NCBI GenBank assembly: GCA_945923775.1
Contig: CAMELR010000002.1
Location: 5,837 to 69,836, forward strand
Direction: 5' to 3'
Source: an uncultured Clostridia bacterium
GTDB lineage: Bacteria > Bacillota > Clostridia > Oscillospirales > Ruminococcaceae
Length of the DNA stretch: 64,000 nt
Shown: piece by piece, positions 1 through 64,000 of the stretch
Position numbering within the stretch: position 1 is the stretch's first letter
How the letters are laid out: the number at the start of each line of letters is the position of its first letter
Position numbers and translations under genes: made by a program
The notes under the pieces: model-generated
What the model saw: only the letters and a program-made list of their open reading frames with translations
Database searches by the model: none
What the model was told of the DNA's origin: nothing

Positions 1-2
1 AC

Positions 3-764
3 ACGCTCAACGGCACCACCCTGATGTTCCTGCACCTGCTGACCGGACGCGCAGCAGTATTCGCAGATGTGCGCACATACTGGTCTCCTGATTCAGTGAA
101 GCGCGTGACCGGCTGGACTCCCGACGGCAAGGCGGCAAACGGATTTATCCACCTGATAAACTCCGGCGCGGCAGCGCTGGACGGAACCGGCGCAGTAAAG
201 GACGAGAACGGCGAGAGCGTAATGAAGCCCTGGTGGGACATGACCGAAAAGGACATCGACGCATGCCTGAAGGCAACGACCTGGCCCTGCGCAAACCTCG
301 GATACTTCCGCGGCGGCGGATTCTCCTCCAGCTACTCCACACAGGGAGTTATGCCCTGCACCTTCGCCCGCGTGAATTACGTAAAGCACCTCGGCCCGAC
401 GATACAGATAATCGAGGGCTACACAGTTGAGCTTCCCGAGGACGTAAACAAGACCCTCCTCGGCAGAACTGACCCGACATGGCCTTCCACATGGTTTGCT
501 CCCATCACGGTGCCCGATAAGGTAGCCGTTTCCGACGTTTACAACGTCATGGCAAACTGGGGCGCAAATCACGGCTGTTTCGTCTACGGCCACATCGGCG
601 AGGATCTCGTAACGCTGGCAAGCATGCTGAGGATACCGGTATCCCTGCATAACCTCTCTGACGACCGCCTGTTCCGCCCGCACGCATGGAGCGCATTCGG
701 CACCACCGATCTTGAAGGCGCCGATTACAGAGCCTGCGCAGCTTACGGCAGCCTCTACAAATAA
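3..764 (+). CDS. fucI: L-fucose isomerase, C-terminal part (5' end outside window)
   Basis: The frame is open from the window edge to TAA at 762-764. The translation (FADVRTYWSP..HLINSGAAALDG..YFRGGGFSS..VMANWGANHG..DYRACAAYGSLYK) matches the C-terminal domain of enterobacterial FucI as I recall it. Confidence 0.85.
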   Translation, partial: TLNGTTLMFLHLLTGRAAVFADVRTYWSPDSVKRVTGWTPDGKAANGFIHLINSGAAALDGTGAVKDENGESVMKPWWDMTEKDIDACLKATTWPCANLGYFRGGGFSSSYSTQGVMPCTFARVNYVKHLGPTIQIIEGYTVELPEDVNKTLLGRTDPTWPSTWFAPITVPDKVAVSDVYNVMANWGANHGCFVYGHIGEDLVTLASMLRIPVSLHNLSDDRLFRPHAWSAFGTTDLEGADYRACAAYGSLYK

Positions 765-815
765 AACACAGCCCGGGAGGCGGCGAGCCTCCCGGACTTA
801 TAATGTCTATAATTT

Positions 816-844
816 AAAAAGGCTGCGGATCCGCAGCCTTTTTT
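816..844. terminator. bidirectional intrinsic terminator between fucI and the convergent 3D-domain gene
   Basis: Perfect palindrome GGCTGCGGATCCGCAGCC (821-838) flanked by A5 (816-820) and T6 (839-844). Confidence 0.8.
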
Positions 845-845
845 A

Positions 846-1925
846 TCAGCCGTTCCCTTCCTCGAGAACGTAAATATCAACCTGAACAGCGCCCCATGCG
901 CAGCTATCGTAATAATGATCCGCCATGCTGCCGAAATAAAGGTCGACCAGCACGGTGCCGTCCATCAGACCCAGACCGGTATCAGCGGCAACGGCGTAGC
1001 CGTATACCTTTCTGCCGTCGTGGGATACGATGTAGAGCTTGCTTCCGTAAGGGATAACGTTCGGATTTACGGCACAGGTGCCTATCTCGGCGGCTCTGCC
1101 GCTTGCAGTGCGCGCTCCGTAGCCCGCGGTGTACGCGGTGGACTTACCCGAAAGAACGCGTGTGTAGTTCTCCGGAATGCCGTTTACCAGCTTCACAGCC
1201 TCGGGGTCGGAAGTCTTGGAATACGGAACAGCGGAAGCCGTGCCGCGCTCAATGACCTCGGTAACAGGCTCTGCGGTGGTCTTTTCGCTGAGAAGCTCCT
1301 GGCTTGTCAGCTTGCCGTCTACGTACTTTTCCTTGACGGTGTATACGCACTTGCCGTTAATTCCGGCGGTGACAACATTCTCTGTGCCTATGGCGAGGTT
1401 GCAGTTGTCGGTGTATTCTGTGTCGTAAGCGATATCAGAGGTGCTTTCGCGGGTGACGTACTCAACGCGGGTCACGGTGATTTCCATGTCCTTGTAAGCA
1501 CGGTCGGTGAGTTCGCAGGAAAGCTCGTCGTATTCGCCGAGGGTGATCCCTGCCTTCTCAAGGACGTCTGCAACGGTTCCTTCTATCATCGGAACTGCCT
1601 TTGTTTCGCCGTCAACGGTGACGTTCACGTCGAATGCGCGGTAGATGGTGATGTAGGCGGTGTTGCTGCTGACTTCCTCGTATGATACCTTGTCGTTGCT
1701 GCTGAGCTGGTAGTTGCCGAGCTTCAGTATAGCGTAAACATCGGATTCAGACGTCATGAGTTCTCTTGTAACGCCGTTATCCGTAATGTAGACCCGATCC
1801 TTGAAGTAGATCGAACCTGTCATAACTGCCACCATAAATATCGTGGCTGCGAACATAGCCGCCTTGACGAGCCTGCTTCTGAGATCCAGCCTGTTCATCT
1901 TGGCGTTTATCATCTGTGGTTTCAT
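846..1925 (-). CDS. membrane-anchored cell-wall protein with G5 and C-terminal 3D domains (YabE/RpfB-like)
   Basis: 359 aa with an N-terminal TM (AAMFAATIFMVAVMTGSIYF). G5-like block TEYTDNCNLAIGTENVVTAGINGKCVYTVKEKYVDGK. 3D block GKSTAYTAGYGARTASGR..GTCAVNPNVIPYGSKLYIV..AADTGLGLMDGTVLVDLYF. AGGAGG lies 5 nt upstream of the ATG. Confidence 0.8.
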   Translation of the reverse strand: MKPQMINAKMNRLDLRSRLVKAAMFAATIFMVAVMTGSIYFKDRVYITDNGVTRELMTSESDVYAILKLGNYQLSSNDKVSYEEVSSNTAYITIYRAFDVNVTVDGETKAVPMIEGTVADVLEKAGITLGEYDELSCELTDRAYKDMEITVTRVEYVTRESTSDIAYDTEYTDNCNLAIGTENVVTAGINGKCVYTVKEKYVDGKLTSQELLSEKTTAEPVTEVIERGTASAVPYSKTSDPEAVKLVNGIPENYTRVLSGKSTAYTAGYGARTASGRAAEIGTCAVNPNVIPYGSKLYIVSHDGRKVYGYAVAADTGLGLMDGTVLVDLYFGSMADHYYDSCAWGAVQVDIYVLEEGNG

Positions 1926-2184
1926 ATTTGCCTCCTGAGTAGTTACTCATGCCCTCCCGGCAATCTCCCCGTATCCGGCAGGTGCCGGAATGCGGGTGTA
2001 ACTTCCGTACAGCGTCAGGCTTTGGGGAAAGCCCTAAGCTGAAGCAAAACGCACTGTCCCCAACAGAGCTTTGCATTTCGAAGCCTATTATCTATCTACC
2101 CTCCGCTAAGGCGGAAGTCGGCTTCTGATCGTTCTCTTTTTTGAAAGCAGCACAAAAGGCCGCACGGAGCTTTTTGCTTCGATG
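1926..2184 (-). promoter_or_regulatory. long GC-rich structured 5' leader of the 3D/G5 gene; candidate c-di-AMP (ydaO-class) riboswitch
   Basis: About 260 nt lie between the consensus promoter and the ATG. Several strong hairpins are present (CUUCCGC-CUUA-GCGGAGG, GGCUUU-CCCC-AAAGCC, CCGGCA-CC-UGCCGG). GCCGA..GGAGG, GGGGAC, CACCCGC and ACGGGGAG segments resemble ydaO-class motifs from memory. The class assignment is not proven. Confidence 0.35.
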
Positions 2185-2190
2185 GTTTGT

Positions 2191-2219
2191 ATTATAGCCC
2201 TTTTCCTTGTCAATGTCAA
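2191..2219 (-). promoter_or_regulatory. sigma-A type promoter of the 3D/G5 gene
   Basis: Minus strand reads TTGACA (2219-2214), 17 nt, TATAAT (2196-2191). Confidence 0.7.
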
Positions 2220-2500
2220 ACGAACGGAAGTTCATAATTTTGTTGAAGTTTCACAAATCTCATTTGTAACCGATTTGTAATCATTCGATTAAAAGCTGAG
2301 TTTCTGTAAAAATCTGTATTTTAAACGTTTTCTTTTTGTAAAAATCACTAAAAATCAAACTTGCGAATTCGCCATCATTCTTAACAAAAATCAACAATGT
2401 TGCGTTTTATAAGTTTGTTGATTTGAGACAATGAAACGACCATACTTTTTCATGCCGTGAACTCCATCTGCATAAGAATGCGGGTTTGCAAAAATATATG

Positions 2501-2529
2501 GTGACAAACGTCCGGATATGTGTTATAAT
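2501..2529 (+). promoter_or_regulatory. promoter of the NUDIX gene
   Basis: GTGACA (2501-2506), 17 nt, TATAAT (2524-2529), with extended -10 TGT. Confidence 0.55.
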
Positions 2530-2618
2530 AGTATAGAAATAGTAAAAGCACCTGGAGGATCCGGGGCAAGAGATATCGTTATATTATATATAGTATAAGA
2601 GGAAAGGACAAACGGAGC

Positions 2619-3038
2619 ATGAATCACGAGAAATCCTGCGGTGCAATAGTATACAGAAAGCGCCACGGGAACACAGAGATCCTGCTGATAAAGCATGTAA
2701 GATCCGGCTGCTGGTCGTTCCCGAAGGGCCACATGGAGCCCGGCGAGAACGAAATGCAGACAGCGATCCGCGAGATAAAGGAAGAAACGAACATCGACGT
2801 ATCAATAGACGACCCGTCGTTCCGCCAGGTAGTGGTATTCAATCCACGACGGGACATAACCAAGGAAGTAGTGTACTTCCTGGCCCGGGCGGTGACGTTC
2901 GAGTGCGAGCGCCAGGAAGAAGAAATAGCCGATGTGCGCTGGGTCGAGATAGGTCAGGCAGGGGCGGTGCTGAACTACGACAACGACCGGCTGCTTGTAA
3001 ACCGGGCTAAAGCGTTCCTGGCAAAATCCAAAATATAA
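2619..3038 (+). CDS. NUDIX hydrolase
   Basis: 139 aa with a Nudix box GHMEPGENEMQTAIREIKEETNI (GX5EX7REUXEEXGU). Confidence 0.85.
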   Translation: MNHEKSCGAIVYRKRHGNTEILLIKHVRSGCWSFPKGHMEPGENEMQTAIREIKEETNIDVSIDDPSFRQVVVFNPRRDITKEVVYFLARAVTFECERQEEEIADVRWVEIGQAGAVLNYDNDRLLVNRAKAFLAKSKI

Positions 3039-3179
3039 AAAAGAAAAAACTTGCAACCTTTTTATGGGGAACTTTGTTTTATAGACAGAACGGGCTGAAC
3101 GCCCGGAAGATCCAAAACAAAAGCGCGCCGGATACAGACAGTCCGGAGCATTAATCAAGCACCCAAGGGAGGTTTCACC

Positions 3180-5276
3180 ATGAAAAGAAGAATACTTGCA
3201 ATGAGCATGGCGGCAGTGACCGCGCTCACATCGACCAGTATCTGCGCATTCGCAGACGGACAGAACAGCGAAGCCCTGGCTTCCGCAATAACCATCGCAA
3301 AGACCCGTCTTGACATTCCGGAGGAGCTGACCGAATTCAGCTACAACACCTCTGAAAATTACAAGGCCACCACCTACGACCTCACATGGAGCACCCCTGC
3401 CGACGCCAACGAATACAGGGAAGTATCAGTAACCGTATGCGGAAGCCTGATACTGTCCTACTACGACAGCTCCATGTATTCGTACAAGGACGCCGACAGC
3501 CACTTTGCAAAGCTCACCGGAGACGCGCTCTACAAGAAGGCTCAGGCGGCGGTCAAGAAGCTGAATCCGACGGTTGCCGACGTTATCTCCATCGACCGTG
3601 ACAGCCTTGACATCACCATGTACGGCAGCAGCGCGCAGTTCTCTTTCGTAAGAACCAAGAACGGCGTACCGGTCAGCAACGACCGCGGCTCCATAGTGCT
3701 CGACAAGGACACCGGCAATGTCATAGGCTTCCACATGAACTGGCATGTCAACGCGTCTTTCAGGGACAGCAAGTCCGCAATCTCGCTTGACAAGGCAAAG
3801 CAGAAGTACGCCGAAATGATACAGCTCACCCCGCAGTATGAATTTGATTACGACTGGCAAACCAAAAAATTGACCGCGAGACTGGTATACCGCCAGGGTC
3901 AGTACGGCGAGATAAACGCATTCACCGGCAAAAAGAGCGATTTCAGCGCCGACGGCTACTATGACGACAGCAACGATATAACCGAAGACGCGACCGCCGA
4001 CATGGACAACGGCAAGGGCAGCGGCGAAGGCGGCTATCAGTTCACCGAGCAGGAGCAGGCAGAGCTTGACAAGAAGCTCCCCTACGCAAGCAGCGAAGCT
4101 GTAATAAAGCTCATGCAGGCGGATAAGTGGCTGACCTACTCCACTGATATGGAGCTTGTTTCATCTGATCTGTACAAGGTAAGCTTTACAGGTAAGGACA
4201 AGTATTACTACACCGCGAACTTCTCCAGCCATGTTCCCGACGAGAACGACTACGTTTACGAGGAGATCGTCGATGAGGACGGTTCTGTAAGCGTTCCGGC
4301 AGTAGAGTCAACCCAGGACTGGCAGGAAGTCAACATCACCGTTGACGCGGAAAGCGGTCAGATAATGAGCTATTATTTCTGGGATACCCGTGACAGCATA
4401 TCCAGCTCATATGACCTCGATAAGGCAGACAAGCTCGCCGAGGAGATTGCAAAGACCTACGCGGGCGACCGTTTCGCAGAATACAAGCTGGATTATTCCA
4501 CAGATTACTCCTGGACAGACCAGAACAACAAAACATTCTATAACGGAAGCAGCCATTCCTGGGACAGATACTCCAACGACATACTGGTCAGCGGAGATTC
4601 CATCAGCGTAGGCTTTAATGCAGATATGAAGCTGACTAACTACAGCTACAGCTATACCGATGTCAAGCTCCCTGACCCGTCAAGAATGCTCAGCACCGAC
4701 ATGGTAATGCAGAAGTTCTGGGAAAACAACGACCTGAACCTCTACTATCTCGCAAGATTCACCGACAAGAAAACCAAGACCGTGCTCGTATACGGCACTG
4801 ATTCCGACGTTTACGTTGACGCGACCACCGGCGAGCCGGTATACGACTGGCAGTATACCTCCGATGCTGCGAACGACCTCTCCGGCATAAAGGACAAGAA
4901 GATACTGAAGATGGCGAAGGCACTGGACGATCACGGATTCCTGATCTCCACTGAAAAGTTCAGCGAGAACGACACCGCCGATTCCGCAGTATTCGAGCAG
5001 CTCATGGGCGTAAATTCCGACGAGGAAAGCAAGAAGCTGACCCGCGGCGACGCTCTGGTGATCTTCACAAAGTCCGTAGCCGGCGACTCCATTCCGGAGC
5101 TGAAGGGCATCTACAAGTCTCCGTTCAGCGACGTTAAGGACACCGACAAGAACGTTGGCTATTACGCTATCGCATATGCAATGGGCGCTGTAAGCGGAAA
5201 TAAGCTCAACGCAAAAGCAGACTTCACCTACGGGGATATGATAAAGATGGTTTATACGTTCTACGCAGCGGAATAA
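3180..5276 (+). CDS. secreted repeat protein with C-terminal SLH-like segment
   Basis: 698 aa with signal peptide MKRRILAMSMAAVTALTSTSICAFA and GGGAGG RBS. Repeated beta-rich modules are present. The C-terminal FSDVKDTDKNVGYYAIAYAMGAVSGN resembles an S-layer-homology motif. Confidence 0.6.
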   Translation: MKRRILAMSMAAVTALTSTSICAFADGQNSEALASAITIAKTRLDIPEELTEFSYNTSENYKATTYDLTWSTPADANEYREVSVTVCGSLILSYYDSSMYSYKDADSHFAKLTGDALYKKAQAAVKKLNPTVADVISIDRDSLDITMYGSSAQFSFVRTKNGVPVSNDRGSIVLDKDTGNVIGFHMNWHVNASFRDSKSAISLDKAKQKYAEMIQLTPQYEFDYDWQTKKLTARLVYRQGQYGEINAFTGKKSDFSADGYYDDSNDITEDATADMDNGKGSGEGGYQFTEQEQAELDKKLPYASSEAVIKLMQADKWLTYSTDMELVSSDLYKVSFTGKDKYYYTANFSSHVPDENDYVYEEIVDEDGSVSVPAVESTQDWQEVNITVDAESGQIMSYYFWDTRDSISSSYDLDKADKLAEEIAKTYAGDRFAEYKLDYSTDYSWTDQNNKTFYNGSSHSWDRYSNDILVSGDSISVGFNADMKLTNYSYSYTDVKLPDPSRMLSTDMVMQKFWENNDLNLYYLARFTDKKTKTVLVYGTDSDVYVDATTGEPVYDWQYTSDAANDLSGIKDKKILKMAKALDDHGFLISTEKFSENDTADSAVFEQLMGVNSDEESKKLTRGDALVIFTKSVAGDSIPELKGIYKSPFSDVKDTDKNVGYYAIAYAMGAVSGNKLNAKADFTYGDMIKMVYTFYAAE

Positions 5277-5299
5277 ATCACACAGGGGTTTAAATATAT

Positions 5300-5333
5300 G
5301 CGCTCCCGCCGGACAGCGGGAGCGCTGTTTTTT
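5300..5333 (+). terminator. intrinsic terminator
   Basis: GCGCTCCCGC-CGGACA-GCGGGAGCGC followed by TGTTTTTT. Confidence 0.85.
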
Positions 5334-5509
5334 CGGTGTATTGCAAGAAAAACCGATCAGGGTTTTGGCGATAATACCCAAAATTCCCGTGGAGTGTGAA
5401 AATGTAGTGAAATCATATTAACAAATCACATGTTGTGTGGTAAAATAAACTTGTAGTATGGAAATTATCGTGCTCCCTGAAACCCGGGAGCTGGTTCGTG
5501 GAGGTATAT

Positions 5510-6229
5510 ATGGACGAAAATTCGAGAGTAAGCCTTACTAAGCCCACCGGTCAGGCAGGTCAGACGGCTCAGGGCGGCGCCCAGGGCTGGAGAGACCCCG
5601 CCACCGGAGAAATATATGCGCAGCAGCCGGTACAGTACCAGCAGGCTCCGCAGCAGGGTCAGCCCTATCAGCCCTACCAGCAGTACGCTCAGCCAGTTCA
5701 ACCAGTTCAGCCTCAGCCAGCCCAGACGTACCACCAGGGAGTTCCGAATAATATCCCGCAGCAGGTAAACTGGCAGGGACAGCCCCAGAACAACGCGTAT
5801 CAGCCCTATCGTCAGGACACTGTGCCCCAGGGAGGATATCAGCAGCCGATGAATGGACCGACAAAATTCTGCAAGCACTGCGGACAAGTCATACCTGCGG
5901 ACGCGGTGATATGCACCCACTGCGGCAGGCAGGTCGAGGAGCTGCGCACTGCGCCGTCAGCGGCACAGCCGATAATTATTAACAACAGCAACAACAATAC
6001 GAACAATAACGTGAACACAGCCGCAATGGTTCCGATGGGGAAGCCGAAAAATAAGTGGGTAGCATTTTTCCTGTGCCTGTTCCTCGGCGAGTTCGGAATC
6101 CACCGTTTCTACGAAGGCAAGATAGGCACCGGAATTATCTGGCTGCTGACGTTCGGACTTCTGGGGTTAGGCACCCTGATAGACCTGATAATCATTCTGT
6201 GCAAGCCGAACCCGTATTATGTAAGATAA
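5510..6229 (+). CDS. TM2 domain protein with Pro/Gln-rich N-terminus and zinc ribbon
   Basis: ATG at 5510 is preceded by GGAGG, and the track's GTG at 5498 sits in the RBS. Contains CKHCG..CTHCG zinc ribbon. C-terminal TM2 signature [34 protein letters not shown]. Confidence 0.8.
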
Positions 6230-6230
6230 A

Positions 6231-6262
6231 AAACCGCCCGGCGGGGAAACCGGGCGGTTTTC
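6231..6262. terminator. bidirectional intrinsic terminator
   Basis: CCGCCCGG (6234-6241) pairs with CCGGGCGG (6250-6257), with an A-run upstream and TTTTC downstream. Confidence 0.75.
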
Positions 6263-6306
6263 TTATGCACGGACGGGGGAAGTCCGCGCAGTCTGGAGCG
6301 TCAAAA

Positions 6307-6513
6307 TCAGCAGAGCTCAGCGAGATAGTTCTCAATTATCTCATAGATATGGACAGGCGATGCGTCAAACCTGTTAAGCGCGTCAACGAACTGCTGAATA
6401 GCTGTTCTGCTTGTGGTGATGTCCTCAACAAGACATTTGCCAAATTCCACACCGTAGCCCGTATAACTTTCGCCGTCCTCGTTGGTGTACTGCTTTTCCG
6501 TGATCGTCCACAT
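6307..6513 (-). CDS. small hypothetical protein (68 aa)
   Basis: ATG at 6513 is preceded by AAGGAGAAGG. The track's upstream Met at 6594 falls in the -35 hexamer of its own promoter. No domain recognised. Confidence 0.6.
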   Translation of the reverse strand: MWTITEKQYTNEDGESYTGYGVEFGKCLVEDITTSRTAIQQFVDALNRFDASPVHIYEIIENYLAELC

Positions 6514-6565
6514 ACGTTCCTTCTCCTTTTTATTACTGGGATAATTTTGCTCTTTGTATACTAAA

Positions 6566-6594
6566 AGTATACCATAACCATTCTCAAATGTCAA
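6566..6594 (-). promoter_or_regulatory. promoter of the 68-aa gene
   Basis: Minus strand reads TTGACA (6594-6589), 17 nt, TATACT (6571-6566), with TGG extended -10. Confidence 0.7.
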
Positions 6595-6703
6595 CCGATA
6601 TGCCGTTAAGATTCCGCTAAGAGTAATGATTAACAGAAACTTTACAATTTGTTATATTACGATTCGGCACACATAGACTCCGGTTGATAATTCCAGATAA
6701 ATA

Positions 6704-6732
6704 TTGACACAAAGCGATAATTATGGTATAAT
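6704..6732 (+). promoter_or_regulatory. promoter of the downstream membrane-protein gene
   Basis: TTGACA (6704-6709), 17 nt, TATAAT (6727-6732), with TGG extended -10. Confidence 0.75.
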
Positions 6733-6790
6733 CAACTTTGGCAGTCTGACCGCCGGAAAATTACAAATTGAACAAAAGGTAGGTAATGAA

Positions 6791-7390
6791 ATGAGAGTTG
6801 GATTTGGAACATGGAGACTTCTCTACACGGGAATAGTGCTTCTGGGAATAGGAATTGCATTCATCGTGATGATCAGCGGAGAAATGGCTGATTATGCAAA
6901 GAAGGGAGCCGACTACAGCACATTGCAGTGGAGCGACTTCAAGGAAGGCATGATGATCGAAGGCGACCTCCCGGTAAACTACGGCTCATATGAAGAGATC
7001 GTGAACGACGACAAGAACAGATCCATAGGTCAGTTCTATCTTATAGACGCAGGCGACGACTGCTTCATGGGTATCTACACCCCGATCGACAAGCTTATAA
7101 ACTCCCTCGACGACCAGTACGACGCATGGTATAATGATAAGGACATCAGCCCCGTGCACTTCAAAGGCAAGGTCACAAAGATGGACAGCCAGGACAAGGG
7201 CTTCATAAGGGATTATCTTGTCTCCGCAGGATACACCAGGGACGAAGTTGACAACTATATAGTCGACCTCTACATAAAGTGCGTAGACACAGAATCTCAC
7301 CCGGTAATGCTGATCATCGGAATAGTTGCGACTGCCGGCGGAGTTGTATTCCTGCTGATGTTCGTCCGCAGAAAAATCATGGGACGCTAA
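6791..7390 (+). CDS. hypothetical membrane protein (N- and C-terminal TM helices)
   Basis: ATG at 6791 follows AAAAGGTAGG. The TTG at 6704 used by the ORF track is the -35 box. TM segments are LLYTGIVLLGIGIAFIVMI and VMLIIGIVATAGGVVFLLMFV. Confidence 0.65.
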   Translation: MRVGFGTWRLLYTGIVLLGIGIAFIVMISGEMADYAKKGADYSTLQWSDFKEGMMIEGDLPVNYGSYEEIVNDDKNRSIGQFYLIDAGDDCFMGIYTPIDKLINSLDDQYDAWYNDKDISPVHFKGKVTKMDSQDKGFIRDYLVSAGYTRDEVDNYIVDLYIKCVDTESHPVMLIIGIVATAGGVVFLLMFVRRKIMGR

Positions 7391-7427
7391 GTTCCTAAGC
7401 ACCTAAGTACCCGAATACTTGACAAAA

Positions 7428-7458
7428 ATACCCCTTTCCAGCCGGAAGGGGTATTTTA
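7428..7458 (+). terminator. intrinsic terminator
   Basis: ATACCCCTT..AAGGGGTAT followed by TTT. Confidence 0.7.
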
Positions 7459-7461
7459 TTA

Positions 7462-7492
7462 TAAAAACTGCCCCTCCCGAATGGAAGGGGCA
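7462..7492 (-). terminator. intrinsic terminator of glyQS
   Basis: Minus strand reads TGCCCCTTCC-ATTCG-GGAGGGGCA followed by GTTTTTAT. Confidence 0.7.
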
Positions 7493-7511
7493 ATATTGTT
7501 GAAGCAGGATA

Positions 7512-8885
7512 TCAGAAGAAAATTCTTTCCTCGATGTAAGCTTTGACCTCAGTCAGCGGGATACGAACCTGCTGCATGGAATCACGCTCACGTACTGTTA
7601 CGCAGCCGTCTGTCTCGGTGTCGAAATCGTAGGTAATGCAGAACGGAGTACCGATCTCGTCCTGTCTGCGGTAACGCTTGCCGATAGCGCCAGCATCGTC
7701 GAAATCAACGTTGAAGTACTTAGCAAGCTCATCGTGAAGCTCGCCTGCCTTCTCGCTGAGCTTCTTGGAAAGCGGCAGCACGGCAGCCTTAACAGGAGCC
7801 AGCGCCGGGTGCAGGTGCATTACTGTACGGCTGGTGCCGTCCTCGAGCTGCTCCTCATCGTAAGCGTCGCATACAACTGCAAGGAACAGTCTCTCAACGC
7901 CGAGGGAAGGCTCGATAACATACGGAATGTACTTCTCGTTGGTCTCGGGGTCGAAATATTCAAGGCTCTTGCCGGATGTCTTCTGGTGCTGAGTCAGGTC
8001 GTAGTCGGTGCGGTCTGCAACGCCCCAGAGTTCGCCCCAGCCGAACGGGAACATGAACTCGAAGTCTGTGGTAGCCTTGGAGTAGAAGCAAAGCTCCTCA
8101 GGGCTGTGGTCGCGCAGGCGGATATTCTCCTCCTTCAGACCGAGGGAGAGCAGGAAGTTCTTGCAGTAGCTTCTCCAGTACTGGAACCACTCAAGGTCGG
8201 TGCCGGGCTTGCAGAAGAACTCAAGCTCCATCTGCTCGAACTCGCGCACGCGGAAAATGAACTGACCGGGGGTTATCTCGTTACGGAAGGACTTACCTAC
8301 CTGAGCAACGCCGAACGGAACCTTTTTGCGGCTGGTGCGCTGGATATTAGCAAAGTTAACGAAAATACCCTGAGCAGTCTCCGGACGGAGGTAGATCTCA
8401 TTCTTGCTGTCCTCGGTAACGCCCTGGAAGGTTTTGAACATCAGGTTGAACTGACGGATATCAGTAAAGTTTGTGGAACCGCAGTTCGGGCACTTGATGC
8501 CGTGCTCCCTGATGTAAGTCATCATCTGCTCGTTGGTCCAGCCGTTTGCGTCGCCGCCGTTGTCCTCAATGAGCTTATCTGCGCGGTGACGGGTCTTGCA
8601 GTCCTTGCAGTCCATCAGCGGGTCAGAGAATCCGCCTACGTGGCCGGAGGCTACCCATGTCTGCGGGTTCATCAGGATAGCGGAGTCCAGTCCTACATTG
8701 TACTTGTTCTCCTGAATGAACTTCTTGCGCCATGCGTTCTTGATGTTGGTCTTGAGCTCAACGCCGAGGGGGCCGTAGTCCCATGTGTTAGCGAGTCCGC
8801 CGTAAATCTCACTGCCGGGGTAAACGAAGCCTCTGCCCTTGCAGAGGGCAACGATTTTGTCGAGGGTCTTTTCTGTGTTGTTCAT
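7512..8885 (-). CDS. glyQS: glycine--tRNA ligase (dimeric class II type)
   Basis: 457 aa. N-terminus [41 protein letters not shown] and class II motifs ([30 protein letters not shown]) are typical of GlyQS. Confidence 0.95.
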
Positions 8886-8942
8886 GTTTGATTCCTTTCA
8901 GCCCTGCATGGCTTGCAGGGACAGTAAAATAGTTACTTATAT

Positions 8943-8971
8943 AGTATAACGCAAAACCGCTCATTAGTCAA
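8943..8971 (-). promoter_or_regulatory. glyQS promoter
   Basis: Minus strand reads TTGACT (8971-8966), 17 nt, TATACT (8948-8943). This leaves only about a 55-nt leader. Confidence 0.7.
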
Positions 8972-8982
8972 GTATCAGGGCG

Positions 8983-9010
8983 CAAAAAACGGGAGCGTGA
9001 ACTCCCGTTT
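8983..9010 (-). terminator. intrinsic terminator of mgtE
   Basis: Minus strand reads ACGGGAG-UUCACG-CUCCCGU followed by UUUUUUG. Confidence 0.85.
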
Positions 9011-9016
9011 AGTATT

Positions 9017-10420
9017 TTATCCGCCGAGGTGAAGCACCTGCAAAAGCAGCAGCCAGCTCAGCCCATAGTAAGTAACAACAGCCACGAGGTCGTTGACAGT
9101 AGTGATCAGCGGACCGGAAGCCACAGCCGGATCAACTCCGATCTTCTTGAAGAACATCGGAACCAGCGTGCCAACCCCGCTTGAAATAAGCATAGCCAGC
9201 ATAAGAGCCGCACCGATACAAGCTGATACCGCAAACGAGAATCCCACGGGATACCCCTTGAACAGCATGATATACAGCCCTACGAACAGTACCGAAAGCA
9301 CTCCGAGGATAAGCCCGCATGATAGCCCGACGCGCATTTCCTTAGCAACGAGCTTGAGCTTTTTGCCCGCCGTGAGGTCCTTGTCCATCAGCACGCGGAT
9401 AGTCACCGCCAGCGACTGAGTTCCCACATTGCCCGCCATATCGAGTATAAGCGACTGGAACGCCATGATTATCGTAAGCTGCGACACGACCTTCTCAAAC
9501 GCGCCGACAACTCCGGATACCGCCATACCCAGCACAAGCAGTATCAGCAGCCACGGCATACGCTTTTTAAGGCTTGCGAAAAGCGGCTCGTGGAGATCCT
9601 CCTCCTCTGACAGACCGCCGAGTTTTGCATAATCGTCGCCCATTTCATCATCGACAGCTTCCAGCAGGCTTTCCAGCGTGATCACTCCGAGAATGTGATT
9701 TCCGCTGTCCAGCACGGGAATGCTGCTTTCAGAATAGCTCTTGAGCCGCTCTATGCAGTCCTCCGTCTTTTCAGTGCTGTAAACATACGGAAAGCTCTGC
9801 TGTATCAGCGGCTTTATTTCCGAATGCTTCTCAGCGGTAAGCAGTTCCCTAAGCCCCACCGCGCCGCAGAAAAATCCGTTCTCTGCGGTAACGAAAAGTA
9901 TGGAGATGTTGTCGTTTTCCTTGGCCTGATCCATCAGCGCCCGCGTAGCCTCTGCCGCGGTCATTCCGGAGCTTATCGAAATGTAGTTTGTGGTCATACG
10001 GCTGCCTATCTCGTCGTCGTCAAACGACACGATAAGCTCCAGCTTTCTCCTGAGCTCCTCGTCGAGAAGTTCGAAAAGCTGATTTCTTTTTTCCTTCGGG
10101 AATTCCCTAAGGACGTCCGCCGCCGCGTCGGTCTCCATTTTGCCGATCAGCAGAACAGTTTTCCCGAGGTCCGTTTCCTTGAGGTACTCCGCGGAATTCT
10201 CCGGCTCGAAATACTCGAAAACGTCTGCAAGCTCGTCCATGTCCAGCGTGCGGAACAGCTTCGTGCGCTCCCCCGCGCTGAGAAGCTCCGCCGCCGCTGC
10301 TATATCACCTGCATGATATTCCGCGAGCCGCTCCTGAGCTGCCTTCGGTGAGAGATCGCTCCTGACAAGCTCCGCGATCTCCGCTGCGCGATCCCTGATA
10401 ACTGCTTCGTTCATTGCCAT
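9017..10420 (-). CDS. mgtE: magnesium transporter MgtE
   Basis: 467 aa with an N-terminal MgtE_N-like domain, tandem CBS region and C-terminal 5-TM MgtE channel (GNVGTQSLAVTIRVL..PLITTVNDLVAVVTYYG). Confidence 0.9.
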   Translation of the reverse strand: MAMNEAVIRDRAAEIAELVRSDLSPKAAQERLAEYHAGDIAAAAELLSAGERTKLFRTLDMDELADVFEYFEPENSAEYLKETDLGKTVLLIGKMETDAAADVLREFPKEKRNQLFELLDEELRRKLELIVSFDDDEIGSRMTTNYISISSGMTAAEATRALMDQAKENDNISILFVTAENGFFCGAVGLRELLTAEKHSEIKPLIQQSFPYVYSTEKTEDCIERLKSYSESSIPVLDSGNHILGVITLESLLEAVDDEMGDDYAKLGGLSEEEDLHEPLFASLKKRMPWLLILLVLGMAVSGVVGAFEKVVSQLTIIMAFQSLILDMAGNVGTQSLAVTIRVLMDKDLTAGKKLKLVAKEMRVGLSCGLILGVLSVLFVGLYIMLFKGYPVGFSFAVSACIGAALMLAMLISSGVGTLVPMFFKKIGVDPAVASGPLITTVNDLVAVVTYYGLSWLLLLQVLHLGG

Positions 10421-10600
10421 AATAGTACCCTGCCTTTCATCAAATTTTGCTGCATCTGAGTGAAAGTGAAGCCGGGCACAGTATGCGCCTATTTATTTAT
10501 AAAGCGGGCAGAGCCGCAATTCCGGGCGTCATACCGTGTACTTCGCTCGTGACTGTCACCATTTTTCAACTCTGCTCACCTCTCTTTTACGTTTTTTGCA
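10421..10600 (-). promoter_or_regulatory. about 180-nt structured mgtE leader; possible Mg2+ (M-box/ykoK) riboswitch
   Basis: Contains AGGUGAGCAGAG..CUCUGCCCGC..CAUACUGUGCC, which resemble M-box conserved segments. Their spacing differs from the B. subtilis M-box as I remember it. Class unconfirmed. Confidence 0.3.
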
Positions 10601-10608
10601 ACGTGATA

Positions 10609-10638
10609 ATTATAGCACCATAATCAATTGCCTGTCAA
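10609..10638 (-). promoter_or_regulatory. mgtE promoter
   Basis: Minus strand reads TTGACA (10638-10633), 18 nt, TATAAT (10614-10609), with TGC extended -10. Confidence 0.75.
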
Positions 10639-10816
10639 CCCCGACGAAAAATTTATCACAGGATTTTCAGAAAACCTCTTACAGCTTATAGTGAATAACA
10701 CTGCCGTATTTATTGATCCACATACAGCCCATAGAAAAAGGGCGCAAGCCGATATCCTCGGCCGCGCCCTAATCATGCGGTTAATTTACTGGAATGGAGT
10801 CTGCAATATTCGGCAT

Positions 10817-11281
10817 TTAATTCGTTGAAACCCCGTCTTTTTTCATCTGCTTTATCAGATTGAATACCGATGTATGGAACTGTGACGAATTAGCTGCGTC
10901 TGTGATTTTTTGAAGCATGTCATCGGTTAATTCCCTGTCCTCCGCTACCTTTGCAACTTCATCACACCATTCCCTTTCTGCCTGCATATCCTCGCAGATA
11001 TTGCGGTGCTGGGCGCTGTATATCGGCGGCGGAGACAATTTCTCGATAGCGTCAAGACTGTTACGGGCGCCTTTCAGATCACTCTCAAAGCTGTCCCAGT
11101 CGACATTGCCGGGATCCGACTCAGCATCGCCTAACTTTGCTGACAGCAACAGCAAGTTCTGATTATACGCCTTGTAGTTCTCGGTGAATCTGTCGTAATA
11201 TTCGCTTTCGGAAAGCGCCATCGAACAGCCTGATATCATCATTATAAACGCCATAATAATTACAGCAAGTTTTTTCCTCAC
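10817..11281 (-). CDS. hypothetical lipoprotein
   Basis: 154 aa. Signal peptide MRKKLAVIIMAFIMMISGCS carries a lipobox Cys. GGAGG RBS. Confidence 0.7.
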   Translation of the reverse strand: MRKKLAVIIMAFIMMISGCSMALSESEYYDRFTENYKAYNQNLLLLSAKLGDAESDPGNVDWDSFESDLKGARNSLDAIEKLSPPPIYSAQHRNICEDMQAEREWCDEVAKVAEDRELTDDMLQKITDAANSSQFHTSVFNLIKQMKKDGVSTN

Positions 11282-11306
11282 AATAAATTACCTCCAAATA
11301 ACCATA

Positions 11307-11347
11307 TACAAAACCGCGCCGGTACATCAAAAGTAATACCAGCGCGG
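11307..11347 (-). terminator. intrinsic terminator of ilvE
   Basis: Minus strand reads CCGCGCUGGUA..UACCGGCGCGG followed by UUUUGUAU. Confidence 0.75.
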
Positions 11348-11370
11348 AAATATTCGATCTGTCAGCAGGA

Positions 11371-12435
11371 TCAGAGCTTCTCGATCCAGCCCATATCGTC
11401 CGGGATCTTACCGAACTGCATACCTGTCATGGTGTCATAGAGCTTCTGGGTGATCGGGCCGATCTTACCGCCGCCGATCTCCATTACCTTGTCGCCCCAC
11501 TTGAGGTGGCCTACAGGAGATACAACAGCCGCAGTACCAGTACCGAATACCTCGTCGAGCTTGCCTGCGTCGTAAGCGTCAGCGACCTCCTGAATGGTGA
11601 TGCGGCGCTCGGAAACCTTCATGCCCCACTTCCTGCAAAGCTCAAGCGCGGACTTTCTGGTGATACCGGAAAGAATGCTGCCCTGAAGGGACGGAGTAAC
11701 GACCTCACCGTCGATAACGAACATGATGTTCATTGCGCCGACTTCCTCTATGTACTTACGCTCAACGCCGTCGAGCCACAGTACCTGAGAGTAGTTCTGC
11801 TTGTGAGCCTCGTCCTGGCCTGCAAGAGAAGCAGCGTAGTTGCCGCCGGTCTTGGTGAATCCCATACCGCCTCTTACCGCGCGGACATAGTTGGTCTCAA
11901 CGTAGATGTTTACGGGGTTGATACCAGTGCTGTAGTAAGCGCCGGAGGGGCTCATGATGATCATGAAGTAGTACTTTTCGCCGGGGCGTACGCCGAGGAA
12001 CGGATCAGCCGCGAAGATAAACGGACGGATATAAAGGGAAGCGCCTTCGATATGCGGAACCCAGTCCTTATCGATCTCAACGAGCTTGTGAAGTGCCTCG
12101 AGAGCGTCCTTCTCATTGATCTGCGGGATAACGAGACGCTCAGCGGAAACGTTCATTCTCTTGAAGTTCTCCTCCGGGCGGAAGAACTGAATGTCGCCGG
12201 AAGGGGTTCTGTAAGCCTTCATGCCCTCGAAGATCTCCTGACCATAGTGGAGAACCATTGCGGAAGGCATAAGCTCGATCGGACCATAAGGCACGATACG
12301 TGCGTCATGCCAGCCCTGACCAGCGTCGTAGTCCATAACGAACATATGGTCGGTAAAGATATGGCCGAAGCCGAGCTTGGTTTCATCAGCGGGCTTGGGC
12401 TTAGGGTTTTTGGTTAATTCGATTTTGATATCCAT
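11371..12435 (-). CDS. ilvE: branched-chain amino acid aminotransferase (class IV)
   Basis: 354 aa. Blocks LGFGHIFTDHMF..YGQEIFEGMKAYR..GGTGGTKAGGNY-like (GFTKTGGNYAASL)..GITRKS..EVFGTGTAAVVSPVG are typical of the long IlvE/YbgE type. Confidence 0.9.
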   Translation of the reverse strand: MDIKIELTKNPKPKPADETKLGFGHIFTDHMFVMDYDAGQGWHDARIVPYGPIELMPSAMVLHYGQEIFEGMKAYRTPSGDIQFFRPEENFKRMNVSAERLVIPQINEKDALEALHKLVEIDKDWVPHIEGASLYIRPFIFAADPFLGVRPGEKYYFMIIMSPSGAYYSTGINPVNIYVETNYVRAVRGGMGFTKTGGNYAASLAGQDEAHKQNYSQVLWLDGVERKYIEEVGAMNIMFVIDGEVVTPSLQGSILSGITRKSALELCRKWGMKVSERRITIQEVADAYDAGKLDEVFGTGTAAVVSPVGHLKWGDKVMEIGGGKIGPITQKLYDTMTGMQFGKIPDDMGWIEKL

Positions 12436-12490
12436 AGTAGTATCCTTTCCTGCGCCGGCAGGACGTCAGCGCGACTTTAAATACACATTC

Positions 12491-12519
12491 ATTATACCAC
12501 TATTACGCCCGATTGTAAA
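12491..12519 (-). promoter_or_regulatory. ilvE promoter
   Basis: Minus strand reads TTTACA (12519-12514), 17 nt, TATAAT (12496-12491), with TGG extended -10. Confidence 0.65.
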
Positions 12520-12562
12520 TATTATTTTCGGATTTTTTATCAAAAATGCAATTTTCACATAT

Positions 12563-12591
12563 CAAATCCGGCAAAATACACAAATCCGGCA
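12563..12591. repeat. 11-nt direct repeat CAAATCCGGCA x2 upstream of the ilvE promoter
   Basis: Identical 11-mers at 12563-12573 and 12581-12591 (18-nt period), 45-75 nt upstream of the -35. Confidence 0.6.
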
Positions 12592-12598
12592 TAAATGT

Positions 12599-12630
12599 AA
12601 AAACGGTCTGAACGAAGAACGTCCAGACCG
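12599..12630 (-). terminator. intrinsic terminator after the HPr-like gene pair
   Basis: Minus strand reads CGGUCUGGACG-UUCUU-CGUUCAGACCG followed by UUUUU. Confidence 0.8.
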
Positions 12631-12668
12631 CATACACCTTAGATTGCTGAGACAATCATCAAGTATTA

Positions 12669-12899
12669 TCACTTAACGATGTACTTCTTGATAGCGTCGA
12701 GGAAATCTGCGCAGTCATCGCTGTGGATATTCAGGGTCAGCTCCTTGGAGAGGTCAAGGGAGAAGATACCCATGATGGACTTAGCGTCGATGGCATATCT
12801 GCCGGATACGATATCAACGTCATACTCGCAGCGGGAAACGATAGTTACGAAATCCTTGACGTCGTTGATGGTGTTAATGTTGATCTTTACTGTAGTCAT
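12669..12899 (-). CDS. HPr-fold protein lacking the His15 phosphorylation loop (paralogue 2)
   Basis: 76 aa. DAKSIMGIFSLDL aligns with the HPr/Crh Ser46 region (N-KSIMGVMSLG). The N-terminal TGLHARPA-type loop is absent. Confidence 0.7.
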   Translation of the reverse strand: MTTVKININTINDVKDFVTIVSRCEYDVDIVSGRYAIDAKSIMGIFSLDLSKELTLNIHSDDCADFLDAIKKYIVK

Positions 12900-12925
12900 A
12901 ATAATGCTTCCTTTCCAGAATAAAA

Positions 12926-13159
12926 TTACGCTCTGAACTTGAGAACTGCGTCGAGCAGCTCGTCAGCCTTGGCGCCGTCATCGTGAACAACGAACTCCAG
13001 CGGCTTTGCAAGGTCGAGACTGAAAATACCCATGATGGACTTAGCGTCGACCGCATATCTTCCGGATACGAGATCGCTGTCAAACGAGTAGTTGTTGGTG
13101 AGTGCCACGAATTCCTTTACGTCCTCGATAGAACCGAGACTGATCTTCATTTTCTTCAT
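12926..13159 (-). CDS. HPr-fold protein lacking the His15 phosphorylation loop (paralogue 1)
   Basis: 77 aa. It shares the core SGRYA[VI]DAKSIMGIFSLDL exactly with the downstream paralogue, and there is no His at the HPr position-15 equivalent. Confidence 0.7.
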   Translation of the reverse strand: MKKMKISLGSIEDVKEFVALTNNYSFDSDLVSGRYAVDAKSIMGIFSLDLAKPLEFVVHDDGAKADELLDAVLKFRA

Positions 13160-13222
13160 AAAAACCGCCGCCTTTCTTTGGTGATAATCATTCTTCTGAG
13201 GATATTATTTCCTCTGTAAATA

Positions 13223-13251
13223 AGTATATCCTCAAACTGAAAAATAGTCAA
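13223..13251 (-). promoter_or_regulatory. promoter of the HPr-like pair
   Basis: Minus strand reads TTGACT (13251-13246), 17 nt, TATACT (13228-13223). An 8-bp inverted repeat GAGGATAT/ATATCCTC (13198-13205 and 13226-13233) overlaps the -10. Confidence 0.65.
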
Positions 13252-13258
13252 TAGCTTA

Positions 13259-13287
13259 TTGCAAATTTCGGAATAATCAGCTATAAT
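13259..13287 (+). promoter_or_regulatory. mtaB promoter
   Basis: TTGCAA (13259-13264), 17 nt, TATAAT (13282-13287). Confidence 0.65.
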
Positions 13288-13378
13288 ATTGTTATATGAA
13301 GTTTTGGTTTTGGCTAAAATTACGAAACCGCACCACACCAGTCGATATTATCGGCAAACCGTGCGAAAAGAGGTACCC

Positions 13379-14665
13379 ATGACATTCAGTATAATCACCC
13401 TGGGCTGTAAGGTGAACTCCTGCGAGAGCGCTGCGATACACGCCGCATTCCTTGCCGCAGGGTACTCCCCGGCGGAGGAGGACTCCCCCGCCGACGTGTA
13501 TATAATCAATTCCTGCGCCGTCACCGGCGTCGGCGTAAAGAAGGCGCGCCAGACCGTTTCCCACTGCAAAACGCTGAACCCCGATGGAATAACCGTGCTC
13601 TGCGGCTGCTATCCGCAGGCATATCCGGAGGAAGCCGTCCGCGACGTCTCCGCCGCCGACATAATCACCGGAAACGCGAACAAATCCGAGATACCGGCGA
13701 TGGTGTCGAAGTTCATCGCGGAGCACCGCCGCATGTCCTGCGTACAGCCGCTCACCCGCGAGTTTGACGAAGCGTCCTCAGCCGCCGACCTCGACCGCAC
13801 CCGCGCTTTCATCAAGATAGAGGACGGCTGCGACAGATTCTGCACCTACTGCATAATCCCCACCGCAAGAGGCCGCGTGCGCTCCCGCCGCCCGGAGGAA
13901 ATAACCCGCCAGGCTGAGCAGGCGGCAGCCGCCGGAAACCGCGAAATAGTCCTCACTGGAATAAACCTCGGCTGCTACGGGGAAGATATCGGATACACCC
14001 CCGCCGACGCGGTAAGAGCCGCTCAGGTACCGGGAATCGAACGCGTCCGGCTCGGCTCCCTTGAAGCGGACACCCTCACCGACGATGAGATACAGCGCCT
14101 GAAAGCCTGCGAGAAGCTGTGTCCGCACTTCCACCTGTCGCTGCAGTCCGGAAGCGACGCCGTGCTGAAAAGAATGAAGCGCCGCTACACCAGCGCGGAA
14201 TATCTGGCGCTCGCAGAAAAGCTCCGGAAGGTGTTCCCGGGCTGCGCCATAACCACCGATATCATGGTAGGATTCCCGGGCGAAACCGACGAGGAATTCG
14301 CCGAAAGCATGGCGTTTGCGGAAAAGGTCGGATTTGCAAAGATACACGTTTTCCCCTACTCGATACGCAAAGGGACAGTCGCGGCAATGCGAACCAACCA
14401 GGTCGTACCGCAGGTCAAATCCGCCCGCGCAAAGGAAATGAGCGCCCTTGCCGACCGCCTGGAACGTCAGTTCCTTGAATCCCAGGTCGGCACGGTGCAG
14501 ACTGTGCTCATCGAAAAACGCACCTCCCCCGACTACTGCAACGGATTTACCGGAAGCTATATTCCTGTGCGTATTTATGGCGAGGATATCCTGCGGCATT
14601 CCCTGGTACAGGTTAAGCTGACCTCCGCCGACGACACCTACTGCACCGGAACCACGAAATTCTGA
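13379..14665 (+). CDS. mtaB: tRNA (N6-threonylcarbamoyladenosine) methylthiotransferase MtaB (radical SAM)
   Basis: ATG at 13379 follows AAAAGAGG. N-terminus reads MTFSIITLGCKVNSCES. Radical-SAM motif CDRFCTYC and a C-terminal TRAM-like region are present. Confidence 0.8.
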   Translation: MTFSIITLGCKVNSCESAAIHAAFLAAGYSPAEEDSPADVYIINSCAVTGVGVKKARQTVSHCKTLNPDGITVLCGCYPQAYPEEAVRDVSAADIITGNANKSEIPAMVSKFIAEHRRMSCVQPLTREFDEASSAADLDRTRAFIKIEDGCDRFCTYCIIPTARGRVRSRRPEEITRQAEQAAAAGNREIVLTGINLGCYGEDIGYTPADAVRAAQVPGIERVRLGSLEADTLTDDEIQRLKACEKLCPHFHLSLQSGSDAVLKRMKRRYTSAEYLALAEKLRKVFPGCAITTDIMVGFPGETDEEFAESMAFAEKVGFAKIHVFPYSIRKGTVAAMRTNQVVPQVKSARAKEMSALADRLERQFLESQVGTVQTVLIEKRTSPDYCNGFTGSYIPVRIYGEDILRHSLVQVKLTSADDTYCTGTTKF

Positions 14666-14679
14666 ACAAGGAGAATCAC

Positions 14680-14991
14680 ATGACAAGCAGCATCAAACAG
14701 CTTTTAGCATTAGGCCCCATTCCTGCGGACTCGGAGATGTCCGACGAGCTTTTCGAAAAATACGACAAGCTGCTGAATTTCAGCCAGCCCCTCTCCTACG
14801 ACGACGCAGCGCAGCTTACCGGGCTGTTTTCCCCGGACTGCGACGGTCTAAACTGGGCGATACTCAAGGCGATAGAGGAAGCCTGCGACACCTCCGAGGA
14901 GCTTCTGTCCCTCGCCGATAAATGCACCAGCGAGGAGTACGCGGCGCTGCTGCACTCCCGCGCTGACAGATCCGGAACTCAGGAAGAATAA
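14680..14991 (+). CDS. acidic hypothetical protein (103 aa)
   Basis: AAGGAG lies 6 nt upstream of the ATG, 14 nt after the mtaB stop. No domain recognised. Confidence 0.55.
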   Translation: MTSSIKQLLALGPIPADSEMSDELFEKYDKLLNFSQPLSYDDAAQLTGLFSPDCDGLNWAILKAIEEACDTSEELLSLADKCTSEEYAALLHSRADRSGTQEE

Positions 14992-15041
14992 ATAACCAAA
15001 TTATCAAAGCCGGAGCCGCCATATTTCAGCACCCCGGCATA

Positions 15042-15070
15042 TTGATTTTACGCCGGTTTAGTAGTATAAT
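15042..15070 (+). promoter_or_regulatory. purL promoter
   Basis: TTGATT (15042-15047), 17 nt, TATAAT (15065-15070). Confidence 0.6.
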
Positions 15071-15117
15071 GATATTATTATTGCAGCGATACGCTGTGAG
15101 TATATGGAGGAAAAACA

Positions 15118-18100
15118 ATGGTATACCGTATTTACGTTGAAAAGAAGCCGCAGTTCGCGGTAGACGGCGGTGCCGTGCTTGCCGACCTCAATGTCGCGCT
15201 GGGCATAAAGACCGTCGAAAATGTAAGGATCATCAACCGCTACGACTGTGAAAAGCTCCCGAAAGAGAACTTTGAAGCCGCAGTTCCCACCGTGTTCTCC
15301 GAGCCTCCGGTAGACGAGGTATATTACGAGCTCCCGAAGCCCGCCGCTGACGAGCGCATGTTCGCCGTCGAGTTCCTGCCCGGTCAGTTCGACCAGCGCG
15401 CGGATTCCGCAGCACAGTGCATTCAGATGCTCTGCCCCGGCGAGCGTCCTGTTGTGAAGTACGCTAAGATCTATGTGCTCAAGGGCAAGATCTCCGACGA
15501 CGAATTCGCGCGTATCAAGCACTACCTCATCAATGCCGTTGAGTCCCGCGAGTGCGGATTCGACAAGTACGACACACTGGAAGTAAAGTACACCATTCCG
15601 ACCAGCGTTGAGACCCTCACCGGATTCATCAACAAGACCGACGCCGAGCTTGCTGATTTCGTCGTACACTACGGTCTCGCAATGGACAACGACGATATCA
15701 AGTTCTGCCAGGATTATTTCAAGAGCGAGCACCGCGATCCTACCATCACCGAGATCCGCATGATCGACACCTACTGGTCTGATCACTGCCGCCACACCAC
15801 ATTCGGCACCATCATCGACAATGCAGATATCAAGCCCTCCTACATCGCAGATACATACGCTGAATACAAGGCGGACCGCCACGAGCTCGGCCGCGATAAC
15901 AAGCCGCTGTGCCTCATGGACATCGCCACCCTCGCTGCGAAAAAGCTCAAGAAAGACGGCATTCTGAAGGATCTCGACGAAAGCGAAGAGATCAACGCAT
16001 GCTCCGTCCGCATCAAGGTAGACGTTGACGGCAAGGACGAGGACTGGCTCCTCATGTTCAAGAACGAGACCCACAACCACCCGACTGAAATCGAGCCGTT
16101 CGGCGGCGCTGCGACATGTCTCGGCGGCGCTATCCGCGACCCGCTTTCCGGACGTTCCTATGTTTATCAGGCAATGCGCGTCACCGGTGCTTCCGACCCG
16201 CTGCTTCCCGTTGAAAAGACCATCAAGGGTAAGCTCCCGCCCAGAAAGATAACCACCACCGCCGCTGCTGGCTACTCCAGCTACGGCAACCAGATCGGAC
16301 TTGCTACTGGACACGTTGCCGAGATCTACCACCCCGGCTATATGGCAAAGCGCATGGAGATAGGCGCAGTTATCGGCGCTGCTCCTGCTGAGAACGTACG
16401 CAGAGAGCGCCCGGCTCCCGGCGATATCATAATCCTGCTCGGCGGACGTACCGGTCGTGACGGCTGCGGCGGCGCTACCGGATCCTCCAAGGCTCACAGC
16501 GTACAGTCCCTCGACACCTGCGGAGCAGAGGTCCAGAAGGGTAACGCACCCGAGGAAAGAAAGCTTCAGCGCCTGTTCAGAAATTCTGAGGCTACGAAGC
16601 TCATCAAGCGCTGCAACGACTTCGGCGCAGGCGGCGTTTCCGTTGCCATCGGCGAGCTTGCAGACGGTCTGGAGATAGACCTGAACGCAGTTCCGAAGAA
16701 GTACGACGGCCTTGACGGCACCGAGCTTGCTATTTCCGAGTCCCAGGAAAGAATGGCTGTAGTAGTAGCTCCCGAGGACGCCGATAAGTTCCGCGCGCTC
16801 GCTTCAAAGGAGAACCTCGAGTCAACACCTGTCGCTGTCGTTAAGTCCGAGCCGAGGCTCCGCATGAACTGGAACGGCAAGACCATCGTTGATATCTCCC
16901 GCGAGTTCCTGAACTCCAACGGCGCAGAGAAGCACACCGATGTTGCAGTACCCGACGTAAAGGTATCCTACTCCACCGGCAGGAAGAACACCTCCGCTGA
17001 CTGGGAGGGCATGGTAACAGACCTCAACATCTGCTCGCAGAGAGGGCTTGTACAGCGCTTCGACAGCACCATCGGCGGCGCTACGGTTCTCATGCCGTTC
17101 TCCGGAAAGACCCAGCAGACCCCTGTACAGGCGATGGCTGCAAAGCTTCCGGTACTGAACGCAAAGACCGACACAACTTCTATAATGGCATGGGGCTTCG
17201 ACCCGGCTGTATCCACACAGTCCCCGTATCACGGAGCCGTATGCGCAGTAGTCGAGAGTATCGCAAAGGTAGTGGCAGCAGGCGGCACCTACGAGCACTG
17301 CTGGCTGACATTCCAGGAGTATTTCGAGCGCACCCAGGGCAAGCCCGAGAGATGGGGCAAGCCTTTCGCAGCACTGCTCGGCGCTTACCGTGCACAGCTT
17401 GAGATGGGCTGCGGCGCAATCGGCGGCAAGGACAGCATGAGCGGTACATTCGAGCATATCGACGTTCCCCCGACGCTGGTTTCCTTCGCAGTATCCACCG
17501 CTAAGGCTCCCGACGTAATCTCTGCGGAGTTCAAGGCAGCGGGCCACAAGATAGGCTATATCGCTCCGAAGTACGATGAAAACGGCCTGCCGGTATTCGA
17601 CAGCGTTAAGGAAGTATTCCGCACCGTTGAAAAGCTCATCAAGGACAAGAAGGCAGTTTCCGTATGGAGCGTTGCTCACGGCGGCGTTGCAGAGGGTATC
17701 TTCAAGATGTCCCTGGGTAATCAGATCGGCGCAAAGCTTGATAAGCTCACCGACGAGGAGCTGTTCACACCGGTTTACGGCGCGTTCATTCTGGAACTCA
17801 CTGAAGCCGCTGACGGCGTAAAGGCCATCGGTGAAACCGTTGCAGATTACACCATCACCTCCGGCGATGTCAAGCTTGACGTTGCTTCCCTCGAGAAGAA
17901 GTGGGACGGCGTTCTGGAGCCTATCTTCAAGGCACAGCTCCCCGAGAAGCCCGCTCCCGAGAAGATATCCTACACCGGCGGCTGTGAGCTGAAGCACAGC
18001 TCTGTAAAGGTTGCAAAGCCCCGTGTACTTATCCCGGTATTCCCCGGCACCAACTGCGAGTACGACATGGCTAACGCGTTCAACCGCTACGGCGGCGACT

Positions 18101-18813
18101 CCGAGATATTCGTTATCCGCAACCTCTCCGCGCAGGACATGGAGGACAGCGTAAGCGAGTTCACGAAGCACATCGAAAACTCCCAGATCATCGCGATCCC
18201 CGGCGGATTCTCCGGCGGCGACGAGCCGGAGGGCTCCGCAAAGTTCATCAACGCGTTCTTCCGCAACCCGAAGATCAAGGACGCTGTTGAGTCCATGCTG
18301 TACGCTCGCGACGGTCTGATGATCGGTATTTGCAACGGCTTCCAGGCGCTCATCAAGCTTGGTCTTGTTCCGTTCGGAAAGATAGTTCCGCTGACCGCTG
18401 AAAGCCCGACGCTGACCTACAACACCATCGGCCGCCATCAGTCTCAGCTTACCCTGACGCGTATCTGCACCAACAAGTCGCCGTGGCTCAGCTGCTGCAA
18501 TGTCGGCGATATCCACAATATCCCGATATCCCACGGCGAAGGCCGTTTCGTAGCTCCTGAGAGCGTAATAAAGCAGCTTATCGCAAACGGTCAGGTGTCT
18601 ACTCAGTACGTTGACCTCAACGGCAACCCCACCATGGACGTTGCATTCAACCCGAACAGCTCCATGTACGCTATCGAAGGCATCATCTCCCCGGACGGCA
18701 GAGTCCTCGGTAAGATGGGTCACACCGAGCGTCTCACAGATAATGTTGCAAAGAACGTTTCCGGCAACAAGGAGCAGCTCCTGTTCAAGGGCGGCGTAGA
18801 TTACTTCGCATAA
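15118..18813 (+). CDS. purL: phosphoribosylformylglycinamidine synthase, single-chain large form
   Basis: 1231 aa containing FGAM synthase blocks ([46 protein letters not shown]). The C-terminal glutaminase domain has GICNGFQAL and HGEGRF. Confidence 0.95.
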   Translation: [1231 protein letters not shown]

Positions 18814-18832
18814 TTCCTAACCGCATATCAAA

Positions 18833-18866
18833 ACGAGCCGTACCGATTGGTGCGGCTCGTTTTTTG
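18833..18866 (+). terminator. intrinsic terminator of purL
   Basis: ACGAGCCGTACC-GATT-GGTGCGGCTCGT followed by TTTTTG. Confidence 0.85.
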
Positions 18867-19052
18867 TACATGCTATAGATTTTCCGGCGGAGATCTGCTA
18901 AGTTTCAACATTGTATGCTTTGCTGCTTTGATTTTGAATTTCTTTCAACTTTTCAACATTAAAACCCGCCCTGAGACTACTCCACAACTTCAGTCAAGCA
19001 TATTTGTTCCCTCTGCACAAATGCAGTCGGAATATTTCTATTTATCTGCGCA

Positions 19053-19082
19053 TTGACAAGTATTGTACTTGTATGTTATAAT
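19053..19082 (+). promoter_or_regulatory. promoter of the 398-aa orphan gene
   Basis: TTGACA (19053-19058), 18 nt, TATAAT (19077-19082), with TGT extended -10. Confidence 0.7.
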
Positions 19083-19178
19083 CAATGTGGTGAACTGCAC
19101 ACATAACAATAATGCAGCAATTATCAAGCACAGGGAGTAAACCCTGATCAAAAATCGCAGTTGAAGGGGACGACACCC

Positions 19179-20375
19179 ATGACAAAAAACGGAATCAATT
19201 CAGCCAACGCCAAACAGACCGTCTCTGTGCAGTCACAGGGCGGCGAAAACATCGGTCTCACCTACCCTAAAAGGGCGGCAGGACTGGTCAAAAAAGGTCG
19301 TGCACGTTTCGTGAACGACAATACTATTCGTCTGATGGACGTGTCCGATGTAACACATACGGAGGACATCAAGATGGATAATATAAATACCCTTAACGAA
19401 AACAAGAGTGCACCGCAGGTAAACAGACTGTTTTTCAATGCAAGAGAGTGGTCTTTCAATAAGGACTGCCAGAATTCCAACGTTGGAAACCGCAGCTTTA
19501 TGCTGGGACCTGACGAAAACCTCGCTGAAGCCTACACCATCGGCAACTGGGGCTACAAATGGACGGAGATCGTTTCAAAAAGCTTGATATTGCCCAAGAA
19601 TACCACGCATACGTTAACGTTCTGGCTCAACGGCGGCGAAAACGACAAAAACGACGAGGTTTGCCGGTTCGTAGTAGTTTACAACAACGACTGCGATAAC
19701 TGCTATACCTACAACCTCAACCGCAATTTCATAAAGCCGCTCAAAAAGGTCAACGGCTGGGAACTGTACGAGATACCGTTCATCACCGGAGATAATGAAT
19801 ACACCCAGTTGCGGTTCGCAGCTATGAGAGCGTACATGACGGTGCTTTCCGCGAAGCCCGCCGAAGCATACGCAGACCTGCCGGACAGCGTTGACGAATT
19901 CGAAAGCGAACGTCCGCAGCGGCACAATATCGTATTCGCAGACGGCTGGCCTACGAATACATGGTACTCTACCAGGGAGCTGCGCAGAAAACACGGCAGC
20001 AATAACGCCGCAACCGGCAATATCCAGCAGCCTGCTGGTAACTTCGGCGTCATGGAGGGAATACAGGTACAGGCTGACGCTCTGAACGGGATCGCGACAT
20101 ACACAATCGAAGAGATCACCAATAAGGTGAACAGCATGACGGACGTTTCCTCCAGCATGAGCCATGAGATAAGCCAGGCAGTAAGCAAAGCACTGAACGG
20201 CGCGGGGAATCCAAACGATGTTGATGTTGAAGAAATTTGCAGAAATATCGTGGAACAATTCAGCGACAGAATAGAAAACTTGGTCGATGAAATAACCATG
20301 GCAGTAGAAGGAATGACAGGCGCATTTGAAGAGATGCGCGATTCTCTCGATGACATCAGCGAGAACCAAGGGTAA
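19179..20375 (+). CDS. hypothetical protein (398 aa), no signal peptide
   Basis: ATG at 19179 follows GAAGGGGA. It has a central beta-rich segment (TLTFWLNGGENDKNDEVCRFVVVYNND..GWELYEIPF) and an acidic helical C-terminus. No family recognised. Confidence 0.6.
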   Translation: MTKNGINSANAKQTVSVQSQGGENIGLTYPKRAAGLVKKGRARFVNDNTIRLMDVSDVTHTEDIKMDNINTLNENKSAPQVNRLFFNAREWSFNKDCQNSNVGNRSFMLGPDENLAEAYTIGNWGYKWTEIVSKSLILPKNTTHTLTFWLNGGENDKNDEVCRFVVVYNNDCDNCYTYNLNRNFIKPLKKVNGWELYEIPFITGDNEYTQLRFAAMRAYMTVLSAKPAEAYADLPDSVDEFESERPQRHNIVFADGWPTNTWYSTRELRRKHGSNNAATGNIQQPAGNFGVMEGIQVQADALNGIATYTIEEITNKVNSMTDVSSSMSHEISQAVSKALNGAGNPNDVDVEEICRNIVEQFSDRIENLVDEITMAVEGMTGAFEEMRDSLDDISENQG

Positions 20376-20512
20376 TATCCACAATTAAATACGACCGCCC
20401 CCTTGTGAAAGCAAGGGGGTTATTTTATCTGAAATTTGATGATTCTCCCGGAATATTTCCGCAATAAATTCCCACAATATTGCTGTTGATTTTATTGAAA
20501 GGAATGAAGCCC

Positions 20513-21454
20513 ATGAAGAAATATATAGCCCTCGCCATAGCCTGCGCCGCTCTCGTCGCCGGAGTCTCCTACCTGCCTGCCGCGGTTGAAGCAAGCGTAC
20601 CCGCCGCCGTGTCCATATCCCCCACCGAGGTGTACTACAGCGAATCCGTGAACACAAGCGGAACTCTGTGCTACATCGGTCAGGGCGACGTCACCTCCGC
20701 GCTGCCGCTGGTGCTCAGTGAATTTGCAGTCGAAGAAGGAGATCATGTCGAAGTGGGAGACGTTATCGCCCGGGTAGACCGCAAAGCCTCTGAAACGTTC
20801 ATCAGCAGCCTGGGGAAGGTCTCCCAACTTGCCGCCGCGACTGCAAGCCTGTCAACCGCGATGTCCCTTATCCCCGAGGAGATAACCGCCGACCGCTCCG
20901 GAACGGTGATCTCCACCGCCGGAGCAGGCGCAGCCGTGGAATCCGGAACCAGCATCGCGACCATAGCGGGTACGGACTCCCTCGTGCTGACCTCCGCCGT
21001 CAGCGAGCTGAACATCGCAAGGATACAGCCCGGTCAGCCAGTGGAATTCACCCTCTCAGCCTACCCCGACGACGTATTCACCGGAACCGTGTCGAAGATA
21101 GCAGGCTCTGCACGAAGCCAGTACAGCGGCGCAGTCCTTGAAACCGTGGTAGACGTGCTGATATCCCCCGACTCCAACGACCCGCGCCTTCGCTCAGGGC
21201 TTACCGCTGATGTGCGTTTTCAGCTCTCAGACCCGCGTAAAATATGCGTGCTACCCTATAACGCCATCGGTCAGGACGAGGAGGGTGAGTATGTCTACCT
21301 GCTTGAAAACGGAGCCGCGGTCAAGCACAAGATTTTCACCGGCGCGGAATTCTCAGACGGCACCGAGGTCATCAAAGGCGCAACTATAAACGACAAGGTA
21401 TTTCTTGACCCAGAAGACATTTCACTCAGCAGATATGTGAGGATAGAGCAATGA
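20513..21454 (+). CDS. efflux periplasmic adaptor (HlyD/MacA-like membrane fusion protein)
   Basis: The second ATG (20513) is correctly spaced from GAAAGGA. It has a signal/TM sequence, a lipoyl-like hairpin (VEEGDHVEVGDVIARVD) and a beta-barrel C-terminus (GEYVYLLENGAAVKHKIFTG). Confidence 0.75.
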   Translation: MKKYIALAIACAALVAGVSYLPAAVEASVPAAVSISPTEVYYSESVNTSGTLCYIGQGDVTSALPLVLSEFAVEEGDHVEVGDVIARVDRKASETFISSLGKVSQLAAATASLSTAMSLIPEEITADRSGTVISTAGAGAAVESGTSIATIAGTDSLVLTSAVSELNIARIQPGQPVEFTLSAYPDDVFTGTVSKIAGSARSQYSGAVLETVVDVLISPDSNDPRLRSGLTADVRFQLSDPRKICVLPYNAIGQDEEGEYVYLLENGAAVKHKIFTGAEFSDGTEVIKGATINDKVFLDPEDISLSRYVRIEQ

Positions 21455-22629
21455 GCATTTTATCCACCCTGACCAGCATTTTCCGAAGCCGCACGCGCTC
21501 CCTGCTGACGATGGCCGGGATAGCCGTCGGCGTATTTTCAGTGGTACTGGTATCCACCGTCGGGACCATCGGCACCCAGGAAGTAAGCTCCACCCTGGTA
21601 ACAATGGGAGTTGATACCCTACTTGTTCAGGCGGCGAACAAAAGCGTATCCGTGACCCTCACGGACGATGATGTGTCCACCGTGCGGCGAATTGACGGCG
21701 TAAACGACGTTATGCCGCTGATGGCGTCCATGACGGAAGCAAAGATGATAGGCAGGCGGCTTGACTGCTACGTCTGGGGAGTAGACCGCTCCGCCGACCG
21801 GTTAATATCCCTCGAGGCGAAGCACGGGAGGCTGGTCAACAACAGCGACTGCACCGCAAACCTGAAGGTGTGCGTTATCGACGAGCAGTTTGCGCAGCGC
21901 TCCTACGGCAGAAGCAACATTGTTGGAAAGAAGCTGAACATTTTCCTCGGCGGAAGATATCACGAGTTTGAAATAATCGGCGTGGCAAGCTCGGGGCTGT
22001 CCAGCCTTCAGGGTATGCTGTCGAATATCATGCCGGGGTTCATGTATATCCCGATAAGCACCATGCAGCAGCTCACCGGGCGCTCGACCTACGATAAGCT
22101 CGCGGTGAAGCTCACCGATATGGATACGGATATCCCGGTAGTTGAGGCTGTAAGCTCCGAGCTTGACCGCGCCAACAACACCACCGACGGGTATATCGTC
22201 AACAACCTTCTCTCCCAGAAGGCGCAGCTTGACGATATCCTCAGCATAGTTACAACCGCGCTTTCGCTTGTAGCGGGCATTTCGCTGGCGGTATCGGGAA
22301 TCTCTATAATGACGACCATGCTGATGAGCGTCACGGAGCGCACCCGGGAAATAGGTATAAAACGCTCCATCGGCGCCACCAGCTTTGATATCTGCCGGGA
22401 ATTCCTGGCGGAAAGCGTGCTTCTGACGATACTCGGCAGCGCCGCAGGAACCGCCGCCGGACTGCTTATCTCCGGGATAGGCTGCGTTATAGCGGGAGTG
22501 CCGTTCCAGGTGAACCTCGCCATGATCGGAATTGCAGCCCTAGCCTCCGGCGCAGTAGGCGCGCTGTTCGGAGCCTATCCCGCATACAAGGCGGCTTCCC
22601 TTGACCCGGTGGAAGCCCTCAGAATGTAG
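21451..22629 (+). CDS. MacB-type ABC transporter permease (MacB_PCD + FtsX domain)
   Basis: 392 aa, with an ATGA overlap with the adaptor gene. N-terminal TM, extracytoplasmic domain and C-terminal FtsX block (ERTREIGIKRSIGATSFDICREFLAESVLLT). Confidence 0.85.
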   Translation: MSILSTLTSIFRSRTRSLLTMAGIAVGVFSVVLVSTVGTIGTQEVSSTLVTMGVDTLLVQAANKSVSVTLTDDDVSTVRRIDGVNDVMPLMASMTEAKMIGRRLDCYVWGVDRSADRLISLEAKHGRLVNNSDCTANLKVCVIDEQFAQRSYGRSNIVGKKLNIFLGGRYHEFEIIGVASSGLSSLQGMLSNIMPGFMYIPISTMQQLTGRSTYDKLAVKLTDMDTDIPVVEAVSSELDRANNTTDGYIVNNLLSQKAQLDDILSIVTTALSLVAGISLAVSGISIMTTMLMSVTERTREIGIKRSIGATSFDICREFLAESVLLTILGSAAGTAAGLLISGIGCVIAGVPFQVNLAMIGIAALASGAVGALFGAYPAYKAASLDPVEALRM

Positions 22630-22656
22630 GCGGTGTGAAAGATACCGAATATAGAG

Positions 22657-22684
22657 AAAAGGCAGAGCCGAAGCTCTGCCTTTT
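22657..22684. terminator. bidirectional intrinsic terminator
   Basis: GGCAGAGC-CGAA-GCTCTGCC flanked by A4 and T4. Confidence 0.75.
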
Positions 22685-22756
22685 CCATTTATATTGGGGG
22701 GAGAGAGGTTATCTGGTTAACGATACATGCGCCTGAAACCGCGCTCTCCGTTCGGT

Positions 22757-25741
22757 TTACTTAGCCTTGATCTTATAGATCTTGGAAGCGTTGGAATACA
22801 GCTTCTTGCCATCAATGGTGACGTAAGACTTTACATAGTAGTAATAAACCTTGCCCTTAACAGCCGTGCTGTCAGTAAAGGTCAGATCATCAGGATCGTC
22901 GGAAACTATATCGGTCAGCGACTTGCCCTTGCCCTTTGCAGAGTTGCGGCGGTATACCTGATAACCATCTGCGTAATCAGAAAGATCCCACTCAAGCACG
23001 ATACCGTCCGTGGTAGCCTTTCTGTAGGTGATAACCGGCTTGGCCGGGCGTACCTTTACAGTTATCGTACGGGTCTTTGCAGGATTGGACTTAGCGGTAA
23101 CGGTGATCTTTGCAGCTCCTGCGGATACTGCGGTAACTATTCCGTTTTCGTCAACCACTGCAACGTCCTCGTTGGAGGAGGAGTACAGCAGGGTCTTATC
23201 GTTGCAGTTTGCCGGATAGATCTTTGCTGTGATGGTGAATGTGCTGTCGATATCCATTGTCTTGGTCTTTGCAGGCTTAACGGAGAAGCTGGATATCGGA
23301 GTAGTTACTGTAACGGTGCACTGAGCGGTAAGTCCGTTATCGGTCTTGGCAGTGATAACTGCGGAGCCATTCTTTACAGCCTTTACAGAACCTGTGTTGG
23401 TTACTGTTGCAACCGAGGTATCGGAGCTGCTCCATGTAACGTCCTTATTGGAAGCGTTGTCAGGAGCTACTGTCGCCGTGAGCTTTGCAGTGGCATTCGG
23501 CTTGAGGGTGATATCGGTCTTGTCAAGCGATACGCTTGTAGCCTGTACGAGCTGCTTGCACAGACCGTCTCTGATAACGGTCTCCGGCTGGGACTTCAGA
23601 CCGCCCTTGCCGTTGCCGCACTGACCGTATGTATTGTCGCCCCAGCAGTAGAGTCTGCTGTCATAGGAAATATAGCCTGCAAATTCGCCGCCGAGACTTG
23701 CAGAAGTAACATTGGTGTTGGTGATTCTTGCGAAGGTATCTCTGGTCTTGGTAGAGCCATCGCCGAGCTGACCGCACGAATTGTTTCCGCTCAGTGAGAT
23801 ATCGCCAGCTTCAGTAATAACTGCTGAGAACTTCTGAGAGGTATAAACATAACTGGAATTGCCATAAACCTTAGAAGGTGTCTTAAGTCTGGAACTGTTG
23901 TCGCCTAACTGACCGTTAGAGTTATCGCCCCATGCATAAACAGTGCCGTCATTTGCAACTGCAATTGTGTGGCTTCCGTCCGCTGCGATATCAACCAGGC
24001 TTATAGGATTATCCTTCGAATCCGTTATGTTGATCAGCTCGGGAATATCGACTACTCTGGAAGATGTGTCTCCGCCGAGCTGCTTTACACTGTTGCTGCC
24101 CCAGCCGTAGAGATCACCATTATCGGTGATTGCAACACAGTGGCTGTCGCCGGCTGCTATGTCTGAAATGCTTACCAGCTTATCAGAAAGAACCTCAGGA
24201 TACTTTACAGTGCTTCCGCATGTGGAAAGTCTGCCGACAGAGTTAATGCCCCAGCCCCATACCTGGTTGCCGATAAGTGCAATGGCGAAATCATTCTGTA
24301 ACTCTATCTTATCAATAGTTGTTCCGGAAAGGTACTCGTTTTCAGTAGGAGTGTTAATAACGTCCGACCTGGTTTTCATGCCGAGAAGGTAGTTACTGTT
24401 GTCGCCGAAAACGTATACCTTGCCGTCGCTGGTCTGCACGATGGTTGCCTTGTTTCCGCACCATACATTGACTGCTTCGTATGTTAACTTTACCTTTGTG
24501 GGCACGCTTCTGACATTATAGTCGCCCTGGCCGAGCTGACCCTTATCGTTGTTGCCCCAGGTGTAAAGTGTTCCCTTGGTATCAATGGCAGCGGCGTGAT
24601 CATAGCCTGCTGAGAAAACCGCAACATTATTCAATGTGTATTCCGGCTTTGCAACGATGGAGCTTGTTGTGCTGAAAAGCTCGCCTGAAACGCCAGCGCC
24701 TACACTGGAGATATTGCCGTTATTCCTGAGCATGAGAGAATGATGATGCCCAAGAGCAATGGAAACTGCACCGGTAGTAACCTTCTCCGGATAATTCAGA
24801 TCCTCGGTATTGCCGTTGTGAAGCTGACCGGACTCGTTGCTGCCCCAGGTGTAAAGAACTCCGTTGGCTATTGCGCCGGAGGAGTTGCCGCCGGCAAATA
24901 CCGCGCTTGCGCCCTTAACGGATACATTGCCGAAATTAGCGCTGCCGCCGTTATAATAATCAGTACCAAGCTGACCGTAATCATTAGAACCAGCAGTCTT
25001 TACCGTGCCGTCGCTCATAAGTACGATGGAATGCTCGTCGCCTGCCTCAACGTCCTGAGCTCCGCTCTCGATAACAACGGTAAGCCAGGTCATATCCCTG
25101 TAGTTGCCTGTGCCGAGCTGACCCTGATCGTTATTTCCGCAGCCGTATACTGCGCCGTCCTTGGACACAACCAGCGTGAATCCGTCGCCTGCTGCAACGT
25201 CCACTGCGTCCTTCATGAGCTCTGTAACAGAATTCTTGTATGTATTGGTTGCGAAACCAAGCTCGCCGTATTCGTTGCTGCCCCAGCCTATGGCGGTTCC
25301 GTCCTCAAGCAGTGCGACTGTATGACCGTCTCCGGTGCTTACCTGAGCGACGTTGTCCAGAATCTTGGTAGGATTGCTGATAGTCGCAGCGGAAACCTTA
25401 TTTGTTATCTGACCCTCGGAGTTGTCGCCCCAGCCATAGAGTGTGCCGTTTTTGTCTATCGCGAAGCTGACATCTTCGTTTGCGTCAACATACACGATAT
25501 TGTCCATTACCTTCTCGCCGTTGGAGCTGGACTTACTAGCCCCTAAACCGAGCTGCCCCTTGCTGTTGTCGCCCGCAGCCCAAAGAGACATATCGCTCTT
25601 GATAACAAGGCTGTGATTCTCACCGACTGCGATCGTGTTGGTGCTTAACTGCGGTTCTGCTGCCGCCACGCTCAGCGGTATCATCGTGATGACCTGAGCT
25701 GCACAGAGCGAAGCCGCAATTACCTTCGCTTTCTTACTCAT
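22757..25741 (-). CDS. secreted RCC1-repeat protein with Big_2 (x3) and C-terminal Fn3-like domains
   Basis: ATG at 25741 follows GGAGGGAG. Signal peptide MSKKAKVIAASLCAAQVITMIPLSVAAA. More than 12 RCC1-like blades (GDNSxGQLG recurring). Big_2-like modules (VTVTTPISSFSV.., ATSVSLDKTDITL..). The Fn3-like tail ends YYYYVKSYVTIDGKKLYS. Confidence 0.8.
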   Translation of the reverse strand: MSKKAKVIAASLCAAQVITMIPLSVAAAEPQLSTNTIAVGENHSLVIKSDMSLWAAGDNSKGQLGLGASKSSSNGEKVMDNIVYVDANEDVSFAIDKNGTLYGWGDNSEGQITNKVSAATISNPTKILDNVAQVSTGDGHTVALLEDGTAIGWGSNEYGELGFATNTYKNSVTELMKDAVDVAAGDGFTLVVSKDGAVYGCGNNDQGQLGTGNYRDMTWLTVVIESGAQDVEAGDEHSIVLMSDGTVKTAGSNDYGQLGTDYYNGGSANFGNVSVKGASAVFAGGNSSGAIANGVLYTWGSNESGQLHNGNTEDLNYPEKVTTGAVSIALGHHHSLMLRNNGNISSVGAGVSGELFSTTSSIVAKPEYTLNNVAVFSAGYDHAAAIDTKGTLYTWGNNDKGQLGQGDYNVRSVPTKVKLTYEAVNVWCGNKATIVQTSDGKVYVFGDNSNYLLGMKTRSDVINTPTENEYLSGTTIDKIELQNDFAIALIGNQVWGWGINSVGRLSTCGSTVKYPEVLSDKLVSISDIAAGDSHCVAITDNGDLYGWGSNSVKQLGGDTSSRVVDIPELINITDSKDNPISLVDIAADGSHTIAVANDGTVYAWGDNSNGQLGDNSSRLKTPSKVYGNSSYVYTSQKFSAVITEAGDISLSGNNSCGQLGDGSTKTRDTFARITNTNVTSASLGGEFAGYISYDSRLYCWGDNTYGQCGNGKGGLKSQPETVIRDGLCKQLVQATSVSLDKTDITLKPNATAKLTATVAPDNASNKDVTWSSSDTSVATVTNTGSVKAVKNGSAVITAKTDNGLTAQCTVTVTTPISSFSVKPAKTKTMDIDSTFTITAKIYPANCNDKTLLYSSSNEDVAVVDENGIVTAVSAGAAKITVTAKSNPAKTRTITVKVRPAKPVITYRKATTDGIVLEWDLSDYADGYQVYRRNSAKGKGKSLTDIVSDDPDDLTFTDSTAVKGKVYYYYVKSYVTIDGKKLYSNASKIYKIKAK

Positions 25742-25981
25742 ACTAACTCCCTCCATATAACCGGGGCGCCCTGCCCCTGTTTTTTAGCTGCTGCGCCTGT
25801 CTGCGCCTCAGCCTGTTAGCCTTTCATTAATTAAAACAACTGAGACCCATAAAAGGTTGCATGTTTTTTGAAAAAATTTTAAATTTTTTTGGAAAAATTA
25901 TCACCTGCATATATTATAACGCAAAAATACCGGAAATGTTGCAAAAAAGACTTACAAATATCTTAATTTTACATTTCCGGT

Positions 25982-26830
25982 TTAAAAATCGATTTCTTCT
26001 CCGCCGCCGATATACATCAGCTTGTCTCCGAGGGTCTCGTCCATAATGTCGAATCCCTTGAAGCCTGTGCAGTGGCAGGCGTAGATTTTCTCTGCATTGC
26101 TGAGCTTCAGCGCCCTTGCCTGCGCCGTGATATATTCAGATGAGCACCCAAGCGTTTTAGGGTTTGAGCCCATAAAGTGGAACCCGCCCACGATAGCAAG
26201 CACAGGTATTCCATACCAGTTCTGCTTCACGGTCTCCAGCATGTTCTGAACTCCGCAGTGGAAGCAGCCACCGATGATAACAAGACCGTCAGCCTTGCGT
26301 TTTTTCGGGAACAGCACGGCGAAGCACTCGTCGGAGCAGTCGTAGGGAAGCTGCTTTTTTCCGTCCAGCGCAAAATAGCTCCGGTCGGGGTTGAGGTTCT
26401 TTTCATCGAAGGTCTCGCAGGAGGCAAGGTAGAATCCCTCCGCCACCTCTGAGAAGCGATTAAAAAGTATCAGATCATCTGCGTATTTCTTGAAAAACGC
26501 CTTCCCCGCACCGACTGGCTCCTTGAAAAAGCCTGTTTTCCTGAAACGCTCTGTCTGCGCGCCCGCGCGAAGATATATCTCAGCGTCAGGGCTGAGCCGC
26601 ATAAAGCTGTCGATACCACCGACGTGCGTGGCATGATTGTGGGTAAGCACCACCGCGTCAAGCTCGTCCGTTGGAAGCTGCATGCGGCGTGCGTTCTCCG
26701 CCGCCTTTCCGGTCAGCCCGGTGTCTATGATGTAGTTTTTTCCGCCGAATTCCACGAAGAACGACATGCCGTTCTCAGAGAACAGCTTGTCGTCAACCGC
26801 GGTATTGTCGATAAGGCTGATAAGCTTCAA
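25982..26830 (-). CDS. MBL-fold metallo-hydrolase (COG1237-like)
   Basis: 282 aa. The metal motif LTHNHATHVGG sits at the HxHxDH position. It has the beta-lactamase-fold layout. Confidence 0.65.
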   Translation of the reverse strand: MKLISLIDNTAVDDKLFSENGMSFFVEFGGKNYIIDTGLTGKAAENARRMQLPTDELDAVVLTHNHATHVGGIDSFMRLSPDAEIYLRAGAQTERFRKTGFFKEPVGAGKAFFKKYADDLILFNRFSEVAEGFYLASCETFDEKNLNPDRSYFALDGKKQLPYDCSDECFAVLFPKKRKADGLVIIGGCFHCGVQNMLETVKQNWYGIPVLAIVGGFHFMGSNPKTLGCSSEYITAQARALKLSNAEKIYACHCTGFKGFDIMDETLGDKLMYIGGGEEIDF

Positions 26831-26834
26831 GGGA

Positions 26835-27206
26835 TCACTCCCCCTTGACGTGGCGCTTTATCGCCGCGAAGCTCTCTGCGCTGAGGCAGTGCTCGATACG
26901 GCATGCGTCCGCAGCCGCTATCTCCTCGGGTACCCCCATGGAGGTCAGCCAGTTTGTAAACAGTATATGGCGCTCGTAAACCTTCTCCGCAATCCCGCGT
27001 CCCTTGTCGGTGAGCGTAATGTATCCGTTCTTGTCAACGGTGATGCACTCCTGCTCCCTGAGATTCTTCATTGCAACGCTTACGCTGGGCTTTGAGAAGT
27101 CCATCTCAGTGGCGATATCCACCGAGCGCACCTCGCCGTTGCGGTTCTGAAGGATCAGTATGGTCTCCAGGTAATCTTCACCGGATTCAAGTATTCTCCC
27201 TTTCAT
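26835..27206 (-). CDS. DtxR/MntR-family metal-dependent transcriptional regulator
   Basis: 123 aa. GEDYLETILIL..VRSVDIATEMDFSKPSVSVAMKNL..ERHILFTNWL is the typical winged-helix plus dimerisation domain. There is no SH3-like tail. Confidence 0.85.
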   Translation of the reverse strand: MKGRILESGEDYLETILILQNRNGEVRSVDIATEMDFSKPSVSVAMKNLREQECITVDKNGYITLTDKGRGIAEKVYERHILFTNWLTSMGVPEEIAAADACRIEHCLSAESFAAIKRHVKGE

Positions 27207-27263
27207 ATCCAGACCTTTCTAAATTACAAAAATGCCGCAGACAATTCTGCATTCTCTGTTAAT

Positions 27264-27292
27264 ATGATACCATATTTTTCATTTCAAGTCAA
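27264..27292 (-). promoter_or_regulatory. promoter of the DtxR-family/MBL operon
   Basis: Minus strand reads TTGACT (27292-27287), 17 nt, TATCAT (27269-27264), with TGG extended -10. Confidence 0.6.
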
Positions 27293-27412
27293 GCTATAAA
27301 TTGATCCACGCACCACTACCATCAGTATAATATCCCGATTATATTACAAAAATCACATTCAACATATATACCGTACGTATATACACTTCGGTAAAACACG
27401 AAATGTAATATA

Positions 27413-28342
27413 TCAACTCATGCTGAGTATTCTTGCGATCACGCTGCCCTCGTAAACGATGGGATATTCCCTCAGCGAGAAGATAAGCCCGTCGGACGGC
27501 GCTGTTATCTCCTCCTCGACCGTTCCGGTGATGGGAGTGACTATCTCGCCGATGAGCGTGCCCTTCTGGACCCACAGGTTATGCTCAACTTTAGGTATAA
27601 ATATTCCGCTTTCGCCGGAATGTATAACATGTACCGCGCCATCGCTGCTGACCATCGGGTGTGAAACGTTCTCGGTAGGACCAACCCAGATACCAAGCTT
27701 CGCCATAAGGTTGAATATTCCGCTGAGGAGCTGCTTGCAGTACGCCTTAGTTATTCTCTGCCCCACGCCCATCTCTATGACCAGCGTAGGCACGCCGACC
27801 TCCCGGAGCGCCGCCGCCAGTGAGCCTTCCCCGACTGCGTTTGAATCATGCACCCACACGAAATCGGTGTTGAGCATTTTGGCGTATTTGAGAAGATGGC
27901 TGCTCTCGGCGCTGGGTATTCTGACCTGCGGTATCTCGCGGATAAAAATGTTGCTCGCGTGGATATCAACGCAGACGTCCGCGCCCTTTATATCTTCTAC
28001 CAGCTTTGCCGCGATATTCTCCGCCACCGCGCCGGAGGTGCTTCCCGGGAAAACCCGGTTCATGTCCAGCCCGGACATCGGCACGGCTCTGCTGACAGCC
28101 TCCATGCCCAGCGGATTTATTGACGGATAGATGTCCACAGTACCCTTTAAATGTGCCATATTCGCCGTTATGAGCCTTACAAGCTCATAGCACACATACT
28201 GACCCTCCAGCTCGTCGCCGTGGATACCGGTGACGACAGCGATACGTTTGCCGTCCTCGCAGCCTACGCCGATCAGGCGGTTCTTTTTTATGGTCAGCTC
28301 CTCGTCAGCCGGCAGCTTGACCGACACCAATGATTCTATCAT
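27413..28342 (-). CDS. succinylglutamate desuccinylase/aspartoacylase (AstE/AspA, M14-like) family protein
   Basis: 309 aa. GIHGDELEG zinc-ligand motif, DIHAS, and a C-terminal beta domain. Confidence 0.75.
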   Translation of the reverse strand: MIESLVSVKLPADEELTIKKNRLIGVGCEDGKRIAVVTGIHGDELEGQYVCYELVRLITANMAHLKGTVDIYPSINPLGMEAVSRAVPMSGLDMNRVFPGSTSGAVAENIAAKLVEDIKGADVCVDIHASNIFIREIPQVRIPSAESSHLLKYAKMLNTDFVWVHDSNAVGEGSLAAALREVGVPTLVIEMGVGQRITKAYCKQLLSGIFNLMAKLGIWVGPTENVSHPMVSSDGAVHVIHSGESGIFIPKVEHNLWVQKGTLIGEIVTPITGTVEEEITAPSDGLIFSLREYPIVYEGSVIARILSMS

Positions 28343-28369
28343 TTCTACTCCCCCAGTATTTATTCTGCT

Positions 28370-31300
28370 TTATTCTACGGATTTCAGCGATTCCACCATG
28401 CTGATTTTCCTGAGATCCCTGCGCATGATGAAATTTACTATCAGCGAAAATGCCACCGTTATCAGGAACGCCCACAGGAACGACAGCGGGTGTATATTCC
28501 TTCCGAACATGACCTCGTCGATCTCGGCGGTCTGTATGATGAACTGGCACAGGGCAACGCCTATTCCAAGCCCGAGGACGCCTCCCATTACCGACAGTAT
28601 ATTATTCTCCCGGAACACATAGCTTGATACCTCGTTGTCATAGAAGCCAAGCACTTTCAGCGTTGCTATCTCTCGTATACGCTCTGTTATATTGACGTTA
28701 GTCAGATTATAGAGCACGACGAACGCCAGCGCTCCCGCCGAAATTATCAGCACTACTACCACCAGGTCCATTATCTTGAGCATATCCGCGAACTGGCTGG
28801 AAGCCCCGGAATTCACCGTAACAGTCAGAACGCCGTCCACCGCGAGCATTCTTGTGGTGAACTCGTCCTGCACCGACTGCTCCGAGGACATGCCGTTCTT
28901 GAAATACACAATGTTATAATCCGGAGCATTGCCGAATAACTCTGCGTATTTTTCCTCCGGAATATACATATAGTGGCTGGTGTAGTGCTCCGTTACGGCA
29001 CCGATCGTGACCTCACGGGTGTTGCCGTCGCTTATTCTCAGCGTTACGGTGTCGCCGGTTTTTACCCCTAGCAGCTTTGTCAGCTTCTCTGTGACTATAA
29101 CTCCGCCGCCAGCCTGCTCAAAGGTTATCTTTTCTCCGGTGGTGCGGCTGCGGAGGTCTATCATGTCCTCAAACTTCGCGGTATCCTCGACAGCCGTTAC
29201 ATAGCACTGAACGCTCCCGCTGTCGGACGTTACGGTGTACTGCTTTATCAGCGCACGGGTGTACTCCGTTTCAGGCTGGTAGTCAAGGAGCGCGTCGTAA
29301 ATCCCCTGCACATCGTCCTGATTCTCATACGCGATAAACCCACTGTAATTATTTATGCTATTATACTGTAAGTCAACAATATCGCTGATGGAATCCTTCA
29401 GACCGAACCCGGTAAGCGACAGTGCAGTACACCCCGCGATACCGATAACGGTCATGAACATTCGCCGTTTATAGCGAAACAGATTTCGCCCGGAGACCTT
29501 CCCGAAAAACGACAGCCTGTCCCATATAAATCCGATTTTTTCGAGCAGGACTCTTTTTCCCGCCTTCGGAGCCTTCGGCCGCATAAGCTCCGCCGGAGTG
29601 CCGGAAAGCGCGTTCCTGGCGCTGAAGAACACGGTCAGGGCAATTGCAGCGACCATGCTTCCCGCGGAGATAACGATATTGAACGGACTTAACTCATAGT
29701 AGAAATTGCTGATAATATACATCATGCTATACGCGAACATGATGATAAACGGGAACAGGAACATACCGATAAACGCGCCTATAAGGCTTCCAGACGCGGC
29801 GGCAAGCACGGCGTACACCATATACTGCCGCATGATGACCGCATTTGAATATCCCAGGGATTTCAGCGTGCCGATCTGCATTCGCTGCTCCTCGACCATT
29901 CTCGACATAGTCGTAAGGCACACCAGCGCCGCCACCAGCAGGAAGAACACTGGGAAAATCGCGGCTATCTTGTCGATACGCTCGGCGTTGCTGGAATACT
30001 CCGCATAGCCGGGATTGTCGTCACGGGTGAAAACGTACCATTTTGCCTCGCCGGCGTCCTCGATTTCCTTCTTGCCGTCGGCTATCTTCTTTTCAGCGTC
30101 GGATATTTCCTTGTTGAATTCGTCAACGCCGTCCTGGTACTCCCTGAGACCGTCCTGATACTTCTGCTTGGCGTCTTCAAGCTCCCTGACGCCGTTTTCA
30201 TAATCCGCCTTTCCGTCAAGGAACTCCTGCTCCTTTTCGGCAAGCTCAGCGGTGCCTTCGTTATACTGGCGCTCTGCGTCGTTCAGCTTGTTTCTGCCGT
30301 CGTTGAACTTGATTAGCCCGTCGGAATACTCCTGGTATCCGTCGTTGTACTGCTTAACGCCGTCCTCATATTTCGCGTAATTCTCATTGTACTGCGCCAG
30401 GCCGTCGTTATACTGCTGCAAACCGCTGTCGATCTGCTCCTGCGCTGCACTTAGCTGAGCCTCGCCGTCGGTGAGCTGCTGCTCCGTTTCGGCAATGAGC
30501 TGCTCGTTTTGAGTAAGCTGAGCCTCCGCTTCGTCCAGTTGAGCTTTTGCTTCGTCAAGCTGCGACTTTGCCGCGTCCAACTGAGCCTTAGTCGTTTCAA
30601 GAACTGCACGCTGCGCCACTATCTGCGGATCGTTCTCGCCCAGCAGCAGAGCTGCCTGCTCAAGCCGTGCGGCTCCCTGTTCGTACTGCTGATGCCCCGC
30701 TTCGTACTTTGCAAGATTCTCGTCATACTGAGCCTTCCCACTCTCGTACTGTGCTCTGCCTTCCTCTAGCTGTTTCTTTCCCTCGGACAGCTTTTCCCAG
30801 CCGGATTCTATCTCAGCGCGCCTGCTGTCGATCTCCGCCTGACCATCTTCAAGCTGTCTCTTGCTGTCGGACAGAGTTTGCTTTGCCTCGTCGAGCTGCT
30901 TTTTAGCGTCCGAAAGCTGCGTTTTACTTTCGTCTAGCTGCTTTCTCGCGTCGTTCAGCTTCTGCTCGTTTTCTGCGAGTTCCGCCTTTCCGTCGTCTAT
31001 TTCGATACGCGCGTCTGCAAGGGTCTGTTTGGCTTCGGCTATCTGCTTTTCGCCGTCCGCGATGTCCTCCGCTGCCTTTGCAAGGTCTGCCTCACCGTTG
31101 GATATCTGCTTTGCTGCGTCGTCCAGCTCGGCTTTTGCGTCGTCAATCTTCTGCTGACCTTCTGCCCTGCCCTTTTCGAGGTCCTTCTCGCCGTCGGCTA
31201 TTTTCTGCTGAGCTTCGCCTATCACTTCATCGTAGCGTATCTCGCTGCGGTCTATTCCGAGTTCCTCCAGCTTATCAGATATATCGTCCCTTAGCTGCTC

Positions 31301-31987
31301 GTACTCATCAGAATAGCTCGACATACCCTTCAACTGCTCCGACTGTATATATGCCTCGGTGTAAATTTCCTGCGTAAAATTACTCTCAGGAATGTACGCA
31401 AACGCATCAAGCGAACCGTCGCCTATAGTAGTACTTCCGCGCTGAGTGGAGGAAATATACATCGGCGTATCAAACAGCCCTACAACAGTGTACTCCGCAT
31501 TATTGAGCGGAAAATCCTCGTTATCCGAAGGGTCGGTAAGAACCAGCTTTTCACCTATCCCTATCTGCCCGTTCATCTTGCGGACGTTCAGAATGCACTC
31601 GTTATCCGCCTGCGGGAATCTTCCCTCAAGAATGTCTATACTATTCAGCTTCGCGTTTTCATTCCAGGAAAAAACGCGGGTATTGTAGTCTCTTCCGTCG
31701 TAGATAAACACCAGGTCAGAGTACTTCGAACCCTGCACCTCTGAAACTCCGTCTACCTGCTCCAGCGCTGTTAAATCCCCGTCGGTCAGCCCGAACGTGG
31801 ACATTACCCGCAGGTCGAAAAGCTCGTGCGCATCGTAGTAATTATCCGCGGTGATCTTCATATCGCTTCCAGTCGCCCGGACCCCGCTGAAAAATCCCAC
31901 GCCTATCGCGCATATCGTGAATATCGAAAAGAATCGGTTCTTGGTCCGCGCGATCTCACGAAAAATATTCTTGGTTACTGAATTCAA
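28370..31987 (-). CDS. giant FtsX-family ABC permease (two FtsX modules) with about 420-aa extracytoplasmic coiled-coil insert
   Basis: TTG at 31987 lies 5 nt after GGAGGTG and 11 nt after the ATPase stop. The track's ATG at 32038 would overlap the ATPase gene by 38 nt. There are two 4-TM FtsX blocks (EQRMQIGTLKSLGY.., ERIREIATLKVLGF..). The heptad-rich Q/E/K/A/D region is encoded by 30044-31312. Confidence 0.8.
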   Translation of the reverse strand: MNSVTKNIFREIARTKNRFFSIFTICAIGVGFFSGVRATGSDMKITADNYYDAHELFDLRVMSTFGLTDGDLTALEQVDGVSEVQGSKYSDLVFIYDGRDYNTRVFSWNENAKLNSIDILEGRFPQADNECILNVRKMNGQIGIGEKLVLTDPSDNEDFPLNNAEYTVVGLFDTPMYISSTQRGSTTIGDGSLDAFAYIPESNFTQEIYTEAYIQSEQLKGMSSYSDEYEQLRDDISDKLEELGIDRSEIRYDEVIGEAQQKIADGEKDLEKGRAEGQQKIDDAKAELDDAAKQISNGEADLAKAAEDIADGEKQIAEAKQTLADARIEIDDGKAELAENEQKLNDARKQLDESKTQLSDAKKQLDEAKQTLSDSKRQLEDGQAEIDSRRAEIESGWEKLSEGKKQLEEGRAQYESGKAQYDENLAKYEAGHQQYEQGAARLEQAALLLGENDPQIVAQRAVLETTKAQLDAAKSQLDEAKAQLDEAEAQLTQNEQLIAETEQQLTDGEAQLSAAQEQIDSGLQQYNDGLAQYNENYAKYEDGVKQYNDGYQEYSDGLIKFNDGRNKLNDAERQYNEGTAELAEKEQEFLDGKADYENGVRELEDAKQKYQDGLREYQDGVDEFNKEISDAEKKIADGKKEIEDAGEAKWYVFTRDDNPGYAEYSSNAERIDKIAAIFPVFFLLVAALVCLTTMSRMVEEQRMQIGTLKSLGYSNAVIMRQYMVYAVLAAASGSLIGAFIGMFLFPFIIMFAYSMMYIISNFYYELSPFNIVISAGSMVAAIALTVFFSARNALSGTPAELMRPKAPKAGKRVLLEKIGFIWDRLSFFGKVSGRNLFRYKRRMFMTVIGIAGCTALSLTGFGLKDSISDIVDLQYNSINNYSGFIAYENQDDVQGIYDALLDYQPETEYTRALIKQYTVTSDSGSVQCYVTAVEDTAKFEDMIDLRSRTTGEKITFEQAGGGVIVTEKLTKLLGVKTGDTVTLRISDGNTREVTIGAVTEHYTSHYMYIPEEKYAELFGNAPDYNIVYFKNGMSSEQSVQDEFTTRMLAVDGVLTVTVNSGASSQFADMLKIMDLVVVVLIISAGALAFVVLYNLTNVNITERIREIATLKVLGFYDNEVSSYVFRENNILSVMGGVLGLGIGVALCQFIIQTAEIDEVMFGRNIHPLSFLWAFLITVAFSLIVNFIMRRDLRKISMVESLKSVE

Positions 31988-32000
31988 GCTCGCACCTCCG

Positions 32001-32702
32001 TCACCATTCGATATCTTCAACCGGTGTGGGGTGATCATTCGTGATGATCTCCGCGACCTTGCTGTTTTTTATTCTGATTATCCTGTCGGCCATCGGAGCT
32101 ATCGCGGAATTGTGCGTTACAAGAATCACAGTCATGCCGTCTATCCGGCAGGTATCCTGAAGCAGCTTGAGTATCATCTTGCCGGTGTTGTAGTCGAGCG
32201 CGCCGGTTGGCTCGTCGCACAGCAGGAGCTTCGGCTTCTTGCTGAGCGCCCTCGCTATCGAAACTCGCTGCTGCTCGCCGCCGGAAAGCTGCGCCGGGAA
32301 ATTTTGCAGGCGCTCTCCAAGACCCACCTTTTGCAATATCTCAGCCGCTGGTATGAAATCCTTTGTGGTCTGCGCCGCAAGCTCGACGTTTTCCTTTGCG
32401 GTGAGATTCGGCATCAGGTTATAGAACTGAAAAATAAACCCAACGTCGTACCTTCGGTAATTCGTGAGCTGCCTGCGGTTGAACCTGTCGATGCGCTCTC
32501 CGTCAACGCTTATCACGCCTTCGTCGCAGGTGTCCATGCCACCGAGCATGTTCAGCACGGTGGTTTTTCCGGAGCCGCTGGGGCCTACGATTATTGCAAA
32601 TTCGCCCTTCTGAATGTCGAAGGTCATTCCGTCTGCGGCGTTGATGGTTATTTCGCCCATGTGGTACCGCTTGTATACATTGTCGAGTGTCACAAATGCC
32701 AT
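32001..32702 (-). CDS. ABC transporter ATP-binding protein (MacB/LolD-like)
   Basis: 233 aa. Walker [10 protein letters not shown], signature [15 protein letters not shown], Walker B LLLCDEPT. Confidence 0.92.
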
Positions 32703-32824
32703 TATTTTCTAGCTCCAATCTGTTTTTGCAGGTTCAGTCGCCGCGCCCGATAAAAAGAGCAGGCAGAGAAAGCCGTCGCATTCCGCGGCGGTTGACCCTG
32801 CCCCCTTTTCATATCTTTATACTA

Positions 32825-34105
32825 TTATCCGATCTTGGACTTGCCGCCCATGTAAGGTCTGAGAACCTCAGGAATATTAACAGTGCCGTCAGCGTTAAGG
32901 TTGTTCTCGAGGAACGCAATGAGCATTCTGGGAGATGCAACAACGGTGTTGTTAAGAGTATGAGCAAAATACTTCTTGCCGTCGGAGCCGTTTACGCGGA
33001 TCTTGAGTCTGCGTGCCTGAGCGTCGCCGAGGTTAGAGCAGCTTCCTACCTCAAAATACTTCTTCTGTCTGGGAGACCATGCCTCAACATCGTAGCTCTT
33101 TACCTTGAGGTCTGCGAGGTCGCCGGAGCAGCACTCGATGGTTCTAACCGGAATATCCATGCTGCGGAACAGGTCAACGGTGTTCTGCCACAGCTTGTCA
33201 AACCACATCTTGGAGTCCTCGGGCTTGCAGACAACGATCATTTCCTGCTTCTCGAACTGGTGGATTCTGTACACGCCGCGCTCCTCGATACCGTGCGCGC
33301 CCTTCTCCTTACGGAAGCATGGAGAATAGCTGGTGAGGGTTCTCGGAAGTGTGTCCTCTTCAAGAATAGTGTCGATGAACTTACCAATCATGGAGTGCTC
33401 GGAAGTACCGATAAGGTACAGATCCTCGCCCTCAATCTTGTACATCATGGCGTCCATCTCAGCAAAGCTCATAACGCCGGTAACAACGTTGGATCTTATC
33501 ATGTACGGAGGAATGCAGTAAGTGAATCCGCGGTCGATCATGAAATCTCTTGCATAAGACAGAACCGCAGAGTGAAGTCTTGCGATATCGCCCATCAGAT
33601 AATAGAAGCCGTTGCCTGCAACGCGTCTTGCGCTGTCGAGGTCGATACCGTTCAGGCGCTCCATTATCTCGCTGTGATACGGGATCTCGAAATCCGGAAC
33701 TACCGGCTCGCCGTAGCGGGTTATCTCAACGTTCTCGCTGTCGTCCTTGCCTATCGGAACGGAAGGATCAATGATGTTCGGAATGGTCATCATGATCTTC
33801 TTAACCTTCTCGGAAAGCTCCTCTTCCTGCTTCTCAAGCGCTGCCAGCTCATCGGAGAACTCCTTTACCTGAGCCTTCGCCTTCTCAGCCTCGTCCTTCT
33901 GACCCTTAGCCATGAAACCGCCGATCTCCTTGGAAATGCGGTTTCTGTCGGCTCTGAGGGAGTCGCCGCGCTGCTGAGCCTTACGAAGCTGTGCGTCCAG
34001 CTCGATAACTTCATCAACCAGCGGAAGCTTGCTGTCCTGGAACTTCTTCTTGATATTCTCCTTAACAGCGTCGGGGTTCTCTCTTAAAAACTTAATGTCT
34101 ATCAT
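32825..34105 (-). CDS. serS: serine--tRNA ligase
   Basis: 426 aa. N-terminal coiled-coil arm (MIDIKFLRENPD..), class II motifs (CFRKEKGAHG, TLNNTVVASPRMLIAFLEN). Confidence 0.95.
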   Translation of the reverse strand: MIDIKFLRENPDAVKENIKKKFQDSKLPLVDEVIELDAQLRKAQQRGDSLRADRNRISKEIGGFMAKGQKDEAEKAKAQVKEFSDELAALEKQEEELSEKVKKIMMTIPNIIDPSVPIGKDDSENVEITRYGEPVVPDFEIPYHSEIMERLNGIDLDSARRVAGNGFYYLMGDIARLHSAVLSYARDFMIDRGFTYCIPPYMIRSNVVTGVMSFAEMDAMMYKIEGEDLYLIGTSEHSMIGKFIDTILEEDTLPRTLTSYSPCFRKEKGAHGIEERGVYRIHQFEKQEMIVVCKPEDSKMWFDKLWQNTVDLFRSMDIPVRTIECCSGDLADLKVKSYDVEAWSPRQKKYFEVGSCSNLGDAQARRLKIRVNGSDGKKYFAHTLNNTVVASPRMLIAFLENNLNADGTVNIPEVLRPYMGGKSKIG

Positions 34106-34149
34106 TGTGATTGCCTTTCTTTTTTATCAGGCTTTGCCTGTAATTGATT

Positions 34150-34998
34150 TTACTTGACCGCCATCAGCCTGAGTATTCCTTCAAGCTGATCTTTGTCCTC
34201 AAATGCTATCTGGAGCGTGTTGGTCTTTTTGCCCTCGCAGATTTTAACCTTAGTGCCCAGAGCCTCTGTCAGGCTCATTTCAACTTCGGTGTAATATGCC
34301 ATGCGCGGCTTTATCATCGTCTGTTCTTCTTCGGATTTTGCCTCGCGCTTTGCGATAGCCTCGATGCTTCTTACGCTGAGTTCTCCGTCAGCGGCTCTGA
34401 CTGCAATCTCGGTCATCAGTGCAGGGTCCTTTATCATCTTGAGTGCCTTGCAGTGTCCGGCTGAGAGCTTTCCATCGGCAAGCAGGTCGCGCACGCCGAC
34501 TGGTAAAGTCAACAGACCAAGGCTGTTTGCAATAGAGGAACGTGCTTTTCCCAGCGCCTTTGAAAGCTGATCCTGGGTCATGTTATATTTTTCGATGAGT
34601 TCCTTGTAACCCTGAGCTTCCTCAATGGGATTAAGGTTCTCACGCTGGAGGTTCTCAATAAGAGCCACCTGCATAACTTGCTCGTCTGATAAATCATCGC
34701 GAACCACAACCGGAACTTCTGCAAGCCCTGCGATTTTAGCAGCTCTCCAGCGTCTTTCGCCGGCAACGATCTGATAATTACCGGTAGACAGCGGGCGCAC
34801 AAGCAGCGGCTGAAGCACTCCGTTGACCCTGATGGATTCTGCTAGCTGCTCCATAGCTTCCTTATCGAAAACCTTTCGGGGCTGTCCCTTGTTTGGCTCA
34901 ATCTCGGAAAGTCTGAGAGTTCTCAGTCCCTCGGATTCCTCCATGTTGTTGTCATCGAACAGGCTGTTGAAATCACCGCCTATACGTTTATTGCTCAT
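34150..34998 (-). CDS. spo0J: chromosome partitioning protein ParB/Spo0J
   Basis: ATG at 34998 follows GGAGAAG and overlaps the soj stop by 11 nt. Contains [17 protein letters not shown] and [15 protein letters not shown] boxes. Confidence 0.9.
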
Positions 34999-35779
34999 TC
35001 TTCTTCTCCATTTCGCGGCACTTCTCCAGTACTTCCTTTGCAAGGCGCTTGTATGCGTCTGCACCCTTGGAGTTCTTGTCGTAGAAAATGATCGGTTCGC
35101 CGTGGCTTTGTGCCTCGGTTATTCTTACATTACGCGGTATCTCGGTCTTGAAAATAACGTCAGACGGGAATGTCCTCTTGATGTCTCTCATGATCTCATT
35201 GCTTGCAAGCAGTCTCTTATCAAGCATAGTGAACACGATTCCCATTAACTGAAGCTCCTTATTAGCGGAACGCTTGACCTTTTTCACCGTCTGCATGAGC
35301 TGTGCCAGACCCTCCAGTGCGAACGGCTCGCACACCATCGGAACAATTATTCTGTCGCATGCGATCATTGCGTTTATTGCAAGGATTCCAAGCGACGGCA
35401 GGCAGTCAACTATCACAATATCGTAGTTGTCCTTTACCTGTAGAATTATCTTGCGGAGCTGATGGTTACGCTGTTCCACGTCGGCAAGCTGGAGTTCTGC
35501 CTCGCAAAGCTGATTTGTTGCAGGTATAATGTCGACATTTTTATATCTTGTCTTGATTATAGCCTCCTGAGGTCTAGCATTGCCCATGATTATATCATAT
35601 GTAGATATATCTAGCGTTTTTTTCTTTATGCCGAATCCCGTTGTTGAGTTCCCCTGCGGATCGAAATCTATCAGCAGTACCTTTTTTCCGAGCGTTCCCA
35701 GACCTGCGGCAATATTTATTGATGTTGTAGTTTTACCTACTCCGCCCTTCTGATTTACAACGCCTATAACAACGCTCAT
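34988..35779 (-). CDS. soj: ParA/Soj chromosome partitioning ATPase
   Basis: ATG at 35779 (MSVVIGVVNQKGGVGKTTT, deviant Walker A) follows AAGGGGG. The upstream 57 codons of the track ORF are translated parS sites. Confidence 0.92.
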   Translation of the reverse strand: MSVVIGVVNQKGGVGKTTTSINIAAGLGTLGKKVLLIDFDPQGNSTTGFGIKKKTLDISTYDIIMGNARPQEAIIKTRYKNVDIIPATNQLCEAELQLADVEQRNHQLRKIILQVKDNYDIVIVDCLPSLGILAINAMIACDRIIVPMVCEPFALEGLAQLMQTVKKVKRSANKELQLMGIVFTMLDKRLLASNEIMRDIKRTFPSDVIFKTEIPRNVRITEAQSHGEPIIFYDKNSKGADAYKRLAKEVLEKCREMEKKNEQ

Positions 35780-35812
35780 TAGGTTTCCCCCTTCATTTAT
35801 TACTTCCTTTCT

Positions 35813-35841
35813 ATTATAGCATACTCCACACGAAAAATAAA
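35813..35841 (-). promoter_or_regulatory. probable soj-spo0J promoter
   Basis: Minus strand reads TTTATT, 17 nt, TGCTATAAT (extended -10, TATAAT = 35818-35813), immediately downstream of the parS triplet. Confidence 0.5.
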
Positions 35842-35858
35842 GCCCTTTTTGTAAAAAA

Positions 35859-35874
35859 TGTTCCACGTGGAACA
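35859..35874. promoter_or_regulatory. parS site 1 (ParB/Spo0J binding site)
   Basis: Perfect 16-bp palindrome TGTTCCACGTGGAACA. It differs by one base from the B. subtilis consensus TGTTNCACGTGAAACA. Confidence 0.9.
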
Positions 35875-35896
35875 CTTTTTCGACATTTTTTCGAAA

Positions 35897-35912
35897 TGTT
35901 CCACGTGGAACA
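35897..35912. promoter_or_regulatory. parS site 2
   Basis: Identical TGTTCCACGTGGAACA, 38 bp from site 1. Confidence 0.9.
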
Positions 35913-35933
35913 TTGCAAAACGCTGTCGAACTT

Positions 35934-35949
35934 TGTTCCACGTGGAACA
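35934..35949. promoter_or_regulatory. parS site 3
   Basis: Identical TGTTCCACGTGGAACA, 37 bp from site 2. Confidence 0.9.
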
Positions 35950-35966
35950 TTCTGTCGAATTATGAA

Positions 35967-36794
35967 TCAAACCTCCGCGGCGGAATGAATCTTTATTGTA
36001 TATTCGTAATACTCGCCGACCCTGTTTGTGACAGTTTCACAGTCTATATTAGCTTCTTTCATTGTCTTGACTATTTTGTTAATGCTGTTTATGTAGAGTC
36101 TCGGAACAGGAAACAGAATTTTTCTAGGGTTCTGAGGCTTTTTCTTCCGAACCTTGAGAACCTTATCAGACAGCATATCTTCAACCAGCTTCTCGGACTG
36201 CTCGATATTTAACCTGTCCATTATGATTTGTCCAAGCGCCCTCGCCCGCATTTTAGGATCATCGAGCCTTATGAGTGCGCGCGCCTGACGTTCCGAAATA
36301 TTACCCTTTATAAGCAGATTACGTTCTGCATCGGTGAATTTGAGAAGCCGCAGCTTATTTGCAATGGTCGATTGAGCCTTCCCGAGCCGCGAAGCCGCTT
36401 CCTCCTGAGTAAGTCCGTAATAGCTTATAAGTTTCTCGATTGCGACAGCCTCCTCAAAATAGCTGAGATCTCTCCGCTGAATATTTTCAATAAGTGCCAA
36501 AACAGCGGATTTCTCATCGTCCACATCAATAATAATGCATGGAACGCTTTCAAGTCCGCACAATTTAGCCGCCCGGAGCCTGCGCTCACCGCTGACTATC
36601 TCGTAGTTCACGCCGCACTTGCGTACATTGATGGGCTGGAGAATTCCGTTCTCCCTGATCGAATCGGCAAGCGAGCCAAGCTCCTCATCAGAAAACGTAA
36701 CTCTTGGCTGTGACCTGTTCGGAATTATCAGCGAAGTTTCAATCAGAACAACACGCTGAACCTGCTTTTCCTTATTCTTAAATAATCCAGTCAT
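35967..36794 (-). CDS. noc: ParB-family paralogue, nucleoid occlusion protein Noc-like
   Basis: ATG at 36794 follows GGGAGG. Contains ParB boxes (GERRLRAAK, IENIQRRDLSYFEEA, STIANKLRLLK). The Noc-type C-terminus (KKKPQNPRK..INSINKIV..YYEYTIKI) resembles B. subtilis Noc as recalled. The gene sits in the rsmG-noc-soj-spo0J position. Confidence 0.7.
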   Translation of the reverse strand: MTGLFKNKEKQVQRVVLIETSLIIPNRSQPRVTFSDEELGSLADSIRENGILQPINVRKCGVNYEIVSGERRLRAAKLCGLESVPCIIIDVDDEKSAVLALIENIQRRDLSYFEEAVAIEKLISYYGLTQEEAASRLGKAQSTIANKLRLLKFTDAERNLLIKGNISERQARALIRLDDPKMRARALGQIIMDRLNIEQSEKLVEDMLSDKVLKVRKKKPQNPRKILFPVPRLYINSINKIVKTMKEANIDCETVTNRVGEYYEYTIKIHSAAEV

Positions 36795-36910
36795 AATATT
36801 ACCTCCCGAATTTTTGTTAACTTGATTATAGCACAAGCAGGAAATAATATCCACAATAAAAAATCGCATTTCCGCTTATTTTTCGCGGAAATGCGATACA
36901 AAATCACAAT

Positions 36911-37618
36911 TTATAAAGGCTTTTTCGCAATATTGCCCGAGTTCCTGGGGTATTTTGTCGGCGTCTGCGATATTTTCTTTATTACGGCAAGGCGCCTTGC
37001 GTCTCCATTTGGTATTGTGTAGTCTTTTACCGACTCTATCTCTCCGCCAAGCTTCGATATTGCACCGGAGGCCGCCGAAATATCCTCGTTTACGGATTTC
37101 AAGGCAATGAACTTACCGCCGACCTTCACAAATGGAATGCAATATTCCGAAAGAACCGGCATTGCAGCGACAGCACGTGCAGTAGCGAAATCGAAGCACT
37201 CGCGCTTTTTTCTTCCGAGTTCCTCGCTGCGCGCGTGAATAATTTCAGCCTTAACGCCAATGAGTTCGCATGCTTTCTCAAGATAAACGCAGCGCTTATT
37301 GAGACTGTCGCACAGAGTTCCCTTCAGATCCGGTCGGAAAATCAGAAGCGGAATTGCCGGAAATCCAGCACCGGTTCCCACGTCGATAAAAGAGCTTCCC
37401 TGCGGGATATCCAACATTGTAAACGGAAGTACGCTGTCAACAAAATGCTTTACGACTACCTCGGGAAATTCGGTAATTGAGGTAAGATTCACATTTTCGT
37501 TGTACTCAACCATGAAGTCGCACAGCCTGACAAACTTATCAGCCTGATTTTCGTCGATAGTAATATCAGCCTTCCGGAATTCCGAAATAACGAATTCAAT
37601 ACGTTCTGAGTTATCCAT
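36911..37618 (-). CDS. rsmG: 16S rRNA (guanine527-N7)-methyltransferase RsmG (GidB)
   Basis: ATG at 37618 follows AGAGGTGA and overlaps the mnmG stop by 8 nt. SAM motif [14 protein letters not shown]. Confidence 0.9.
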
Positions 37619-39512
37619 TATTGTCACCTCTGTTTCCATGTTCCTTTGAAGCGAGCCAGACCAGCAGCACTGACACATCAGCCGGATTTACGCCGGATAT
37701 GCGCCCAGCCTGTCCTACATTAAGCGGTTTGAACTTGTTCAGCTTCTCCTGAGCTTCAAGCCGCAGTCCCTTTATAGTTTTATAGTCAACATTCTCCGGG
37801 AGCGCTTTGCTCTCAAGCTTTCTCATTTTATCTATCTGTTCCTGCTGAACCCTGATATAGCCAGAGTATTTTATCTCAACTTCCAGCTTGTTCACAAGCG
37901 AATATTTCAGCTTAGGTCTGCCGGGGTCGAATTCAGCAAGATCATCATATCCAAGCTGAGGCCGTTTCAGCAGTTCGATCATTCGAACCCCCGTAGTTAT
38001 CGGAGAAGTTCCCTTTCTTACAAGCATTTCATTGACTTCCTCGGTAGGGTGAACAACGACCGATTTAATGCGCAGCAGTTCCTCCTCGCATATTCTCTTT
38101 TCGTCAAGGAACTTCGCATATCTCTCCTCAGAGACAAGCCCGACCTTGTGACCGATAGGCACCAGACGGTCAGCGGCGTTGTCCTGCCTGAGGATCAGGC
38201 GGTATTCGCTGCGGGAGGTCATCATGCGATAAGGTTCGGAGCAGCCCTTTGTAACCAGGTCATCGACCAGCGTACCAATGTAGCTGGTGGCGCGGTCAAG
38301 TATCATCGGCTCTCTGCCCTGGATTTTCAAAGCCGAATTTATTCCTGCAACGATTCCCTGAGCCGCCGCCTCCTCGTACCCGCTTGTGCAGTTAAACTGA
38401 CCCGCGCCGTACAGCCCGGATATCTTCTTGAATTCCAGAGTAGGAAGAAGCTCCAGAGGGTCGCAGCAGTCATATTCTATCGCGTATGCCGGGCGCATAA
38501 TTTCCACATGTTCAAGCCCCTTTATCGTCCGCAGGAATTTGACCTGGACGTCCTCGGGCAGCGAGGAGGACATGCCCTGCAAGTAATATTCATCAGTATC
38601 CAGCCCCATCGGCTCAACAAATAGCTGGTGGCGTTCCTTATCCTTGAACCTCACAATTTTGTCCTCGATACTCGGACAATAACGCGGACCGATACCCTCG
38701 ATTCGTCCGGAATACAGCGGAGAACGGTGCAGATTCTCAAGTATCACCTTGTGAGTTTCCACATTCGTGTAGGTCACGTAGCAGTCAACGATATTGTGGA
38801 GTTCCTGCTCGTTATCGAAAGCAAACGGCATTATCTGTTCATCACCGCTCTGCTTCTCCATGACTGAAAAATCAATCGATCGCTTATGAACGCGCGCAGG
38901 TGTTCCAGTCTTGAACCGTCTCATTGAAACGCCGAGATTCTTCAGGCACTCGGTAAGTCCGCTTGATGGCAGAAGATTATCAGGTCCCGAACTGTAGCTG
39001 AGTTCGCCTATGTGTATCTTGCCATTAAGATATGTTCCGGTCGTGATGATTGCAGCCTTCACCGGGTGAATTGCTCCGAGCTTAGTGCGGACAGCGGTCA
39101 CTCTGCCGTTCTCAACATCTACCGCAGTTACCTCTGCCTGTTTAATATAAAGATTCGGCGTGTTTTCAAGCGTGTGCTTCATATGGGTGTGGTACTTCAC
39201 GCGGTCGCTCTGAACTCTGAGACTGTGGACTGCCGGTCCCTTTCCGCGGTTCAATATCCTGGACTGTATAAAGGTTGCGTCCGCCGCCTTTCCCATCTCG
39301 CCGCCGAGGGAGTCTATCTCGCATACGATCTGCCCTTTTGCGGAACCTCCGATACAGGGATTACAGGGCATATTAGCAATGCAGTCCAGTGACAGCGTGA
39401 ATATTGCGGTTTTCAATCCCAGACGTGCCGCGGCAAGAGCCGCCTCGCACCCCGCGTGACCTGCACCGATAACGGCTACATCGTATTCTTCAAGCGTATA
39501 TCCGGATTCCAA
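37611..39512 (-). CDS. mnmG: tRNA uridine 5-carboxymethylaminomethyl modification enzyme MnmG (GidA)
   Basis: 633 aa with a TTG start 7 nt after AAAGGAAG. FAD motif [21 protein letters not shown]. GidA blocks are present throughout. Confidence 0.95.
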
Positions 39513-39550
39513 TAAACATCTTCCTTTCGCTTACTTACAATTCGACATAA

Positions 39551-39566
39551 TGTTCCACGTGGAACA
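39551..39566. promoter_or_regulatory. parS site 4
   Basis: Identical TGTTCCACGTGGAACA in the gyrA-mnmG spacer. Confidence 0.9.
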
Positions 39567-39585
39567 ATCGAAAAATTCCTATATT

Positions 39586-39620
39586 CACAAAATTCGCCCG
39601 AACCAAAAATCCGGGCGAAC
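39586..39620 (-). terminator. intrinsic terminator of gyrA
   Basis: Minus strand reads UUCGCCCG..CGGGCGAA followed by UUUUGUG. Confidence 0.75.
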
Positions 39621-39638
39621 CTGTTCAGTTGTAGTTGA

Positions 39639-42284
39639 TTACTCCTCAGAGCCTTCGTCAGACTTAACATCTGAATTATCAGCGTTGTCGTCTACATTAT
39701 CGTCATCGGGAGCAGTATCCGGCTCGATCACCTCGGAAGCGTCCTCGTTGAGTGAAGCCTGTATCTCCTCATCGGAAACCTTCTCGATCTCCTCGGTGCT
39801 TTCGGAATCGTCGTGCTGTGTTCTCGTGAAGGAAGCCACTCTGCTTTCCTCGCCGAGTCTCATTACGCGAACACCGGTAGCCGATCTTCCCATTACGCGC
39901 ATATCGTTTGCACGGAATCTGATGATTATGCCGTCAGTGCTGATAAGAATAACATCATCATCAGGGCCAAGAGTGCGGATTCCGCAGACAAATCCCTTTT
40001 CATCGCCGACCTTGTAGTTTTTCAGACCCAGACCGCCGCGTCTCTGTAAACGGTAGCTGTCAACCGCGCAGCGACGTCCCATGCCCTTGTCTGTAACAGT
40101 AAGAATGGTCGCGGTAGGATCAAACACCTTAGTAGCGCCAACAACATAGTCCTCGTCGCGGAGCTTGATAGCCTTTACGCCGCGTGCCTGCCTGCTCATC
40201 GGACGGCAGTCCTTCTCATCAAAGCAGATCGCAGCGCCGTTTCTGGTGGCGGTCAGTATCCTGCAGTCGCCCTCGGTAAGGAACGCGGACGCTATCTCAT
40301 CGCCCTCTGCCAGTGTTACAGCACGCAGTCCCTTCTTGCGCACATTTCTGTACTCAGACAGGTTGGTGCGCTTTACAATGCCGTTCTTGGTAACGCAGAT
40401 GAAGTACTTGTTGTCTGCGAAATCATGCGTTGTCATCATCGCGGCAACTCTCTCGCCCTCGTTTAGCTGAAGGAGATTTACAATGTTCATACCGCGGGAC
40501 TGCTTGCTTCCCTCGGGAATCTCGTAGCATTTCAGGCGGTACATGTTGCCCTGATTCGTGATGAACAGTATATTTTCGTGACTTGACGAAATGAACATGT
40601 TCTCAACGAAATCCTCGTCACGCTGCTTCATGCCGGAAACACCCTTGCCGCCGCGCTTCTGAATATTATAAAGCTCCACGGGCTGGCGCTTGATGTAACC
40701 GATATTTGTGTAGGTAACAACGCAGTCCTCCTCGGGGATAAGGTCCTCGATATCGACCTCGCCGCTGACCGGTTCGATCTTTGTGCGGCGTGCGTCGTTG
40801 TACTTCTTCTTGATAACGGAAAGCTCATCGCCGATAACATGCAGCAGCTTGTTGTGGTCTGCGAGTATCTCCTGCATTTCCTTGATGAGTGCGCGCTTTT
40901 CCTGGAGCTCGTCGATCACCTTGGACTTCTCCATGCCGGTGAGCGCGCCGAGTCTCATCTGAACGATAGCGTCCGCCTGAGCCTCAGACAGCGAATAAGT
41001 GCCCTTGTCGAAGAAACCAGTAGAGGATACGTCGATATCCTTAAAGCGCTCAATAAGGCGCTCCTTGCCTTCCTGAATGGTCTTGCTGGAACGGAGTATC
41101 GCGATGACCTCGTCAATGAAGTCGATAGCGATAATGAAGCCCTCGAGGATATGTTCCCTTTCCAGAGCCTTTTCAAGATCGTACTTAGTACGGCGTGTGA
41201 TAACATCGACCTGGAAATCAAGGTAATACTCCAGGCACTCCTTCAGAGTAAGTATCTTAGGCTGACCGTTAACCAGAGCCAGCATGATAACGCCGACAGT
41301 GTCCTGAAGCTGAGTATAGGAGTACAGCTTATTGAGAACTACATTTGCGTTAGCGTCACGCTTGAGCTCGATAACGATGCGCATACCGTTGCGGTCGGAT
41401 TCATCGCGGACAACGCTTATGCCCTCAATACGCTTGTCGCGTACAAGGTCGCCTATGCTCATCAGCAAACGAGCCTTGTTTACCATGTAGGGAATCTCGT
41501 CTATGATAATGCGTGTCTGGTTGTTCTCCTCGACGATGTTAGCACGGCCGCGGAGGATTATCTTGCCGCGTCCGGTATAGTAAGCGGAGCGTATTCCGCT
41601 GTAGCCCATAATGATACCGCCGGTCGGGAAATCCGGACCCTGTATCTGGGTCATGAGTTCCTCGATGGATACCTCCGGATTATCGATCATCAGCATGAGT
41701 GCGTCAATGACCTCACCAAGGTTGTGCGGCGGGATATTCGTAGCCATACCTACCGCGATACCGTTACTGCCGTTTACAAGCAGGTTAGGGAAACGGGACG
41801 GAAGCACTACAGGCTCCTGGAGCTTATCATCGTAGTTCGTTGTGAAATCAACGACCTTCTTGCCGATATCCTGGACCATCTCGTTTGAAATCTTCGCGAG
41901 TCTCGCCTCAGTATAACGGTAAGCCGCAGCGGGGTCTCCGTCGACGGAACCGAAGTTTCCGTGACCGTCGATAAGCGGATATCTCAGGGAGAAATCCTGC
42001 GCAAGGCGCACCAGCGCGTCATAAACGGAAGCATCGCCGTGGGGGTGGTACTTACCGAGGACCTCGCCGACGGTGTAAGCGCACTTTCTGAATGGCTTAT
42101 CCGCGGTGTTTCCGGCGTCGTTCATCGTATAGATGATACGGCGGTGAACCGGCTTCAGACCATCTCTAACGTCAGGCAGCGCTCTGGCGGTGATAACCGA
42201 CATTGAGTACTGTATGAACGATGTTTTCATCGTCTGCTCAAGGTCTACATTTATTAGCTTTTCCGAGCTGAAATCAATATCCAT
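39639..42284 (-). CDS. gyrA: DNA gyrase subunit A (with acidic C-terminal tail)
   Basis: 881 aa. Contains [28 protein letters not shown] (QRDR) and active-site region [10 protein letters not shown]. The tail reads [22 protein letters not shown]. Confidence 0.97.
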
Positions 42285-42296
42285 TTTACCTCCAAA

Positions 42297-42974
42297 TTAA
42301 TTTTCTGACTGACCCGAAAGCTTTTCAGTCAGAAAATCCCTGACCTTGTCCTCCTGCTCCACGGAAAGGCACCTTTTCGGGAAGCAGTAAATCTGCTGTC
42401 TGTTGAACACCAGCAGCAGGGACTCGTCATTTTCTATGAACTCGAGCAGGTCGTCACCTATGACAAATGTCGTTTTAAGCGGAGAAATAGTCTCATCATC
42501 CGCCTGCTCGTCGATTTTAACGCGTACCTCGTTTGCCTTGGGCTTTATAACGGTATCTATTTCGATTTTGTCGTTATAGAACGCCGCAGTATATTCCTCG
42601 GGGTTCATGTCACGAAGTGCGTCGATAGTTCTTTTCCTTGCCCTTGACCTGTCAGTGATGCTGTATATCAGACCGACTGCGCAGAAAAGCAGCGCTGCAT
42701 ACGCGAAAACCGAAGTGGGGTTTATAACGATAGAAACGATCACCGCCGCAGTTATAAGCGAGTAAGCAGCAATAGAAAAAATGCCGCGCTTGTTCTTGAA
42801 CCGCGCCTGAAACGACTTCATTGCGCCGTCGATTTCCTCAAGCGTATTGTCGTAGCTGAACTGAACGACAGGCTCAGCGGAGGAAGAAACGTTTCCAGCA
42901 GCATTTTCAGCGCCGGAATTTTCCTCAGCCAGACCGCCAAGATCCGGAATTAGTCCGTTAGAAATACAGATCAC
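42297..42974 (-). CDS. hypothetical 2-TM membrane protein (YcxB-like layout) between gyrB and gyrA
   Basis: 225 aa. TM pair IAAYSLITAAVIVSIVI / AYAALLFCAVGLIYSI, followed by a soluble domain. Confidence 0.55.
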   Translation of the reverse strand: MICISNGLIPDLGGLAEENSGAENAAGNVSSSAEPVVQFSYDNTLEEIDGAMKSFQARFKNKRGIFSIAAYSLITAAVIVSIVINPTSVFAYAALLFCAVGLIYSITDRSRARKRTIDALRDMNPEEYTAAFYNDKIEIDTVIKPKANEVRVKIDEQADDETISPLKTTFVIGDDLLEFIENDESLLLVFNRQQIYCFPKRCLSVEQEDKVRDFLTEKLSGQSEN

Positions 42975-43019
42975 TCCCTTTGCAATTATACAAATAGTAT
43001 AATTTTAATAATAACCACA

Positions 43020-45008
43020 TCAGAAATCGAGATTCTGAACCAGAGTTGCATTCTGCTCGATAAATTCACGTCTGGGCTCTACCTTGTCGCCCATGAGTAT
43101 CGTCATTATCTCGTCAGCCTTTGCTGCGTCCTCAACGGTAACGCGAACCATAGTACGCGTCTCAGGGTTCATAGTGGTCTCCCAGAGCTGCTCGGGATCC
43201 ATCTCACCAAGACCTTTGTAGCGCTGTACATCGACCTTAGCGCCGCTTTCGCCGGAAAGTTCCTTGATGTAGAGGTCGCGCTCCTCATCAGAGAACGCGT
43301 ATTTAACGTTCTTTCCGCGCGCCACCTTGAAAAGTGGAGGCTGAGCAATATAAACATGCCCCTGCTCGATAAGCGGCCTCATGAAGCGGAAGAAGAACGT
43401 CAGCATGAGCGTTGAAATATGAGCGCCGTCGACATCGGCATCTGCCATGATGATAACTCGTCCGTATCTGAGCTTTGTTATGTCGAAATCCTCTGCAATA
43501 CCAGTGCCAAGAGCCTTAACAACCGGCGAGAGCTTATCGTTATTGTAGACCTTATCAGCGCGCGCCTTTTCAACGTTGAGCATCTTGCCCCACAGGGACA
43601 GGATAGCCTGGAAACGCCTGTCGCGTCCGCTCTTTGCAGAGCCGCCCGCAGAATCTCCCTCTACGATGTAGATCTCAGTAAAGGTAGGATCCTTCTCGGA
43701 GCAGTCGGCAAGCTTGCCGGGAAGCCCGTTGCTGTCCATTACGGATTTGCGCTTTGCTTCCATGGCCTTTTTAGCCGCGTCACGAGCCGCCTGGGAGTTC
43801 ATCGCCTTGTTCATGATGATCATGGCGGTGTCGGGGTGTTCCTCGAAATAATATGTGAGCTGCTCAACTGCGATCTTGTAAACCACCGGCTGAACCTCAG
43901 GATTTCCGAGTTTGCTCTTGGTCTGACCCTCGAACTCGCATTCCGGCAGCTTAACGGAGATTATCGCGTTTATCGCCTCGCGGATAGCCTCGCCGCTGTA
44001 TCCTGTAAAGGGCTTCTCTTCCTCGCCCTTCTTCGCCGACTTTTTCTTCGGCTTGTTCTTCTCCTGGGCTTCCTTGTAAGCCTTGGCGTAGTCGTTTACG
44101 ACCTTGCTCAGAGCCTTCTTGAATCCGATCTCGTGAGTACCGCCCTCGCCGGTGTGGATATCGTTCGCAAAGGAGCGGAAAACCTCGCTATTGAAATCGG
44201 TGGTATACTGGAACGCGATTTCAACGTCGATTCCGTTCATGTTTCCGGAAAGATAGATAACGTCCGGATGGAGAACATCGGCGCCGCGCTTCTTATTGAG
44301 CCATTCGATGTAGCTGCGGATACCGCCTTCGTACATCATTTCCTCGTAAACGGGGTTCTCAGGGTCGCGGGTATCTGAAAGCGTGATCTTCAGACCGCCA
44401 TTCAGGAACGCCTTCTCGCGGAGTCTTTCCTGAAGAGTAGCGTAATTGAAAACCGTAGTGTGGAAAATCTCGCCGTCCGGCTTGAATGTAACCGTTGTAC
44501 CTGTGTGGTCGGTGGTTCCGATGACCTTTATAGGCTCGCTGTATTCACCGCGCTCAAACCGCTGAAAATGAATATTCTTGCCGTCGTGTATCTCGACCTC
44601 GAGCCACTCGGAAAGCGCATTTACAACGGAAGCGCCAACGCCGTGCAGACCGCCGGCTACCTTATATCCGCCGCCGCCGAACTTACCGCCGGCATGCAGC
44701 ACTGTAAATACGACAGTAGCCGCAGAGATACCCTCGGCATGGTTTATTGCGGTAGGAATGCCGCGTCCGTTATCGACAACGCGGATAACGTTATCCGGGA
44801 GTATAGATACGTTGATCTCAGTGCAGTAACCTGCGAGAGCCTCGTCGATAGAGTTATCAACAATCTCGTAAACCAGATGATGCAGGCCGCCCTCGCCAGA
44901 GGAGCCGACGTACATACCCGGGCGCTTTCGTACAGCCTCAAGACCCTTCAGGATCTGTATGTCGTCAGCGCCGTAACTCATATCCTGAGTCTTTTCATTT
45001 TCAGCCAT
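43020..45008 (-). CDS. gyrB: DNA gyrase subunit B
   Basis: 662 aa. Contains GLHHLVYEIVDNSIDEA, GGLHGVGASVVNALS, EGDSAGGSAK and PLRGKILNVEKA-like (SLWGKMLNVEKA). Confidence 0.97.
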   Translation of the reverse strand: MAENEKTQDMSYGADDIQILKGLEAVRKRPGMYVGSSGEGGLHHLVYEIVDNSIDEALAGYCTEINVSILPDNVIRVVDNGRGIPTAINHAEGISAATVVFTVLHAGGKFGGGGYKVAGGLHGVGASVVNALSEWLEVEIHDGKNIHFQRFERGEYSEPIKVIGTTDHTGTTVTFKPDGEIFHTTVFNYATLQERLREKAFLNGGLKITLSDTRDPENPVYEEMMYEGGIRSYIEWLNKKRGADVLHPDVIYLSGNMNGIDVEIAFQYTTDFNSEVFRSFANDIHTGEGGTHEIGFKKALSKVVNDYAKAYKEAQEKNKPKKKSAKKGEEEKPFTGYSGEAIREAINAIISVKLPECEFEGQTKSKLGNPEVQPVVYKIAVEQLTYYFEEHPDTAMIIMNKAMNSQAARDAAKKAMEAKRKSVMDSNGLPGKLADCSEKDPTFTEIYIVEGDSAGGSAKSGRDRRFQAILSLWGKMLNVEKARADKVYNNDKLSPVVKALGTGIAEDFDITKLRYGRVIIMADADVDGAHISTLMLTFFFRFMRPLIEQGHVYIAQPPLFKVARGKNVKYAFSDEERDLYIKELSGESGAKVDVQRYKGLGEMDPEQLWETTMNPETRTMVRVTVEDAAKADEIMTILMGDKVEPRREFIEQNATLVQNLDF

Positions 45009-45099
45009 TAAACCTTAACCTCCATAAAATACCGGCTCACCGGTACAGACCGCAGGGCGTGCAAGCCCCCGCATATTGCAAAACGCATATATTATATAT

Positions 45100-45128
45100 A
45101 GTATACCACAAAACCGCCAAAATTGCAA
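45100..45128 (-). promoter_or_regulatory. gyrB promoter
   Basis: Minus strand reads TTGCAA (45128-45123), 17 nt, TATACT (45105-45100), with TGG extended -10. Confidence 0.6.
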
Positions 45129-45276
45129 GCATTTCCGGCGGTTTAAAGGTAAAATTTTATTTTCAAAAGCAATTTTTAGAGGTCATTTTAAAGTAATCGC
45201 CTTACACTTAGTGAAGTAAACCTGTACAGCATTACTCGGAGTATAAAAAAACTACAAAAAAATTGCAGTTACCCCC

Positions 45277-45305
45277 TTGCAATTTAAGAAATAGTATGTT
45301 ATAAT
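45277..45305 (+). promoter_or_regulatory. rpsT promoter
   Basis: TTGCAA (45277-45282), 17 nt, TATAAT (45300-45305), with TGT extended -10. Confidence 0.65.
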
Positions 45306-45428
45306 AAAATATATTATTATGGTCGTTCAGTATAAGCAATTATAATGTGGACGCTCAATAAGACAATAAATCGAGAATGTGTGCAGAAATGCGCTGTTCC
45401 GATCGAATAGCTATGGAGGTGAAAATAA

Positions 45429-45674
45429 ATGCCGAATATCAAGTCTGCAAAGAAGAGAGTTCTCATCGCCAAGGAGAGAACTGAGGCTAACAAGGCTTCC
45501 AAGACTGCACTTAAGACAGTTATCAAGAAGGCTCGTGCCGAGGGTGCTGACGCTGCTGTGATCAAGACCGCAGTTGTAAGCGTAGACAAGGCTGCAGGTA
45601 AGGGTCTTATCCACAAGAATAAGGCTGCTCGTCTGAAGTCCCAGCTTGCAAAGAAAGCAAACGCTACTGCATAA
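45429..45674 (+). CDS. rpsT: 30S ribosomal protein S20
   Basis: 81 aa. MPNIKSAKKRVLIAKERTEANKASKTALKT.. is a typical S20 N-terminus. GGAGGTG RBS. Confidence 0.95.
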   Translation: MPNIKSAKKRVLIAKERTEANKASKTALKTVIKKARAEGADAAVIKTAVVSVDKAAGKGLIHKNKAARLKSQLAKKANATA

Positions 45675-45696
45675 TTTCTTGAAGAAAGCAAACATA

Positions 45697-45731
45697 CACC
45701 CGCAGGCTGACAGCATGCGGGTGATTGTTTT
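45697..45731 (+). terminator. intrinsic terminator of rpsT
   Basis: CACCCGCA..TGCGGGTG followed by ATTGTTTT. Confidence 0.6.
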
Positions 45732-45787
45732 ATAGAAGCAAAAAATGGGTAAAAACGACATAAAATGCATAAGAGGGGGTAATTATA

Positions 45788-46288
45788 ATGACCGGCAAAA
45801 ACATAGAAATGACGGATCCCGCAGCGATAAACAAGCTGCTGAAGGAAGCAAAGGTATGCCGCATCGCGCTGATGAACGGCGAATATCCCTACATAATACC
45901 GATGTGCTTCGGCTACAAGCTTGAGGGTAATCACCTGGAGCTGTTCTTCCACACGTCTCCGAAGGGTCAGAAGATAGACCTGATAAAAAAGAACAACATC
46001 GCGGGATTCGAGATAGACCATCTCACCGATGTCGTCAAAGACGAAAACGACTGCGGAGTAACAGCGGTGTACGAGTGCGTAACCGGAACCGGCTCCATTG
46101 AGATCGTAAACGGAATCGAAAAGCTCACCGGGCTGACGTCCATCATCAGCAAATACGACGAGGAAAAAACCGAGCATAAGTTCAGCGAGCAGGCTTTAAA
46201 CAGCATGGTCGTGCTGAAGCTCACGGCAGAAACTTACTGCTGCCGCACGCACAGCGTCGCTGAAGAAAAGATAGACCTTCCGGTCTGA
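45788..46288 (+). CDS. pyridoxamine 5'-phosphate oxidase-family flavoprotein (NimA/COG3467-like)
   Basis: 166 aa. CRIALMNGEYPYIIPMCFGY..LELFFHTSPKGQKIDLI is the split-barrel FMN-binding pattern. Confidence 0.75.
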   Translation: MTGKNIEMTDPAAINKLLKEAKVCRIALMNGEYPYIIPMCFGYKLEGNHLELFFHTSPKGQKIDLIKKNNIAGFEIDHLTDVVKDENDCGVTAVYECVTGTGSIEIVNGIEKLTGLTSIISKYDEEKTEHKFSEQALNSMVVLKLTAETYCCRTHSVAEEKIDLPV

Positions 46289-46303
46289 TAACACTTATAA
46301 ATC

Positions 46304-46332
46304 AAAAAGGAGAGCCAAGCTCTCCTTTATTT
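46304..46332. terminator. bidirectional intrinsic terminator
   Basis: AGGAGAGC-CAA-GCTCTCCT flanked by A5 and TTATTT. Confidence 0.6.
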
Positions 46333-46421
46333 ATATCCGCTATATATACATTTAGTAATATTTTATAGAATTTATACCAGCACGTAATTACAATTCGTAT
46401 TATATTGCAAGTAAAACACAA

Positions 46422-46667
46422 TCAGGAATATTTATCAGCACATCTTTTGTTTATAGTCGAGTTAGACACGTTGGTAATATATGTCTTATCAGTACATACA
46501 ACAAAGGCTTTAGGCATATCGTCAGAAACGCTGACTACCCTTCCCTGCTTTTGCGAGGCGTTCAGGAAATCCGCCGTTATGCGGCTGACCGAACATTCCT
46601 CAATGTCGAAAATTCCGATAACGTCGTCCTTTTTTACCGTGGTATCATTTCCAAGATACACAAACAC
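46422..46667 (-). CDS. remB: DUF370 protein RemB/YaaB-like
   Basis: 81 aa (VIGIFDIE..SRITADFL..). It holds the conserved position immediately downstream of recF, as in other Firmicutes. Confidence 0.75.
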   Translation of the reverse strand: MFVYLGNDTTVKKDDVIGIFDIEECSVSRITADFLNASQKQGRVVSVSDDMPKAFVVCTDKTYITNVSNSTINKRCADKYS

Positions 46668-46673
46668 AGACTG

Positions 46674-47807
46674 TCACCCCTCCGTAAACACGCCGTTTTC
46701 CGCGTGCCAGCACTTCCCGCCTTGCAGCGCGGAAAGGTCGTCCATATTACAGCAGGTAATAAACACCTGACTTTTATCTATATTGTTAATAACGAAATTC
46801 CGCCTGGTCTGGTCAAGCTCGCTTAGAATGTCGTCGAGTATCACCACCGGGCAGGTCTTGTTTTTGCGGCGAATTATTTCAGCCTCTGAGAGTTTCAGCG
46901 CCAGAGCCGCGCTCCGGGTCTGACCCTGCGAGGCAAAGTCCCGGGCTGCCATTCCGTTGATGTAGAAATTTACATCATCTCGGTGAACCCCCGCCAGAGT
47001 ATACCTAAGCCGCATTTCAGACTCAAGATTGTTGTCCAGTTCAGCGACATATTCGTTAAACAGCTCGTTAACATCAGAGAAATCTATACTGGTAGTTTTG
47101 AAAATAGAGCTGTAGTACTCCATTTCCAGTTTCTCTGACCCCTCCGTCAGCCGGGAATATACTTCCGCCGCATGCTGCTGCAAAAACGAAAAATACCGAA
47201 GCCTGCCGTATGTGACGTTGATTCCCTCGCTGGCAAGGACCTGATCCCATGGAGCGAGCTGCGCGGAAAGCTCCGCCTCCGGAATATCCTTGCGTGCGAA
47301 CGCCAGGATATTGTTGCGCTGTTTCAGCCCGCGGTTGTAGTTCGAGAGCTTTTTCAGGTGAGTCTGAGTCTGCATTACAGCCACGTCGTCAAGGTACGCA
47401 CGCCGAAGCTCCGGAGCGCCCTTGATAAGGTTCAGGTGTTCCGGAACGAACACCACGTATTTCAGTACTCCGAACAGCTTTGAAGCGTCGCTGACGCTCA
47501 GACCGTTGTAGGTTATCACGGGTTTGCCATTACTTATTGTATATTCAATGACATTTTCACGCCCTGTATTATCGTCATTTCTGAAACAGAGCCGGATAAA
47601 CACCTCCGCCCCGGGAACATTCACCGGAACGTACTGTGTATAGCGCACATGACGGAAACTCCCGCCCAGACAGACGGAAATAGCCTCCATAAGGTTAGTT
47701 TTGCCCTGCGCATTTTTGCCGACAAAAATGTTGAGGCTGCTGTCAAAATCCAGCTCAGCCTCACGTATATTGCGGAAATTTCGGATATACAGTTTTGTAA
47801 TGACCAT
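46674..47807 (-). CDS. recF: DNA replication and repair protein RecF
   Basis: 377 aa. Walker A GKNAQGKTNLMEAI, signature FASQGQTRSAALALKL, Walker B VVILDDILSELD. Confidence 0.95.
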   Translation of the reverse strand: MVITKLYIRNFRNIREAELDFDSSLNIFVGKNAQGKTNLMEAISVCLGGSFRHVRYTQYVPVNVPGAEVFIRLCFRNDDNTGRENVIEYTISNGKPVITYNGLSVSDASKLFGVLKYVVFVPEHLNLIKGAPELRRAYLDDVAVMQTQTHLKKLSNYNRGLKQRNNILAFARKDIPEAELSAQLAPWDQVLASEGINVTYGRLRYFSFLQQHAAEVYSRLTEGSEKLEMEYYSSIFKTTSIDFSDVNELFNEYVAELDNNLESEMRLRYTLAGVHRDDVNFYINGMAARDFASQGQTRSAALALKLSEAEIIRRKNKTCPVVILDDILSELDQTRRNFVINNIDKSQVFITCCNMDDLSALQGGKCWHAENGVFTEG

Positions 47808-47813
47808 TACGTT

Positions 47814-48065
47814 TTATTCAGCAGAACCTTCTGCGATTTCAGCTGCTGCGTTCTCGTCAAGCACGATCTTGTATTTCTTGCCCTTGAATTCGATTGTATC
47901 GCCGGGCTTTATCTTCTTGCCACGCTTGGTGCAGAGTTCGCCGTTAACGTTGAATTCGCCCAGCTCCACAAGTATTTTAGCCTTTGCGCCGGTCTCAGCG
48001 AGTCCGGCAAATTTAATAAGCTGATCCAGCTTTATAAACGGTGTTACGATCTTGATTTCTTCCAT
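47814..48065 (-). CDS. yaaA: S4-domain RNA-binding protein YaaA
   Basis: 83 aa (IKLDQLIKFAGLAETGAKAKILVELGEFNVNGELCTKRGKKIKPGD), located between dnaN and recF. Confidence 0.85.
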   Translation of the reverse strand: MEEIKIVTPFIKLDQLIKFAGLAETGAKAKILVELGEFNVNGELCTKRGKKIKPGDTIEFKGKKYKIVLDENAAAEIAEGSAE

Positions 48066-48312
48066 TGTTCAGATGTTCCTTTCCAGATATTGTACGGTAC
48101 TCACCGCAGTACCAGCATCGAAGTGCTGATACACGCAGGGCGCTCAAAGCACCGTATGCGGCGCGCATTATATTTCTCGCGCTGCCGCGTATGCCGCCGG
48201 GTCAGATAAGCCCACCGCAAGAACAGCGGGTCGATATCCATGGCTGCAAAAATTCTATTTATGGCAGGGAAAGCGCACTCGCTGCCTTACATGCCCTCTC
48301 CCACCGGTCAAT

Positions 48313-49410
48313 TCATTTCAGACGCATGGGCAGAACGAGGTATGTAAACTCGTTACCGCTCATGGGGAGAATGATCAGCGGAGCGACAGAGGACGTCGCA
48401 ATGAGCTTAACCGTGTCGGTGTCGCACGCCTTGAAAGCATCGAGCATATATTTAGCGTTGAATCCCACAACAAGGGGCTGTCCGTTGTACTTAACAGGAA
48501 TGCTGTCGTTGACCTTGCCTATTGCAGTGGTGCAGCTCATACTGATGGTGTTATCCTTTATCTCGCAGCGGATAGGGTTCTTGTTCTTCTCATTGATGAT
48601 GAGCATAGCACGGTCAAGCATGTCGATCATCTCACGGCAGTTGACCTCAGCGTAAACCTCGTCTGAGCACTTGAGATAAGTCTTGAACGGAATGAAATCA
48701 CCGTCGAGCAGGCGTGATATCATAGTATAACCATCAACAATGAAGCTGATCTGATTCTTGTCTATGCAGATAGTAACATTTTTGTCGTTCTCATCAGATA
48801 GAATGTGAGTAAGTTCCTCCAGCGTCTTAGCAGGAACAATAAAGCTGATATTGTCATAAGCTACCGGCTCCTGACGAAGCGCGATCCTCACGCCGTCGAC
48901 AGCGGCAACGCTGAGTACGTTGTTCTCAAGCTCAAACTTGCAGCCCATAAGCGCAGGTTTGCTGTCGACAACAGCGACTGCAAACTTGGTCTGAATGATC
49001 ATGCTCTTGAGCAGCTTCTGCGGCATAGTAAAGCTTGTATCCGGGTTGACCTGCGGAACATTGGGATAGTCGTCGGCGCTGGAGCAGCTAACAGAGAACG
49101 AAGTCATGTTGTTAGTGATCTCAGCAAGGTTATTTCCGCTGCACTCGAAAGTAATGTTGCCGGAAGGCATTTTTCTTATAATATCAACAGCCATCTTTGC
49201 TGATATGACGATATTACCGCTTTCTATGCCCTCAACCTCGATGGAGGTCTTGATACCTATATCCAGATCGTAGCCGGTAACAGTAAGGGTATTTCCCTCG
49301 AGCTCCATCAGAATACCTTCAAGAGCCTGAATGTTGGATTTACCGGCAGCAGCCTTGGAAGTAGTCTGTACAACTGAGAGGATCGTGTCCTTGTTGCAAA
49401 TGAATTTCAT
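48313..49410 (-). CDS. dnaN: DNA polymerase III beta sliding clamp
   Basis: 365 aa. MKFICNKDTILSVVQTTSKAA.. with the three-domain clamp pattern. It lies immediately downstream of dnaA. Confidence 0.95.
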   Translation of the reverse strand: MKFICNKDTILSVVQTTSKAAAGKSNIQALEGILMELEGNTLTVTGYDLDIGIKTSIEVEGIESGNIVISAKMAVDIIRKMPSGNITFECSGNNLAEITNNMTSFSVSCSSADDYPNVPQVNPDTSFTMPQKLLKSMIIQTKFAVAVVDSKPALMGCKFELENNVLSVAAVDGVRIALRQEPVAYDNISFIVPAKTLEELTHILSDENDKNVTICIDKNQISFIVDGYTMISRLLDGDFIPFKTYLKCSDEVYAEVNCREMIDMLDRAMLIINEKNKNPIRCEIKDNTISMSCTTAIGKVNDSIPVKYNGQPLVVGFNAKYMLDAFKACDTDTVKLIATSSVAPLIILPMSGNEFTYLVLPMRLK

Positions 49411-49514
49411 ATTACGTATCCTTTCTTCTGAATCTGCCGCATTATCATGCAGTCGCTGGTTTTATCAGCCAGGGCTGCGAAGCAGCCGAAAACCGCGCAG
49501 CGGTTTTTTTCAAA

Positions 49515-49532
49515 GAATGAATTATATTATTT
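49515..49532. other. AT-rich candidate DNA unwinding element (DUE)
   Basis: GAATGAATTATATTATTT, 15/18 A/T, adjoining the trinucleotide array on the side distal to the boxes. Confidence 0.5.
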
Positions 49533-49553
49533 TAATAATAATAATAATAATAA
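49533..49553 (-). repeat. (TTA)7 perfect trinucleotide array; candidate DnaA-trio element
   Basis: The plus strand reads (TAA)7 and the dnaA-sense strand reads (TTA)7. It is separated from two tandem box-like motifs by GCCC. Confidence 0.65.
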
Positions 49554-49557
49554 GGGC

Positions 49558-49574
49558 TGTTAAAATGTTAAAAA
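49558..49574 (-). promoter_or_regulatory. two tandem DnaA-box-like motifs (TTTTTAACA, TTTTAACA) next to a GC cluster
   Basis: dnaA-sense strand reads TTTTTAACA-TTTTAACA-GCCC-(TTA)7. Confidence 0.55.
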
Positions 49575-49630
49575 CGCCGCCAGACGGTTTAAAAAGCTGA
49601 ACCGCAGGCGCAAAGTTTTTTAACTGCTCG

Positions 49631-49708
49631 CGTTGAAAACATGTGAAGATCAGAGGTTGAAAAAATCTTTCATCAAACCGTGGAAAAATTCTTAAAACCT
49701 GTTGAAAA
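49631..49708 (-). promoter_or_regulatory. DnaA-box cluster in the dnaA-dnaN spacer (oriC part II)
   Basis: dnaA-sense strand carries TTTTCAACA (49708-49700), TTTTCCACG (49687-49679), TTTTCAACC (49663-49655) and TTTTCAACG (49639-49631), all in one orientation. Confidence 0.65.
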
Positions 49709-49735
49709 TCAAGGTAAAAACTAATTTTTCTGCTC

Positions 49736-49778
49736 TCAAAAATAAAGGCAGTCTGCCGGTTGGCAAAGAGCCTTTATT
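49736..49778 (-). terminator. possible terminator/attenuator after dnaA
   Basis: Minus strand reads AAUAAAGGC..(20 nt)..GCCUUUAUU followed by UUUGAG. Confidence 0.45.
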
Positions 49779-49787
49779 CTGTGCTTA

Positions 49788-51155
49788 TCACTGATTAGCC
49801 TTGATATTCTTGATAAGATCCTCGATAACGGAGCGGAAATTGCTGTCCTTTGCCATCATTTCCTTTACGTTCTTGATAGCGTAAACGACGGTGGAGTGAT
49901 CGCGGCCGCTGAACTCCTGACCTATAGTTTCATAGGGAAGCCCGGTTATCTCCTGGATAACATAAATAGCGACCTTGCGGGCAGACGAAACCGGGGAATT
50001 CCGCTTGGGTGAGCGAATCTCATCGGGATCGACATTGTATATCTTAGCCGCCTCGCTGATGATCTTGTCAACAGTTATCGGGATCGGCTGGTGATCGGAA
50101 ACTATGTCCTTGATGACATTCTGAGCCACAACGATGGTGGGCTTTATCTGGGATACCATATAAAGAGCGTTCATCTTGGTGACAACGCCCTCGATCTGCC
50201 TGATGTTGGATTTCAGCTTTGTCGCGATGAAATCAACCACATCGTCGGGGATCTTGAAGTTGAGAAGATCCGCCTTGCGCTGAATGATCGCGAGACGTGT
50301 CTCGTACTCAGGGGCGCGGACGTCCGCCGCAAGTCCGGAGGAGAACCGTGTTTTCAGTCGGTCGGAAATGGACTTGATCTCTTTTGCGGGGCGGTCTGAT
50401 GTAAGTACTATCGCCTTGTTGAGCTTGTAGAGCTCGTTGAATATGTGGAAGAACTTTTCCTCGGTCTGCTCCTTGCCGGCGATGAACTGGATATCGTCTA
50501 TCAGCAGCGCGTCGGCGTTGCGGTATTTTTCGTCAAAAAGCTCAGTTTTGTTTGCGGTGATCGAGTGCAGGAACTCGTTGGTGAAAGTTTCCGCGGAGAT
50601 GTAGATTATATTGATACCGGGGTAGTTTTTAGTCATCTCGTTCTGGATAGCCGAAAGAAGATGGGTCTTTCCAAGCCCGGAATCGCCGTAGATAAACAGC
50701 GGATTGTATTTTTCGTGCTGTTTCTGGGATACCGCCTTTGCCGCCGCATATGCAAGGTTGTTCGACGGACCGACGATGAAGTTGTCGAAGGTATATGTTA
50801 CCTTGTTGTCATGTACGATATTGTCGATTTTGTTGGTAAGCTCACGGCTGTTGCGGATATCGTTGAATTTTGTCTCGGTTGTCGGGATATCGTCCTTGAT
50901 AATGATCTCGACCTTTATCGGATTGCCGAGAACGATGGTGAACTGTTCCTCAAGCTTCTCGAGATATATTGAGTTTATGGTATTGCGCTTGAAATCCGTG
51001 TCAGTCGCGAGGGTAACGACGTTTCCTTCCATGCTGATGGGTTCCAGGGCGTCGAGCCACAGTTCCTTTGCAGAGGCGGAAATATTATATTCGCGAACGT
51101 AGTTTTCAACCACAAGATTATAGATATCAGAGAGAGAGGAAATATTGTTTTTCAT
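49788..51155 (-). CDS. dnaA: chromosomal replication initiator DnaA
   Basis: ATG at 51155 (MKNNISSL..) gives 455 aa. AAA+ Walker A YGDSGLGKTHLL, box VII, and C-terminal DNA-binding domain (VAIYVIQEITGLPYETIGQEFSGRDHSTVVYA). The 41 upstream codons in the track ORF look non-coding. Confidence 0.95.
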   Translation of the reverse strand: MKNNISSLSDIYNLVVENYVREYNISASAKELWLDALEPISMEGNVVTLATDTDFKRNTINSIYLEKLEEQFTIVLGNPIKVEIIIKDDIPTTETKFNDIRNSRELTNKIDNIVHDNKVTYTFDNFIVGPSNNLAYAAAKAVSQKQHEKYNPLFIYGDSGLGKTHLLSAIQNEMTKNYPGINIIYISAETFTNEFLHSITANKTELFDEKYRNADALLIDDIQFIAGKEQTEEKFFHIFNELYKLNKAIVLTSDRPAKEIKSISDRLKTRFSSGLAADVRAPEYETRLAIIQRKADLLNFKIPDDVVDFIATKLKSNIRQIEGVVTKMNALYMVSQIKPTIVVAQNVIKDIVSDHQPIPITVDKIISEAAKIYNVDPDEIRSPKRNSPVSSARKVAIYVIQEITGLPYETIGQEFSGRDHSTVVYAIKNVKEMMAKDSNFRSVIEDLIKNIKANQ

Positions 51156-51399
51156 AACATTCACCATTCCATTAAGAAGATTGCAGGACGTATAAACTAA
51201 ACCAGATCCTATAAGCTGAAGCTGGTCTGCTGCGGTCAAAAACAGGTAATTATAATACTGTCTGTTTAAAACACGCACAATATATAGTTAGAAACTAAAA
51301 ATAATTTGTGTCAAAAGATGTCCATATTTAATAATACCATAAAAGTTGAAATTTTTCAAGCAAAAAAGCGCTTAATTTATTCGCGATAATATGTGAATT

Positions 51400-51660
51400 T
51401 TAAACAAACACATATAAAATAAGAAACGACGCAGCAGTTATCAACGCACCGGCGGCTCCGGAGATCAGCATTTTCAACGTTGTTGAGCGTTTCTGACGCT
51501 GAAGGTAGTCGGGGGCGCGGCGCGTTAAAAGTTCGACCTGACTGCGTATCTCATTTTTATCAGGTATATCACAGCCGCTGTTCAGGATCACAATTACTTT
51601 CTCAAAGCACGAGTTTTTGGGAATTATTTCGATTATGCTTTTAGTAACGCCCTTTATCAT
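51400..51660 (-). CDS. small hypothetical protein with C-terminal TM helix (86 aa)
   Basis: An ORF lying between the DnaA-box cluster and dnaA. C-terminal TM LISGAAGALITAASFLILYVFV. Weak RBS GAAAGG. No homology recognised. Confidence 0.45.
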   Translation of the reverse strand: MIKGVTKSIIEIIPKNSCFEKVIVILNSGCDIPDKNEIRSQVELLTRRAPDYLQRQKRSTTLKMLISGAAGALITAASFLILYVFV

Positions 51661-51689
51661 GAAGAACTACCGCCTTTCCAGTATAACAG

Positions 51690-52290
51690 AGTATTTCAAC
51701 CTGATTATTGACGTGACATATAAATTTATACATGTTTTTATGGAATTCTCAACAAAACGATGTTAACGTTATAAAAACAGCTGGTATAATCGGTTGATTT
51801 CTGAACGAAATGTTGAAAACTATGTTGAAACGGTTAAAAATTCGCAATATACAGCGGCGGTGCACTTGGTGGTATTCAACAGTCAAAAATGAGCGTTTTT
51901 ATTTTTTAAGTTTAAATCCTGTTAGTTAACCTATATTATACTTTCAGTATAGACCGGTGAGAAGAGAATCCTGCGTTTGATTTACAAATTATGTATTATT
52001 GTGTTGAAAACTTATCAACTCATCGATTTTAACAGGTTTTCAGAGGCATTTTTCAACGTTGAATCTATATTTTTGCCCAAACGCAGTTGAAAACTATGTT
52101 GAAACAGTTGAAAATCAGCATAAAACAGCCATATGTTGAAAAATGAAAAACCATTGAAAGTCTGGTTGAAAATCAGTTAATACCCGGTGTGAAAAAATAT
52201 TGTCAACAAATCGGAGTTGAATGTTGAAAAAGCGCAGAACAAACGATTTTGGGTTTTGAACAGAAAAAAGCCGCCCGGGTTGAAAAACCG
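51690..52290 (-). other. oriC part I: cluster of variant DnaA boxes upstream of dnaA
   Basis: Plus-strand TGTTGAAAA-type 9-mers (TTTTCAACA on the dnaA-sense strand) occur at 51811, 51823, 52002, 52085, 52097, 52106, 52134, 52164, 52222 and 52278. Inverted copies occur near 51694 and 52050. The region is AT-rich and non-coding. Confidence 0.7.
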
Positions 52291-52296
52291 GACGGC
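52263..52296 (-). terminator. intrinsic terminator of the HD-domain gene
   Basis: Minus strand reads GCCGUCCGG-UUUUUCAAC-CCGGGCGGC followed by UUUUUUCU. Confidence 0.75.
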
Positions 52297-52314
52297 AAAA
52301 TATTAAGCTGAATG

Positions 52315-52902
52315 TCAATCGTTCTGGGATTCCAGGAAGTAGGAAGCCTCCATATCTGCAACCGACAGAGCAAACGCCAGCGGGTACATTGCAAGCGCCT
52401 GACCTATCGTGTTCTTATCCTCGGCCCCGGAGAACCCCATGTGCCAGCGGATCGCCATTGCCTCCTCGCGGGTGAGGCGTATGTAGCCGCTGACCATGTA
52501 GACGGATTTCTCGCCGTGACCGTATGGGAGCGTATCGTGGATCTCGTAGCGGGGCTGCTTTTCCCATTGACCGGTCTGCTCGTTCTTGACGTTCCGCCAG
52601 CCGACGCGGTAGAAATTCACCTTGCATACGTCGTGAAGCAGCGCGACGATCGCAGCCGTTTCAGCGGAAACGCTCAAACCGTATTCGTTTTTCACGCGCT
52701 CGCGCTCAAGATAAGCCACAAGGCAGTGGTATACGTTCAGGGAATGCCGCAGAAGCCCGCCTTCAAATGCGTTATGATATCGCGTGCTGGCTGGCGCGGT
52801 GAAGAAATCGCTGCGGTTTTCGAGAAAGTCCAGCAGCTTATCTGAGCCTTCCCTGGTGATGTTTTCCTTGAAAATAGAAATAAATTCTTCCTTATCAGTC
52901 AT
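52315..52902 (-). CDS. HD-domain phosphohydrolase (YhaM-type HD module)
   Basis: 195 aa. YHNAFEGGLLRHSLNV..VALLHDVCK are HD-superfamily metal ligands. Confidence 0.75.
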   Translation of the reverse strand: MTDKEEFISIFKENITREGSDKLLDFLENRSDFFTAPASTRYHNAFEGGLLRHSLNVYHCLVAYLERERVKNEYGLSVSAETAAIVALLHDVCKVNFYRVGWRNVKNEQTGQWEKQPRYEIHDTLPYGHGEKSVYMVSGYIRLTREEAMAIRWHMGFSGAEDKNTIGQALAMYPLAFALSVADMEASYFLESQND

Positions 52903-52923
52903 TTGTCCCTCCGTATGTCAGGG

Positions 52924-53763
52924 TCAGTTGTATCCGGTGTAGCGGACGCGCTTGCGCGTGATGGTCAGCGCCTCCGGATCGAATGTGTATTCGTACTGCT
53001 TTACGGTGTACTCTCCGTATTCCTTCGCTACTATCCGCTGAATCATCAGACCTGCCGATTCCGGCTCAAGGTGGGTGCCGTAGGGCGCCACTTCCTCCCC
53101 GTTTTCGTATACCGCGACTTCCGTCAGCTTAGCGCCGGATACCGCGAAATACCTCGCATACTGCGGGACCTCCGCTTCGTTTATCATGTGGAAATCAAGC
53201 TGTATCAGGTCGGGATATTCCTCCGCGCTGAAGTCGCGCATGTTTGAGATAAGCTCACAGCCATAGGTGAGATCCTGGAGCACGCTTTCGAATATCAGAA
53301 ATCTGTCGTCCCGCGGGACGTTAATTTTCAGCGTGTCGATTATTTCGCCCTGTTTCAGCAGATCAAGCCGGAAATCCCCGTAGAGAGCGCCATTTATGTA
53401 GGTGGTCTCAAGCTCGGGGGCTTCGGTGGTCTCGCCGAGTTTAATGCAGGATATCTCGACGGTGTAGTAATCTCCCTCGGAATACACGTTCATTATAGAG
53501 TATGAAAGCCGGCTTCCCTCTATTCTGGGGGACTGCACGGCCGCCGGGATAACATCGTCCGGGGCAAGAGGCTCGGGCGGTGCGGTGGTAGTCTGCGGAG
53601 TGGTTTCCGTGACCGGAGCGGTGGTCTGGCTCGAAAAAGCAGTCGTAGAAACTGCATTATCAATGCTTCCCATGTTCTCAAGAGCGCAGCCGCAGGACGT
53701 CCCGGCTATCGCTGCCATCAATGCGGCGGCCGACAGGGATCTTGTAATTATATTTGCTTTCAC
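52924..53763 (-). CDS. hypothetical secreted/lipoprotein
   Basis: GTG at 53763 lies 7 nt after AAAGGAG. Signal sequence VKANIITRSLSAAALMAAIAGTSCGC. A Thr/Pro-rich linker is followed by a beta-rich domain. Confidence 0.55.
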   Translation of the reverse strand: MKANIITRSLSAAALMAAIAGTSCGCALENMGSIDNAVSTTAFSSQTTAPVTETTPQTTTAPPEPLAPDDVIPAAVQSPRIEGSRLSYSIMNVYSEGDYYTVEISCIKLGETTEAPELETTYINGALYGDFRLDLLKQGEIIDTLKINVPRDDRFLIFESVLQDLTYGCELISNMRDFSAEEYPDLIQLDFHMINEAEVPQYARYFAVSGAKLTEVAVYENGEEVAPYGTHLEPESAGLMIQRIVAKEYGEYTVKQYEYTFDPEALTITRKRVRYTGYN

Positions 53764-53879
53764 GGTAACACTCCTTTCCTTCTGCTGATATACATTATAT
53801 AAAAAAAACCGGAAAAAATCAAGGTGTTTTCTGAAACACTTTGTAAAACATACCTTTTCCAGAGATAAAATGCGGAACT

Positions 53880-54611
53880 TCATCGTATTACGGCGCTGAT
53901 CGCGGCTGCGATACAGTCCGCCCAGATAAGCGACTGCACGTCCTCGTCAGACGGCGCGGCAAGGAACCGCTGATGCGCCTGATCCCCTGTAATGCTGCTG
54001 AGAAGCGCGGCGGAGGGGACTCCGACTGCTATTACGGGGATCCCGGCGGAGCGTTCTGAAAGCTCCCTGCGCGGAGCCGCCGCCCCGGATCCCGGCGTGA
54101 TACCCGCGTCGGTGAGCTGAACAGTGCGGTACAGCCTCCCGGGGTCGTCGCAGCAGAGGGAATCCACGGCGATAATTGCACAGGCTCCCATTTCCCTGGC
54201 GGCGGAGCGGACCAGCGCAGCGGTTTCTATTCCGGTGTGCAGCGCAACGTCGGTTTCTATCGCGGCGAGGGAGTAGCGCTTTCCCGACTTCGCGGACAGC
54301 CGCCGGACGGTCAGCGCGCCGAGCCGGTCGCGGGTGATGTCGGGATTTCCAAGCCCGGCGGCGAGTATCCTGCCAGTCGGCGGCAGGAGCTGCTCGAGTG
54401 CGCGTTTCAGCAGCGCGGGGAGCGCGTTTCCGGCGGGGTCGCCCTCGAGTGTGATGTACCGCCCGGCGCGTCTCGACATAGTTCGCGCGGCGGAGTTCGA
54501 AAGCCGGATATCTGTTATCTTCACGCCGCCGATGGTGCGGCTCACGCGGCGCGTGCCGGGGGTTCCGGCGGGGATATGCGCGGATTCAACTGCGAGGTCG
54601 GAATGTTTCAT
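53880..54611 (-). CDS. gpr: GPR-family germination protease (short form)
   Basis: 243 aa. DLAVES, GGVKITDIRL, GRYITLEG, GLGNPDITRDRLG, TGIETAALV, IAVDSL, LTDAGITPGSG and GIPVIAVGVPS line up with B. subtilis Gpr blocks. It lacks the C-terminal ~100 aa of Bacillus Gpr. Confidence 0.7.
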   Translation of the reverse strand: MKHSDLAVESAHIPAGTPGTRRVSRTIGGVKITDIRLSNSAARTMSRRAGRYITLEGDPAGNALPALLKRALEQLLPPTGRILAAGLGNPDITRDRLGALTVRRLSAKSGKRYSLAAIETDVALHTGIETAALVRSAAREMGACAIIAVDSLCCDDPGRLYRTVQLTDAGITPGSGAAAPRRELSERSAGIPVIAVGVPSAALLSSITGDQAHQRFLAAPSDEDVQSLIWADCIAAAISAVIR

Positions 54612-54763
54612 TGCCGTTCCTTTCTGCGGGTATTACGAATGGTTCTCAGCATATTTTTAGCAGTCTAAAGCAAAATAATACGCAAACACAAAAAAACATT
54701 GCATTTTTGACCGGAATGCTGTATAATAGATAATGAATAAATCTCTCCGGGAGGAAAACAGTT

Positions 54764-55087
54764 ATGAAACTTGTTTTTGCGATAGTAAACAATGACGATA
54801 GTCACTCAGTATCCTCGGCGCTGACCCAGGGCGGATATCAGGCGACAAAGCTTGCGTCCACCGGCGGATTCCTTATGGCGGGAAACACCACGTTCATGAT
54901 ATGCTCTGAGGACGGCAAGGTTGACGATGTTATACAGATCATAAGCAAGCACAGCCACAAGCGCAAGCAGTTCGTGCCGAATTCCGCAAGCTATGGCATG
55001 AGCAACTACACAAGCTTCCCTGTTGAGGTATCCGTTGGCGGAGCTACCATCTTCGTTACGAATATCGAGAGATTCGAGAAGGTATAA
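54764..55087 (+). CDS. darA: PII-like cyclic-di-AMP receptor DarA (YaaQ/PstA, DUF970)
   Basis: 107 aa. MKLVFAIVNNDD..TKLASTGGFL..GNTTFMI..VGGATIFV. It holds the conserved position upstream of holB. Confidence 0.85.
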   Translation: MKLVFAIVNNDDSHSVSSALTQGGYQATKLASTGGFLMAGNTTFMICSEDGKVDDVIQIISKHSHKRKQFVPNSASYGMSNYTSFPVEVSVGGATIFVTNIERFEKV

Positions 55088-56034
55088 TGAAGCTTTACGG
55101 AAAAGCGCCGCTTACCGAGCTTCTGACCTCCACGGCGGCGGAGAACCGCCTGCCCCACGCAATTCTGCTAACAGGCGAATCAGGAAGCGGCAGGCGCATG
55201 ATCGCGAAGTATATCGCGAAGCTGTTCATGTGCGGAGCACCGCCCTGCGGCGGCTGTGCAGTCTGCAATAAGATAGACCAGGACAACCACCCTGACGTTA
55301 TATATGTTTTGGACAAATGCGGCGGAACGTACAACATAAAGCAGGTCAGGGAGTACGTGTGCGATAACACGGCGGTAAAGCCCAACGACGGAGATGTAAA
55401 GGTCTACATTTTCGAGAAGGCGGATACCCTCAGACCCGACGCACAGAACGCGCTGCTGAAAAATATCGAAGAACCTCAGCCCTGGGTGAAATTCATCTTC
55501 ATATGTGAAAGCTCAGCGAGCCTGCTTACGACGATACGCTCAAGGGTGACGGAATATTCCATGCCGGAATGTCCCGAGGAAGAATGTGCGAAGTGCCTTG
55601 CCGAGCAGTACGGCGTCGACAAAAAAGCGGCGCTGGATAACGCCCGCATGATGAACGGAAACATCGGAAGGTGCCTTGAAGCGCTCAACGGCGGCGACGA
55701 GCTTAAGCTGATGGAGTCTGCGAAACGCGCCGCCACCGGAATAGCAAAGCGCAGTGGATACCTGCTGTGCACCGCCCTGGGCGAGCAGACCGGGCGCAGG
55801 GAGTTCTCAGCGGTGCTGGAGTACCTTGCGGGTATCATCAGCGACGCGATATCAGTGCGCGCAGGCGGCGAGTTGTGCTCCTGCGGCAAGAACGAGGCAA
55901 AGATAATAGCAGGCGTGTTTGACGACGTGAAGCTTGTCAGCATGCTTGAGAAGATATACGACGTTAATTCCGCGGGTCAGCTTAATATAAACCTGGCGCT
56001 CAGCGCGGCGTACCTTACGTCGGTACTTTTATAA
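55087..56034 (+). CDS. holB: DNA polymerase III delta' subunit
   Basis: 315 aa. HAILLTGESGSGRRMIA, Zn module CGGCAVCNKI..HPDV, and SRVTEYSM sensor motif. Confidence 0.85.
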   Translation: MKLYGKAPLTELLTSTAAENRLPHAILLTGESGSGRRMIAKYIAKLFMCGAPPCGGCAVCNKIDQDNHPDVIYVLDKCGGTYNIKQVREYVCDNTAVKPNDGDVKVYIFEKADTLRPDAQNALLKNIEEPQPWVKFIFICESSASLLTTIRSRVTEYSMPECPEEECAKCLAEQYGVDKKAALDNARMMNGNIGRCLEALNGGDELKLMESAKRAATGIAKRSGYLLCTALGEQTGRREFSAVLEYLAGIISDAISVRAGGELCSCGKNEAKIIAGVFDDVKLVSMLEKIYDVNSAGQLNINLALSAAYLTSVLL

Positions 56035-56048
56035 AAGATAGGAGAACA

Positions 56049-57398
56049 ATGGATAATAATTATTTCACCGAAAAAATAGCGCCGAAGAACAAGCCGGTGC
56101 AGGAAAATACGGAAACAAAGCCCCAGCAGACCGCTCCGGCAAATATAATACATGATCTCTCAGATTTCACCGAGCATCGCCAGAACCACCCGGAAAGCGG
56201 CGAGGCTCCGGCTGTGAATGCGGCTCCGGCGGAAAAAGCGGCGCCCAGAGCCGAGGTATTTCCGCAGGATCTGACAGAGCACCGCCAGAATCACCCGAAT
56301 AATGAGAGACCTCAGCGCAGCGAGCGCATTGAGCGCACTGAGCGCCCGGAACGTACCGAGCGTTCAGACAGACCCCGCCAGGAGCGTCCCAATCGCCAGG
56401 ATAGACAGGACAGAACGCCTCGTCCTGACCGCCCCGAGCGTTCCGAGAGAGCAGAGCGAACTGAGCGCACTGAACGTCCGGAGCGCCGCGCAGAACCTCC
56501 CCGCGAGAAGAAGCAGACTGACCCGAACGCAGTGGTTGAGATAATCGGCGTACGTTTTAAGGACGTCGGCAAGGTGTATTACTTTGCTCCGGCGGGCGTG
56601 AATTTCGAGCAGGGCGACAAGGCGATAGTAGAGACCGCCCGCGGAATAGAGTGCGGCGAGATCGTGCTGACGAACAGAACCGTGTCCGAGAGTTCTATAG
56701 TATCTCCGCTGAAAAGCATAATCCGCAAGGCGACGGAAGCCGACGAAAAGCGGCTTGAGGAAAAGTGCCGTCAGGAGAAGGAGATAATGCAGGTATTCGC
56801 GGACAAGATAGCCCAGCATAAGCTCGATATGAAGCCGATAGACGTAGACTGCACCTTTGACGGCAGTAAGATACTGTTCTATTTCACGTCAGACGGCAGG
56901 GTTGATTTCAGAGAGCTGGTAAAGGATCTTGCGTCCGTTTACCGCACCCGTATCGAACTCCGGCAGATAGGTGTGCGCGACGAGGCGAAAATGCTCGGCG
57001 GCCTTGGAATATGCGGCAGACCGTTCTGCTGTTCCAGCTTCCTGGGAGAGTTCCAGCCGGTGTCCATCAAGATGGCTAAGGAGCAGTCCCTGTCGCTGAA
57101 TCCTACAAAGATATCCGGAACCTGCGGCAGGCTTATGTGCTGCCTGAAATACGAGCAGAACTGCTACGAGGAGTTCCTGCGCACCACGCCAAAGGTCGGA
57201 GCGTATGTCGAGACCGCCGAAGGCAGAGGAAGGGTATGCGAAACGAACCTCCTCACCGGAATTCTCAAGGTACAGCTCGACAAGAATCCCGACGCGCCCA
57301 TTGCGGTCAATAAGGCAGACGTAAAGCTGCTGAAGGACGGCAGAGTGCAGGTAAGCAAGGACGAGATCAAGGCTCTGAAGGGTCTCGAGGACAAGTAA
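56049..57398 (+). CDS. ricT: PSP1-domain protein RicT/YaaT with about 160-aa low-complexity N-terminal extension
   Basis: The C-terminal 290 aa form the PSP1 domain (GRPFCCSSFL..GTCGRLMCCLKYE). The N-terminus holds a duplicated DL[SD..]TEHRQNHP motif and an ER/DR-rich tract. Confidence 0.85.
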   Translation: MDNNYFTEKIAPKNKPVQENTETKPQQTAPANIIHDLSDFTEHRQNHPESGEAPAVNAAPAEKAAPRAEVFPQDLTEHRQNHPNNERPQRSERIERTERPERTERSDRPRQERPNRQDRQDRTPRPDRPERSERAERTERTERPERRAEPPREKKQTDPNAVVEIIGVRFKDVGKVYYFAPAGVNFEQGDKAIVETARGIECGEIVLTNRTVSESSIVSPLKSIIRKATEADEKRLEEKCRQEKEIMQVFADKIAQHKLDMKPIDVDCTFDGSKILFYFTSDGRVDFRELVKDLASVYRTRIELRQIGVRDEAKMLGGLGICGRPFCCSSFLGEFQPVSIKMAKEQSLSLNPTKISGTCGRLMCCLKYEQNCYEEFLRTTPKVGAYVETAEGRGRVCETNLLTGILKVQLDKNPDAPIAVNKADVKLLKDGRVQVSKDEIKALKGLEDK

Positions 57399-57413
57399 TG
57401 TAAGTAACGAGCT

Positions 57414-57443
57414 ATCCCCGGGCTGGCAGGTCCGGGGATTTTT
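57414..57443 (+). terminator. intrinsic terminator of the darA-holB-ricT operon
   Basis: ATCCCCGG..CCGGGGAT followed by TTTT. Confidence 0.75.
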
Positions 57444-57565
57444 GCGTTCAATTTTACAGAACAGTTGGGAAAATTGTATTAGTTTAGGCTAACCGAATAA
57501 GTTGCGCGGAGTTAACGTTAATTGCCGCTAACCCCGCACTACGACTTGCTTCGCGGACGAAAATC

Positions 57566-57606
57566 GTGTGAAAATTTTCAGAAAGCACTTGACTTTTTCT
57601 GAAAAT
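57566..57606. promoter_or_regulatory. candidate operator(s) at the ferredoxin promoter: Rex-like box and 11-bp inverted repeat bracketing the -35
   Basis: GTGTGAAAATTTTCAGAA (57566-57583) matches TTGTGAAnnnnTTCACAA at 12/14 specified positions. ATTTTCAGAAA (57574-57584) and TTTCTGAAAAT (57596-57606) form a perfect inverted repeat around TTGACT. Confidence 0.45.
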
Positions 57607-57616
57607 ATGTTACAAT
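57589..57616 (+). promoter_or_regulatory. ferredoxin promoter
   Basis: TTGACT (57589-57594), 16 nt, TACAAT (57611-57616), with TGT extended -10. Confidence 0.65.
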
Positions 57617-57707
57617 AGAATAAAGACAAAAGCGGTACGCTGTGAGTACGCTGCCGCTGTCGTTCATCGGCTGAAGCCGGAACATACTTATATGGAGGTA
57701 AATCAAT

Positions 57708-57878
57708 ATGGCATACGTAATTTCTGACGATTGCATCGCTTGCGGCGCTTGCGCTGAGGGATGTCCTGTAAACGCAATTTCCGAGGGTGACGGCAAGTAC
57801 GTTATCGACGCTGACACCTGCATTAGCTGCGGCGCTTGCGCTGGCACCTGCCCTGTAGGCGCTCCCTCTGAGGCTTAA
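57708..57878 (+). CDS. fdx: 2x[4Fe-4S] clostridial-type ferredoxin (56 aa; below the ORF-track size cutoff)
   Basis: My own translation is MAYVISDDCIACGACAEGCPVNAISEGDGKYVIDADTCISCGACAGTCPVGAPSEA. It has two CxxCxxCxxxCP motifs, GGAGG 9 nt upstream, and a terminator downstream. Confidence 0.92.
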   Translation: MAYVISDDCIACGACAEGCPVNAISEGDGKYVIDADTCISCGACAGTCPVGAPSEA

Positions 57879-57894
57879 TTGCTTTATGAACTGA

Positions 57895-57929
57895 ACTCCC
57901 GGATCATCTGATCCGGGAGTTTTTGTTTT
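57895..57929 (+). terminator. intrinsic terminator of the ferredoxin gene
   Basis: ACTCCCGGATC-ATC-TGATCCGGGAGT followed by TTTTGTTTT. Confidence 0.85.
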
Positions 57930-57944
57930 AGCGGTTAAAAAGCG

Positions 57945-57976
57945 AAAAAATACCTCCCGAAAACGGGAGGTATTTT
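57945..57976. terminator. bidirectional terminator (serves the convergent SseB-like gene)
   Basis: TACCTCCCG-AAAA-CGGGAGGTA flanked by A6 and T4. Confidence 0.8.
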
Positions 57977-57987
57977 GCGTTTTGTGC

Positions 57988-58485
57988 TTATTCCTCGACA
58001 AGTGTGTCTGTGGGAGCTACCGTGTTGGTAGGAGCCGCAGGCTTAGCCGGGATCTTGTCCTTATTCTCCATAACGAGCAGGTTCATTTCAAACGGTGTGA
58101 AAACTCTGCCGCAGGGGGAGCCGGGATTCAGAACTGCGGTTCTGCCTTTGATAGCCTCGAACAGGCGCACGGTGTTGACCTTCATGCAGTTGAATGTCTT
58201 GTGCTCCGGTGTTGCAAGCACTGCCATGCGGTTCGGTGATGTGAAGAACGGAATCACCTGCTGACCTTCCTTGTTGGTCATCATCATGACGTTGAGCAGG
58301 CGGTTGCCGTTAGCGTCAGTCTGATTGCCAAGGGCGGCAACTGCGAATACGTCAGCCGCCATCAGGTCGGGAAGCACGGTCTTCCACTTAGTCTTGGTCT
58401 TATCCTGGTTAGCTTCGGTGATCCTCTCCTCGAGGACCTTGTTGAAAGCCTTCATCTGGTCAGGGGACATCTGCTGATTAGCCAT
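57988..58485 (-). CDS. SseB-family protein
   Basis: 165 aa (LNVMMMTNKEGQQVIPFFTSPNRM..AVLNPGSP) resembles the SseB N-terminal domain. The assignment is from memory only. Confidence 0.55.
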   Translation of the reverse strand: MANQQMSPDQMKAFNKVLEERITEANQDKTKTKWKTVLPDLMAADVFAVAALGNQTDANGNRLLNVMMMTNKEGQQVIPFFTSPNRMAVLATPEHKTFNCMKVNTVRLFEAIKGRTAVLNPGSPCGRVFTPFEMNLLVMENKDKIPAKPAAPTNTVAPTDTLVEE

Positions 58486-58508
58486 AATACACTACCTTTC
58501 TGTGGTGA

Positions 58509-60449
58509 TCATCTGGTCTTTTCTGCGTTTTCCTTGAGGATCTTTGCGATAACGTCCTCAACGGGGGAAGCGCCGAGGTCGCCGTCCTTGCGTGAACGGA
58601 GGGATACGGTGTTGTCCTCGACTTCCTTATCGCCGAGAATGAAGAAGTACGGGATCTTCTCAAGCTGAGCCTGACGGATCTTGTAGCCTATCTTCTCGTT
58701 GCGGTTGTCGACGGTAACGCGGATATTCATATCGTCGAAGCGCTTTGCAATGCTCTCTGCGTATTCCTTTGCACGGTCTGTGATCGGGAGGATACGAACC
58801 TGCTCAGGAGACAGCCACAGCGGGAGCGCGCCTGCGTACTTTTCGAGCAGGTAAGCGAGGGTACGCTCATAGCAGCCGAGGCTTGTACGGTGAATGATAT
58901 ACGGGTTCTTCTTGGTGCCGTCTACGTCAACGTACTCCATGCCGAAGCGCTGTGCGAGGAGCATATCTATCTGGATAGTTACCAGTGTGTCTTCCTTGCC
59001 GAATACGTTCTTGTACTGGATATCGAGCTTCGGGCCATAGAATGCAGCCTCGTCGATACCGATGGTGTACTGAACGCCAAGGTCGTCGAGAATTGTTTTC
59101 ATTGTAGCCTGAGCAATCTCCCACTGCTCGGGAGTGCCCTCGTACTTGTTCTTAGGGTTAGCGGGATCCCACTGTGAGAAGCGGAATGTGCAGTCCTCAA
59201 GCAGACCTACAGTATCGAGGCAGTACTTGGCAAGTTCCAGGCAGTTTCTGAATTCGTCCTCGAGCTGCTCAGGACGGAGGATATAGTGACCCTCGGAGAT
59301 AGTGAACTGACGAACTCTGATAAGGCCGTGCATCTCGCCGCTGTCCTCGTTGCGGAACAGTGTGGAGGTCTCGGTAAGTCTCATCGGGAGGTCGCGGTAG
59401 CTGCGCTGTCTGTTCAGGAATACCTGATACTGGAACGGGCAGGTCATCGGGCGGAGTGCGAAGCATTCCTTGGTCTCGTCGTTGGGGTCGCCGAGGATGA
59501 ACATGCCGTCGAGGTAGTGATCCCAGTGGCCGGAGATTTTATAAAGCTCGCGCTTTGCCATATACGGAGTCTTTGTGAGCTGGCAGCCGTGCTTTGCTTC
59601 AACGTCCTCTACCCAGCGCTGCATGATCTGAACTACCTTAGCTCCCTTGGGCAGGAGAATCGGCAGACCCTGGCCGATGTAGTCGACAGTGGTGAAGTAC
59701 TCGAGTTCTCTGCCTATCTTGTTGTGGTCGCGGCGCTTTGCGTCCTCGAGAGCCTCAAGATGAGCGTTGAGCGCGTCCTTGGACGGGAATGCAGTACCGT
59801 AGATACGGGTGAGCATCTTGTTCTTTTCGCTTCCGCGCCAGTAAGCGCCGGTCACGGAGGTGAGCTTGAACGCCTTGACCGGAGAAGTGGACATCAGGTG
59901 CGGACCTGCGCACAGGTCGGTGAAGTCGCCCTGCTTGTAGAAGGAGATGGGTTCGCCCTTGCCTGCGTGTTCCTGGCAGAGTTCAACCTTGTAGGGTTCG
60001 CCCTGTTCTTCGAGGTACTTTATAGCTTCGTCGGGAGCCATAGTGAAGTGTTCGAGGCGTATGGACTCCTTAACGATCTTCTTCATTTCTGCTTCGATTT
60101 TTGCCAGGGTGTCGGTGGTGAAGGGCTCCTCGGTGTCGAAATCATAGTAGAAGCCGTTCTCGATAGCCGGGCCGATGGCGAGTTTTGTCGCCGGGAAAAG
60201 GCGCTTTACTGCCTGAGCCAGAACGTGGGAGGCGGTGTGGTTGAATGCTCTCTGTCCCTGCTCGTCCTCGAATGTGAGGAACTTAACGGTGCAGCCGTCG
60301 GTGAGGGTGGTGCGGAGGTCGCATACCTTTCCGTCGATTTCTGCTGCACATGCAGTCTTAGCCTCTCCGAGTTCTCTTGCCGCGTCGAATGCGGACAGCG
60401 GAGCGTCAAACTCCTTGATCTCGCCGTTTCCTAGTGTTACCTTGATCAT
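58509..60449 (-). CDS. thrS: threonine--tRNA ligase
   Basis: 646 aa with TGS domain (MIKVTLGNGEIKEF), second additional domain (HTASHVLAQAV), class II core (FRNEDSGEMHGLIRVRQF) and anticodon-binding domain. Confidence 0.96.
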   Translation of the reverse strand: MIKVTLGNGEIKEFDAPLSAFDAARELGEAKTACAAEIDGKVCDLRTTLTDGCTVKFLTFEDEQGQRAFNHTASHVLAQAVKRLFPATKLAIGPAIENGFYYDFDTEEPFTTDTLAKIEAEMKKIVKESIRLEHFTMAPDEAIKYLEEQGEPYKVELCQEHAGKGEPISFYKQGDFTDLCAGPHLMSTSPVKAFKLTSVTGAYWRGSEKNKMLTRIYGTAFPSKDALNAHLEALEDAKRRDHNKIGRELEYFTTVDYIGQGLPILLPKGAKVVQIMQRWVEDVEAKHGCQLTKTPYMAKRELYKISGHWDHYLDGMFILGDPNDETKECFALRPMTCPFQYQVFLNRQRSYRDLPMRLTETSTLFRNEDSGEMHGLIRVRQFTISEGHYILRPEQLEDEFRNCLELAKYCLDTVGLLEDCTFRFSQWDPANPKNKYEGTPEQWEIAQATMKTILDDLGVQYTIGIDEAAFYGPKLDIQYKNVFGKEDTLVTIQIDMLLAQRFGMEYVDVDGTKKNPYIIHRTSLGCYERTLAYLLEKYAGALPLWLSPEQVRILPITDRAKEYAESIAKRFDDMNIRVTVDNRNEKIGYKIRQAQLEKIPYFFILGDKEVEDNTVSLRSRKDGDLGASPVEDVIAKILKENAEKTR

Positions 60450-60532
60450 ACTGAACTTCCTTTCCTTGCAGAGCTAAACAAAAGCCCTGCCGTTCAATGT
60501 AAATATTCGCAGCTTTACGCTGTGTATCTCTT

Positions 60533-60561
60533 ATTTTACTACTATTCCGCATAAAAGTCAA
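60533..60561 (-). promoter_or_regulatory. thrS promoter
   Basis: Minus strand reads TTGACT (60561-60556), 17 nt, TAAAAT (60538-60533). The leader is about 85 nt. Confidence 0.6.
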
Positions 60562-60599
60562 GTTATTTGTAGGTTTATGGCGCGAGGCTCCGACAATAA

Positions 60600-60628
60600 T
60601 TGACATGATGTACAAAGTGTAGTATAAT
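60600..60628 (+). promoter_or_regulatory. consensus promoter of the small toxin-like ORF
   Basis: TTGACA (60600-60605), 17 nt, TATAAT (60623-60628). Confidence 0.8.
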
Positions 60629-60675
60629 TAAAAGGCCGGCACTCCGGACGTCAAAAACGGAAGGAGGTGCATATC

Positions 60676-60756
60676 ATGGATACCTTCAGCTTTATATTAT
60701 CCATCATAGCAAGTGTGATCGCGTATTACATATGCAAGTGGCTCGATGGAGATTAG
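60676..60756 (+). CDS. 26-aa hydrophobic peptide, candidate type I toxin (Fst/PepA1-like)
   Basis: My own translation is MDTFSFILSIIASVIAYYICKWLDGD. AAGGAGGTG lies 6 nt upstream. It has a single TM-length hydrophobic core and a charged KWLDGD tail, and sits between a consensus promoter and a strong terminator. Confidence 0.65.
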   Translation: MDTFSFILSIIASVIAYYICKWLDGD

Positions 60757-60776
60757 TACCGGCAGGAGCACATAGC

Positions 60777-60817
60777 AAAAAACCGACCCCCGAGCTGCAA
60801 CTCGGGGGTCAATTTTT
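60777..60817. terminator. bidirectional intrinsic terminator shared by the toxin mRNA and the antisense sRNA/che operon
   Basis: GACCCCCGAG-CTGCAA-CTCGGGGGTC (60785-60810) with A6 upstream (60777-60782) and T5 downstream (60813-60817). Confidence 0.9.
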
Positions 60818-60850
60818 GTGCATACATGTGTAGAACCTTCAGCTTTCTAC
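60777..60850 (-). ncRNA. candidate antitoxin sRNA (about 75 nt) convergent with the toxin ORF
   Basis: Predicted from the consensus minus-strand promoter (60857-60885) and the shared terminator. The 5' hairpin GUAGAA-AGCUGAAGG-UUCUAC displays AAAGCUGAAGGU, which is complementary to ACCUUCAGCUUU at toxin codons 3-6. Confidence 0.6.
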
Positions 60851-60856
60851 AACTAC

Positions 60857-60885
60857 ATTATATCACTGAAAAAAAGATTTGTCAA
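60857..60885 (-). promoter_or_regulatory. consensus promoter of the antisense sRNA
   Basis: Minus strand reads TTGACA (60885-60880), 17 nt, TATAAT (60862-60857). The -35 starts 3 nt after the cheB stop codon. Confidence 0.8.
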
Positions 60886-60888
60886 GCG

Positions 60889-61920
60889 TCAGATAAGCTG
60901 ATCCTGAATGATATCAGCGATCTTGTAGAGCGGAGCCTGAACCTGCACAGCGCCGATATTGTACGCTTCCATCGGCATGCCGTAAACTACGCAGGTCGCC
61001 TTGTCCTGCCCTATCGTGAACGCTCCGGACTGCCGCATTTTAAGCAGACCGTCCGCGCCGTCCCGACCCATTCCGGTGAGGATAACGCCGATGGCGTTCG
61101 CTTTCGCAGTATCAGCGACGCTTGAGAAAAGAACGTCTACGGACGGGCAGTGTCCCGAGACCTTCTCGCCCGGCTTTGAAGATACGTAGTATCCCCTGGA
61201 ATCCCGGCAGAGCCTCAGATGATGTTCGCCTGCCCCGATAATTACGAGACCGCGCCGCAGCCGGTCGCCGTCCTCGGCTTCCTTGACCTCCATCGGGCAG
61301 TTCTTGTTGAGCCGCTCGGAATATAGCTTCGTGAATCCCGCCGGCATGTGCTGAACAACAACGGTTGCCGGGGAATCCGCAGGAAGATTTTTGATCACCT
61401 GCTCCAGTGCCTCGGTGCCTCCGGTGGAAGCCCCAAGTGCAAGAACGACATCGTTCTTGCGGAACCGCTTCGCGGTCGTGGAGAAGCTGGTGTGTACCAC
61501 TTCCGGCTCATCTGCCTTTGAGTGGTCGCCGTGGAGATCGTATGCGTTCTTTACCGCACGGCAGATGGTCTGAGCGAAGTTCTGCATTTCAGCGGTGGTG
61601 CGGGCAAGCGGTTTCTGAATGAATTCTATGCACCCTGCGTCTAGAGCCGCCTGTTTCATGTTGGTGGAGGACGACACCGTTATCACCGGAAGATAGTACT
61701 GTGGAAGCAGTTTTTTCAGGAATGCAACGCCGTCCATGCGAGGCATTTCTATGTCAAGCGTCATGACGTCCGGTTCGTATTTCAGTATCATATCCCGGGC
61801 GGAGTAGGGATCTCCGGCTGTGCCTACGACGTCTATTTCGGGATTTTCCCTTATATAGCGGGTCAGCACTTCTCTGAACAAGATAGAATCATCGACCACA
61901 AGCAGCTTGATCTTTTTCAT
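60889..61920 (-). CDS. cheB: chemotaxis response regulator protein-glutamate methylesterase CheB
   Basis: 343 aa. Receiver domain (KLLVVDDS..MTLDIEMPRMDG) plus methylesterase domain (GASTGGTEAL, HMPAGFT, TGMGRDGA). Confidence 0.93.
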   Translation of the reverse strand: MKKIKLLVVDDSILFREVLTRYIRENPEIDVVGTAGDPYSARDMILKYEPDVMTLDIEMPRMDGVAFLKKLLPQYYLPVITVSSSTNMKQAALDAGCIEFIQKPLARTTAEMQNFAQTICRAVKNAYDLHGDHSKADEPEVVHTSFSTTAKRFRKNDVVLALGASTGGTEALEQVIKNLPADSPATVVVQHMPAGFTKLYSERLNKNCPMEVKEAEDGDRLRRGLVIIGAGEHHLRLCRDSRGYYVSSKPGEKVSGHCPSVDVLFSSVADTAKANAIGVILTGMGRDGADGLLKMRQSGAFTIGQDKATCVVYGMPMEAYNIGAVQVQAPLYKIADIIQDQLI

Positions 61921-61936
61921 AATTCTCCCCCGTCAG

Positions 61937-62770
61937 TCAGGTGTCAAGCCCTCTGCGGTAGATTGCCGGCTTGACGTATTCGAATTTGGTCTCGCCCCGC
62001 GGAATGCTCTCCGCGTGACCTATGTAGAAATATCCGCCCGGTTTCAGCACATCGTAGAAGCGGTTGACCAGCGCGTTTTTGGTGGGCTGATCAAAGTATA
62101 TCATGACATTCCGGCAGAATATCAGGTCGAACGGACGGCGCTTGTATTTTTCCGGCATTTCGTCCATCAGGTTGAAAGGCTTGAATATTATCTGATCCTT
62201 TATCTCCTGACATATTTCGTAATGCTCGTCGTCTACCTGCCTGAAGTAGCGGCGCTTCCATTCGGGGCTGAGACCCTTCATGCCCTCAACGTTGTAGACA
62301 CCGGCCTTCGCCTTGTCCATGACGCTGTTGGAGATATCCGTTGCAAGGATACGCGTGTCCCAGAGGCTTTTCTCCTTGCCGAAGTACTCGTCAAGAAGCA
62401 TTGCCGTGGTGTAGCACTCCTCGCCGGAGGAGCAGCCCGCGCTCCAGATACGCAGTTCGTGGTTCTTTGCGTTTGCTACAGCCCAGGGGAGTATTACCTC
62501 TTTAAGGAAGGTGTAATGTTCCGGCTCGCGCATGAAGAATGTGTGGTTTGTTGTGAGTTTGTTGAGTATCGTTGTGACTTCCGCACCTGAGGTATCTGCC
62601 ATAACAGCGTCCAGATACTGGTCGTAGCTGGTAAATCCGCGCTCGCGCAGCATATTGCCGAGCCTTCCCTGTATCAGCACGCGCTTGGAAGAAAGATTGA
62701 TGCCGAAGTTGTTGTGCATGTAGTCGACAAGACGATGGAATTCGTGATCAGTAATATCCATAGGGGTCAC
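61937..62770 (-). CDS. cheR: chemotaxis protein methyltransferase CheR
   Basis: 277 aa. CheR N-domain and SAM-binding core (RIWSAGCSSGEECYT, IFCRNVMIYFD). The start is either GTG at 62770 (GTGA overlap with cheW) or ATG at 62761 (8 nt after GAGGGG). Confidence 0.9.
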   Translation of the reverse strand: MTPMDITDHEFHRLVDYMHNNFGINLSSKRVLIQGRLGNMLRERGFTSYDQYLDAVMADTSGAEVTTILNKLTTNHTFFMREPEHYTFLKEVILPWAVANAKNHELRIWSAGCSSGEECYTTAMLLDEYFGKEKSLWDTRILATDISNSVMDKAKAGVYNVEGMKGLSPEWKRRYFRQVDDEHYEICQEIKDQIIFKPFNLMDEMPEKYKRRPFDLIFCRNVMIYFDQPTKNALVNRFYDVLKPGGYFYIGHAESIPRGETKFEYVKPAIYRRGLDT

Positions 62771-63267
62771 CCCTCATCATCAAGCAGCTTGGCAACGTCG
62801 AGAATGAGCTTAACGTCGTCGCCGGAGCGTATCATGTACTGAATAAAGGAATTTGTGTTCACGGAGCGGTTCTCCGGAGTTGCGGAGATATCGTGGGAGT
62901 GGATATCCTCAACATCTGCAACGCTGTCGACGATAATTCCGACGGACAGCTCGTTGAAGCTGAGAATAATAATGCAGGTGCGGCTGGTGTAGGGGATCTC
63001 CTCCTTGCCGAAGCGGCTGCGGATATCAACGATCGGAACTACCTTGCTTCGAACGTTGATGATACCCTTGATGTAGCTGGGAACATGCGGCACCTTTGTG
63101 ATGTGCTGCATTTCGATAATCTCGGTGACATACTGGATCTCGATACCGTAGATCTGGTCGCCGATATGGAAGGTCATAACCTTGCCCAGCACGGAATTAT
63201 CCGTAGAAAGTTTTCTGTCGGTGGACTGCTGCTTAGCAACAGCCTCCTTTATAACATCATTAGTCAT
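62767..63267 (-). CDS. cheW: chemotaxis coupling protein CheW
   Basis: 166 aa. CheW-like fold (FHIGDQIYGIEIQYVTEI..IKGIINVRSKVVPIVDIRSRFG). Confidence 0.9.
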   Translation of the reverse strand: MTNDVIKEAVAKQQSTDRKLSTDNSVLGKVMTFHIGDQIYGIEIQYVTEIIEMQHITKVPHVPSYIKGIINVRSKVVPIVDIRSRFGKEEIPYTSRTCIIILSFNELSVGIIVDSVADVEDIHSHDISATPENRSVNTNSFIQYMIRSGDDVKLILDVAKLLDDEG

Positions 63268-63280
63268 GCTGATTCCTCCC

Positions 63281-64000
63281 TTAACCGATAAGCGTATTGG
63301 TGTCGATGATCAGCGAAATGCTGCCGTCGCCCATTATCGTGCAGCCCGAAAGACCCTCGCCCTTGATGTTGTACTTGTTGAGGTATGCAGGGAACGGCTT
63401 TACGACTACCTGCTGCTCGCCGATAAGCTTGTCGGCGAAAATGCAGACGCTCTTGTTGTCGGTCTCCACAAGAAGCAGGATACCGTCCTCAAGGTTGGTG
63501 ATCTCGGTGTCTATCGCGAACTTCTCATGCATGCGGAGGATAGGATAGCAAACGCCGCGTATCATGATCATCTCGTTGTTCTTTGTATCGCGGAGTATCT
63601 GGCTGGATTCAGCCTTGAAGCTCTCGCGGATAGTGGAGATCGGCACGGTGAATACCAGATCGCCGACTGTGATCTCCATACCGTCGATAATTGCAAGAGT
63701 GAGCGGGATCTTGATGATAAATGTAGTTCCTTCGCCCTTCTTGCTGTCAACGATGATGGAACCGCCGCACTTCTCAACGTTCGCCTTTACAACGTCCATG
63801 CCGACGCCGCGTCCGCTGAATTCGGTAACGGTCTCATTTGTGGAGAATCCGGGGAGTAGTATGAGATTCTGGATCTCCTTCTCTGTATATTCGCTCTCGG
63901 GCTTTGTGAGAATGCCCTGCTTTCTTGCTTTGTTCATGATCTTTTCGGGATCAATGCCTGCGCCGTCATCGGATACGGTGATTATTACTTCGCCGGAAGC
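63281..64000 (-). CDS. cheA: chemotaxis histidine kinase CheA, C-terminal part (5' end outside window)
   Basis: The frame is open to the window edge. It contains the HATPase G-boxes (GRGVGMDVV, GEGTTFIIKIPLTLAII) and a C-terminal CheW-like domain. Confidence 0.9.
   Translation of the reverse strand, partial: ASGEVIITVSDDGAGIDPEKIMNKARKQGILTKPESEYTEKEIQNLILLPGFSTNETVTEFSGRGVGMDVVKANVEKCGGSIIVDSKKGEGTTFIIKIPLTLAIIDGMEITVGDLVFTVPISTIRESFKAESSQILRDTKNNEMIMIRGVCYPILRMHEKFAIDTEITNLEDGILLLVETDNKSVCIFADKLIGEQQVVVKPFPAYLNKYNIKGEGLSGCTIMGDGSISLIIDTNTLIG

Follow-up and report, generated by a model that had tools for sequence, protein, structure and literature searches.

Between dnaA and dnaN, the window (by which we mean the whole 64-kb stretch of DNA analysed here, 64,000 nt) carries a compact module that is very probably the basal unwinding system (BUS), as known from Bacillus subtilis oriC, at which an uncultured gut species of the Oscillospiraceae opens its chromosomal origin. 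The module is ordinary in design, with a lineage-specific DnaA box. Two of its features appear to be new: a clade-wide array made up of 3'-AAT-5' triplets throughout, paired with a charge-swapped base-reading pocket in DnaA, and a within-species polymorphism of triplet number with an apparent floor of five. The source species has been seen in pig and human samples, and a protein search that returned near-identical conspecific proteins revealed that it is widespread.

On the minus strand, positions 49574-49519 read TTTTTAACA-TTTTAACA-GCCC-(TTA)7-AAATAATATAATTC, followed by ATTCTTTGAAAAAAA and two GC-rich hairpins (Table 1). Reading of the sequence and Tandem Repeats Finder thus confirmed the order of two boxes, GCCC, (TTA)7 and AT-rich DNA between dnaA and dnaN that a sequence-only reading had proposed. 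Tandem Repeats Finder assigned the array a period of 3, 7.0 copies and 100% matches (49533-49553), and identified it as the sole period-3 array within the 64 kb. The exact (TTA)7 21-mer occurred once in the window and in none of 100 dinucleotide-preserving shuffles. A module scan required a box with at most 1 mismatch from TTTTCAACA, followed after 0-16 bp by five or more [C/T]TN triplets; it found exactly one site in the whole window and none in 30 Markov-1 random sequences. By nearest-neighbour energies, the weakest duplex in the 64 kb at each of three lengths (30, 40 and 60 bp) lay at 49513-49574, with the duplex at the module lying ~4.7 sd above the mean at 30 bp, so that easily melted AT-rich DNA is present past the triplets, as in a BUS. 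The complementary (+) strand reads 3'-(AAT)7-5', directed away from the boxes, as the BUS demands.

Table 1. Coordinates of the features of the putative origin region within the window
Feature	Position	Strand	Remarks
dnaN	48313-49410	-	TIGR00663, E 1.1e-78
dnaA-dnaN spacer	49411-49787	-	
Two GC-rich hairpins bordering the AT-rich tract	49473-49507	-	
Hairpin GGCTGC-TTC-GCAGCC	49473-49487	-	
Hairpin AAAACCGC-TGC-GCGGTTTT	49489-49507	-	
AT-rich tract AAATAATATAATTCATTCTTTGAAAAAAA	49504-49532	-	Probable rest of the unwinding element; low duplex stability
AAATAATATAATTC	49519-49532	-	Directly after the array
(TTA)7	49533-49553	-	DnaA-trio array, 3'-(AAT)7-5' on + strand; Tandem Repeats Finder
GC gap GCCC	49554-49557	-	Conserved in 71 aligned loci
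Second, abutting box TTTTAACA	49558-49565	-	8 bp; A shared with the first box, like B. subtilis box 7
Upstream proximal DnaA box TTTTTAACA	49566-49574	-	1 mismatch to lineage motif, 3 to TTATCCACA
Four distal lineage-type DnaA boxes	49631-49708	-	Orientation same as proximal pair
Distal box TTTTCAACG	49631-49639	-	
Distal box TTTTCAACC	49655-49663	-	
Distal box TTTTCCACG	49679-49687	-	
Distal box TTTTCAACA	49700-49708	-	
Terminator-like hairpin and T-run	49739-49781	-	Directly after dnaA stop; -22.3 kcal/mol, z -4.64, 0/200 shuffles as good
dnaA	49788-51167	-	TIGR00362, E 2.7e-135
Upstream DnaA-box cluster	51811-52286	-	9 exact TTTTCAAC plus further one-mismatch boxes

NCBIfam family matches gave the gene order dnaA-dnaN-yaaA-recF-(286-aa ORF)-gyrB on the minus strand. 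The longest dnaA ORF starts at GTG 51278 (496 aa) and overshoots the true start; because relatives align only from residue ~32-45 of this long ORF, the start is likely ATG 51167 (459 aa) or 51155 (455 aa), and the databases contain proteins of both lengths with the same sequence as the window DnaA. Its best solved relative is B. subtilis DnaA (8btg). Within the 64-kb window the cumulative G-C curve, a measure of local skew here, reached its minimum at 48319 with a flat bottom at 48-50 kb. The module lies ~1.2 kb from this local minimum and is dnaA-adjacent and at a local strand-composition switch, the location expected of a BUS. The 286-aa ORF between recF and gyrB (45317-46177, minus strand) had no NCBIfam match and contains, on the plus strand, a perfect copy of the canonical TTATCCACA box (45607-45615).

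The unwinding system of B. subtilis oriC reportedly had an earlier description by Richardson in 2016. The BUS comprises DnaA-box 6/7 of incC, a GC gap, the DnaA-trios and an AT-rich 27-mer (Richardson 2019; Pelliciari 2021, 2023). Published rules call for a box with at most 2 mismatches to the species-specific motif if known, or else to TTATCCACA; an optional second box, for which up to 4 mismatches are allowed; a spacer no longer than 16 bp (mode 12-13), of which ~4 bp form a gap; and at least three successive triplets 3'-NAN-5', with the consensus 3'-G/A-A-T-5' (Pelliciari 2021, PMC8287927). B. subtilis reads TTATCCACA-AATCCACA-GGCC-CTACTATTACTTCTACTA on the same strand (Pelliciari 2021, PMC8287927, table S2), or AATAGGTGT-TTAGGTGT-CCGG-GATGATAATGAAGATGAT from 3' to 5' (Pelliciari 2021, PMC8287927), with a spacer of 12; in the latter notation the window reads AAAAATTGT-AAAATTGT-CGGG-(AAT)7. 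Its spacer is also 12 bp (TTTTAACA plus GCCC), equal to that of B. subtilis, Listeria, S. aureus and C. botulinum, whose modules share this architecture (Pelliciari 2021, PMC8287927), and is 12 or 13 bp in related spacers; seven 3'-AAT-5' triplets follow on the plus strand. Order, strand and 12-bp spacing therefore equal those of the published BUS, and the proposed match to the B. subtilis architecture held. Shared features further include the location in the dnaA-dnaN spacer, a 9-bp box directly followed by one of 8 bp, the 4-bp GC gap, central-A triplets running 3' to 5' away from the boxes and then AT-rich DNA, together with further upstream boxes and a second cluster before dnaA. The window differs from B. 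subtilis in that its boxes follow TTTTCAACA and not TTATCCACA; its triplets are without exception 3'-AAT-5', which makes for a defective origin when built into B. subtilis; its repeat is pure and has alleles of differing length; and its DnaA carries D and K at the R202 and E228 positions. Because any (TTA)n fits the loose 3'-NAN-5' rule in two of three frames, the triplet match alone is weak, and the weight of the BUS call comes from position and conservation.

The sequence-only reading had called a perfectly homogeneous array unusual, a view that the published tables overturn: C. botulinum and D. geothermalis are each predicted to have (GAT)6, Bdellovibrio (GAT)5 and Rubrobacter xylanophilus (AAT)5 (Pelliciari 2021, PMC8287927, tables S1/S2). 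The arrays of C. botulinum, D. geothermalis and Rubrobacter follow a box pair and GC gap with a spacer of 12-13, as here, whereas that of Bdellovibrio follows a single box with a spacer of 3. The paper that lists these homogeneous arrays reported no within-species length variation for them, and our literature search found no paper joining 'DnaA-trio' with 'slippage' or 'microsatellite'. Among clostridial bipartite origins, C. difficile oriC2 likewise carries its triplets between dnaA and dnaN, immediately ahead of the unwinding element, to which P1 nuclease mapped the opening of the duplex (van Eijk and co-workers, PMC7561715); its array is mixed, (CTA)3 TTA (CTA)2 on the top strand and mostly 3'-GAT-5', whereas that of the window is a pure (TTA)7. 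The minus strand of the window may also carry a counterpart of the DnaD recognition element (DRE), which is defined by two or more 5'-TnnT-3' motifs on the strand facing the triplets in a DnaD-encoding genome (Winterhalter 2023, PMC10201434). The 5'-TnnT-3' motif is repeated throughout (TTA)7, an unbroken run opposite the triplets; C residues add to DnaD binding in the B. subtilis DRE, whereas (TTA)7 contains none.

Analysis of DnaA boxes pointed to a lineage-specific motif. The core TTTTCAAC occurred 20 times in the 64 kb against 2.2 expected, with 14 of the 20 occurrences within 49632-52286 and nearly all of these in one orientation. Matches to TTATCCACA with at most 1 mismatch numbered 18 in the window against 10.4 expected, none of them in either dnaA-adjoining spacer, and the canonical motif, being unenriched and without copies in these spacers, was dropped in favour of the lineage motif. 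The organism thus appears to use boxes of the TTTTCAACA type. Measured against TTTTCAACA, a motif derived in this analysis, the upstream proximal box TTTTTAACA has 1 mismatch and would lie within the published 2-mismatch limit, which it exceeds against the E. coli consensus TTATCCACA (3 mismatches); the second box, read as (A)TTTTAACA, has 2 mismatches to the lineage motif and 4 to TTATCCACA, within the limit of 4 for an optional tandem box. The earlier description 'textbook' fails for the boxes, which depart from TTATCCACA at 3 and 4 positions. Relatives carry TTTTCAACA or TTTTCCACA at the upstream proximal position (1-2 mismatches). Both proximal boxes have T at box position 5 in the source species, where relatives have C or G; TTTTCAACA-TTTGAACA of the relatives is TTTTTAACA-TTTTAACA here, an exact 8-bp tandem repeat common to all 20 conspecific contigs and L001. 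The cluster upstream of dnaA is the probable second half of a bipartite oriC, in which the module scan of the window found no triplet module, and the overall layout would be bipartite, like those of B. subtilis and C. difficile.

Conservation was assessed in a genome scan of 80 loci from Oscillospiraceae and Clostridia MAGs (DnaA identity 67-100%), in 76 of which the spacer could be delimited, giving 77 spacers with the window. The arrangement box-box-[C/A]GCCC-(TTA)n, placed 12 or 13 bp from the upstream box, was present in 76 of the 77 and never with fewer than five triplets, a conservation that supports the BUS reading; the remaining spacer (L078) has a divergent form. Across the 71 aligned loci, the GC gap was G 79%, C 89%, C 93% and C 90%, and the AAC core of the second box (positions -8 to -6) was kept in 87-100%. 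Triplets were counted in 76 parsed spacers (75 loci and the window, L078 being unparsed). On the top strand, triplet 1 was TTA in 74 and CTA in 2, and triplet 2 was TTA in all 76; triplet 3 was TTA in 62, TTG in 11, TGA in 2 and TGT in 1; triplet 4 was TTA in 51, TGA in 20, TCA in 2, and TTT, TTC and TTG in one each; and triplet 5 was TTA in 72, TAA in 2, TGA in 1 and AAA in 1. Triplets 1 and 2 are thus near-invariant in the clade, the middle base is changed in 25 cases, 23 times to C (top-strand TGA, TGT) and twice to G, and third-base changes (TTG, TTC, TTT) fall at triplets 3 and 4. In B. subtilis, proximal triplets matter most, the third base faces away from the protein, and a middle A or C, each with an amino group, is tolerated; the natural substitutions in the clade fit these rules. 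The same module, with CTA triplets, was found in nine outgroup lineages, in arrays such as (CTA)5 or CTA CTG CTA TTG CTA.

Past triplet 5, relatives carry unconserved A/T, which suggests that a five-triplet core is ancestral. Related species had 5 to 9 triplets, and neither alleles nor species had fewer than five; the perfect arrays of 6 triplets in seven loci, of 7 in the window and L007, and of 9 in L056 are expansions of that core. Within the source species, ten metagenome contigs with exact species-specific flanks carried 5 copies in eight cases and 6 in two, and ten further contigs with identical DnaA, some of Mb scale, gave the same division (5 copies in eight, 6 in two); L001 had 6 copies. 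Among gut-metagenome contigs from seven runs, a 6-base deletion at 49533 left five copies in X1-X5 and X12, five of these six runs being labelled pig gut, and a 3-base deletion left six copies in the X8 contig. In total, on identical flanks, 5 copies were present in ~22 conspecific contigs, 6 copies in 6 and 7 copies in the window only, a tally of assembled contigs, not raw reads, whose sources may overlap. Reads are longer than the repeat, which makes its collapse by the assembler unlikely. Slippage at such a pure trinucleotide array would add or drop whole triplets, and the alleles of 5, 6 and 7 bear out the earlier prediction that trio number might vary between strains through slippage. Five triplets look like a selected minimum, with extra copies (6, 7, 9) tolerated. 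The number of triplets (5, 6, 7) may also set how often different strains initiate, although this is a weaker possibility than the recoding of the DnaA pocket discussed below.

We found no link between weak boxes and extra triplets: L007 has 7 copies next to consensus boxes, and most conspecifics, whose weak boxes are the same as here, have 5. Elsewhere in the spacer, one X6 contig had a 90-base stretch over the distal DnaA boxes (49625-49716) replaced by unlike sequence, and the contig from run X5 carried a 17-base deletion at 49466, in the dnaN leader. The X6 and X12 contigs break at the repeat.

An alternative takes the tract for an unspecific AT-rich unwinding element or a microsatellite under no selection, with a periodicity that slippage produced and DnaA does not read. 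Such a tract would account for the least stable duplex of the window and for a length that varies freely from 5 to 9, and the 3'-NAN-5' rule is permissive enough to admit it. We nevertheless hold this reading to be very unlikely: in 76 of 77 spacers the array begins exactly 12-13 bp past the upstream box, its first two triplets hardly vary whereas the AT-rich DNA alongside is unconserved, no locus has fewer than five triplets, and outgroup arrays at the same position are non-repetitive (CTA CTG CTA TTG CTA), which indicates that periodicity is kept without slippage. A different proposal places unwinding in the upstream box cluster (51.3-52.3 kb) and leaves the dnaA-dnaN spacer to regulate or assist. 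More boxes lie there, and 51281-51341 and 51895-51955 are among the eight least stable windows; against it, the box-spacer-triplet module is absent from that region, and the bipartite origins of B. subtilis and C. difficile open on the downstream side of dnaA, beside their triplets. We regard this as the least probable of the readings weighed here.

It is more improbable than the microsatellite, and less so than upstream unwinding, that the element is mainly a DnaA-repressed dnaN promoter, with its -35 (TTAACA) in a DnaA box, its -10 (TATTAT) in the array and the resemblance to an origin secondary. A consensus scan matched TTAACA-16/17-TATTAT at 10 of 12 positions at 49571-49544 and 49563-49535, and dnaA has its own terminator-like hairpin, so that dnaN needs, and is probably transcribed from, a promoter of its own inside the origin spacer. 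However, chance yields -10-like hexamers in AT-rich DNA, the match is poorly conserved (spacing and -35 are worse in relatives with TTTGAACA and five copies), and a promoter would be compatible with a BUS, not exclusive of it. The BUS remains our preferred reading of the module. As for the GC-rich hairpins beyond the AT-rich tract, a hairpin 22-33 nt past triplet 5 is kept, with differing stems, in the nearest relatives (24/73 loci versus 6/73 for a control region). These hairpins could be an unwinding boundary or a dnaN leader structure; a role as terminator was rejected, since relatives lack a consistent T-run on either strand.

We then compared the base-reading pocket of the window DnaA with that of B. 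subtilis DnaA in an ungapped alignment with 8btg, using the numbering of the 496-aa ORF. Cryo-EM of the B. subtilis BUS revealed that the first base of the triplet, G, is bonded by Arg202 (O6) and Glu228 (N2), and the middle A by Asn187 and Glu183; R202A and E228A are lethal in B. subtilis, and initiation is poor from an engineered origin whose six triplets all start with 3'-AA-5'. The window DnaA keeps E183, N187, I193, K222 and E223 as E230, N234, I240, K269 and E270, and has L237 at the I190 position. The residues for the middle adenine and the single strand (E183, N187, I190, I193, K222) are thereby represented, and they are kept in nearly all 80 clade loci. The first-guanine residues are not: D249 and K275 replace R202 and E228, and the pair is D/K in 78 of the clade loci and N/K in 2. 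This replacement would mark a variant of the BUS, not its absence.

DnaA diversity was sampled with 50%-cluster representatives and two profile searches. Among the 150 nearest representatives, D/K was shared with the window only by the two nearest (P0121, P0122); the other pairs were R/E (100), H/E (21), K/E (17), Q/E (3) and R/A (3), with Q/A, V/E, S/Q and K/Q found once each. T. maritima and A. aeolicus DnaA are R/E. Outside the D/K clade 11 lineages were sampled. In the outgroup set of nine Oscillospirales loci, with H/E, K/E, R/E or Q/E pockets, the first triplet was 3'-GAT-5' in 9/9 and 37 of 45 triplets were G-first, compared with 2 of 380 in the D/K clade, where ~99.5% were A-first. L110, a separate lineage with a Q/A pocket and a DnaA ~42% identical to that of the window, has the module TTTTCAAC-TTTTCAACA-GCCC-TTA TTA TTA CTA TTA (2544-2759), its triplets sitting in an AT-rich spacer. 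Its DnaA was more similar to R/E and H/E proteins than to the window DnaA, and a crude NJ tree did not pair it with the D/K clade. L110 is a second case in which the R/E pair is lost together with A-first triplets. In L111 (403-2323), which has an S/Q pocket, dnaA is followed by ssb, not dnaN, and TTATCAACA-type boxes (seen as TGTTGATAA) lie upstream of dnaA; its origin layout therefore differs, and since ssb follows dnaA no comparable module could be read there.

Tentatively, the DnaA pocket of the clade may have switched its first-base preference from G to A through a paired charge swap, with the origin co-evolving to all-3'-AAT-5' triplets, a possibility that we rate below even chances. Asp249 could accept from adenine N6 and Lys275 could donate to N1 or N3; the swap of polarity would fit a change from G to A, because N6 calls for an acceptor where O6 calls for a donor. 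That the first triplet position hardly ever changes from T to C, when the middle and third positions vary, would argue for selection on that base. The coincidence of pocket and triplets is, however, one evolutionary transition, or at most two, the AT-rich spacer of L110 is a further caveat, and the charge swap could simply preserve a salt bridge. DnaA proteins of the R/E type occur elsewhere with many AAT triplets, in Aquifex and Oceanobacillus (Pelliciari 2021, PMC8287927), and strict covariation of pocket and triplets was rejected on the strength of Aquifex, which is R/E and mostly AAT in the published prediction.

The gene neighbourhood upstream of dnaA also differs in the clade. rnpA and rpmH are the usual upstream neighbours of dnaA in Firmicutes. 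A tblastn search found no match to them within 3 kb of dnaA in any of the 80 clade loci (0/80), whereas they were present near dnaA in seven of the nine outgroup loci (L101-L109), which points to a rearrangement of the origin neighbourhood in the same clade as the D/K pocket. In the window, the region upstream of dnaA (51280-54611) encodes a Peptidase_A25 (Gpr-like) protein and two ORFs, one of 279/319 aa and one of 195 aa with an HD domain. A further ORF, of 86 aa and hydrophobic at its C-terminus (51400-51660, minus strand), sits between dnaA and the upstream DnaA-box cluster. At least 29 of the 80 clade loci encode it in this location (37-94% identity), gene calls include it in all ten conspecific contigs, and it matched no Pfam or NCBIfam family.

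On the B. subtilis model, domain IV of DnaA would bind the tandem boxes TTTTTAACA and TTTTAACA, which would steer an ATP-DnaA oligomer over the GCCC gap onto the plus strand. Each pair of protomers would capture the first two bases of one 3'-AAT-5' triplet, and the duplex would be stretched and opened into the adjoining AT-rich tract, where the helicase would be loaded; the distal spacer boxes and the cluster upstream of dnaA would probably supply more DnaA. DnaA binding, the site of unwinding and the effect of copy number are all things that we infer from this model.

Identification of the module would bring gut Clostridia of a large, uncultured group, with their lineage-specific DnaA box, under the BUS model. 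Its length alleles may make natural populations a direct read-out of the triplet number that an origin needs or tolerates. The charge-swapped pair sits in exactly the clade that has A-first triplets, which provides a testable hypothesis of co-evolution; if true, it would represent a natural recoding of initiator-origin recognition.

Follow-up and report, generated by a model that had tools for sequence, protein, structure and literature searches.

A probable par/Fst-type toxin–antisense RNA module between thrS and cheB of an uncultured Clostridia bacterium, and a large peptide family with the same layout

In the genome of an uncultured Clostridia bacterium, the minus-strand genes thrS and cheB are separated by a short gap that lies within a 64,000-nucleotide stretch of contig CAMELR010000002.1 (hereafter the window, meaning the whole stretch of DNA that was analysed). 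What does this gap encode? An earlier note, made from the DNA sequence alone, had described two facing promoters around a very short reading frame. In our analysis the gap reads as an intact toxin–antisense RNA module of the Fst/par type, a known kind of “addiction” module, and we consider it very probable that the locus is a type I toxin–antitoxin module of the par/Fst kind. The features from which this reading is built are as follows.

58509–60449, minus strand: thrS, flanking gene (Pfam tRNA-synt_2b, HGTP_anticodon, tRNA_SAD, TGS)
60561–60533, minus strand: promoter-like site of thrS itself (promoter scan; site conserved)
60600–60628, plus strand: toxin (RNA I-like) promoter, TTGACA-17-TATAAT, 12/12 match
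60635–60817, plus strand: predicted toxin mRNA of ~183 nt (start inferred from the -10 element, end from the T-run)
60635–60639, plus strand: 5' arm GCCGG of a helix with CCGGC at 60759–60763, just past the stop codon (minimum-energy fold)
60639–60670, plus strand: predicted 5' stem-loop hiding the Shine-Dalgarno, GCACUCC with GGAG.GUGC (fold of the 5' UTR alone, -12.2 kcal/mol)
60667–60678, plus strand: repeat block a, toxin copy GTGCATATCATG, from the 3' edge of the Shine-Dalgarno to the start codon (matches 60818–60828)
60676–60756, plus strand: toxin ORF of 26 aa, MDTFSFILSIIASVIAYYICKWLDGD (ORF call; family profile search)
60682–60696, plus strand: repeat block b, toxin copy ACCTTCAGCTTTATA, codons 3–7 (12 contiguous bp in the duplex)
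60695–60755, plus strand: helix inside the ORF, 60695–60710 with 60741–60755 (RNAalifold on 41 mRNAs)
60777–60817, both strands: shared two-way intrinsic terminator (hairpin 60785–60810, A-run 60777–60782, T-run 60812–60817)
60777–60850, minus strand: predicted antitoxin RNA (RNA II-like) of ~74 nt (ends inferred)
60818–60828, minus strand: repeat block a, antitoxin copy CAUGUAUGCAC (sequence match, duplex)
60835–60849, minus strand: repeat block b, antitoxin copy UAGAAAGCUGAAGGU, in the 5' hairpin of the minus RNA (match, fold, duplex)
60857–60885, minus strand (read 60885–60857): antitoxin promoter, TTGACA-17-TATAAT with TG extension, 12/12 match
60889–61920, minus strand: cheB, flanking gene (Pfam CheB_methylest, Response_reg)

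Only four perfect TTGACA-17-TATAAT sites occur in the whole 64-kb window, against an expectation of 0.01, and two of them converge around the module as predicted sigma-70 promoters, as in the par layout. The toxin ORF between them is preceded, 6 nt upstream, by a strong Shine-Dalgarno sequence, AAGGAGGTG, at 60661–60669. [quoted passage not shown] At the TM motif P/D/S/T-x-x-x-G(C) of such toxins the window peptide has S9-I-I-A-S13. The terminator hairpin comprises 10 pairs, eight of them G-C, and is the sole overlap of the two predicted RNAs. For all of these elements the earlier note proved accurate: the facing promoters, the 26-codon ORF with its Shine-Dalgarno, the single hydrophobic core with a charged tail, and the GC-rich hairpin, flanked by an A-run and a T-run, as the predicted terminator of both transcripts. 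On the other side of the module, the antitoxin promoter begins 3 nt past the cheB stop codon, and no terminator separates the two. Read-through from the che genes would therefore carry the antitoxin sequence as its 3' end and would be expected to finish at the shared hairpin.

How might the two RNAs interact? The plus strand would give rise to the ~183-nt mRNA for a 26-residue, single-TM peptide with a Trp and an acidic tail, while the minus strand would give rise, from the convergent promoter, to an antisense RNA of ~74 nt. The template for the 5' part of this antisense RNA is a diverged second copy of the toxin start region; this part would therefore pair with the Shine-Dalgarno at its 3' edge, with the start codon and with codons 3–7. 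The clearest trace of the duplication is the 12-mer ACCTTCAGCTTT, of which the window has exactly two copies, starting at 60682 and 60835 (with at most one mismatch there are three matches, versus 0.28 expected), as part of a repeat that extends to 14/15 nt. While both of these positions had been correctly identified before, the 12-mer had been taken for the only repeat; a second block had been missed, whose copies, GTGCATATCATG at 60667–60678 and GTGCATACATG at 60818–60828, differ by a single-base deletion. With this second block, the complementarity that the earlier note placed near the translation start is extended to the start codon and the 3' edge of the Shine-Dalgarno.

Folding and duplex predictions are consistent with this arrangement. 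The pairing of the two RNAs that the earlier note had predicted was recovered as a duplex of -32.9 kcal/mol (z = -7.1) between the antitoxin and the toxin translation start region, with predicted helices of 7 + 4 bp in block a and 12 bp in block b, and dimer formation is favoured by -30.5 kcal/mol relative to the separate monomers. Pairing of this kind (7 + 4 bp and 12 bp) should block ribosome loading. In the fold of a 76-nt minus RNA (60850–60775; -35.9 kcal/mol, z = -5.8), the 5' hairpin described previously, GUAGA.../...UCUAC, appears together with the terminator. The toxin mRNA, which can be aligned with 40 family mRNAs, folds at -59.9 kcal/mol (z = -3.1). Going beyond the earlier claims, helices of the mRNA itself hide its Shine-Dalgarno and its 5' end in these predictions: before the antisense RNA binds, the former would be enclosed in the 5' stem-loop, and the latter paired with the first bases of the 3' UTR. 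Loss of the antisense RNA would then allow the peptide to be made, and the cell to be damaged or arrested.

This organization closely resembles that of par from the Enterococcus faecalis plasmid pAD1 (Fst, RNA I / RNA II). The features listed for par are convergent promoters, a shared terminator, direct repeats, a 5' stem-loop and a 5' upstream helix (PMC7472228). Like the window locus, pAD1 par has convergent promoters and a shared two-way terminator; it has two oppositely transcribed direct repeats, from which the antitoxin derives its complementarity to the region where toxin translation begins; and it has a 5' stem-loop that hides the Shine-Dalgarno, as predicted in the window. In par the 5' end of the mRNA is also paired, and the predicted GCCGG/CCGGC helix between the 5' end and the 3' UTR of the window mRNA may correspond to this 5' upstream helix, although its partner segment may differ from that of pAD1. 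Two differences concern the locus itself. The window copy is chromosomal, lying between core genes, and its terminator loop, CUGCAA (UUGCAG on the other strand), is without the YUNR U-turn motif, which is also missing from some par homologues (PMC7472228).

We then examined whether the peptide has relatives, using a family alignment seeded with the 42-aa stop-to-stop translation of the ORF region. A profile search with this family, which has the motif ...YYICKWLD..., retrieved at least 1,928 protein clusters at 90% identity, some of which occur on as many as 1,000 contigs or more. When YYICKWLD was back-translated and sought in viral contigs, there were 95 matches, ~80 of which are real short ORFs with GGAGG upstream; a group of 11–12 viral matches reading ...CYYICKWLDLYH are chance matches within a longer phage ORF that is read in a different frame, not decayed toxins, and the N-terminal pattern MDTFSFIL gave five matches in viral contigs, none of them a family member. 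The family is also present on 255 plasmids, with 198 Enterococcus plasmid records. The Trp is invariant in the family alignment, where its column belonged to the search pattern, and it is also present in the members found by the profile search; many members have S-V-x-A-G at the TM motif.

Of 43 distinct loci of the family, 41 have the par layout: the first promoter is followed by a 5' UTR in which the Shine-Dalgarno is hidden, the short ORF and the two-way terminator, and beyond these come a repeat of the start region and the promoter that faces the first. A terminator is present in 41/43, and in 41 loci the convergent promoter lies at a fixed distance, with an antisense 5' part of 28–52 nt. 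The same layout recurs on plasmids of Enterococcus, Streptococcus, Aerococcus, Ligilactobacillus, Clostridium perfringens and Waltera, and on plasmids of 2.4–9 kb the module is free-standing and has promoters of its own.

Co-variation across the family bears directly on whether the repeats act as a pair. While the repeat sequence varies by lineage, it is matched inside every locus. Cognate duplexes between toxin start and antisense RNA have a mean of -36.6 kcal/mol, versus -17.0 +/- 5.0 kcal/mol for non-cognate ones, and the cognate antisense RNA comes out first in 37 of the 41 loci (mean z = -6.8), so that the co-variation of the repeat pair envisaged in the earlier note is seen among family loci. 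Several helices co-vary as well. In the helix inside the ORF, 90% of cells are paired and both sides have changed in 8/15 pairs; taken with the terminator, the values are 89.7% of cells paired (77.8% in shuffles and 40–50% in slid controls) and 23/32 pairs changed on both sides. In the family terminator helix, all 13 pairs have changed on both sides in at least one sequence. The Shine-Dalgarno core is predicted to pair upstream in 36 of 40 family 5' UTRs, compared with 44% of shuffled controls. The equivalent of the helix between 5' end and 3' UTR takes different forms in different loci (GCUGCC/GGCAGC, GUUGUCAC/GUGACAAC, CCGGAA/UUCCGG, AUCGUCCGU/ACGGACGAU); in an own-versus-other ranking the own partner was not set apart from the others, because GCUGCC/GGCAGC is common to many loci. 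RNAalifold on 35 antitoxin RNAs recovered the terminator alone, their variable 5' parts aligning too poorly for a conserved 5' hairpin to be assessed.

Turning to existing protein models, the Fst/Ldr-type toxin profiles did not detect the window peptide: there was no match to Pfam Fst_toxin (PF13955), PF13940 or NCBIfam NF033608. In the family, the NCBIfam Fst model NF033608 gave weak matches to 8/43 members (E >= 0.017), Ldr_toxin weak matches to 4/43 and Pfam Fst_toxin matches to 0/43. As a positive control, Fst itself scores 34.7 bits against NF033608 (cut-off 26), and an SpF66-type peptide is intermediate at 18.9 bits. A profile search of solved structures returned as its sole match a transporter helix, by chance, and did not retrieve Fst itself.

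Since many family members lie on viral contigs, the peptide might instead be a small membrane protein other than a toxin (holin-like, or with an exclusion or regulatory function) that is controlled by antisense RNA but has no part in addiction or killing. Pfam Phage_holin_3_3 does match 20/43 members weakly (best E = 0.0037), PHROG holin families match a few, and phrog_738, a family with no assigned function, matches 41/43. The holin matches are, however, all far below significance and confined to the hydrophobic stretch. The module is moreover found alone on small plasmids, and here between housekeeping genes, rather than in lysis cassettes, and Fst-B, from the SpF66 region discussed below, is toxic when over-produced (PMC2887945). 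We therefore regard a non-toxin function as unlikely.

A second possibility is that the module is of the type described in Clostridioides difficile (CD0956.2-RCd10, CD2517.1-RCd8 and relatives) rather than of the Fst/par type. These systems, like the window locus, combine a small one-TM toxin with a convergent antisense RNA in Clostridia; they are often carried on prophages, and, like the family, are known from both Clostridia and prophages (PMC6563280, PMC7699646). Their toxin model, NF047374 (CD_typeI_toxin), is the commonest weak match of the family (30/43 members, best E = 3.5e-4). Nevertheless, these scores are of ~17 bits (17.6 bits for the window peptide) against a cut-off of 60, and they cover positions 3–18 of 51 in the profile, which is the TM stretch only. 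C. difficile toxins are 34–59 aa long with Lys-rich tails, longer than the 26 aa of the window peptide, and their RNAs overlap those of their antitoxins over a long region, which suggests control via mRNA decay (PMC6563280). In the window, by contrast, the predicted RNAs overlap in the terminator only and repression would rely on direct repeats at the 5' side, as in par (PMC7472228), and SpF66 and the pneumococcal Fst region provide a far stronger link. Membership of the C. difficile type is thus very improbable.

Within the par/Fst reading, the peptide is set some distance from Fst itself. The two can be aligned end to end, with ICKWLD of the family opposite ISRVLD of Fst, but the similarity is not significant (hhalign probability 37%, P = 3.6e-4). 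The window peptide has 26 aa against 33 in Fst, and a Trp where Fst has Val; in the TM motif, the window and family have S-x-x-x-S/G, without proline, where Fst has P-x-x-x-G. PepA1 of Staphylococcus aureus SprA1/SprA1AS is, by description, a member of the Fst family that shares with the window peptide a Trp after the TM helix and a charged tail; the description also sets the two apart, in that PepA1 has a basic tail and P-x-x-x-G-C and the window peptide an acidic tail.

A much closer relative emerged from the RNA side. The Rfam model RF02442 (SpF66) matches the toxin mRNAs of plasmid relatives at 93.8, 65.1 and 49.0 bits, above the gathering score of 42, and that of L. salivarius at 30.7 bits. 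The window mRNA, which is too diverged, reaches 12.4 bits, below 42 and in the terminator part only, and the clostridial viral loci L087 and L114 gave no match to RF02442. SpF66 is filed in Rfam as a non-coding sRNA, yet its consensus encodes MSLILELVLTIIADVIAGIILYFVCKWLDGKE, which ends ...YFVCKWLDGKE and aligns with the family at a probability of 98.2% in hhalign (E = 3e-14). From its locus tags, we take the interval between SP2168 and SP2169 of pneumococcus to be the fcsR-adcA region with Fst-A and Fst-B. F66 maps to this interval and was confirmed by Northern blot (PMC3395615), and F67, its tandem neighbour, is annotated as an Fst-family toxin (PMC11601373). The fcsR-adcA region carries tandem Fst-A/Fst-B loci that were tested experimentally (PMC2887945, PMC11601373); Fozo et al. 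(2010) found that Fst-B from this intergenic region is toxic when over-produced, in E. coli, and has an antisense RNA of 65–75 nt (PMC2887945), compared with the ~74 nt predicted for the window antitoxin. The SpF66 ORF would then be Fst-A/B of Fozo et al., judging from the shared intergenic location and the matching ORF length. The pneumococcal loci (F66/srn502, F67/srn503) are chromosomal, as is the window copy, but form a tandem pair where the window has a single copy.

By way of SpF66, the relatives of the window peptide are in this manner linked to the pneumococcal region of the tested Fst-A/Fst-B loci. With this link, the family of 1,928 clusters, the layout in 41/43 loci and the cognate antisense RNA best in 37/41, the par/Fst-like reading first put forward in the earlier note is well supported.

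In light of these data, the YYICKWLD peptides appear to form a very large Fst-family branch that is carried by gut Firmicutes, their phages and their plasmids and has no name in public databases. Its members are unnamed or listed as “hypothetical protein”, and the branch has no Pfam or NCBIfam model and a single Rfam entry, SpF66. In the literature that could be searched, neither YYICKWL nor ICKWLD was found. What the source genome gains is a single gene pair, hitherto without annotation, of a type that is well understood. With a protein profile made for the branch and a covariance model for both RNAs, thousands of loci would be annotated, and it could be tested whether such modules stabilise gut phages and resistance plasmids. 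A more tentative proposal, which we consider possible but doubtful, is that the YYICKWLD clade is a very large and horizontally mobile Fst-type branch missed by models and annotation, of which the window copy has been domesticated, its antitoxin being supplied from che 3' ends as well. If so, che-borne antitoxin would couple repression of the toxin to the expression of chemotaxis genes. A mobile branch shared by gut Clostridia, phages and plasmids of Enterococcus, Streptococcus and Lactobacillales would also go against the published position that horizontal transfer does not spread type I systems (PMC2887945).

The locus was also followed in close relatives. Loss of the ORF or of the repeats in syntenic relatives had been named in the earlier note as evidence against its reading, and here the picture is divided. 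The module is retained here in nine gut-metagenome contigs of the same species, with a 100% identical peptide and intact repeats. In the sister species L001 (81–87% nucleotide identity) the ORF and both repeats are gone together, leaving as a relic the hairpin and the toxin promoter, whose spacer has diverged around a conserved -10 hexamer with the 6 nt preceding it and a conserved -35 hexamer. The module is absent from all 80 of 80 thrS-linked loci of relatives. Retention within a species and loss in its sister are typical of an accessory toxin–antitoxin locus, so the loss in L001 does not speak against the par/Fst reading.

The relic in L001 does, however, bear on a third alternative, in which the elements serve the neighbouring genes: the hairpin as the cheB terminator, the minus RNA as a thrS leader or cheB 3' UTR, and the ORF and repeats as fortuitous. 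In L001 the equivalent hairpin lies directly 3' of cheB and acts as its terminator, che read-through in the window would stop at the shared hairpin, and long regulatory leaders are frequent for thrS in Firmicutes. Against this, Rfam gave no family at gathering score in the entire window, with no T-box or other leader upstream of thrS, and no relevant leader match at E <= 10 in 60400–60950, and thrS has its own conserved promoter at 60561–60533. By chance one would expect 0.01 perfect promoters in the window and 0.28 copies of the 12-mer, which also makes a fortuitous arrangement hard to credit. Finally, the ORF falls in the family of 1,928 clusters and the module recurs beside unrelated genes on plasmids and phages; these family data effectively refute a role in the service of the neighbours, to which we give next to no credence.

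The locus at 60600-60888, between thrS and cheB, is very probably a working type I toxin-antitoxin module of the Fst/par type (Fst being the toxin of the par locus on Enterococcus faecalis plasmid pAD1), with a toxin mRNA on the plus strand and an antitoxin RNA on the minus strand. Its sequence elements, the conservation of its family and the co-variation of its repeats uphold the par/Fst-like type I reading of the earlier note.

Features of the module and its flanking genes.
58509-60449, minus strand: thrS, a core gene
60561-60533, minus strand: promoter-like site of thrS
60600-60628, plus strand: toxin promoter, TTGACA-17-TATAAT, matched at 12/12 positions
60667-60678: second repeat block, GTGCATATCATG, returning as GTGCATACATG at 60818-60828
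6 nt 5' of the toxin ORF, plus strand: Shine-Dalgarno sequence AAGGAGGTG
60676-60756, plus strand: toxin ORF, product MDTFSFILSIIASVIAYYICKWLDGD
60785-60810, two-way: terminator hairpin of 10 pairs, A-run before and T-run after
60885-60857, minus strand: antitoxin promoter, TTGACA-17-TATAAT with a TG extension, matched at 12/12 positions
60889 onwards, minus strand: cheB, cheR and cheW, core genes

The facing promoters, the short ORF with its Shine-Dalgarno sequence and the GC-rich hairpin between an A-run and a T-run are all present as the earlier note had described them, and the 64-kb window holds four perfect TTGACA-17-TATAAT sites where 0.01 would be expected. A single direct repeat had also been proposed. 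Its 12-mer, ACCTTCAGCTTT, does occur exactly twice in the whole window, in a repeat that stretches to 14/15 nt; the second repeat block had been overlooked. Because of this second block, the minus RNA is complementary to two places in the toxin start region: 7 + 4 bp over the 3' edge of the Shine-Dalgarno sequence and the start codon, and 12 bp over codons 3-7. The predicted duplex with the toxin start reaches -32.9 kcal/mol (z = -7.1). The minus RNA itself is predicted to fold, at -35.9 kcal/mol (z = -5.8), into the terminator and a hairpin at its 5' end, in agreement with what was suggested before.

The window peptide belongs to a family of short membrane peptides with a YYICKWLD-type C-terminal motif, and 41/43 distinct family loci have the same order of parts: a promoter, a 5' UTR with CCUCC-like bases facing GGAGG, a short ORF, a G+C-rich hairpin with an A-run on one side and a T-run on the other, a repeat, 10-16 nt in length, of the toxin's opening codons and a convergent promoter at a distance that gives the antisense RNA a 5' part of 28-52 nt. 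The same layout is seen in the seven plasmid loci inspected. The sequence of the repeat varies among lineages, yet is matched inside each locus: duplexes between a toxin start and its cognate antisense 5' part have a mean energy of -36.6 kcal/mol, non-cognate ones of -17.0 +/- 5.0, and the cognate RNA comes first among the partners in 37/41 loci and second in the remaining 4. We find it scarcely credible that such a set of parts consists of elements of the neighbouring genes around a fortuitous ORF.

Co-variation extends to the folding of the toxin mRNA. An alignment of 41 toxin mRNAs supports a helix internal to the ORF (in the window, 60695-60710 with 60741-60755) and likewise the terminator helix; in these two, 89.7% of cells are paired, a share that drops to 77.8% on shuffling and to 40-50% on sliding the partners, and both sides have changed in 23/32 pairs. 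The Shine-Dalgarno sequence is predicted to pair with an upstream segment in 36/40 family 5' UTRs, against 44% of shuffled controls. A helix between the mRNA 5' end and the start of the 3' UTR takes at least 8 different sequences in the family (GCCGG/CCGGC in the window); a ranking test of it did not discriminate. In one subgroup (A3 columns 12-38, for example loci L097, L126 and L131), the 5' GUUGYC has two possible partners, one being a GGCAAC close by in the 5' UTR and the other GACAAC/GGCAAC right after the stop codon, which hints at alternative, possibly co-transcriptional folds as in hok mRNA. In two metagenome loci (L192, L199), a second partial ...YICKWL... coding copy replaces the start-region repeat past the toxin terminator; these may be rearranged or tandem modules.

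From relatives we infer where the transcripts would end, how translation would be blocked and that the window peptide would be toxic. The toxin mRNA's self-folding would hold back translation until the antisense RNA attaches at the complementary terminator and at both repeat blocks and keeps ribosomes from loading; if the antisense RNA were lost, a membrane-active peptide would be set free.

Par-type loci are defined by convergent promoters, a two-way terminator, direct repeats DRa/DRb over the region where translation starts, a stem-loop at the 5' end that conceals the Shine-Dalgarno sequence, and a 5' helix; their toxin has a transmembrane helix, a conserved Trp, a charged tail and a P/D/S/T-x-x-x-G(C) motif (PMC7472228). 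The window module shows these features in its sequence or predicted fold, apart from the 5' helix, for which there is a candidate pairing, and the strict glycine in the toxin motif; its terminator loop also lacks the YUNR motif. Direct similarity of the family to Fst is weak: the hhalign alignment is colinear, with ICKWLD facing ISRVLD, yet has a probability of only 37%. In the Fst/Ldr-type profile search that the earlier note had called for, family members stayed below the thresholds of the curated Fst models, which Fst itself, as control, passes; the link came instead through Rfam RF02442 ("Streptococcus sRNA SpF66"). This model matches toxin mRNAs of plasmid members (93.8 bits in S. pluranimalium, 65.1 in Aerococcus and 49.0 in E. 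faecium, at a gathering score of 42; loci L185 541-772, L186 550-753 and L181 1448-1665). Its consensus contains AGGAGG, AUG and a 32-codon ORF ending ...CKWLDGKE (read as MSLILELVLTIIADVIAGIILYFVCKWLDGKE); the "SpF66 sRNA", typed as non-coding, is in reality a toxin mRNA. Its peptide aligns with the YYICKWLD family at 98.2% probability (hhalign, E = 3e-14) and scores an intermediate 18.9 bits on the NCBIfam Fst model.

In S. pneumoniae TIGR4, F66 is a Northern-confirmed 239-nt RNA between SP2168 and SP2169 (PMC3395615), and PneumoBrowse2 annotates the RNA next to it in tandem, F67/srn503, as a type I toxin of the Fst family (PMC11601373). Between fcsR and adcA, Fozo et al. described the tandem ORFs Fst-A/Fst-B; they saw a 65-75-nt antisense RNA and found Fst-B toxic in E. 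coli (PMC2887945). That the window ORF encodes a non-toxic membrane peptide seems to us unlikely. We take SP2168 and SP2169 to be fcsR and adcA, which would make the F66 and Fst-A/Fst-B regions one and the same. RF02442 is the decisive bridge from the family to known systems, and the window locus adds to the already known Fst/par kind.

Protein models capture little of this family. The window peptide had no match in Pfam and just a weak one in NCBIfam, to the model for type I toxins of C. difficile; this match favours a C. difficile-type module, a reading we consider very unlikely beside the Fst/par type. The back-translated C-terminal YYICKWLD motif found 95 loci in IMG/VR viral contigs, where we estimate less than one by chance, and about 80 are 25-33-codon ORFs preceded by GGAGG, whose products fit M-x(3-6)-F-L-x-S-V-x-A-x-V-V-x-YYICKWLD followed by a charged tail. 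The other 11-12 matches were rejected as one unrelated phage gene matched by chance. A profile search of a large protein collection, taken to E <= 0.01, returned 1,928 clusters. Almost all have 29 residues and are unnamed or "hypothetical protein", with no Pfam domain among the 120 clusters listed; a few Caudoviricetes records carry automatic names ("toxin", "SCIMP protein"). By tblastn, 255 plasmid records hold a family member: 198 Enterococcus, 32 Streptococcus, 7 Ligilactobacillus, 5 Aerococcus, and one each from Clostridium perfringens, Waltera, Mediterraneibacter and Butyricicoccus. No annotated feature overlaps the matches listed, and the family member is unannotated in the 198 Enterococcus records, of which two loci, both E. 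faecium (L181, L187), were inspected. The YYICKWLD branch is very common in gut Firmicutes, their phages and enterococcal plasmids, invisible to current protein models and present in Rfam solely as a non-coding sRNA.

The two E. faecium plasmids, L181 (pUCH1-1, 1414-1602) and L187, encode MKILFDFVFAIMAEVAAHYICKWLDCKFAKKDSKPTR with the full convergent layout next to ssb; an AbiEii/AbiGii toxin gene is also nearby on pUCH1-1, and a 1-base deletion in L187 puts the start region out of frame. The peptide MSELLSFFLSVLASVVAYYICKWLDGEE and identical upstream DNA are common to C. perfringens plasmid p21-D-5b (L184) and an IMG/VR contig classed as viral (L159), and a 5.6-kb plasmid of Waltera intestinalis (Lachnospiraceae; L183) carries a close variant in similar surroundings. 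Such sharing suggests that the module has moved between families, contrary to the published opinion that type I systems do not spread horizontally.

In the host, an uncultured member of Ruminococcaceae/Oscillospiraceae, the window holds one family copy. Nine contigs from human-gut metagenomes match the window at 95-97.5% identity over thrS and the che genes; all nine have the module at the same site (97.4-98.6% identity over the module alone) with an identical peptide, and both 12-mer copies occur in all eight that reach that far, L197 stopping inside the terminator. For the sister species UMGS423 (L001), identity to the window is 87% over thrS and 81% over the che genes. There, at L001 2786-2850 (window 60600-60817), the toxin promoter leads straight into the cheB terminator hairpin, its hexamers and the 6 nt before the -10 element kept and its spacer diverged, while the toxin transcript body including the ORF (about 60634-60781), the antitoxin 5' part and promoter (60811-60888) and both repeats are gone. 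The conservation expected among syntenic relatives held in the nine contigs and failed in UMGS423, a split that fits an accessory toxin-antitoxin locus and leaves the Fst/par reading standing. Since 80 thrS-linked loci of relatives also contain no family member, the module is accessory, fixed in the host species and lost as a unit in the sister species. The leftover promoter reflects either a recent deletion or a new use, such as antisense transcription into cheB.

The antitoxin promoter starts 3 nt past the cheB stop codon with no terminator in between, so che read-through transcripts would finish with antitoxin sequence. An Rfam scan of the whole window found no known RNA family and no T-box upstream of thrS, where the region 60450-60561 gives a leader of only ~76 nt, unusual for a Firmicute thrS. 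In relatives of 85% identity (L002-L004), the regions upstream of thrS are far longer and unrelated, with a different upstream neighbour; scans of L002 and L003 gave no Rfam family at gathering score. A further perfect TTGACA-17-TATAAT promoter lies at 2219-2191 on the minus strand, followed by a leader of ~260 nt and an ORF at 846-1925; the leader (within 1926-2219, minus strand) matched no Rfam family and may be an undescribed regulatory leader.
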